From contig NZ_CP088239.1 in the NCBI RefSeq assembly GCF_021054785.1, positions 1,860,001-1,892,000 on the forward strand: DNA of 32,000 nucleotides, read 5' to 3'. The notes beneath the pieces are model-generated. The model saw only the letters and a list, made by a program, of their open reading frames with translations, was not told where the DNA came from and did no database searches. The translations under genes were made by a program, and so were the position numbers. Position 1 is the stretch's first letter. Each line of letters opens with the position of its first letter. Shown piece after piece: positions 1 to 32,000 of the stretch. The stretch is from Tannockella kyphosi. GTDB taxonomy: Bacteria > Bacillota_I > Bacilli_A > Erysipelotrichales > Coprobacillaceae.

Positions 1-937
1 TTTGTTGGAATATTCCATAAATAAGCAAAGGTATAACAAAACATGCTTGTACAAATATCCGTTTCAAACTACTTTTTATCGTAAACTTTTGAATGAACGA
101 CTCTACTCTTTGCATTTCAAAACTATCATCATTTTGATCATTAACTAACCAATTCCCATGTAATTTACTAAAAACGATTGCCATCATAAAAATAAGTGCT
201 AAAAATAAAATAGTCGTAGATACTAAATATCCTATATTTTCATTTAGTACTACTAACTCACTAGGTACCATTAATGTCATTGTTCCTGCTACCATAAAAC
301 TTAAAAAGATAGATAAGATGATTTTCATTTTTAATGATTGTAATTCTTTTTGATAACGATAGGTTCTACTAACCCATTTATGAATATCATCTAATAATAC
401 ATCAATTGCATATTGGTACTTCCCTCCATTCTTTTCAACTGACAAAAAGAAAGAATGCATTGCTTGTACCCTTGAACTAGGAAATGAGGATTCAATATGT
501 AGAAAAGCATCTTGATAACCTAATCCACTAACATCTTCTTCAATAATAAGAATTGCTTCTCTTATTATATTTTGAATCGATGGATCAATTAGTTCTTCTA
601 CTGTTCTTAGGCAATCTAATATTTTAGGTGTCTTTTTAAATGCAAAAATCATTTGTTCCAAGTAGCCTACTACATATTCAAATCTTTTATTTTGATAGAG
701 AAATCGAAACTGTGCTATAACAATAAAAGGAAACGAAATAACTGTTCCTAATAAAATGACAAGATGACATTCCCAAGTTAATTTAAAACACATTGCAATA
801 AGAGCTATTATTAAATAAAAGACGAATAATTGAATGATAAATTTCTTAAATGAATATTCATAACCATATCCTTTGATTGTTGTTTTAAAATGTTCAAAGC
901 TAAAAAATTTCCATTTATTCAATAACTTTATTTTCAT
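1..937 (-). CDS. TadB/TadC-like (GspF/T2SS-F type) pilus platform membrane protein, 3' end beyond window
   Basis: Absent from the ORF track because it runs off the window edge. The minus frame is open from ATG 937-935 to position 1, more than 312 codons (MKIKLLNKWKFFSFEHFKTTIKGYGYEYSFKKFIIQLFVFYLIIALIAMCF...). GGAGGGAG lies 5 nt upstream of the ATG, and the ORF overlaps the ATPase 3' end by 23 nt. Architecture is two TM helices, a soluble helical segment of about 110 aa, then two more TM helices. The gene sits directly after the secretion ATPase. Confidence 0.6.
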   Translation of the reverse strand, partial: MKIKLLNKWKFFSFEHFKTTIKGYGYEYSFKKFIIQLFVFYLIIALIAMCFKLTWECHLVILLGTVISFPFIVIAQFRFLYQNKRFEYVVGYLEQMIFAFKKTPKILDCLRTVEELIDPSIQNIIREAILIIEEDVSGLGYQDAFLHIESSFPSSRVQAMHSFFLSVEKNGGKYQYAIDVLLDDIHKWVSRTYRYQKELQSLKMKIILSIFLSFMVAGTMTLMVPSELVVLNENIGYLVSTTILFLALIFMMAIVFSKLHGNWLVNDQNDDSFEMQRVESFIQKFTIKSSLKRIFVQACFVIPLLIYGIFQQ

Positions 938-1955
938 TTTTTCTCCCTCCTTTATATAAAGGATTTTCTACTTTGTTTTCTTTAAATTTACGAACAAAAC
1001 TTATTGGTATTTTTCTAGTCAAAAACTTTCCATCACGATAAAGCATCACTACTTTATTCTCCCCTTGTTCTCGATCAAACAAACATACTTCATAAATTTG
1101 ACGAACAGTACTATTATTCTCTTGTGTTCTTCTAACTAAAACACCAATATGGAAAAAAGAATAAATCGTATTTTCCATATCTTCTCCTTGTTTACCTAAC
1201 ATATTCATAATTCTTTCCGGTATATTTTGAGCTGTATCTACATGAATGGTTGTAATACAACCAGTTCCTGTAGAACTGCTTTCTAATAAATATTGTACTT
1301 CCCTACTTCTTGCTTCACTTAATAAAATCCAGTCTGGTCTTTGCCTTAGTGATGTTTTTATGGCTGCACTATATGTGAAATCTTCATCCACCTTAAATTC
1401 AACACAGTCATGACCAGGATTAATGCTTGCATATCGTAATTCTAGATTATCTTCTATCGTTATCACTCTTTGTGTGGAGGAAATAAATTGGGTTAAATAT
1501 TTTACGTATTCTGTTTTCCCACTACCAGGGATCCCACAAACAATAACCGACATCCTAGACTTTATGCATGCTTGCATAAAGTCATCTAGTTCTTTTGTAC
1601 AATAACCATTTTGAATACTTTCTTTTGTTATTTTACGAACTGGCGGAGTCTTTCGTATTGAAATAGAATAACCAGTATTTGTCACGGAGTCATGAACTAC
1701 CGATATTCTTAGTCTATCTGTTTCTGCTTCTAAAAGAGGATAATATTTATTAAAATTCTCATTTACAAGATTGGATAGTTTTTGACAGAATACAGATACA
1801 AATGTTTCATTTAATTTATCATCGACACTGTATCGACCACATTCATCATCTATCCACAAATGATGCCCATTCCAGTTAATATCAGTAATACCTTCATCTT
1901 CAATATAAGGCAACAGATCTCCGTAATCCTCTTTTCTCAAATGTAGGTACTTCAT
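915..1955 (-). CDS. CpaF/TadA/VirB11-family secretion ATPase (T2SS-E type)
   Basis: 346 aa. Walker A is CGIPGSGKTE. The Walker B/Asp region is DWILLSEARSREV. The His-box-like motif is GCITTIHVD, matching the GxxTTIHA pattern of CpaF/PilT-like ATPases. The start codon lies 2 nt after the stop of the mini-pilin ORF. Confidence 0.8.
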   Translation of the reverse strand: MKYLHLRKEDYGDLLPYIEDEGITDINWNGHHLWIDDECGRYSVDDKLNETFVSVFCQKLSNLVNENFNKYYPLLEAETDRLRISVVHDSVTNTGYSISIRKTPPVRKITKESIQNGYCTKELDDFMQACIKSRMSVIVCGIPGSGKTEYVKYLTQFISSTQRVITIEDNLELRYASINPGHDCVEFKVDEDFTYSAAIKTSLRQRPDWILLSEARSREVQYLLESSSTGTGCITTIHVDTAQNIPERIMNMLGKQGEDMENTIYSFFHIGVLVRRTQENNSTVRQIYEVCLFDREQGENKVVMLYRDGKFLTRKIPISFVRKFKENKVENPLYKGGRKNENKVIE

Positions 1956-1957
1956 TT

Positions 1958-2131
1958 TTACTCGCCGTCTGAAACTTCTATATCTGTTGTTACTTCAGTG
2001 AAGAAATTATCAATAATATCTCCATAATATCCTTCTATTGGTTCTTTAAATGCACCGACAATACTTATCAATATTACAATAACTAATACTACTACACATG
2101 TTGAACCATATTCTTCTATAAATGCTTTCAT
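1958..2131 (-). CDS. Flp1-like mini-pilin (57 aa), below the ORF-track size cutoff
   Basis: Hand translation: MKAFIEEYGSTCVVVLVIVILISIVGAFKEPIEGYYGDIIDNFFTEVTTDIEVSDGE. The RBS is GGAGAAAGAA immediately upstream of the ATG. A short charged leader ends in EEYG, followed by an 18-aa hydrophobic helix ending in FK, as in Firmicute Flp-like pilins (leader ..KEEDG, helix, ..FK). It lies between the anchored 126-aa protein and the ATPase. Confidence 0.55.
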   Translation of the reverse strand: MKAFIEEYGSTCVVVLVIVILISIVGAFKEPIEGYYGDIIDNFFTEVTTDIEVSDGE

Positions 2132-2149
2132 TTCTTTCTCCTTGACGTT

Positions 2150-2530
2150 CTACGTCTCTTTTATATCATCTATAATCATTGTTTGTTTGGAATTAACGGT
2201 ACCCGTTTTCCCATCAATGTATTGAAAATACATTGTTACTTCTATCGATAATAATCCTTTTTCATAATCCACTCCATAAATAACAAACTCTACTTCACTA
2301 TCTGAATTTATTTGTATAAAGAAGTTTCTAGCAAACTCACTAATTAATTCTTCATTAGATTCAATGGGGTAACGTTGATCATCTAATACTTTTAAAGTTT
2401 GTTGGATGGCAGTAGTAAGTGCTAAGTCTACTTCATTTTGGTGATTGCTTTTGATATGAATGGTGCTTAAAAATAAAATAGTAATGATTGTAATAATCAT
2501 CATGCAAAATCCCTGGATACATGTTTTCAT
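2150..2530 (-). CDS. small N-terminally membrane-anchored protein of the pilus operon (pseudopilin/TadE-like role possible, family not recognised)
   Basis: 126 aa with a single N-terminal TM helix (GFCMMIITIITILFLSTI) followed by a beta-rich soluble domain. RBS is GGGAGA. The start lies 1 nt after the stop of the upstream 631-aa gene. Confidence 0.6.
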   Translation of the reverse strand: MKTCIQGFCMMIITIITILFLSTIHIKSNHQNEVDLALTTAIQQTLKVLDDQRYPIESNEELISEFARNFFIQINSDSEVEFVIYGVDYEKGLLSIEVTMYFQYIDGKTGTVNSKQTMIIDDIKET

Positions 2531-2531
2531 A

Positions 2532-4427
2532 TTATTCTCCCATAAAATTTTCTACAAAATATTGATTAGTATTAGACGAGGGGGCTGTCTGTAGTACCCA
2601 TTCTTTTATATCTTGTACAGATTGACTATTATAATAATATGTTTTGTAACTAGACTCTTCTAACGTTTCTTCTAATAAGTCAAAGTATTCCTTATTTTGC
2701 CATATTGATTCTTCTTCTAAAGAATCAATATAATCTTCACTTATAAAACGTATAAAGGATGTTTGCTTTATTTCACTGCTATCTTGATAAATATAAATTG
2801 TATCTGTTTGTTCTACTACTTTTTGATAACTATCGCATACTTGATAAACTACTTCTATTGTTTTGGTTGCTCCATCTTCTAGTACCGTATTAATGGTTGT
2901 TGGATTTTCTACCACCGTTCCATCGTCATAGATTACTTTAGTAACTATGATACTGTCACTAATATCACCATCTTCCTTATCATATGCTTTTATTTTTTCT
3001 AGCACATCTTCTATCGTTACATCCCATGAGGATAAAAACCATCTTTCCATACTTTCAATTTCAGGTTCTTGATTTACAAGTATCTTTAAGTAATAATATG
3101 TTTTTGACATTCCTAAATCTTGTACTGATAAAATCGCATTATAAATACCGGCACTCATAAATTCGTTTTGGGAATCAAAGGAACTAAGTGTTATTTTGTT
3201 GGTAATATCACCATCTTCATTATCATATGCTTCAAAAAAGTCAGTAATATTTATTTCATCTCCTAATTGAACAACAAAATAGATATCATCTAAAAATGGT
3301 GCTATTTGACTGGTGGTTACATACTCTTCATCCATAATTGGACCGGTTATTACAGGGGATGTATTTTTCCACATAGCATACAAATAAGCATTCGAATTGG
3401 CACTATACGTACTTCCAGGTAAGTATTTTGTTCCGGTCCCATAATAGTTGGTATTCCAACTATCAAACAAATAACCTACTTTTGTTGGTTCAATCAAAGA
3501 AATAGTTTCATCTATTCCATACCACTTCTTTTGAAAGCTTGGAGCTCCTGAACCACCAGTTGCACTATATTGAATATAATAACTATCTCTACTTACATTT
3601 ATCGTTAAGGGATCACCATAATACTTTAAAAAAGTATCACATATCCATCCTGTAGTCCCTGATGCACTTGCAACTACTCGATACCTTGAATCACTATATC
3701 CTTCTTCTTTATACTTAATTTCATACCAATATACTTTATTATCCACATCATAATATGTCTCACCTGTCATCGTACCATTTGCAACAGAATAAATATCTCC
3801 TGGTGTATAGTATAAATCTGCTCCATCTTCATTTGTTGCTATTGCACCTGTTTTAGAAGGCTCTTCTCTAACAAAGAGTCTCGTTTGATCTGTATATAAC
3901 ATTGTATTTATTTGTGTTGTACTAAACTCTATAGTATACCCATCATTATTAATCGAACTCAATGGTGCCATATAGGAAATATCAATCGTTGCATAGGATC
4001 TATTTTGATGTAGAATTTGAAGTGTTAAATGATACTCTTCATCGGTAGTACTCGTAATATCACTCATTGCAACTTCGAAATGAAAACCTACATCTTGATA
4101 ATAACTATACGTATCATTTAATGCTCGATTAAGTTCTGTATGATCAATATAATAATCTAACTTATCTTGATACGTAACACCATTTACTATTAGCTCATAG
4201 TTATGCATATTAGACGATACCCCTTTGGTTGTATAATCAAAAGCATCATTATTTTCATAAGCATATCCATATACATGCATAGTTCCATCTACTATCTCCA
4301 TCAAATTAATCCGATAAGTAAGATCATTTCCATCACTCGTATATCCTCCACCAGCCTGTACATGTAGGATATTCATAGACCAAAACAACCCAAATACCAT
4401 TACTGCAAACAATAGTTTCCTCTTCAT
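2532..4427 (-). CDS. secreted multidomain surface protein (SH3b-like, Listeria-Bacteroides repeat, two DUF5011-type Ig-like domains)
   Basis: 631 aa. The signal peptide is MKRKLLFAVMVFGLFWSMNILHVQA/GG. An SH3b-like segment reads LFVREEPSKTG...GWICDTFLKYY. An Flg_new-type repeat reads GYLFDSWNTNYYGTGTKYLPGSTY...AYLYAMWK. Two Ig-like modules carry the D-x-EDGDI(T/S) signature (AYDNEDGDITNKITL and AYDKEDGDISDSIIV). There is no LPXTG. RBS is AAGGAGGAAGGAGA. Confidence 0.8.
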   Translation of the reverse strand: MKRKLLFAVMVFGLFWSMNILHVQAGGGYTSDGNDLTYRINLMEIVDGTMHVYGYAYENNDAFDYTTKGVSSNMHNYELIVNGVTYQDKLDYYIDHTELNRALNDTYSYYQDVGFHFEVAMSDITSTTDEEYHLTLQILHQNRSYATIDISYMAPLSSINNDGYTIEFSTTQINTMLYTDQTRLFVREEPSKTGAIATNEDGADLYYTPGDIYSVANGTMTGETYYDVDNKVYWYEIKYKEEGYSDSRYRVVASASGTTGWICDTFLKYYGDPLTINVSRDSYYIQYSATGGSGAPSFQKKWYGIDETISLIEPTKVGYLFDSWNTNYYGTGTKYLPGSTYSANSNAYLYAMWKNTSPVITGPIMDEEYVTTSQIAPFLDDIYFVVQLGDEINITDFFEAYDNEDGDITNKITLSSFDSQNEFMSAGIYNAILSVQDLGMSKTYYYLKILVNQEPEIESMERWFLSSWDVTIEDVLEKIKAYDKEDGDISDSIIVTKVIYDDGTVVENPTTINTVLEDGATKTIEVVYQVCDSYQKVVEQTDTIYIYQDSSEIKQTSFIRFISEDYIDSLEEESIWQNKEYFDLLEETLEESSYKTYYYNSQSVQDIKEWVLQTAPSSNTNQYFVENFMGE

Positions 4428-4480
4428 TATCTCCTTCCTCCTTTTCCAACCAACGATAATAACGTAGTCTATTGTTGTTC

Positions 4481-4510
4481 ATTCGATTATTTTCTCAAAA
4501 ATAATCGAAT
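4481..4510. repeat. perfect 13-bp inverted repeat with 4-nt spacer upstream of the pilus operon
   Basis: ATTCGATTATTTT (4481-4493), spacer ctca, AAAATAATCGAAT (4498-4510). It lies 54-83 nt upstream of ATG 4427. No U-tract follows it on the minus strand, so it is not a terminator. Confidence 0.6.
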
Positions 4511-4571
4511 ACAACTATTATCTACGTCATTAAGATATACGTAAGTTAAATAAGAATTACTTTTTAAAAAT

Positions 4572-4597
4572 AAAAAAAAGATAATCTTTCGATTACC
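4572..4597 (-). terminator. intrinsic terminator after ilvA
   Basis: Minus strand: GGUAAUC-GAAA-GAUUAUC (7 bp including one G.U) followed by U8. It starts right after the ilvA stop codon. Confidence 0.7.
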
Positions 4598-5800
4598 TTA
4601 GTTAATTCTTTCAATTTTATATCCTAAATCAATAAACTCTTGTAAGATAGCATCAATATGTGCATTTCCATTTGTTTCTACTGTTACACGTAATTCCACT
4701 TCTGAAAAACGAGCAAAGTTTTTAAACTGATTATGATCTACACCAATAACATTCGCGCTTAGTTTCGCAAGTATTTGTGAAACTAATTGAAGTTGCCCTG
4801 GTTTATCTGGTAATTGAATAGAGAATGTGAAAATTCTTCCTCTAGCAATTAATCCTTTATTAATCATAGAAGAAATAGTCATCACATCAATATTCCCTCC
4901 ACTAATAACAGATACTACTTTTTTATTTCTTTCTTCTATCTTTTTCAATCCTGCTAAAGATAAAATACCAGAACCTTCTGCTACTAATTTATGTTTTTCT
5001 ACTAACATTAAAAAAGCATCCATTAAATCATAATCACTAACTGTTACTACTTCATCTACATATTGTTTAATATATTCAAAAGTACTAGCACCTATTTGAC
5101 GAACAGCAGTCCCGTCAGCAATCGTATTCACTTCTTCTAATAAAACTACTTGGTCTTCTGCAATTGCTGCAGCAGCACTAGCAGCACCTTCTGGTTCTAC
5201 ACCAATTATTTTTATGTTTGGATTTATATTTTTAGCTGCACAAGCAATCCCTGAAATAAGTCCTCCTCCACCAATTGGTACTAAAATAACATCTACATCT
5301 GGTAACTCTTCTAATATTTCTAAAGAGATTGTTCCTTGTCCTTCAATAACATCCTCATCATCAAAAGGATGTACATAAGTATATCCATATTCTTCTTGTA
5401 AAAAAACCGCATGTTTGGCAGCATCATCATAAACCTCTCCATGCAATACTACATTTGCACCATGACTTTTAGTTGCCTCAATCTTAATCAAAGGTGTATG
5501 ACTAGGCATAACAATAGTCGATTGAACACCTAACTTTTTAGCTGCATACGCTACTCCCTGCGCATGATTCCCAGCCGAAGAAGCAATTAATCCTTTTTGC
5601 TTTGCTTGATCATCTAACTTAACTATTTTATTATAAGCACCACGTAATTTAAATGCCCCTGTTTTTTGTAAGTTTTCTGGTTTAATATATACATCATTTC
5701 CACTTTCTAATGAAAAAGCTTCACTATGTATTAATTTTGTTTCCTCTATTACTTCATCTACCCTCTTTTTTGCAGCTTGAAAATCTTGTAATTCCAACAA
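4598..5800 (-). CDS. ilvA: threonine ammonia-lyase (threonine dehydratase) with C-terminal ACT-like domain
   Basis: 400 aa. The PLP-lysine motif is NLQKTGAFKLRGAYNK. Also present are SAGNHAQGVAYAA and a GGGGL loop, with a C-terminal regulatory domain of about 80 aa. TTG start with GGAGGGG 6 nt upstream. Confidence 0.9.
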   Translation of the reverse strand: MLELQDFQAAKKRVDEVIEETKLIHSEAFSLESGNDVYIKPENLQKTGAFKLRGAYNKIVKLDDQAKQKGLIASSAGNHAQGVAYAAKKLGVQSTIVMPSHTPLIKIEATKSHGANVVLHGEVYDDAAKHAVFLQEEYGYTYVHPFDDEDVIEGQGTISLEILEELPDVDVILVPIGGGGLISGIACAAKNINPNIKIIGVEPEGAASAAAAIAEDQVVLLEEVNTIADGTAVRQIGASTFEYIKQYVDEVVTVSDYDLMDAFLMLVEKHKLVAEGSGILSLAGLKKIEERNKKVVSVISGGNIDVMTISSMINKGLIARGRIFTFSIQLPDKPGQLQLVSQILAKLSANVIGVDHNQFKNFARFSEVELRVTVETNGNAHIDAILQEFIDLGYKIERIN

Positions 5801-5833
5801 AACAATCCCCTCCTTATTTTATACAAGTATAGC

Positions 5834-5865
5834 ATAAAAAAATATTGATTTACATCAATATTTTT
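5834..5865 (-). terminator. intrinsic terminator after the DUF4250 gene
   Basis: Minus strand: AAUAUUGAU-GUAA-AUCAAUAUU followed by a U-run. It overlaps the stop codon. Confidence 0.65.
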
Positions 5866-6046
5866 AGGATTTCTTTTTTATTTGTTTTTGTTTATGATCA
5901 TACTCATAATTATTAAGTTCTAATTTATTCATTATTACTTGATAGTCTTCATCATATACTTCAACAATTGTTTCTAAAGACATGTCATCATCACGTAGCT
6001 TTGTATTTAGTATACTTACTAACATTGCAATATCTTTTGGTAACAT
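5864..6046 (-). CDS. DUF4250 domain-containing protein
   Basis: 60 aa. MLPKDIAMLVSILNTKLRDDDMSLETIVEVYDEDYQVIMNKLELNNYEYD matches the DUF4250 pattern (..P.ML.S..NT.LRD....L.........). The start overlaps the Cof stop codon. Confidence 0.75.
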   Translation of the reverse strand: MLPKDIAMLVSILNTKLRDDDMSLETIVEVYDEDYQVIMNKLELNNYEYDHKQKQIKKKS

Positions 6047-6864
6047 TATATTTCACCCTTTTCTTGTAACATTTTTAAACAATGATAAATACCTTCTTCA
6101 TCATTACTAGTAGTAATATAATTTGCTTTCTCTTTTACTTCCTCTACTGCATTTTCCATAGCCACACCAAATCCAGCAAATTCAATCATACTAAGATCAT
6201 TATACCCATCTCCAAAAGAAATTAACTCTTCTTTTGTAATACCCATCTCTTTCATCAATGCATCAAGAGAAGCACCTTTATCAATCCCTTCTGCCATTAC
6301 TTCAATAAAGAATGGTGCAGAACGATAAATACTCAATACCCCTTGATAAGGAGCTTTGAATTCATCAATAATACTAGCTACATAACTAGGTTCCCCTGTT
6401 AACAATACTTTATTACGACTAGTATCTACTACCTTCTTAAAATCATCAATATGACAAATAGACATTCTTGTTATTTCACTTTCATAAAGAACATATTCAT
6501 CTTCTCCATCTTCACTAAGAATATTCGTATCATTATAACTAAGTGCACATAAATGATATTCTCTAGCACGATCAAATATTTCATCAATCAACTCTTTTTT
6601 CACCACTTTATCATATACACACTCCCCACTCATAAACTCTTGTACATTCGCACCATTATAAGATAATAAATATCCCCCATACTTATCCATCCCCAATTCT
6701 TTTGCTTCTGCCATTAAACCAGGAGTTGGTCTTCCAGATGCTAAAATAATTTTCACACCCTTACTTGCAAGCTCTATTAACATCTCTTTTGTTTTTGGTA
6801 AGATTTCTTTTTTATTCGATAGTAATGTTCCATCAATATCCAATGCAATCGCTTTATACTTCAT
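6046..6864 (-). CDS. Cof-type HAD-IIB family hydrolase (sugar phosphatase)
   Basis: 272 aa. HAD motif I is IALDIDGTLL, motif II is ASGRP, and motif IV is GDGYNDLSM. Confidence 0.9.
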   Translation of the reverse strand: MKYKAIALDIDGTLLSNKKEILPKTKEMLIELASKGVKIILASGRPTPGLMAEAKELGMDKYGGYLLSYNGANVQEFMSGECVYDKVVKKELIDEIFDRAREYHLCALSYNDTNILSEDGEDEYVLYESEITRMSICHIDDFKKVVDTSRNKVLLTGEPSYVASIIDEFKAPYQGVLSIYRSAPFFIEVMAEGIDKGASLDALMKEMGITKEELISFGDGYNDLSMIEFAGFGVAMENAVEEVKEKANYITTSNDEEGIYHCLKMLQEKGEI

Positions 6865-6868
6865 CTCT

Positions 6869-7297
6869 TTATCTCCCTAATTTCATTTCTATTAATTTTA
6901 TAAGTAAATCTGTATCTTTTTTCGTTCTTTTTGAATAATGGGTAGAATATCCTTTTTTTCTCTCTTTTTGTCCAATATGACGTTGCATCAAATACATATC
7001 AATATTATCATTTGTCACTTCAAATCCTCTAGGATTAATCACATCACTCCCCTTTGCTAGAACCAAAGCAGATAAACCATAATCTTGTGTTATTACTAAA
7101 TCACCCTTTTGACATTCTTTTACAATCGCTAAATCAACTGCATCATTACCTGGATGAATCCCTACAACCTCACTATATTCATCCTCTATCTCATGATTAT
7201 AATCACAATAAATAATCACTGGAACTTCTTGTTTCCTTGCTACCTGTACTATTTCCTTACGATCAGGACAAGCATCCCCATCAATTATAACTTTCAT
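6869..7297 (-). CDS. YaiI/YqxD family protein (UPF0178/DUF188)
   Basis: 142 aa. It has the N-terminal MKVIIDGDACP hallmark and DxxI...D.VIT.D typical of the family. Confidence 0.85.
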   Translation of the reverse strand: MKVIIDGDACPDRKEIVQVARKQEVPVIIYCDYNHEIEDEYSEVVGIHPGNDAVDLAIVKECQKGDLVITQDYGLSALVLAKGSDVINPRGFEVTNDNIDMYLMQRHIGQKERKKGYSTHYSKRTKKDTDLLIKLIEMKLGR

Positions 7298-8076
7298 TAT
7301 TCCACCACTATCTTTCTAGATCTTTGTACATTATTCCCTTGAGAATTAGTAACAGCATAAATCACTTCATAAAAACCAGCTTGTGATGTATCAACATCAT
7401 TTTTTATAATCACAATTTCACCAGTAATATCATTTCCTAATCCATCACTTGCACTAACTCCTGCTAATGGATCAAAATAACTTCCTATTTCAATAGTCAC
7501 TGTATCAACACCACTAAATGAAGGAATATTGTTATTATCACCAACATTTATTTTGATACGTAACGTTGTAGAAGAATTATTAGAAGCATCTCTTACAACA
7601 ATACTTTCAATATAAGTACCCTCTTCTAAATATGTTTTTGATTCTATATATTCTTGTCCCTCTAAAAAATAAACAGTATAATCCATTGACTCATCACTTA
7701 CAACTACCAAATCACTAGCAATCAATGTTGCTCCAGTAGCAACATTGACTTGTACAGACAATAAGCTTGCAGTTGGGTTGGTAGTATCTATCACTTGAAT
7801 AGTAAAAGGATATTCTTTCCCTAAATAAATAATAGTGCAATTATAAGTACCTACTTCATTCATCACAGCACTAAGATTCAGTTCCGCATCTTCTTTTACT
7901 TGATCACTAGCAATAATATAATCACCAATATTTGTAGATATTTCTGACTTTCCATATTCATATACAAATGTATCTTTTTTTAGTTGAATCTCCTCAATAT
8001 TTGTAGTTAATAAGAGTAACGAACAGCTACAAACAATAAAAAAAGTACTTATACACATAATAATTTTATTTTTCAT
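7297..8076 (-). CDS. exported protein with DUF5011-type Ig-like domains
   Basis: The ORF track starts at 8100, but that ATG lies inside the -10 box. The second ATG (8076) has AAGGGGG 8 nt upstream and gives 259 aa. The N-terminal hydrophobic signal/anchor is MKNKIIMCISTFFIVCSCSLLLL. The C-terminal module is ASDGLGNDITGEIVI...GFYEVIYAVTNSQGN, the same Ig-like signature seen in the 631-aa protein. Confidence 0.7.
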   Translation of the reverse strand: MKNKIIMCISTFFIVCSCSLLLLTTNIEEIQLKKDTFVYEYGKSEISTNIGDYIIASDQVKEDAELNLSAVMNEVGTYNCTIIYLGKEYPFTIQVIDTTNPTASLLSVQVNVATGATLIASDLVVVSDESMDYTVYFLEGQEYIESKTYLEEGTYIESIVVRDASNNSSTTLRIKINVGDNNNIPSFSGVDTVTIEIGSYFDPLAGVSASDGLGNDITGEIVIIKNDVDTSQAGFYEVIYAVTNSQGNNVQRSRKIVVE

Positions 8077-8098
8077 GCTATCGCCCCCTTTAGGTTTC

Positions 8099-8107
8099 AT
8101 TATAGCA
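8099..8107 (-). promoter_or_regulatory. extended -10 promoter (TGcTATAAT) for the Ig-like/yaiI/cof/DUF4250 operon
   Basis: Minus strand reads TGCTATAAT, about 25 nt upstream of ATG 8076 and downstream of the gltX terminator. Confidence 0.45.
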
Positions 8108-8157
8108 TATTTTTTAAAAGTACCATACTTTTAAGTATTAAAAATTGCATTTCATAT

Positions 8158-8179
8158 GAAAAAAGTAGGTTTCCCTACT
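8158..8179 (-). terminator. intrinsic terminator after gltX
   Basis: Minus strand: AGUAGG-GAAA-CCUACU followed by U6. Confidence 0.7.
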
Positions 8180-8180
8180 T

Positions 8181-9611
8181 TTATAATCTACTCAATACTT
8201 TTTCTTTTCCTAATAATGCAATTGAACTAGCTAAATCCGGTCCATGCATTGATCCAGTTGTAGCAATACGTAAAGGCATAAATAACATTTTCCCTTTTGC
8301 ACCAGCTTCTTTTTGTGTTGCTTTAATACATGCTTGCACACTTTCTCTAGTCAATTCATCTTCGTCATTTATCATCTTCTTAAAGACAGCTAACGTATTA
8401 TCAATACCTTCTTGTTGCATAAAATCACTAGCTTCTTGATCTAATTCAATAGTATCTTCAAAGAATATTTTTACCAACTCTACAATCTCTTTACCAAAAG
8501 ATAATTGTTCATGATAAACAGCTACTAATGCTTTTACCCATTGGTCACTATGATTACTTAAATCATATGCTTCTTCTAAAAATGGTGTACACAAACAAAC
8601 AACATCTTCTAAACTTCTTTCTTTAATATAACGATTATTAACCCAAGTTAACTTATCTTTATCAAACATAGAAGGAGATTTAGATAATCGATGTTCATCA
8701 AAAATAGAAATCAATTCTTCTTTTGAGAATATTTCTTGTTCCCCTTCAGGAGACCAACCTAACAATGACATGAAGTTAAACATAGCATCTGGTAAATATC
8801 CTTCTTCTTTATATTGAGAAACGAATTGCATAATTGATTCATCTCTTTTTGATAATTTCTTTCTTTGTTCATTTACAATTAATGTCATATGACCATAAGT
8901 AGGTGCAGTCCATCCTAACATTTCATAAATCATTAATTGTTTAGGAGTATTACTTAAATGTTCTTCTCCTCTAAATACATGAGAAATTTCCATTGTATAA
9001 TCATCAATAACTACTGCATAATTATAAGTTGGTATTCCATTTGCCTTTACTAAAACCCAATCACCAATATCTTGTGATTCAAAAGAAACATGTCCACGAA
9101 TCATATCCTCAAAAGCATATGTTTTTCCTTCTGGTACACGAACACGAATAGTATAAGGTGTTCCTTTAGCTTCCAATGCTTCCACTTCTTCTTTGGAAAG
9201 ATTTGCACACTTACGATTATACATCGGTGCCATTCCTGCATCACTTTGACGAGTATGTTCTTCTTCCAATTCTTCTGGAGTACAAAAACACTTATAAGCA
9301 CATCCCATTTCTAATAACTTTTCTGTTACCTCACGATAAATGTCTAAACGTTCCATTTGACGATAAGGAGCATACTTTGGATTTGGATTTAATGGAGATT
9401 CATCTGGAGTAATCCCTAACCAAGCTAAGTTTTCTAACTGACTAGCTTCTCCACCAGCGATATTTCTCTCAATATCCGTATCCTCTAAACGAAATACAAA
9501 ATCACCATCATGATGTTTTGCGAATAAATAATTAAATAAAGCGGTTCTAGCACCACCTATATGTAAATGTCCAGTTGGACTTGGAGCATAACGTACTCTT
9601 ACTTTTGTCAT
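8181..9611 (-). CDS. gltX: glutamate--tRNA ligase
   Basis: 476 aa. The HIGH motif is [22 protein letters not shown] and the KMSKS-type motif is KLSKR. ispF-gltX synteny matches Bacillus. Confidence 0.95.
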
Positions 9612-9612
9612 T

Positions 9613-10095
9613 CTATTTTCCTTCTTTCCTTAATAATACAACTGCTTGTGCTTGCATACCCAATCCTTCACCAATCCACCCTAGCTTTTCACCACGAGTT
9701 GCCTTGATATTCACATCTTCGATATTACAACATAATACACGACTAATGTTTTCTCTCATAGTTGGAATATACACAGCTAATTTAGGCTTTTCTGCCAAAA
9801 CGATGGCATCTAAATTATTAATAACATATCCTCGCTCTTTCATCATTACATACGTTTTTTCTAATAATACCAATGAATCAATCCCAGCATACTGGGGATC
9901 AGAATCACTAAAATGGGTTCCAATATCACCCAATCCAAGTGCTCCTATCACACTTTCAATAATTGCATGTACTAAAACATCAGCATCACTATGACCAAGT
10001 AACCCTTTTTCAAAAGGAATCTCTACTCCTCCTAAAATAAGCTTACGATCTGGTACTAATTGATGAATATCGATAGATTGTCCAATTCGATACAT
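9613..10095 (-). CDS. ispF: 2-C-methyl-D-erythritol 2,4-cyclodiphosphate synthase
   Basis: 160 aa. Motifs are [20 protein letters not shown] and [13 protein letters not shown]. Confidence 0.95.
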
Positions 10096-10135
10096 ATGTC
10101 TTCACCTCAAGGACCATTTTATCATAATGCCCTAC

Positions 10136-10143
10136 ATTATACA
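10136..10143 (-). promoter_or_regulatory. possible -10 element (TATAAT) for ispF-gltX
   Basis: Minus strand reads TGTATAAT, about 40 nt upstream of ispF ATG 10095. The -35 position falls inside the pyrG terminator and matches poorly. Confidence 0.35.
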
Positions 10144-10168
10144 AAAAGAACTTCAAAAATATGAAGTT

Positions 10169-10170
<2 letters not shown>
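10141..10170 (-). terminator. intrinsic terminator after pyrG
   Basis: Minus strand: AGAACUUCA-UAUUUU-UGAAGUUCU (9 bp) followed by UUUUGU. It overlaps the stop codon. Confidence 0.65.
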
Positions 10171-11788
<1,618 letters not shown>

Positions 11789-11810
11789 TTACCTATTATG
11801 TTTATAAAAC

Positions 11811-11848
11811 AAAAAAAGCCCTTTGCAGGGTTGTGCACTTTAGTGCCC
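11811..11848 (-). promoter_or_regulatory. candidate pyrG leader attenuator (GGGC start, hairpins, U7 tract)
   Basis: The minus-strand transcript would begin GGGCACUAAAGUGCACAACCCUGCAAAGGGCUUUUUUUG. It forms GCAC-UAAA-GUGC, then CCCU-GCAA-AGGG (4 bp, GNRA loop), followed by C and U7. Confidence 0.4.
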
Positions 11849-11854
11849 TTTAAT

Positions 11855-11883
11855 ATACTATCAAATCATTGCCTATATTACAA
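11855..11883 (-). promoter_or_regulatory. sigma-A type promoter of pyrG
   Basis: Minus strand: TTGTAA (11883-11878), 17-nt spacer, TAGTAT (11860-11855). GGGC begins 7 nt downstream of the -10 box. Confidence 0.55.
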
Positions 11884-11903
11884 GCCTTTTGTGTTTAAAC
11901 AAT

Positions 11904-11923
11904 AAAAAAAGAGCCTAAGCTCT
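11904..11923 (-). terminator. weak intrinsic terminator-like hairpin
   Basis: Minus strand: AGAGC-UUAG-GCUCU (5 bp) followed by U6. The stem is palindromic, so it also folds on the plus strand, but only the minus strand has a clean U-run. Confidence 0.35.
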
Positions 11924-11931
11924 ATTTTTAC

Positions 11932-11967
11932 GATCAGGTGCTTTTTTGGGAGAGGAGACACCTGATC
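11932..11967. repeat. hairpin A carrying the loop motif TTTTTTGGGAGAGG
   Basis: GATCAGGTG (11932-11940) pairs with CACCTGATC (11959-11967), 9 bp perfect. The 18-nt loop is cTTTTTTGGGAGAGGaga. Confidence 0.85.
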
Positions 11968-11990
11968 AGTTTGTATTATGTTCATCGACC

Positions 11991-12026
11991 GTGCTATAGA
12001 TTTTTTGGGAGAGGGATCTATAACAC
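11991..12026. repeat. hairpin B carrying the same loop motif TTTTTTGGGAGAGG
   Basis: GTGcTATAGAT (11991-12001) pairs with ATCTATAaCAC (12016-12026), 10 bp with one C/A mismatch. The 14-mer at 12001-12014 is identical to the one at 11942-11955. Confidence 0.85.
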
Positions 12027-12172
12027 TTCTATCGACAAGACATATCCTACTAAAGGTATATGAATTGAATGTGAACTTTGTATTTATTTGTCATTTTTTT
12101 ATACAAAAATTATTTTTTTATGATATTTTCATAGTTTTTTATGTAAACAATAACTATAGATGCCTAATTGAA

Positions 12173-12196
12173 TAAAAAAACAACCCAAAGGTTGTT
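12173..12196 (-). terminator. intrinsic terminator after the PH-like membrane protein gene
   Basis: Minus strand: AACAACC-UUUG-GGUUGUU followed by U7. Confidence 0.75.
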
Positions 12197-12684
12197 TAAG
12201 CTGACTTTTCTTTTTTTCTTTCTTTACGTTGTTTCTTTTCCATTACACGACGATTTTGCGCATATTCTTTAACTTGCACATTTACACGTTTGTTTCCTGA
12301 AACAATCGCACTTGTAAACTCTAAATTTGACTTTGGAGAAACAACAACACGTTTCCCACTTTCTAAATATATTTCTAATGTTCTAGGATCAGTAATTATT
12401 TTTGTAAGCCTAGGTGCTGGATCACTAATAGTTTCTATTGACATTAAGTTATACTCTTTTGTTTTTCTTAAACGATAATGAACTTCTAAAGTCTTACGTG
12501 TAATAGAATACCCACTAGGTCTAAACCCTAGCAAATAACCATAAATAATTAAACCAAATGCTGCAACCGTAAGTGCTCCTGTAAAATCCCCTTGAAAAAT
12601 TAATATTACAAAATAAATGAAATAAAACAGTTCAAAATATAACACTGCAGGAATTAATCTTTTCTTAAATACTTTTGTTTCCAT
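12196..12684 (-). CDS. membrane protein with bacterial PH-like (YdbS/YdbT-type) domain and Lys/Arg-rich tail
   Basis: 162 aa. It has two N-terminal TM helices, then an approximately 80-aa segment (YSITRKTLEVHYRLRKTKEYNLMSIETISD...) typical of bPH domains. The C-terminus is KKQRKERKKEKSA. RBS is GGAGGGG. Confidence 0.6.
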   Translation of the reverse strand: METKVFKKRLIPAVLYFELFYFIYFVILIFQGDFTGALTVAAFGLIIYGYLLGFRPSGYSITRKTLEVHYRLRKTKEYNLMSIETISDPAPRLTKIITDPRTLEIYLESGKRVVVSPKSNLEFTSAIVSGNKRVNVQVKEYAQNRRVMEKKQRKERKKEKSA

Positions 12685-12777
12685 AATGCCCCTCCAATTT
12701 TTAAATATTATACCATTGTTATTTGACTATAACAATTATAAGAAATAGTTTCTATTCCTTATAATTACCATACTCAT

Positions 12778-12806
12778 AAAAAGAAAGGACGGGAACTAAC
12801 CCGCCC
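12778..12806 (-). terminator. intrinsic terminator after PTS EIIC
   Basis: Minus strand: GGGCGGG-UUAGUU-CCCGUCC (7 bp including one G.U) followed by UUUCUUUUU. Confidence 0.75.
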
Positions 12807-12838
12807 TTCATTATTTTTGTTTGGTTGTAAATCAATTA

Positions 12839-14131
12839 TTACATTACACCTTTTGCTTGTTGTTTTTCGTAAACTAATAAGAATGGTGTATAAACTAATA
12901 CTGCAACAGCGATTACGATAGCTTGTGACACAGCCCCTTGCCATGCACCACCTGTAGCTAAGAAACCAAGTAATACTGGTGGAGTTGTCCAAGGCACTGA
13001 AATACATACGTAAGGACAGAATCCGATAGCTGATAAAATATAACCAATGATGATAGTAATACATGGTGTGAATACAAATGGAATACCTAAGATTGGATTT
13101 AATACCATTGGTACACCGAATGTAACTGTTTCATTGATGTTGAATAAACCTGGAACGATTGATAAACCAGCAACTGCTCTATTATCTTCACGTTTAGAGA
13201 AGATGAAGATTGCGATTACTAAACCAAGAGTAACCCCAGATCCACCGAATTCACCAAACATTTGTAAGAATCCCATGTTTACTAAGTATTCTGGAGTTTC
13301 TCCATTTTCAAAAGCAGTAGTATTAGCTAATGTTAAAGGAGTATATAATGTTTCTTTAACAGCTGATAACATGTTGTTACCATGAATACCTACTAACCAG
13401 AATAACATGATTAAGATATAAATTACCATTACACCTGGAATAGATGTACCTACAGCAACTAATGGTGACATTAATGAAGCGATAACGTCATTTAAATATA
13501 ACCCAGTAGCCATTTGGCAAACCATACCAATTGTTGAAGTTAATAATAATACTAAGAATGCAGGAATTAATGCTTCGAATGCACGAGCAACACCTGGTGG
13601 TACCATTTCTGGCATTTTAATTTTTAATGCATCTTTTTTCATTAACCAGCAGTAGAATTCTACAGCTAAGATAGCAATGAACATACCAGTGAATAAACCA
13701 GTAGCTCCTAATGCATTACTAGAAATACCTGTGAAAGCATCTCCTAAATCTCCTGTGAAAGAAGTTTGAGTAACTGAAATCCATGCAGCTAATCCTAAGA
13801 TCCCTGGGAAATAACCAGCATAATCTGCTCCTAAATTCCATACTCCAATTTCATAAGCGATACCAAAAGTGATACCAACTGTGATACAAGAAATTGTTGC
13901 AAAGCTAATTGCGTTGAATGCTACATTTGTAAATTCTAACGCCATGATAGGGCTCCATAATAAACCTAACCCTGATGATTCATTTACCAATACGCAAGTC
14001 CATAAAACCCCAATCGCACCAGCAATTGTTAAAGGCATGAATGTTTGGAATGCATTTTTGATAGATGATAAATACTTGTTTTGACTACACCAAGCGCCTA
14101 CGCGCCCAAGAGTATCAGCAACTTTGTCCAT
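12839..14131 (-). CDS. PTS lactose/cellobiose-family EIIC permease
   Basis: 430 aa, polytopic. The N-terminus ...NKYLSSIKNAFQTFMPLTIAGAIGVLW is the typical start of an EIIC type-3 domain. RBS is AAGGGAGGAAA. No EIIA or EIIB gene is adjacent. Confidence 0.9.
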   Translation of the reverse strand: MDKVADTLGRVGAWCSQNKYLSSIKNAFQTFMPLTIAGAIGVLWTCVLVNESSGLGLLWSPIMALEFTNVAFNAISFATISCITVGITFGIAYEIGVWNLGADYAGYFPGILGLAAWISVTQTSFTGDLGDAFTGISSNALGATGLFTGMFIAILAVEFYCWLMKKDALKIKMPEMVPPGVARAFEALIPAFLVLLLTSTIGMVCQMATGLYLNDVIASLMSPLVAVGTSIPGVMVIYILIMLFWLVGIHGNNMLSAVKETLYTPLTLANTTAFENGETPEYLVNMGFLQMFGEFGGSGVTLGLVIAIFIFSKREDNRAVAGLSIVPGLFNINETVTFGVPMVLNPILGIPFVFTPCITIIIGYILSAIGFCPYVCISVPWTTPPVLLGFLATGGAWQGAVSQAIVIAVAVLVYTPFLLVYEKQQAKGVM

Positions 14132-14167
14132 ATTTGTTTCCTCCCTTAAATATTTTTGACACTTCTA

Positions 14168-14196
14168 ATTATAGTAATGAAAGCGCTAAATGTCAA
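14168..14196 (-). promoter_or_regulatory. consensus sigma-A promoter of the PTS EIIC gene
   Basis: Minus strand: TTGACA (14196-14191), 17-nt spacer, TATAAT (14173-14168). Both hexamers are perfect. It lies about 35 nt upstream of ATG 14131. Confidence 0.75.
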
Positions 14197-14205
14197 CCGC
14201 TTTCA
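14178..14205. promoter_or_regulatory. 8-bp inverted repeat (split cre-like palindrome) bracketing the -35 box
   Basis: TGAAAGCG (14178-14185) and CGCTTTCA (14198-14205) are exact reverse complements separated by 12 nt, and that spacer contains TTGACA. Confidence 0.5.
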
Positions 14206-14245
14206 AAAAGAAAAGTATGGTATTTTTAAACCAAAAACCATACTT
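14204..14245 (-). terminator. second hairpin/U-tract after tkt
   Basis: Minus strand: AAGUAUGGU (14245-14237), 15-nt loop, ACCAUACUU (14221-14213), then UUCUUUUUG. Confidence 0.5.
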
Positions 14246-14293
14246 ATTAAAAAGTCCTTATTTTATCGGCGTTTTTTTAGTATTTAACAATAA

Positions 14294-14339
14294 AAATAAC
14301 GCTTATTTTTTGCAAAAAAATGCAAAATAAGCGTTATTT
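14294..14339 (-). terminator. long-stem terminator immediately after tkt
   Basis: The 16-bp perfect arms are AAATAACGCTTATTTT (14294-14309) and AAAATAAGCGTTATTT (14324-14339). The stem starts 1 nt after the tkt stop codon. Confidence 0.65.
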
Positions 14340-14340
14340 C

Positions 14341-16305
14341 TTAGAATTCTTTGATTGTTTTTACTACATTTTCAACTGAAAAACCATACTTTTCAAATAA
14401 TAATGGTGCTGGTGCTGATGCTCCAAAGGTATCCATTGTAATATATTTTCCTTGTAATCCTGCAAACTCACCCCAAGATAATTTAGAACCGGCTTCTATT
14501 ATTAAACGATTCGCTACTTCTAAAGGTAAGATAGCTTGTTGATAACTTATTGGTTGTTCTTTAAAGATATCCATACAAGGCATACTTACAATACGAATAT
14601 TTTTATCTGTTATTTGTTTTTTAGCTTCTACTGCAAGTGAAACTTCTGATCCACTGGCAATAATTAATATATCTGGTGTTCCTTGACAATCATCAATCAC
14701 ATAGCCACCTTTTAATGCTTCTTTACTTGAACCTGGTAACTGCGGTAAATTTTGTCTTGTTAAAACTAAGGCAGTAGGTGTACTAGTGGAAGTTAGGGCA
14801 CTATACCATGCTACATTTGTTTCCATTGCATCACATGGACGATAGACATGGAAGTTAGGTTGCGCACGTAACATTGTTAATTGTTCTACTGGTTGATGCG
14901 TTGGACCATCTTCCCCTACTCCAATACTATCATGTGTTAATACATAATTTAATGGTAAGTTCATTAACGAACTTAAACGAGCCATTGGTTTTACGTAATC
15001 ACTAAATACAAAGAAGGTAGATACATACGTAGTTAATCCCCCATGTAACATAATTCCATTTCCAATTGCAGCCATCGCTATTTCACGTACTCCATAATGC
15101 ATATTTCTACCTGCATAGTTTTCGCTATCAAAATCACCTACACCATTTAAATATGTTTTGGTAGATGGTGCTAAGTCTGCTGATCCGCCCATAAAATTAG
15201 GTAAGATATCTTTTATTTTATTCATTACAACACCAGAATTATTACGTGTTGCTTCTGCTTTTTCTTCAAAATCAAAGAAGCTTTCATCACTATCTAATAA
15301 TTCTTTTGTACTCATTTCAAAATATTGTTTCCATGATTCATGCATTTCTGGATACACTTGGAAATATGCATCTTGCATCATTTGCCATGCTTCATAAGCT
15401 AAATCACTCGTTTCTTTTGATAATGCCACATGATCATAAACATCTTGATCTACTTGGAAATGCGCTTCTGGGTCCATTCCTAATGTTTCTTTTAATGCTT
15501 TTACATTATCAACTCCTAATGGTTCTCCATGTGCAGAAGCTTTTCCTTCTTTAGCTGGACAACCTTTTCCAATCTTTGTTTTTACTTCAATAAAAGTTGG
15601 TTTTCCATTCTTATCATTTGCTTTTTCTAAAGCACTTAAAATCTCTTCTAAGTTATCTCCATCTTCTACTACATACGTATTAAATCCAAAAGCTTCCATT
15701 CTACCACATACATTTTCAGTAAATGCAATATCTGTACTACCTTCTATTGAAATTTGATTCGAATCATATAACACAACTAGATTTTCTAATTTCAACGTTC
15801 CCGCTAAAGAAAAAGCCTCACTAGAAATACCTTCCATCATACAACCATCTCCACCTAATACATAAGTATTATGATTAAATAGTTCATATCCAGGTTTATT
15901 AAAAGTAGCTGATAAATGTCTTTCTGCAATAGCCATACCGACTGCCATTGCCATCCCAGCTCCTAAAGGTCCCGTTGTCGCTTCTACACCTGGTGTATGA
16001 AGATATTCTGGATGTCCTGGTGTTAAAGAATCAAATTGTCTAAATTCTTTTAAATCATCCAATGATACACCATATCCAAATAAGTGCAACATGCTATACA
16101 ACAACCCTGATCCATGCCCTCCAGATAAAATAAAACGATCTCTATTCATCCATTGTGGATAATTTGATGAATGTTTCATCACCTTTCCCCACAAAGCATA
16201 CGTCATTGTTGCTGCTCCTAAAGGCAATCCCGGATGCCCTGAATTTGCTTTTTGAATCGTGTCTGCACTTAAGCATCTAATTGTACTAATTACTTTTCTA
16301 TCCAT
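14341..16305 (-). CDS. tkt: transketolase
   Basis: 654 aa. The N-terminus is RCLSADTIQKANSGHPGLPLGAA. The ThDP motif is GDGCMMEGIS. The pyrimidine-binding region is HDSIGVGEDGPTHQP. Confidence 0.95.
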   Translation of the reverse strand: MDRKVISTIRCLSADTIQKANSGHPGLPLGAATMTYALWGKVMKHSSNYPQWMNRDRFILSGGHGSGLLYSMLHLFGYGVSLDDLKEFRQFDSLTPGHPEYLHTPGVEATTGPLGAGMAMAVGMAIAERHLSATFNKPGYELFNHNTYVLGGDGCMMEGISSEAFSLAGTLKLENLVVLYDSNQISIEGSTDIAFTENVCGRMEAFGFNTYVVEDGDNLEEILSALEKANDKNGKPTFIEVKTKIGKGCPAKEGKASAHGEPLGVDNVKALKETLGMDPEAHFQVDQDVYDHVALSKETSDLAYEAWQMMQDAYFQVYPEMHESWKQYFEMSTKELLDSDESFFDFEEKAEATRNNSGVVMNKIKDILPNFMGGSADLAPSTKTYLNGVGDFDSENYAGRNMHYGVREIAMAAIGNGIMLHGGLTTYVSTFFVFSDYVKPMARLSSLMNLPLNYVLTHDSIGVGEDGPTHQPVEQLTMLRAQPNFHVYRPCDAMETNVAWYSALTSTSTPTALVLTRQNLPQLPGSSKEALKGGYVIDDCQGTPDILIIASGSEVSLAVEAKKQITDKNIRIVSMPCMDIFKEQPISYQQAILPLEVANRLIIEAGSKLSWGEFAGLQGKYITMDTFGASAPAPLLFEKYGFSVENVVKTIKEF

Positions 16306-16307
16306 TG

Positions 16308-16964
16308 TTAGTCCTTTCCAAATACCTTAACATAATCATTTTTAAACTTTTCCAATCCTTCACTTGTTAGTGGATGTTTTAACATCTGTTCAATTAACGA
16401 ATATGGGATTGTTGCAATATCTCCACCCGCTTTTGCACATTCAATAACATGTGTTGCATTACGTACACTAGCACATATTATTTTTGAACGAATATTGTGC
16501 TTAGCAAAAACTTCTGAAATATCACGAATTAACTGCATACCATCCATTGATATATCATCCAATCGACCAATAAAAGGAGAAACATACGTAGCTCCAGCTC
16601 TTGCTGCAAGCAAGGCCTGAGGAACATTAAAAATCAATGTTAAGTTCGTATTGATTCCTAACTTACTTAATTCCTTACAAGCGATTAAACCTTCTGGTGT
16701 AGTTGGCAACTTTATTACCATATTAGGATGAATAGAAGCTATTTCTTTACCTTCTGCTATCATATCTTTTGCAAGTAATGTTGTTGGCTTTACTTCCCCA
16801 CTAATTGGTCCATCCACTATATCTGTTATTTCTTTAATAACTTCATGAAAATCACGACCTTCTTTAGCAATGATAGATGGATTTGTGGTAACGCCACAAA
16901 TAACACCCATTGCATTTGCTTTTTTAATTTCTTCTATATTTGCTGTATCTAAGAAAAAAAACAT
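16308..16964 (-). CDS. fsa: fructose-6-phosphate aldolase / short transaldolase (Tal/Fsa family)
   Basis: 218 aa. Motifs are [22 protein letters not shown], the catalytic-Lys context VIKLPTT, and [11 protein letters not shown]. It resembles B. subtilis YwjH. Confidence 0.9.
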
Positions 16965-17002
16965 GTTTAACCTTCTCCTTTCTTTCGTTAATTTATATCA
17001 TG

Positions 17003-17031
17003 ATTTTATACAAGGTTGTATATGATGTCAA
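17003..17031 (-). promoter_or_regulatory. sigma-A promoter of the fsa-tkt operon
   Basis: Minus strand: TTGACA (17031-17026), 17-nt spacer, TAAAAT (17008-17003). It lies about 40 nt upstream of ATG 16964. Confidence 0.6.
17007..17022. promoter_or_regulatory. candidate HutC/GntR operator: 7-bp inverted repeat TATACAA-gg-TTGTATA in the promoter spacer
   Basis: The arms are perfect and lie between the -35 and -10 boxes. A HutC-type regulator gene is immediately upstream. The TGTATA/TATACA half-sites resemble operators of this family. Confidence 0.5.
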
Positions 17032-17050
17032 GAAAGAAATACTTTCTTTC
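17032..17050. repeat. 8-bp inverted repeat GAAAGAAA-tac-TTTCTTTC abutting the -35 box
   Basis: Read directly from the sequence. The arms are perfect with a 3-nt spacer. Confidence 0.7.
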
Positions 17051-17061
17051 AAAACATGAAA

Positions 17062-17091
17062 AAACAAACATAAACAAACATAAACAAACAT
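17062..17091. repeat. three perfect tandem copies of the decamer AAACAAACAT
   Basis: Copies are at 17062-17071, 17072-17081 and 17082-17091. The repeat lies between the GntR stop codon and the fsa promoter. Confidence 0.9.
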
Positions 17092-17122
17092 TGGCTAAAA
17101 CAAAAAAAGACAATTTCTTGCC

Positions 17123-17848
17123 TTAATAATGTACAGTAACCGTATTCTCTTCAAATTGATTATAATGATATCTATTTAAAGAATATTCAAATATAACCCC
17201 ACTACTTAAATAACTAACCTTTTCTACTTGAAAGAAAGGTTCCTTTTCACTTAGTTCTAAATATTGTTGTTCTAAAGGTGTTGATAATTCACCAGTAATT
17301 GTTTTATGAGAGCTTTGGATTTTTAATCCCAACTCATCTTCTATATAAGCATAAATAGAATTAGATACATTTTCTAATCGAAGATTCGCAATAACCGATA
17401 TAGGCATATAGATAATTTCCAGTACATACGGTATTTCTTCTAAATACCTAGCACGAATAACATGATAAACAAAAGAACCTTCTTCTATTTGAAGTTTTTT
17501 TGAAATTTCTAAATCACTAGGAATAACCGAAAATTCTACTACTTCACTACGAATACGATAAAATCCCTGATACTTCCCTGTTAACCCTACACCATAACGA
17601 TCCCCTTTTTTTAATACATCATCATTACTAGGATCATAATCTTTTACAAAAGTACCCGCACCACGTCGACGTACAATCAGTCCTTCTTTTACTAAAATAT
17701 CCAATGCTTTTTTCATTGTTTCTTTGTTACAATGATAAGTCACACATAAAACATACTCATAAGGAAGCTTTTGACCGTAAGTATATGTTTGTTCTATAAT
17801 TTTTTCACGAATATCATCCGCTATATCAATATACTTCACCATTGTCAT
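17123..17848 (-). CDS. GntR family transcriptional regulator, HutC subfamily (wHTH + UTRA domain)
   Basis: 241 aa. The N-terminal wHTH is KLPYEYVLCVTYHCNKETMKKALDILVKEGLIVRRRGAGTFV. The C-terminal UTRA-like effector domain spans about 150 aa. The third-codon ATG (17842) is an alternative start. Confidence 0.9.
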   Translation of the reverse strand: MTMVKYIDIADDIREKIIEQTYTYGQKLPYEYVLCVTYHCNKETMKKALDILVKEGLIVRRRGAGTFVKDYDPSNDDVLKKGDRYGVGLTGKYQGFYRIRSEVVEFSVIPSDLEISKKLQIEEGSFVYHVIRARYLEEIPYVLEIIYMPISVIANLRLENVSNSIYAYIEDELGLKIQSSHKTITGELSTPLEQQYLELSEKEPFFQVEKVSYLSSGVIFEYSLNRYHYNQFEENTVTVHY

Positions 17849-17857
17849 ACCCCTCCT

Positions 17858-18394
17858 CTATAAAAATTGTATCGTTTTTACTATAGTACCATCTAAATCA
17901 TAAATAGTAAATATATCATTCTCTAAAACACCATAGCTATTCACTCCTTCTTTAGAAAGAGAAATAGATGATGGATTAATAACATATTGCCCATCTTGTT
18001 TGCAAGCAATAGCCTTATGAATATGCCCATATGCAAAAACACAGTCCTTAGCCATATCCGGAATACCCTCATACAAATGTCCATGTGTTAAGAAAAAATC
18101 AATTCCATTTAAGTTTACCTTTTTATAATCAGCCATCACATCAAACTCTAATACCATTTGATCCACTTCTGCATCACAATTCCCACGAACCGCAATAATA
18201 TCCTCTTTATACCCATTCAATAACTTTAATACAGCTTGACAATCATAACCTTTAGGTAATTGATTTCTAGGCCCATGATACAAAACATCTCCTAAAATAA
18301 CAATCTTATCCATCTCTTGTTTTTCATACTCATCCATCACTTTTCTTAAATAATAAAAAGAACCATGAATATCACTTATAAACAAAACTTTCAT
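17858..18394 (-). CDS. yfcE: YfcE/MJ0936-family metallophosphoesterase (phosphodiesterase)
   Basis: 178 aa. Motifs are MKVLFISDIHGS, GDVLYHGPRN, VRGNCD and THGH. Confidence 0.85.
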   Translation of the reverse strand: MKVLFISDIHGSFYYLRKVMDEYEKQEMDKIVILGDVLYHGPRNQLPKGYDCQAVLKLLNGYKEDIIAVRGNCDAEVDQMVLEFDVMADYKKVNLNGIDFFLTHGHLYEGIPDMAKDCVFAYGHIHKAIACKQDGQYVINPSSISLSKEGVNSYGVLENDIFTIYDLDGTIVKTIQFL

Positions 18395-18402
18395 ATAGAC
18401 TC

Positions 18403-19200
18403 CTATCCTACTGTTAGCTCATCTAACAATATATATAAATATACTTTATCCTTATCCAACTCACAAATCCCATACTCTTTTATAAACAATTCAATAACAT
18501 CATCATCAAACCGATAACCATATGCCTCTAAATTATAACGCAAAGAACGTAATCCAATGGCTATATCTAAATAACGATCACATACCCCTATTCCTACAAT
18601 ATCAATATATCCTACTAATTCTAATCCATTCATCATAATATTAGGCATACAAACATCACCATGACATAAAACCAAATCCTCTTGTGTTGGTAAATATTCT
18701 AATAGTTTTTGATAAACTGCATCAATACTCCATCCTTTTAATTCTTTTTCAAAATGACTTGGATTAATAGTTTTATCTTTTATGCTTTGTTCTACTTGTT
18801 TTATTTTTTGTTCCAAAGAATGGTTATGTGGTAACCCACTAGGATCTATTTCATGAAATTGACGAATTAAAGAAGCATATTTTTGGATAACTTGTTCTTT
18901 TGGATAACTTTTCAATAATTCTTGAAACATCACACCTGGCAAGAACTCCATCATACAATAAAACTCACAACCAACCATACCATAACGATATATCTTTGGC
19001 ACTTTACAAAAAGATTGAAGCCATTCAAAATTAATAGCTTCCAAAACAACTTCTTCCCTAGATGATTTTTTAATAACAATATCTTTTTCCTTAAAACCAT
19101 CAATATATCCCTTTTTTATAATGTATACTTCATCTTTGGAAAAACCAATAGGTGGTTTCACCCAAGGCTTCGCCTCTAGACCAGGTATTCTACTTAACAT
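18403..19200 (-). CDS. aminoglycoside 3'-phosphotransferase (APH(3')) family kinase
   Basis: 265 aa. The catalytic loop is LCHGDVCMPNIMM. The DFG-equivalent is GYIDIVGIGVCDRYLDIA. The C-terminus LYILLDEL parallels YYILLDELF of APH(3')-IIIa, which has nearly the same length. Confidence 0.85.
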   Translation of the reverse strand: MLSRIPGLEAKPWVKPPIGFSKDEVYIIKKGYIDGFKEKDIVIKKSSREEVVLEAINFEWLQSFCKVPKIYRYGMVGCEFYCMMEFLPGVMFQELLKSYPKEQVIQKYASLIRQFHEIDPSGLPHNHSLEQKIKQVEQSIKDKTINPSHFEKELKGWSIDAVYQKLLEYLPTQEDLVLCHGDVCMPNIMMNGLELVGYIDIVGIGVCDRYLDIAIGLRSLRYNLEAYGYRFDDDVIELFIKEYGICELDKDKVYLYILLDELTVG

Positions 19201-19212
19201 ATTATCTCCTTT

Positions 19213-19233
19213 AAAAAAAGATGCCTAAGCATC
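19213..19233 (-). terminator. short hairpin plus U7 at the end of the GyrI-like gene, abutting the aph RBS
   Basis: Minus strand: GAUGC-UUAG-GCAUC followed by U7, then AAAGGAGA and ATG 19200. Confidence 0.5.
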
Positions 19234-19833
19234 CTCAATTGCATAACGTACAATCGTTTTTAAATCCTCTTCCGCTACCTTTTTAGGATTATTTAAATAA
19301 ATCTCATGGTGCATACCGACTAACTTCATGTTCTCTACTGTAATATATTCCATGATTTGTTTCGTTGTATTAATTTCTGTATGATATGCTCCTCTATGTA
19401 ACATTTGAACACATCTTCCTTCTTTAAACTTCTTATAATAAACATCCATAATATACGGATTATCCGTCTTATGAAGTAAATGTGATTTACATATATCTAT
19501 TATTGATTCATTCACTTCTTCTACTAAAGCCATCATTAATGTGAATGGAATCATTTGTTTTCTAGTAACATCAAAATGTGCATTATCATATGTATCCCAA
19601 ATTCCTTCTAATGGAGGAGTAGTATACGTAATTCCTTCTTCCTTTAGAATTTCACGAACTTCTTTTACAATCATAAACAATGCATCTGATTTTAGAACAA
19701 ATTCAGAAACATTAGGATTACCTATTCCTCTAATCATAATATATCCAACTTCTTGTACATTCGCAATCATAATTTTCTTTGATGAAGCATCATAATGTTC
19801 TTTATATTTTTTTTTCACATCAACACTACCCAT
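19225..19833 (-). CDS. GyrI-like small-molecule-binding domain protein
   Basis: 202 aa. The pattern ..YIMIRGIGNPN...PPLEGIWD...CVQMLHRGAY...HHEIYLNNPKK matches the GyrI-like family (..IDGKGDPN..PLEGLWW..HIGPY..HHEIYLSDPRK). Confidence 0.75.
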   Translation of the reverse strand: MGSVDVKKKYKEHYDASSKKIMIANVQEVGYIMIRGIGNPNVSEFVLKSDALFMIVKEVREILKEEGITYTTPPLEGIWDTYDNAHFDVTRKQMIPFTLMMALVEEVNESIIDICKSHLLHKTDNPYIMDVYYKKFKEGRCVQMLHRGAYHTEINTTKQIMEYITVENMKLVGMHHEIYLNNPKKVAEEDLKTIVRYAIEDA

Positions 19834-19908
19834 AATATCACTCCTTTATTACTTTTTCTATTATATCGTTTTTTTACAAATATTACTATGGTTTTTATTG
19901 ATTTAGGT

Positions 19909-19931
19909 AAAAAAATAAGCTTTCGCTTATC
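19909..19931 (-). terminator. intrinsic terminator after ppiB
   Basis: Minus strand: AUAAGC-GAAA-GCUUAU followed by U6-7. Confidence 0.7.
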
Positions 19932-19933
19932 TT

Positions 19934-20413
19934 TTAACCTCTTTTAATTGTTTTAATTACAATTGGTTCATAAGGACAATCAGAACGATCACGACTAGCA
20001 CTTACAATTTTATCAATTACTTCTAAACCACTAGTTACTTTTCCAAATGCAGCATATTGTCCATCTAAATGAGGTGCATCATGATGCATAATAAAGAATT
20101 GACTAGATGCTGAATCAGGAACATTTGTTCTTGCCATTGATAATACTCCACGAGTATGAATTAAATCATTTGCTACACCATTCGTTCTAAACTCACCTTT
20201 AATAGAAGCTGCATCTTTGTGATTCATCTTCTTATCAAATCCACCACCTTGAATCATAAACCCAGGGATTACACGATGAAAAATCAATCCTGCAAAGAAA
20301 TCTTCATCCATTAATTTTAAAAAGTTTGCTACAGATATAGGTGCTACTTCAGGATATAATTCCCCTTCCATCACATCTCCACTTTCCATTTCAATAATAA
20401 ATTTATCAGCCAT
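19934..20413 (-). CDS. ppiB: peptidylprolyl isomerase (cyclophilin type)
   Basis: 159 aa. Motifs are FHRVIPGFMIQGG and SQFFIM. The overall layout is cyclophilin. Confidence 0.93.
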   Translation of the reverse strand: MADKFIIEMESGDVMEGELYPEVAPISVANFLKLMDEDFFAGLIFHRVIPGFMIQGGGFDKKMNHKDAASIKGEFRTNGVANDLIHTRGVLSMARTNVPDSASSQFFIMHHDAPHLDGQYAAFGKVTSGLEVIDKIVSASRDRSDCPYEPIVIKTIKRG

Positions 20414-20667
20414 TATACTTCCTCCGTTTGTTCTATTTTCTCTTTTTTATTTTTAAATAAAAATACTTTAATTAAAATCAAAACCACACATGCCATTCCT
20501 ACGATTGGCACAATTATACTAACCAACTCAAATTGATATGCTGTCGCAACAACCAAACACAACCCAATAATATTACACACACCAGATAATGTTTTACTTG
20601 GTTTCATTAAAAAAAACAATGCCCCAGCATTTACTAAAAATAATCCTATCACTAACATAGCTTCCAT
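20413..20667 (-). CDS. small membrane protein (three hydrophobic helices), unknown function
   Basis: The ORF track uses a TTG at 20691. ATG 20667 has AGGAAGGG 7 nt upstream and gives 84 aa (MEAMLVIGLFLVNAGALFFLM...). The stop codon overlaps the ppiB start. Confidence 0.5.
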   Translation of the reverse strand: MEAMLVIGLFLVNAGALFFLMKPSKTLSGVCNIIGLCLVVATAYQFELVSIIVPIVGMACVVLILIKVFLFKNKKEKIEQTEEV

Positions 20668-20727
20668 ATTTTTGCCCTTCCTATCTACCAAAAGAATAAA
20701 CTATTTTGCATCTTTTGTAAAGATTAG

Positions 20728-21207
20728 TTACTTATGATAACTTTCATTTTTCATAATTTTAAAAGCTCGATATATTTGTTCTACTAAAATTAATTTCATT
20801 AACTGATGTGGAAATGTCATCTTTGAAAAAGATAAAGAAAAATCAGCACGATTTAAGATATCTTTTGCATGTCCTAAAGAACCACCAATAACAAATACAA
20901 TCGTACTTTTACCATTAATCATACATTGTTCCATCTTATTAGATAACTCCAATGAATCAATCTGTTTTCCTTGAACATCTAAAACAATAACATAGTCATC
21001 TTGTTTTATTTTTGATAATACTTTGAAACCTTCTTTTTCTTTAATCATTTGTGCTGTTGCATCCGAACATTTATCAGGGATACTCTCATCACTTACTTCA
21101 ATATATTCTATCTTTGTATAAGCTTGTAAACGTTTTGTATACTCTTTTATTCCTTCTAGTAAATACTTTTCTTTTAATTTACCAATCGTAATAACTTTAA
21201 CCAACAC
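20728..21207 (-). CDS. rlmH: 23S rRNA (pseudouridine1915-N3)-methyltransferase
   Basis: A GTG start at 21207 with GGAGGAAAG 8 nt upstream gives 159 aa, the canonical RlmH length. Motifs are KVITIGKLKEKY, FVIGGSLG, SFSKMTFPHQLMKLILVEQIYRAF and YHK. Confidence 0.9.
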   Translation of the reverse strand: MLVKVITIGKLKEKYLLEGIKEYTKRLQAYTKIEYIEVSDESIPDKCSDATAQMIKEKEGFKVLSKIKQDDYVIVLDVQGKQIDSLELSNKMEQCMINGKSTIVFVIGGSLGHAKDILNRADFSLSFSKMTFPHQLMKLILVEQIYRAFKIMKNESYHK

Positions 21208-21946
21208 GTTTCTTTCCTCCACTAACAATATTCACCTGACTAGCAACACGAATATTTTTAAAGTCACAACCTTCACTAACAAATATTCTTTGATAAGTTT
21301 GCAGTGCTACTTCAGGACTATTTGCTTGATCACTTAAATGTGCTAAAACAATTTCCTTGGTATTATCCCCAAGTACACTTGCCATTAAATAAGCACTATA
21401 TTCATTATTTAAATGCCCTTCATCTCCATAAATACGATTTTTTAAAAACAAAGGACGATTCGTTGCCATTAACATCTCCACATCATGATTACTTTCAATA
21501 ATATAATAATCCATATTATATAAATACTCTTTATTCTTTTGTGAAACATAACCACTATCTGTTAAATATAGTAAACTCTCTTGTCCTTTTAATACAAAAC
21601 CTAAAGGACTAGTTGCATCATGAGAAAGAGGCAAAGGCATAATATGAATTCCTTTTAAACATATCTCTTGATAAGGTATTAAAATATGGGTATCTTTTTG
21701 TTCTTTTAAACAACCTTTACCAGCATATACTATATTTGTATCAAAAATATGAATATTTTTATTATGATCATAATGATCATGTGTTAATAGTACATAATCA
21801 ATATCTTCTAATGTAAATCCTAGTGTAGATAATTTATAGACTAATTGTTTTTTTGAAATACCACAATCAATTAAGATTCCTGTATTATTATCATAAACAA
21901 AAGCACTATTTCCTTTTGAACCACTAGCTAATATATGATATTCCAT
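21197..21946 (-). CDS. MBL-fold metallo-hydrolase, YycJ/WalJ-like
   Basis: 249 aa. Motifs are ILASGSKGNS, LIDCG and THDHYDH. It lies directly upstream of rlmH, as yycJ does in Bacillus. Confidence 0.85.
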   Translation of the reverse strand: MEYHILASGSKGNSAFVYDNNTGILIDCGISKKQLVYKLSTLGFTLEDIDYVLLTHDHYDHNKNIHIFDTNIVYAGKGCLKEQKDTHILIPYQEICLKGIHIMPLPLSHDATSPLGFVLKGQESLLYLTDSGYVSQKNKEYLYNMDYYIIESNHDVEMLMATNRPLFLKNRIYGDEGHLNNEYSAYLMASVLGDNTKEIVLAHLSDQANSPEVALQTYQRIFVSEGCDFKNIRVASQVNIVSGGKKRVG

Positions 21947-21960
21947 CTTTTCCTCCTAAA

Positions 21961-21985
21961 ACAAAAAGCGTACAAAGTACGCTTT
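21961..21985 (-). terminator. intrinsic terminator after rpmE
   Basis: Minus strand: AAAGCGUAC-UUU-GUACGCUUU followed by a U-rich tail (UUGUUUU). Confidence 0.75.
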
Positions 21986-21988
21986 CTA

Positions 21989-22192
21989 TTATTTAAGTCC
22001 GTATTTTTTATTGAATCTATCAACACGACCATCAGCACTAGCAAATCTTTGTTTTCCAGTGTAGAATGGATGACAATTTGAACAAGTATCAACACGTACT
22101 TCGTTTAATACTGAACCTGATTCAAATTCATTTCCACATGATGTACACACAACTTTTACTGTTTTATAATTTGGATGTATTCCTTGTTTCAT
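21989..22192 (-). CDS. rpmE: 50S ribosomal protein L31 (Zn-ribbon type A)
   Basis: 67 aa. The sequence MKQGIHPNY...CTSCGNEF...[12 protein letters not shown] has both CxxC pairs present. Confidence 0.95.
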
Positions 22193-22248
22193 TTCTATAT
22201 TCTCCTTCCGCCTTATAGCCTTAAACTACAAAGTAAGTTTGCCCTAGT

Positions 22249-22277
22249 ATAATATCATTATTATAAGTAAATTTCAA
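22249..22277 (-). promoter_or_regulatory. sigma-A promoter of rpmE
   Basis: Minus strand: TTGAAA (22277-22272), 17-nt spacer, TATTAT (22254-22249). It lies about 55 nt upstream of ATG 22192. Confidence 0.55.
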
Positions 22278-22295
22278 GCTTTTTTTCATCTTTAC

Positions 22296-23558
22296 TTAAT
22301 CGATCTCTCTACGAGTAATTCTAGCCCCTAAAGAAATTAATTTTTGATCAATATTTGAATATCCTCTATCAATATGATACACATTACCTATTTCTGTAAC
22401 TCCATTTGCAATTAATGCTGCTACAACTAAAGCTGCACCACAACGTAAATCAGTTGCTTGTACGCTTGTTCCAGTTAAAGGAGTTGATCCATGAATATAA
22501 GCCATACTATCGCATTTTTCAATATTTGCTCCCATTTTATTTAACTCATCACAATGTTTAAATCGTTCTGGATAAATTGTTTCTACTACTTGTGAACATC
22601 CTGATGCTTGTGTTAACAAAGTAGTTAATGGTTGTTGTAAATCAGTTGCAAAACCTGGATAGATTTGTGTTCGAATATCGGTTGCCACTAAATTATCAAG
22701 ACCACCATATACAATAATACTATCTCCAACAATCTCCATCTTTGTTCCCATTTCTCGTAATTTAGAAGTCACAGCTTCTAAATGTTGAGGAATAACATTT
22801 TGGACGATTACTTTCTCTCCTGCAGCAGCTGCAATAACTAAGAAAGTTCCAGCTTCAATACGATCAGGAATAATTTCATGGTCACAACCATGTAAAGACT
22901 CTACTCCATCAATTGTAATAGTGTCTGTTCCAGCACCTCGAATATTAGCACCCATCTTTGTAAGTAAGTTAACAACATCAATAATCTCTGGTTCTTTTGC
23001 AGCATTTTCAATAATCGTACGTCCTGTTGCTTTCACTGCCGCAAGCATAATATTAATGGTAGCTCCAACAGATGCAAAATCCAAATAGATTGTTGCTCCT
23101 TTTAATTCCTTTGCTTCAATAACATGACACCCATTTACAAACTCAACAGTTGCTCCTAAAGCTTCAAATCCTTTGATGTGTAAATCAATAGGACGTGGTC
23201 CTAAGAAACATCCACCTGGTGCACGCATTGTTACTTTTTTACATTTCCCCAGTAAAGCTCCCATTAAATAATAGGAAGCACGTAATTTATCTACCGCTTC
23301 TGATACTAATGAAATATTTTCTAAATGTGTTGGATCAATAATTAATGTATCTTCTTCCAATGCAACATTACAATTTAATTCTTTTAATAAGACACCTAAA
23401 GCGTCTACATCTGATATTTCAGGTACACCATAAATAGTAACAGGACCATCAGCTAGGACTGTTGCCGGAATTAATGCTACCGTAGCATTCTTTGCTCCAC
23501 TAACAACAACTGTACCATTTAATTTATGTCCACCTTCAATTGCAATAACTTCAGCCAT
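22296..23558 (-). CDS. murA: UDP-N-acetylglucosamine 1-carboxyvinyltransferase
   Basis: 420 aa. The N-terminus is IEGGHKLNGTVVVSGAKNA. The active-site loop is RAPGGCFLGPRPIDLH (Cys present). The C-terminus is HIDRGY. Confidence 0.95.
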   Translation of the reverse strand: MAEVIAIEGGHKLNGTVVVSGAKNATVALIPATVLADGPVTIYGVPEISDVDALGVLLKELNCNVALEEDTLIIDPTHLENISLVSEAVDKLRASYYLMGALLGKCKKVTMRAPGGCFLGPRPIDLHIKGFEALGATVEFVNGCHVIEAKELKGATIYLDFASVGATINIMLAAVKATGRTIIENAAKEPEIIDVVNLLTKMGANIRGAGTDTITIDGVESLHGCDHEIIPDRIEAGTFLVIAAAAGEKVIVQNVIPQHLEAVTSKLREMGTKMEIVGDSIIVYGGLDNLVATDIRTQIYPGFATDLQQPLTTLLTQASGCSQVVETIYPERFKHCDELNKMGANIEKCDSMAYIHGSTPLTGTSVQATDLRCGAALVVAALIANGVTEIGNVYHIDRGYSNIDQKLISLGARITRREID

Positions 23559-23694
23559 TATAGTCCTCCTTTTTTACTCTTACTACTATAAACTAATTTA
23601 GGCTTAAAAACAACATATTTCCATGTTTGTGCAAAAGATAACAGTACTTCTTAAATTGTTCTAAATAGAATTTGTCATTTATACAATTTTTGCA

Positions 23695-23718
23695 ATAAAA
23701 AAAAGGCTTTCGCCTTTT
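23695..23718 (-). terminator. intrinsic terminator after fba
   Basis: Minus strand: AAGGC-GAAA-GCCUU followed by U8. Confidence 0.7.
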
Positions 23719-23728
23719 TTTATTTTTA

Positions 23729-24595
23729 TTATGCTTTGTCAACAGAACCGAATAATTCCATTTTTTCTTTTACACAAAGTTTGATTCCTTCAAACCCTGG
23801 ATTTAATAATTTACGAGGATCAAATCCTTTACCTTCTAAATCTTTACCAGCTTCAATATATTTTCTTGTAGCTTCTTGGAAATATAATTGACATTCTGTA
23901 TTTACATTGATTTTAGAAACTCCTAAAGAAATTGCTTTTGCAATCATTTCAGCAGGAATACCAGTACCACCATGTAATACTAAAGGTAATATTCCAGTAG
24001 TTTCTTGAGTAGCAGCTAATGCTTCAAAATCTAAACCAGTCCAGTTTTCAGGATATTTACCATGGATATTTCCGATACCTGCAGCTAAGAAATCAACACC
24101 TAAATCAGCGATTAATTTACATTCTTTTGGATCAGCAACTTCACCTTTACCAACTACACCATCTTCTTCTCCACCAATAGAACCAACTTCAGCTTCTACT
24201 GATTTTCCACTTGCATGACAATATGCTACGATTTCTTTTGTTTTTTCGATATTTTCTTCAATTGAATAATGAGACCCATCAAACATAATAGAACTAAATC
24301 CAGCATCAGCTGCTGCTTTAGCACCTTCATAACTACCATGATCTAAATGTAAAGCTACAGGTACAGTGATTTTTAAATCATCCATCATTGCACTAACCAT
24401 TGCGCTTACAGTTTTGAATCCACACATATATTTAGCAGCCCCTTCAGATACTCCTAAAATAACAGGTGAGTTTAATTCTTGTGCAGTTAATAATACTGCT
24501 TTTGTCCATTCTAAGTTATTGATATTGAATTGTCCAACCGCATATTTCCCTGCAGTTGCTTTGTTTAACATTTCTGTTGCAGATACTAATCCCAT
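23729..24595 (-). CDS. fba: class II fructose-1,6-bisphosphate aldolase
   Basis: 288 aa. Motifs are YAVGQFNINNLEW, ALHLDHG, LVLHGGTG and KINVNTE. Confidence 0.95.
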   Translation of the reverse strand: MGLVSATEMLNKATAGKYAVGQFNINNLEWTKAVLLTAQELNSPVILGVSEGAAKYMCGFKTVSAMVSAMMDDLKITVPVALHLDHGSYEGAKAAADAGFSSIMFDGSHYSIEENIEKTKEIVAYCHASGKSVEAEVGSIGGEEDGVVGKGEVADPKECKLIADLGVDFLAAGIGNIHGKYPENWTGLDFEALAATQETTGILPLVLHGGTGIPAEMIAKAISLGVSKINVNTECQLYFQEATRKYIEAGKDLEGKGFDPRKLLNPGFEGIKLCVKEKMELFGSVDKA

Positions 24596-24698
24596 ATAAA
24601 ATCTCCTTTTCTTTTTTTCAGGTATATAATACTATCTTTCGTGAAAAAATTCTACTACTTTATTCTTATTTTTACGCATTTTATTGTTTTATAAGCGC

Positions 24699-25448
24699 TT
24701 ACTTTCCTTGAAAGAGCCATCCCTCATCATTGTGGTAAATCATTTGTTTTGACATACCCCCATCTATGACAATCGTTTCACCTGTCAAAAAGCTAGCTTT
24801 TTGACTTGTAATAAACAATACAGCCTCTGATATATCTTTGGGTTTCCCCACTCTTCCAACTGGAATAGACTGTTCATCCAAACAATCAAACACCTCTGTT
24901 TCTTCCACATCAATCCATCCTGGTGCGATTGCATTGACTTGAACATAAGGACTAAGAGAATTACTTAAAGCATGTGTTAAAGCTACTATGCCACCTTTTG
25001 CACTAGCATAAGCTTCCCCATCTTTTTGAGATTGAAAAGCTCTAGATGATGCAATATTTACTATCTTGCCTTTGTTCTTTATTAGTTCTTCTTTACATAG
25101 CCTACTTAATTCATAAGGAGCTTTTAAGCCTATTGCTAGTGTTCGATCAAACATCTCATAACTACAATCACTTAAAATCCCTTTACTACCAACACAAGCA
25201 TTATTTATTAGAATATCGATTGTTTCTAATTTCTCTTTGCAAAATTGAATAAACGATACTAAGACTTCCTTGTTAGCCACATCTCCATTATAAAAAAAGA
25301 GCTTTTCACACTTTAAATATTGATCCAACTCCTCATTACTATCCACCATACAAACAGTAGCACCTGCTGCTAAATAATCCAAACAAATCTGTTTACCAAT
25401 GCCATGATTCCCACCTGTTACAATAACTCCTTTATTTAAAAATTCCAT
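24699..25448 (-). CDS. SDR family NAD(P)-dependent oxidoreductase
   Basis: 249 aa. The cofactor motif is VTGGNHGIG, followed by NNAC and the catalytic YASAKGG. Confidence 0.9.
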   Translation of the reverse strand: MEFLNKGVIVTGGNHGIGKQICLDYLAAGATVCMVDSNEELDQYLKCEKLFFYNGDVANKEVLVSFIQFCKEKLETIDILINNACVGSKGILSDCSYEMFDRTLAIGLKAPYELSRLCKEELIKNKGKIVNIASSRAFQSQKDGEAYASAKGGIVALTHALSNSLSPYVQVNAIAPGWIDVEETEVFDCLDEQSIPVGRVGKPKDISEAVLFITSQKASFLTGETIVIDGGMSKQMIYHNDEGWLFQGK

Positions 25449-25518
25449 ACATACCTCCCAAAATATTTGCTACCATTATATCATAGTTTTATGCTATACT
25501 GTAGAGCGAGGTGATACT

Positions 25519-26334
25519 ATGCACAAACTAGCGTGCCCTAAATGTTTTGAACCATTACACATTCAAAATAATTCCTATATATGTTCCAACAATCATTGCT
25601 TTGATATCGCTAAAAGCAAATATATCAATCTATTACTAAATCCTGTGAAAGCAACAAATAATCCTGGTGATAGTAAAGAAAGTTTACTAGCTAGAAAAGC
25701 TTATTTAGATAATCATTATTATGATTGTATTTTACATACTGTAGAAGATACTATTAAAAAATACCAAAAAGAATCAATGCATCTTTTGGATCTTGGTTGT
25801 GGCCAAGGATATTATACAAAATCTTTCCAAGAAGACTTAGGAAAGGAACATACCTATTATGGTTTAGATATTTCTAAAGTTGCCATAAATATGGCTACTA
25901 AATATACAAAAGATATTTATTGGATAGTTGGTAATTCAAAAGCGTTGCCTTTTTCTAACCAATCTCTCGATATCATTACGGCGATGTTTACAGTAGTAAA
26001 CAACGAAGAACTAGAAAGAACATTAAAAGATGATGGATACATCATTCATGTTACAGCGAACCCTAATCATTTAATTGAAATCAAAGAACTAATCTATGAT
26101 GAAATAAAAATAAAAAGTGATCAATACATCCGTCTTCCTTTCCAAACAATAGAAAGTTATGACTTAACACAAAAGGTTTCTATCCCTTGTCGAGGCGATG
26201 CTCTAAACCTACTAATGATGACTCCCCATTATTATCATATCAAAAAAGAAAGAAGACATGTTCTTGATACCCTTTCATCCCTTGATGTTACCGTAGATAT
26301 CAAAGTAACCGTTTATAAAAAAGAAGAAAAATAA
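25519..26334 (+). CDS. rlmA: 23S rRNA (guanine-N1)-methyltransferase, RlmA (RrmA/TlrB) family
   Basis: 271 aa. The N-terminal Zn-finger is LACPKCFEPL...YICSNNHCFDIAKSKYINLL. The SAM motif is LLDLGCGQGYY. RBS is AGGTGA. This is the only plus-strand gene in the window. Confidence 0.85.
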   Translation: MHKLACPKCFEPLHIQNNSYICSNNHCFDIAKSKYINLLLNPVKATNNPGDSKESLLARKAYLDNHYYDCILHTVEDTIKKYQKESMHLLDLGCGQGYYTKSFQEDLGKEHTYYGLDISKVAINMATKYTKDIYWIVGNSKALPFSNQSLDIITAMFTVVNNEELERTLKDDGYIIHVTANPNHLIEIKELIYDEIKIKSDQYIRLPFQTIESYDLTQKVSIPCRGDALNLLMMTPHYYHIKKERRHVLDTLSSLDVTVDIKVTVYKKEEK

Positions 26335-26364
26335 AAATATCGAACATTTGTTCGATATTTTATT
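26334..26364. terminator. bidirectional terminator between convergent rlmA and the AKR gene
   Basis: ATATCGAAC-attt-GTTCGATAT is flanked by an A-run on the left and a T-run on the right, so it can terminate both strands. Confidence 0.7.
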
Positions 26365-27358
26365 TTCTTTGAAAGTTTGGATCAAACCTTAATGTATATA
26401 GTTCCATTTCATCAATAGATTGCCGTATACAAAGTAATTCTTGCTTCGTCAATTCAATATCACTAGCTCCTATATTCTCCTCAATACGCTCTATTTTACG
26501 CATTCCAGGAATAGGAACTACTTGTTCTTGATGCATTAACCAAGCTAGTGCTATTTGTGCTGCTGTTTTGCCTTTTTTACTTGCAAGCATTTGAATATAT
26601 TCTATTAATTTTCTATTTTCTTCCATAATTCGTGGATCAAAACGAGGTTGACGACTACGAGGGTCATCACTTGTAAACTCTTGATAAAAATCAAGTTTCC
26701 CTGTTAAAAAAGCTTTCCCTAAAGGAGCATAAGCAACAAAGCCAATTCCTAATTGTTCCAATCGTTGTTTATATCCACTTCCTTCTACTTCTCGACATAA
26801 CAAAGAATATTCATTTTCAACCACACTCAATGGACAAACCTTATGAGCACGTTCTACTAATTCAATTGGTGCTTCTGACATACCCCAATATTTTATTTTA
26901 CCCAAATCCATTAATTCTTGCATCGTCGTAGCTACTGTTTCAATCGGTGTATTATTATCTACTCGATGTAAAAAATATAAATCAAGATAATCAGTTTGTA
27001 ATCTTTCTAATGTTTCTTCTATTGCTTCAAAAATCACTTCTTTGCTTGCATCATATACTTGTTTCCCATCTCTTTGTATAATCCCACATTTACTTGCTAA
27101 AACATAACTATCACGAGGATAATCCTTCAAAGCTTCTCCTAACAAAGATTCATTATATAAAACATCTCCATTTTCTTGTACTGCTTGATAAGATTGAGCA
27201 GTATCAAAAAAACGAATTCCTTTACAATAACCTTCTTGAATTACTTTGATCATTTCGAATGGTTCTTTTGCTTGACCAAACCCAGTAGTCATACCCATAC
27301 ATCCCATTCCTAACACACTTACTTCTAAACCTTGTTTCCCTAATTGAATTGTTTTCAT
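26360..27358 (-). CDS. aldo/keto reductase
   Basis: 332 aa. Motifs are LGMGCMGM, FDTAQSY and LDLYFLHRVD. It has the AKR11/13-like layout. Confidence 0.9.
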   Translation of the reverse strand: MKTIQLGKQGLEVSVLGMGCMGMTTGFGQAKEPFEMIKVIQEGYCKGIRFFDTAQSYQAVQENGDVLYNESLLGEALKDYPRDSYVLASKCGIIQRDGKQVYDASKEVIFEAIEETLERLQTDYLDLYFLHRVDNNTPIETVATTMQELMDLGKIKYWGMSEAPIELVERAHKVCPLSVVENEYSLLCREVEGSGYKQRLEQLGIGFVAYAPLGKAFLTGKLDFYQEFTSDDPRSRQPRFDPRIMEENRKLIEYIQMLASKKGKTAAQIALAWLMHQEQVVPIPGMRKIERIEENIGASDIELTKQELLCIRQSIDEMELYTLRFDPNFQRK

Positions 27359-27396
27359 AGTTATCTCCTAATATATAGTATAATCCTTTTTCAAAT

Positions 27397-27418
27397 ATAA
27401 AAAAAGCCTCTCGGCTTT
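27397..27418 (-). terminator. intrinsic terminator after divIC-like gene
   Basis: Minus strand: AAAGCC-GAGA-GGCUUU followed by UUUU. Confidence 0.7.
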
Positions 27419-27702
27419 TAATCAGGTATTATGGATACAGATTGTCCATCAATTGTAAAAACATAATTACTTCTTGCATAACGAAGCGCATATTCTTCAT
27501 CATATAATAAATCAATAACTTCCTCTAAAGAAGTTTCTTGTTCTTCTAATTCTACCTTTTCCACCTCAAGTTCATTTTTTTGAGCACTTAAAGAAAAAAT
27601 AGGAATTGCCTTTGAGATAATAGTAACAATCATCATCACACTAAAAACCAAATACAATAAACCTTTTAAGTTTCCGTTTCTTGCCACGTTATCCCCCCTC
27701 AC
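27418..27702 (-). CDS. divIC: septum formation initiator family protein (DivIC/FtsB)
   Basis: 94 aa. It has one TM helix, then a coiled coil (QKNELEVEKVELEEQETSLEEVI), then DEEYALRYARSNY. It follows yabP-yabQ as in B. subtilis. The more likely start is the GTG at 27687, with GAGGGGGG 5 nt upstream. Confidence 0.7.
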   Translation of the reverse strand: MRGDNVARNGNLKGLLYLVFSVMMIVTIISKAIPIFSLSAQKNELEVEKVELEEQETSLEEVIDLLYDEEYALRYARSNYVFTIDGQSVSIIPD

Positions 27703-28067
27703 ACTATTTTTAGTATAGCACGGATTTTACGAAATAAAAAGAGGATAGGAAAGAAAACTTTCGATAATCCCAACATTATATATTCTAAAAATATTTGCCA
27801 TCCACTAGCATAAAAAAACTGGTAAAAAAAATAACCTATTATAAAAACAACAACCTGATACAAACGAACCACTCCCCCTTGTATCATCACCAATCCCCAA
27901 TATGTTAAAAAACCAAACCCACTCATCATCAAAACCTGTATAACCAAACGGAAAATACTTTTTTCAAAGCGATAAAATAATCGATTTAAAAAAGCATACA
28001 CCATCAATAAAACCATACTAACTACAAAAGCATATACGAAGCTTTGAATTTGTTGTAAAGAACTCAT
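27699..28067 (-). CDS. yabQ: spore cortex biosynthesis protein YabQ
   Basis: 122 aa, polytopic. It has the GGVVRLY motif (family pattern is NGG.(V/I)R.Y). The position between yabP and divIC supports the call. Confidence 0.65.
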   Translation of the reverse strand: MSSLQQIQSFVYAFVVSMVLLMVYAFLNRLFYRFEKSIFRLVIQVLMMSGFGFLTYWGLVMIQGGVVRLYQVVVFIIGYFFYQFFYASGWQIFLEYIMLGLSKVFFPILFLFRKIRAILKIV

Positions 28068-28360
28068 TATTTCAACAACTTATTAAAAACAGTATCTTTT
28101 GTTTTTGACTTCTTATTACTAACATAACTAATAGAATCAATATTTCCTTTAATACTTACTTCACACTTTTCTTGATCCAAACGAACAAGCGTTAATTCAC
28201 TTCCTGTAATATTTAAAAAACCCAAAGATGTATCAATTAAAAACTCTAAAGAATCAAAACTATCAATATTCTTTACTCCCGTTAACTCCACATGTTTTCG
28301 ATCTTTTAAATAAACATTATGATACGGTGTATGTTCAAAACGTAAACTATTATTATCCAT
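28067..28360 (-). CDS. yabP: sporulation protein YabP
   Basis: 97 aa. The segment HNVYLKDRKHVELTGVKNIDSFDSLEFLIDTSLGFLNITGSELTLVRLDQE..VSIKGNIDSISY matches the YabP family pattern. Confidence 0.85.
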   Translation of the reverse strand: MDNNSLRFEHTPYHNVYLKDRKHVELTGVKNIDSFDSLEFLIDTSLGFLNITGSELTLVRLDQEKCEVSIKGNIDSISYVSNKKSKTKDTVFNKLLK

Positions 28361-28408
28361 TTTATATCCCTCCCATTATCACCATATGATATTCTTTCTA
28401 TTTTAGAA

Positions 28409-28433
28409 CAAAAAAGAAATCCGAGGATTTCTT
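28409..28433 (-). terminator. intrinsic terminator after the GH1 gene
   Basis: Minus strand: AGAAAUCC-UC-GGAUUUCU followed by UUUUUG. The tight loop means the effective stem is about 7 bp. Confidence 0.65.
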
Positions 28434-29894
<1,461 letters not shown>

Positions 29895-29933
29895 TTACCA
29901 AATATATTTTATTTGTAATCTATTTTCATAGAA

Positions 29934-29958
29934 AGAAAAAAAGTGTTCTAAGAACACT
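29934..29958 (-). terminator. intrinsic terminator after the ABC ATPase gene
   Basis: Minus strand: AGUGUUC-UUA-GAACACU followed by U7. Confidence 0.7.
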
Positions 29959-30766
29959 ATCCCAAAATCATACTATCACTTAATTGTTTTACATTTGCTT
30001 TGGCATAAACCTTTAAAACATCTTCAATCGTCATTACTTGTTTTTCTTCTTTTTCAATTTCTTTAATAATTCTTCCTTCTGCCATTACTAACATACGATC
30101 TCCATACTGTAATGCATGTTCAATATTATGAGTAATCATAATACAAGTCATATGATTTTCTTCAATAATCTCTTTTGTTATATGCATTACTTGTTTTGCA
30201 GTCTTAGGATCTAAGGCTGCTGTATGTTCATCTAGTAATAATAACTTAGGTGGATTCATAGTAGCCATTGTTAAAGTTAAAGCCTGTCTTTGACCCCCAG
30301 ATAACAATCCTACTTTATTTGTCATTCTTGTTTCTAATCCTAAATCTAGTTTCTTAACATAATTAACAAACAATTCTTTTTCTTCTTTTGTTCTACCTAA
30401 CTTCAAATACTTTTGATACAAACTAGCTTTCTTTACACCTCTACCATAAGCAAGCGATAGATTTTCTTCTAATGTCATATTGGGTGCCGTCCCTTTTAAA
30501 GGATCTTGAAATAGTCTTCCAATATCACCAGCTCTTTGATGTTCTTTTAGTTTTGTAATATCATTTCCATCTAAAACAATACTTCCTTTATCTATCTCTA
30601 ATGTTCCTGCTATTACATTTAATAAAGTCGATTTACCAGCTCCATTACTCCCAATAACCGTAATAAATTCACCTTTTTTAATATCTAAATGGATATCTTG
30701 TAAAGCTTTCTTTTCATTTACTGTACCACCATGAAAGGTAATACAAACATTATCTAATTTTAACAT
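29957..30766 (-). CDS. ABC transporter ATP-binding protein
   Basis: The likely start is ATG 30766 (MLKLDNVCITF...), 1 nt after the permease stop, giving 269 aa. The track start at 30820 lies inside the permease gene. Walker A is GSNGAGKST, the signature is LSGGQRQ, and Walker B is LLLLDE. Confidence 0.9.
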   Translation of the reverse strand: MLKLDNVCITFHGGTVNEKKALQDIHLDIKKGEFITVIGSNGAGKSTLLNVIAGTLEIDKGSIVLDGNDITKLKEHQRAGDIGRLFQDPLKGTAPNMTLEENLSLAYGRGVKKASLYQKYLKLGRTKEEKELFVNYVKKLDLGLETRMTNKVGLLSGGQRQALTLTMATMNPPKLLLLDEHTAALDPKTAKQVMHITKEIIEENHMTCIMITHNIEHALQYGDRMLVMAEGRIIKEIEKEEKQVMTIEDVLKVYAKANVKQLSDSMILG

Positions 30767-30767
30767 T

Positions 30768-31652
30768 TTATTTCCCTTTCTTTGATAAATACATTTGAAT
30801 TGTTGGTAAACTGATAACAAAGGCTACAAAGATAGCACTCAATAATTTCCAATCATTTGGATTCATCCCCATACTCAATACATAAGTTAATAATAAACGA
30901 TATAAAACAGATCCTATTGTCAAAGCAATAATACTTTGTAAGATTGATTTTTTACCAAATATTGTTTCCCCAATAATAATCCCTGTTAATCCAACAATCA
31001 TCATCCCAATCCCTAAATCCATATCAAAGAATAATTGATATTGTGTATAAATAGCAGCAGCTAGTGCTACTAATCCATTCGCTAATCCTAGTCCTAATAA
31101 TTTCATACGATCGGTATTAATCGAAGATGCACGAACCATATGTTCATTATCTCCCGTAGCACGCAGTGCTAAGCCAACTGGTGTTTTGAAAAATAAAACA
31201 ACCAACATCAATATCACACCACTAACTAACGCTAATAAAACTAAATCACTAAACTTACCAAACATTCCATTTGTGATTGTTTCAAATAAACTATAAATAG
31301 TATCTTTTCCAAATAAGGAGAAGTTTGGTTTATCACCAGCAACTCGTAAGTTAATTGAATAAAGACCTGTCATTGTGATAATTCCAGCTAAAATATATTG
31401 TACTTTCATTTTGGTGTGTAAAAATCCTGTGCACAATCCTGCCAAAACTCCTGCCATGAAACCGACAGCTACTCCAATAACAGGATGACCATAATACGCT
31501 AAAATAGCGCCACTTGCACATCCTAATGTGAAGCTTCCATCCACTGTTAAATCAGGGAAGTCCATTACTCGAAAAGTAATGAACACACCTGATGACATAA
31601 TTGCGAAGATTAGACCTAATTCAATTGCACCTATAATTGTTGATAATGTCAT
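30768..31652 (-). CDS. ABC transporter permease (partner of ABC_sub_bind-type binding protein)
   Basis: 294 aa with about 8 TM helices. RBS is AGAGGT. It lies between the binding-protein and ATPase genes. Confidence 0.85.
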   Translation of the reverse strand: MTLSTIIGAIELGLIFAIMSSGVFITFRVMDFPDLTVDGSFTLGCASGAILAYYGHPVIGVAVGFMAGVLAGLCTGFLHTKMKVQYILAGIITMTGLYSINLRVAGDKPNFSLFGKDTIYSLFETITNGMFGKFSDLVLLALVSGVILMLVVLFFKTPVGLALRATGDNEHMVRASSINTDRMKLLGLGLANGLVALAAAIYTQYQLFFDMDLGIGMMIVGLTGIIIGETIFGKKSILQSIIALTIGSVLYRLLLTYVLSMGMNPNDWKLLSAIFVAFVISLPTIQMYLSKKGK

Positions 31653-31661
31653 ATTGTACCT

Positions 31662-32000
31662 CTATTCAAATATTTCTACTGTATAATTTTCTTGCACTGC
31701 TTCTAAACCATCAAATCCAATTGAATCTGCTGTTGTTTGATTCATATAAACAATTAAATCTTCATTAAATACTGCTACTGGTATTTCACTAACATCACTT
31801 CCAGCTAAAATATCTAAAACCATTTCTCCTGTAGTCGTTCCAAGTTGTTCATAGTTAATTCCATAAGCCATAAATCCACCATCACTAACCATTGAATCTG
31901 CACCACAGAAAATTGCTTTCCCTGCATCTTTACACATTTCACTTACTTGAGTCATTGCAGAAGCGATTGTATTATCTGTTGGTGAAAATACTACATCTAC
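31662..32000 (-). CDS. ABC transporter substrate-binding protein (ABC_sub_bind family), C-terminal part; 5' end beyond window
   Basis: The frame stays open upstream of the track's Met to the window edge (VDVVFSPTDNTIASAMTQVSEM...). The segments ...FSPTDNT... and ...GGFMAYGINYEQLG... are typical of this family. Confidence 0.75.
   Translation of the reverse strand, partial: VDVVFSPTDNTIASAMTQVSEMCKDAGKAIFCGADSMVSDGGFMAYGINYEQLGTTTGEMVLDILAGSDVSEIPVAVFNEDLIVYMNQTTADSIGFDGLEAVQENYTVEIFE

Follow-up and report, generated by a model that had tools for sequence, protein, structure and literature searches.

Immediately upstream of pyrG, in the window (the whole 32,000-nucleotide stretch of DNA analysed here), an intergenic spacer carries two hairpins that present the same 14-nt motif. 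We asked what these hairpins are, and whether their place next to pyrG says anything about their function. Our answer, held with moderate confidence for the explanation as a whole, is that they belong to a free-standing small RNA (sRNA) gene running along the minus strand from 12076 to 11903, which would represent a previously undescribed sRNA family of Coprobacillaceae (Erysipelotrichales) and, by analogy with LhrC, the csRNAs, and RsaE/RoxS, would act as a two-component-controlled anti-Shine-Dalgarno RNA. The kind of regulator is already known; the family is new.

Structure, conservation, and strand of the hairpin unit

A preliminary description of this DNA had reported paired hairpins with a shared 14-mer and a terminator, and inspection of the sequence located hairpin A, hairpin B, the identical 14-mer, and the terminator exactly as it had placed them. 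The 14-mer, TTTTTTGGGAGAGG, has no occurrence in the 32-kb window besides those at 11942 and 12001, even with two mismatches allowed. The core of hairpin A is formed by GATCAGGTG (11932-11940) pairing with CACCTGATC (11959-11967); in the fold predicted for the minus strand, this stem is lengthened to 11 bp by two U·G pairs (hairpin 11931 to 11968, arms 11968-11958 and 11941-11931) and encloses a 16-nt loop, CUCCUCUCCCAAAAAA (11957-11942). The predicted arms of hairpin B (12026-12016 and 12001-11991, minus strand) enclose the loop CCCUCUCCCAAAAA (12015-12002), and what reads as a single C/A mismatch on the plus strand becomes G·U in the minus-strand RNA. Covariance model R1, run with filters off, detected just these two hairpin copies in the window, at 49.3 bits for hairpin A (E = 2e-10) and 44.8 bits for hairpin B (E = 2.9e-9).

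For the minus-strand RNA, with a predicted length of 134 nt, the folding energy is -40.4 kcal/mol (z = -6.06), and the minimum-free-energy (MFE) and centroid structures are identical, with both C-rich loops open; these two loops carry CCCUCUCCC and CUCCUCUCCC. Hairpin B lies within a 5' domain (11984 to 12036, minus strand) whose outer helix is predicted to pair GUCGAU (12036-12031) with GUCGAU (11989-11984), the two terminal pairs being G·U. The same outer helix (UCGAU...AUCGA) occurs in the double-hairpin units of two related loci, L082 and L083; because it is invariant, it contributes no covariation. It is followed by an A/U-rich linker, GAACAUAAUACAAAC (11969 to 11983, minus strand), which is single-stranded in both the MFE and the centroid structure and has a near-identical counterpart in unit 3 of L082. 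The AUG that lies at the helix's 3' edge (11986-11984), immediately before the linker, does not begin a conserved open reading frame (ORF), since L082 meets a stop after four codons.

Related units precede pyrG, in the same orientation, in Thomasclavelia (L001, L084, and L087), Faecalibacillus (L003), and further relatives (L082, L083, and L097), and they also occur in a Longibaculum/Coprobacillus-like lineage. A MAFFT alignment of 13 hairpins from 7 loci (A3) gave 98.5% paired cells, with compensatory (double) changes in 9 of the 10 pairs; none of 500 shuffles did as well, and slid controls reached 22 to 49% paired. An alignment of 29 distinct hairpins (A4) gave 96.9% paired cells and double changes at all 10 pairs. 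The loop core CCCCUCUCCC is near-invariant across the hairpin rows of both alignments, and the variant loop found in L001 and L084, CCCCCUUCUUCCCC, is still composed of pyrimidines only. Because the relatives' hairpins covary in A3, the hairpins are beyond chance; the preliminary description had read them as a selected structure rather than a chance repeat and had proposed looking for covariation in the relatives' pyrG-upstream regions, and stems that covary around a loop near-invariant across genera bear that reading out. The G·U pairs fit the minus (pyrG) strand only: read on that strand, A3 contains 5 wobbles and 2 mismatches and A4 contains 12 and 9; read on the other, the counts become 0 and 7 for A3 and 2 and 19 for A4. 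This agrees with the minus-strand sRNA that had been suggested.

Promoter, terminator, and candidate regulator

All 11 aligned units share one architecture: a direct repeat is separated by 9 nt from a -10 box, a conserved GUC follows about 7 nt later, and one or more hairpins and a terminator complete the unit. In the window the direct repeat is GTTCACA-ttca-ATTCATA (12059 to 12076, minus strand), of the form TTCAYA-N5-TTCATA, and is a candidate OmpR-family response regulator site in place of a -35 box. It is the sole exact match within the window and stands at an identical distance upstream of every sRNA unit (11 units, 8 loci); in L125 and L128 it is present as four 11-bp-periodic repeats. 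The -10 box TAGGAT (12044 to 12049, minus strand) lies exactly 9 nt downstream, and the same spacing followed by a TAnnnT hexamer is found in each of the aligned units. From this promoter geometry, and from the conserved (AT)GTC at that point in all units, we infer a start at 12036, the G of a conserved GUCGAU/GUCAGA 7 to 8 nt past the -10 box. The unit closes with a hairpin and T-run (11903-11923), called as terminator-like and read as an intrinsic terminator, AGAGC-UUAG-GCUCU plus U7 (11903 to 11930 with its A-run flanks, minus strand); every unit in the relatives likewise closes with a hairpin and U-run. The terminator loop carries CCCC in several relatives, and that of the window copy is without a C-rich motif.

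The transcript would thus begin near G12036 and end at the terminator (11923-11903), with a predicted length of about 133 nt (~12036 to ~11904, minus strand). This falls within the 120 to 220 nt estimated earlier; with the direct-repeat promoter at 12076-12044, the upper end of that estimate does not hold. The unit is, as had been described, bracketed by the terminator of the upstream gene (12178-12197) and by the promoter of pyrG (-35 TTGTAA, 11883-11878; -10 TAGTAT, 11860-11855; minus strand), both of which are present, and the conserved promoter and terminator that each aligned unit has of its own support its independence. A further promoter-like site at 12147-12120 (TTTACA-16-TATCAT) has no counterpart in the relatives, and the conserved direct-repeat promoter was preferred to it. 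The 65-amino-acid plus-strand ORF at 11978-12175 matched no NCBIfam or Pfam family and is for that reason taken as spurious, as it had been before; it also overlaps the conserved minus-strand promoter.

Judged from its sequence, the promoter appears to have a response-regulator layout, with a repeat that in form most resembles the YclJ/PieR site. The consensus of that site, TTCATAGTTTGTTCATATTT (TTCATA-N5-TTCATA), has the same form as the direct repeat, here a candidate site for an orthologue, and the YclJ/PieR system activates an adjacent MacB-type ABC transporter (PMC9545042). By analogy, an OmpR-type response regulator would bind TTCAYA-N5-TTCATA, which would substitute for the -35 box, and the bound regulator would switch on transcription at the -10 box that lies 9 nt further on. 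Which regulator this may be is uncertain, because the repeat also resembles the PHO boxes of PhoP/PhoB, 11-bp-periodic TT(A/T/C)ACA or GTTCAY repeats that replace the -35 box in two to four copies; this form is compatible with the sRNA repeat, and four repeats are present in L125 and L128. A tblastn search with three OmpR-family regulators found no response-regulator gene near the units in any of 45 sequences that carry the sRNA (44 loci plus the window), and a search of 2.2 Mb of loci with an approximate E. coli PstB query gave no match. In L129-like loci the sRNA itself adjoins a MacB-type transporter pair; the region upstream of the ABC operon in L129 holds only a degenerate repeat with different spacing.

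An Rfam search of the whole window at the gathering score returned no family match to the hairpin unit, and permissive searches gave no real match at E values up to 10 (11700-12300) or up to 5 (three related units), the matches there being at chance level only (ncr1015, Yfr10, and STnc40). Our literature searches for such an RNA turned up no regulatory sRNA described from Erysipelotrichales (Coprobacillaceae, including Faecalibacillus and Thomasclavelia). The suggestion that the RNA is novel therefore stands, with no Rfam match in the window or in three related units.

Proposed action and competing explanations

Like other C-rich sRNAs of Gram-positive bacteria, this sRNA most likely blocks ribosome-binding sites. 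Unpaired UCCC or C-rich motifs of RsaE, LhrC, and RoxS pair with Shine-Dalgarno (SD) sequences and block initiation (PMC2790875, PMC4132741, PMC4409812). By the same logic, each of the two stem-loops would expose the near-invariant pyrimidine core CCCUCUCCC in its open loop, these loops would serve as seeds pairing with the G-rich SD regions (GGGAG, GAGGGG) of target mRNAs, and the pairing would block translation initiation; two equivalent seeds per RNA may raise avidity. The comparative evidence supports an sRNA with C-rich loops of the anti-SD type, as proposed in the preliminary description. A search of roughly 300 kb of related DNA (19 loci) for complements of the loops of at least 8 nt recovered nothing but the antisense strand of the sRNA itself, and when translation-initiation regions from 7 loci were scanned for duplexes, only generically G-rich SDs stood out. 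Two genes recurred in that scan and are leads only: a PALP-enzyme gene (window 4598-5800) in 4 of the 7 loci, and an Ig-like surface protein gene in three relatives, whose window orthologue (7297-8100) was outside the window's top six.

The 10-nt core is invariant across genera beyond what a generic anti-SD would need, which leaves room for a protein or for one specific conserved partner. The CCCCUCUCCC loops could bind an RNA-binding protein (KH- or S1-type, or a chaperone) that the RNA titrates or recruits, with several loops and tandem copies raising capacity as in RsmY/Z or 6S-like sponges and no mRNA pairing involved. We consider this doubtful, although it would account for a core that hardly changes between genera with PyrG proteins only 74 to 78% identical while its surroundings drift, for the repetition of the motif within the transcript and between tandem genes, and for the lack of a long complementary target in nearby DNA. 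It comes without a known candidate protein, however, and the C-rich unpaired motifs of sRNAs from low-GC Gram-positive bacteria have repeatedly been shown to pair with SDs. The loop of L001 and L084, moreover, has changed and yet kept to pyrimidines; variation of that kind is easier to reconcile with base pairing than with a protein site that requires one particular sequence.

A coupling to pyrG, which we regard as very unlikely, could take the form of loops that pair with a poly(G) 5' extension at low CTP or of terminator read-through that feeds the pyrG leader. In at least four genera the unit does lie immediately 5' of pyrG and in the same orientation, although the gene further upstream differs; its loops are uninterrupted C/U tracts of 9 to 14 nt, pyrimidine-only even in their variants, so that G could pair throughout; and the attenuation mechanism of pyrG known from B. 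subtilis itself works through pairing of poly(G) with a pyrimidine tract (PMC7039003). However, pyrG owns a promoter, a GGGC start (11848-11845), and a self-contained attenuator hairpin, CCCU-GCAA-AGGG plus U7 (11830-11811), all on the minus strand and outside the sRNA; the start and attenuator are separate and downstream, and the sRNA hairpins are outside the attenuator transcript. A GGGC and a pyrimidine-arm terminator are found upstream of pyrG in L001-L003 and L081-L089, and among these L086, L088, and L089 keep the attenuator unchanged with the sRNA absent upstream. Conversely, the sRNA lies away from pyrG in L099 and in eleven metagenome loci of the Longibaculum/Coprobacillus-like lineage, where (in L129-like loci) it is directly 3' of a MacB-type FtsX-permease and ABC-ATPase pair. 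A strong terminator closes each unit. We give as little credence to the sRNA as a trans partner of the pyrG reiterative-transcription switch, its loops capturing poly(G) extensions at low CTP, which would place CTP synthase attenuation under envelope- or stress-sensing two-component control; because pyrG antitermination is intramolecular and cotranscriptional, competition in trans is kinetically unlikely. The poly(G) control of pyrG raised in the preliminary description is not supported: pyrG has a complete GGGC attenuator (11848-11811), which exists without the sRNA in some loci, and in one lineage the sRNA exists away from pyrG. The best explanation of the adjacency is an inherited, lineage-specific synteny, not a functional coupling.

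Still less probable is a REP-like palindrome, a miniature mobile element, or a set of mere terminator or insulator hairpins without RNA function. The hairpins are an intergenic, hairpin-forming repeat, and their copy number does differ between genomes, from one unit (as in the window) to three per locus (three tandem units in L082; two each in L001, L083, L084, L125, and L128). What is duplicated, however, is the complete cassette of promoter, RNA, and terminator, and stems that covary around a conserved loop are the opposite of REP elements. Copies are also confined to the pyrG-upstream spacer: about 500 kb of related DNA held none outside one spacer per locus, the window holds two hairpin copies, and none of five pattern matches in viral contigs was a true member. 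A dedicated sRNA had been preferred to a REP-like family from the outset, and the lack of further copies in that related DNA or elsewhere in the window is in keeping with this.

We see next to no prospect for a plus-strand RNA that exposes GGA-containing, SD-like GGGAGAGG loops as a CsrA-type decoy or serves as leader of the 65-amino-acid ORF: both hairpins do fold on that strand (z = -3.1) and the terminator hairpin is near-symmetrical, but the wobbles turn into C·A mismatches there, model R1 scores 15 bits against 49 on the minus strand, it is the minus strand that carries the conserved promoter and U-runs, and the ORF has no family and overlaps that promoter, so that the CsrA-decoy idea entertained earlier is contradicted by the wobble-pair strand test.

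Significance and comparison with known sRNAs

Erysipelotrichales (Coprobacillaceae, for example Faecalibacillus and Thomasclavelia) are common gut bacteria. The sRNA family is directly testable, as it combines a covariation-backed structure, a near-invariant 10-nt seed, and a sharp promoter box (TTCAYA-N5-TTCATA, 9 nt, -10); the promoter box can be used to find the remaining regulon and the cognate two-component system, and the loop seed can be used for genome-wide target prediction. If the proposed two-component-controlled anti-SD function is true, this would be the third Bacillota order in which multicopy C-rich anti-SD sRNAs are driven by a two-component system for envelope or stress signals, a design already known from LhrC (LisRK) and the csRNAs (CiaRH).

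Among known RNAs, 6C RNA of Actinobacteria (RF01066) has two hairpins, each with a conserved run of C in the loop, followed by a terminator. It belongs to another phylum, has another loop sequence, and its Rfam model had no match in the window; it is not known to have a direct-repeat promoter. RsaE/RoxS of the Bacillales likewise offers multiple unpaired C-rich regions to G-rich SDs, a feature shared by the window's open loops with a core kept in 29 hairpins, and it is activated by the OmpR-family regulators ResD/SrrA (PMC2790875; PMC4409812). Its Rfam model (RF01820), however, had no match in the window, in 11700-12300, or in three related units. RsaE is reported in Bacillales only, is single-copy, and has the motif CCCC(U) rather than CCCCUCUCCC. 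The ResD site lies near -65 and does not overlap the -35 region (PMC4409812), whereas the element described here abuts the -10 box with a 9-nt gap, spans about -21 to -38 or to -60, and has another sequence.

The csRNAs of streptococci, controlled by CiaRH, are closer in promoter layout, which is that of the window sRNA: two hexamers separated by N5, about 10 bp, a -10 box, a start some 7 nt further on, and no -35 box (PMC3091779). They are intergenic, terminator ended, and SD complementary, with 2 to 6 per genome (PMC3091779). They differ in the hexamers (TTTAAG-N5-TTTAAG, or (N)TTAAG, 10 bp from the -10 box, against TTCAYA-N5-TTCATA with a 9-nt gap) and in carrying the anti-SD in an unpaired stretch between two stem-loops rather than in hairpin loops; in the window sRNA the corresponding linker (11969-11983) is A/U-rich without CCUCC, there is no conserved anti-AUG (CAU), and no Rfam match was obtained.

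LhrC1-5 of Listeria monocytogenes, which depend on LisRK, are also small and terminator ended, occur in several partly tandem copies, and carry redundant CU-rich UCCC motifs in a hairpin loop and, as in the window's relatives, in the terminator loop. Expression of LhrC needs an OmpR-family two-component regulator, and the RNA pairs with SDs of the GGGAG type (PMC4132741); the same type of regulator is proposed here, as a candidate only, and the UCCC motif, which would pair with target SDs, is present and unpaired in the fold of the window sRNA. LhrC differs in sharing no sequence or structure homology (no Rfam match at E up to 10), in its promoter element, and in belonging to the Bacillales rather than the Erysipelotrichales. 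The seed of the window sRNA is, by comparison, a 9- to 10-nt invariant CCCCUCUCCC, displayed twice in near-identical loops.

The small RNA unit and its transcribed strand

The element upstream of pyrG is very probably a real small RNA (sRNA) gene, and the main reading of the preliminary description, that of a novel minus-strand sRNA, is supported by covariation, strand tests, a promoter and terminator of its own and the lack of any Rfam match. All of the features described were present in the sequence: hairpin A (11932-11940 paired with 11959-11967); hairpin B (11991-12001 paired with 12016-12026), whose lone plus-strand C/A mismatch becomes G·U when read on the minus strand; the shared 14-mer TTTTTTGGGAGAGG, starting at 11942 and 12001; and a small hairpin with a T-run (11903-11923) forming the terminator of the minus-strand unit. 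The flanking minus-strand genes were also as described, namely pyrG (10169-11761) and an upstream gene (12196-12684) for a small membrane protein with a bacterial PH domain, which has its own terminator at 12178-12197. Even with two mismatches allowed, the 14-mer has only two sites in the window. The plus-strand ORF at 11978-12175, already judged spurious, had no homologues in NCBIfam or Pfam.

Comparative evidence bears out the claim of an independent unit, but its boundaries had to be corrected to a predicted start at G12036 and end at 11903. The predicted 134-nt transcript folds at -40.4 kcal/mol, compared with a shuffle mean of -19.6 (z = -6.06), and its minimum free energy and centroid structures are the same. 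In this fold, an outer helix encloses hairpin B; a 15-nt linker separates this domain from hairpin A, after which the terminator forms. Neither C-rich loop is base-paired. The AUG at 11986-11984, just 5' of the linker, does not open a conserved reading frame, because in the related locus L082 this frame stops after four codons.

To compare this unit across relatives, pyrG loci were fetched and the spacer upstream of pyrG was inspected. Many relatives carry a like element there on the pyrG strand, with a ~10-bp stem of differing sequence, a loop that starts with CCCCUCUCCC and continues with A/U-rich bases, and an intrinsic terminator after it. One unit was found in L003 (Faecalibacillus intestinalis), L002 (a close MAG) and L087 (T. 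spiroformis), two in L001 and L084/L085 (Thomasclavelia) and in the relative L083, and three in L082. S units open with a 5' mini-helix (GUC...GAC), which a single C-loop hairpin and the terminator follow. In D units, a 5' helix (GUCGAU...AUCGA) surrounds the first of two C-loop hairpins; the second lies beyond an A/U-rich linker and precedes the terminator. The D type includes the window unit, all three units in L082 and the second one in L083.

Thirteen hairpins from seven loci were aligned with MAFFT and no model fitting (alignment A3); 98.5% of cells were paired, with both-sided changes at 9 of 10 pairs, whereas none of 500 shuffles was as good and sliding the partner column left 22-49% paired. 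A covariance model of the C-loop hairpin (R1) recovered 32 matches, yielding 29 distinct rows (alignment A4) that were 96.9% paired with compensatory changes at all 10 pairs, although these rows are model-fitted to R1 and hence biased towards structure. Across these rows, the loop core hardly varies. Stems that vary beneath a conserved loop mark a selected RNA hairpin, and this pattern, first noticed in the two window hairpins, holds in the relatives.

On the pyrG strand, the A3 stems contain 5 wobbles and 2 mismatches, versus 0 and 7 on the complement; the A4 counts are 12 and 9 versus 2 and 19. In the window, the R1 bit scores are 49.3 and 44.8 for the minus strand against a plus-strand maximum of 14.7, and the promoters and U-runs of the units are on the minus strand too. 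The transcribed strand is therefore minus, as for pyrG, and the same observations speak against the suggested CsrA decoy, in which the loops would be exposed on the plus strand.

The window unit and three related units had no Rfam match at gathering score or at permissive E-values. A dispersed repeat is very unlikely, as R1 matches were confined to one spacer per locus in ~500 kb of related DNA, with two copies only in the window even with filters off. A phage-borne element was rejected as well; none of five viral-contig pattern matches is a true member.

Promoter architecture and candidate regulators

The sequence upstream of 11 aligned units follows a strict common layout: GTTCAYA, 4 nt, RTTCATA, exactly 9 nt, TAnnnT, ~7 nt and a conserved GUC, with the hexamers TTCAYA and TTCATA 11 bp apart, start to start. 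In the window, the direct repeat lies at 12076-12059 and the -10 box TAGGAT at 12049-12044 on the minus strand, ahead of the predicted start G12036. The window has a single exact copy of the repeat, and in the Coprobacillaceae loci every copy precedes an sRNA unit. An 11-bp-periodic direct repeat in place of a -35 box is the hallmark of promoters activated by OmpR/PhoB-family response regulators. L125 (~2990-3040) and L128 (~1000-1050) have four in-phase repeats instead of two in sRNA orientation (GTTCACA-caaa-GTTCTCA-taaa-ATTCACA-gtaa-ATTCATA), which suggests that two regulator dimers may be bound there. A very A/T-rich spacer (12077-12172, ~100 nt) separates the sRNA promoter from the terminator of the upstream gene; a promoter-like TTTACA-16-TATCAT within it (12147-12120, minus) was discarded, as it is without counterpart in relatives.

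The geometry is that of streptococcal csRNA promoters (TTTAAG-N5-TTTAAG, 10 bp, a -10 box and a start 7 nt later; PMC3091779), and the unit repeat, TTCAYA-N5-TTCATA, has the same form as the B. subtilis YclJ/Listeria PieR consensus TTCATAGTTTGTTCATATTT, or TTCATA-N5-TTCATA (PMC9545042). The repeat would fit PHO boxes as well (TT(A/T/C)ACA with 11-bp periodicity in Bacillus; GTTCAY in Streptomyces). A regulator of the YclJ/PieR type specifically is a possible but tentative assignment. A tblastn search with three OmpR-family regulators found no regulator gene near any unit in 45 sRNA-bearing sequences, and an approximate E. coli PstB query found no pst gene for PHO-box comparison among the fetched loci (2.2 Mb).

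The pyrG loci of uncultured Clostridia, an unrelated lineage (L029, at 12229 and 9090, minus; L035, L039, L049, L054, L059, L067, L071 and L078), contain another direct repeat, TTCACA-N5-TTCACA, set within A/T runs. It occurs two to three times per locus, flanking pyrG on the opposite strand, and could be either a further response-regulator box or part of a promoter.

Relation to pyrG

The window has a G+C content of ~31%. Its PyrG is 74-78% identical to those of Thomasclavelia, Faecalibacillus and Massilimicrobiota, and no identical match was found among 5.8 billion clustered proteins; since the best match (90%) is on a single short metagenome contig (5.8 kb, Logan), the host is a rarely sampled Coprobacillaceae species.

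A scan of metagenome contigs used a pattern independent of pyrG, namely the promoter repeat with CCTCTCCC after it; 36 of the 120 loci obtained contained R1 matches. pyrG is directly downstream in 22 of these, a contig end cuts 3, and 11 do not adjoin pyrG. In most of the latter (e.g., L098, L105, L129, L151 and L161) the unit is directly 3' of an FtsX-type permease and ABC-ATPase pair, the permease having its closest named relatives in Longibaculum and Coprobacillus; in L099 it is upstream of a release-factor-like gene. The L129 sRNA (1740-1900) directly follows a MacB-type ABC transporter (1894-4078, minus; 501-aa FtsX permease and 225-aa ATPase), whose operon is preceded only by the degenerate repeat TTCACA-caatg-TCTTGA-ttatt-TTCATA; the YclJK/PieRS regulon includes a MacB-type transporter (PMC9545042). 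L086 (Massilimicrobiota), L088 and L089 have no unit upstream of pyrG, yet the pyrG leader is kept.

This leader comprises, on the minus strand, a -35 box (11883-11878), a -10 box (11860-11855), a GGGC start (11848-11845) and the attenuator CCCU-GCAA-AGGG plus U7 (11830-11811), the start and attenuator being a known reiterative-transcription switch (PMC7039003). Its parts (promoter, A-rich tract, GGGC start and a terminator with a short pyrimidine-tract 5' arm, variously CCCU, CUUCC or CUUUCC) are conserved across Coprobacillaceae (window, L001-L003, L081-L089); the attenuator has no Rfam match and extends the B. subtilis mechanism to Erysipelotrichales. Given the units away from pyrG, the pyrG loci lacking a unit and pyrG's own regulatory region, the sRNA is a separate gene, and its position beside pyrG is lineage-specific synteny. 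The proposed control of pyrG by the sRNA thus finds no support, and poly(G) pairing of its loops in such control is a low-probability speculation.

Likely mode of action and known analogues

The most likely mechanism, which we infer from traits common to RsaE, RoxS and LhrC, is translational repression by loop-to-Shine-Dalgarno (SD) pairing under two-component control: a response regulator would act on the direct-repeat promoter to drive transcription, and the unpaired C-rich loops would pair with target SD regions and repress translation. No complement of at least 8 nt to the loop was found in ~300 kb of related DNA besides the sRNA's own antisense strand, and the top ranks of duplex scans simply went to G-rich SDs. 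The 10-nt loop core is unusually invariant over its full length, a degree of conservation that could also accommodate a protein as partner or one particular conserved RNA.

Unusually G-rich ribosome-binding sites (AAGGAGGGGA, AAGGGGGAG) are found at a PALP enzyme gene (4598-5800) and an Ig-like surface protein gene (7297-8100), which have orthologues in L082, L083, L084 and L087. Both rank high for loop pairing, the PALP gene in the window as well as in three relatives and the Ig-like gene in three relatives, the latter being outside the window's top six. As candidate targets these genes are a weak lead, indistinguishable from generic SD strength.

Taken whole, mechanism included, the description of a new two-component-dependent, C-rich-loop, probably anti-SD sRNA is on balance a reasonable one, held with less assurance than the existence of the gene. 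Literature searches returned no such RNA for Coprobacillaceae/Erysipelotrichales. Its closest functional analogues are the C-rich/UCCC-motif sRNAs of low-GC Gram-positive bacteria: Rsa RNAs including RsaE, in which a conserved, unpaired UCCC binds at the ribosome-binding site and so keeps the initiation complex from forming (PMC2790875); the ResD-activated RoxS, with C-rich regions CRR1-4 (PMC4409812); and LhrC1-5, five partly tandem copies strictly dependent on the LisRK two-component system (PMC4132741). Several traits are shared with this group, namely an unpaired CU-rich seed, redundant seeds per molecule, tandem gene copies and a response-regulator promoter. LhrC has a second seed in its terminator loop, and many related units likewise have C-rich terminator loops (CUCCCC, ACCCCA, CCCUCCCUA, ACUCCCA and UUCCCC; L001 9829-9862, L084 9730-9765, L097, L082 530-560, L125, L128 and L161); the window terminator loop (UUAG) is not C-rich, and the window unit has two C-loop hairpins instead. 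The sRNA family itself is new, whereas the C-rich-loop, two-component-dependent type of sRNA is already known.
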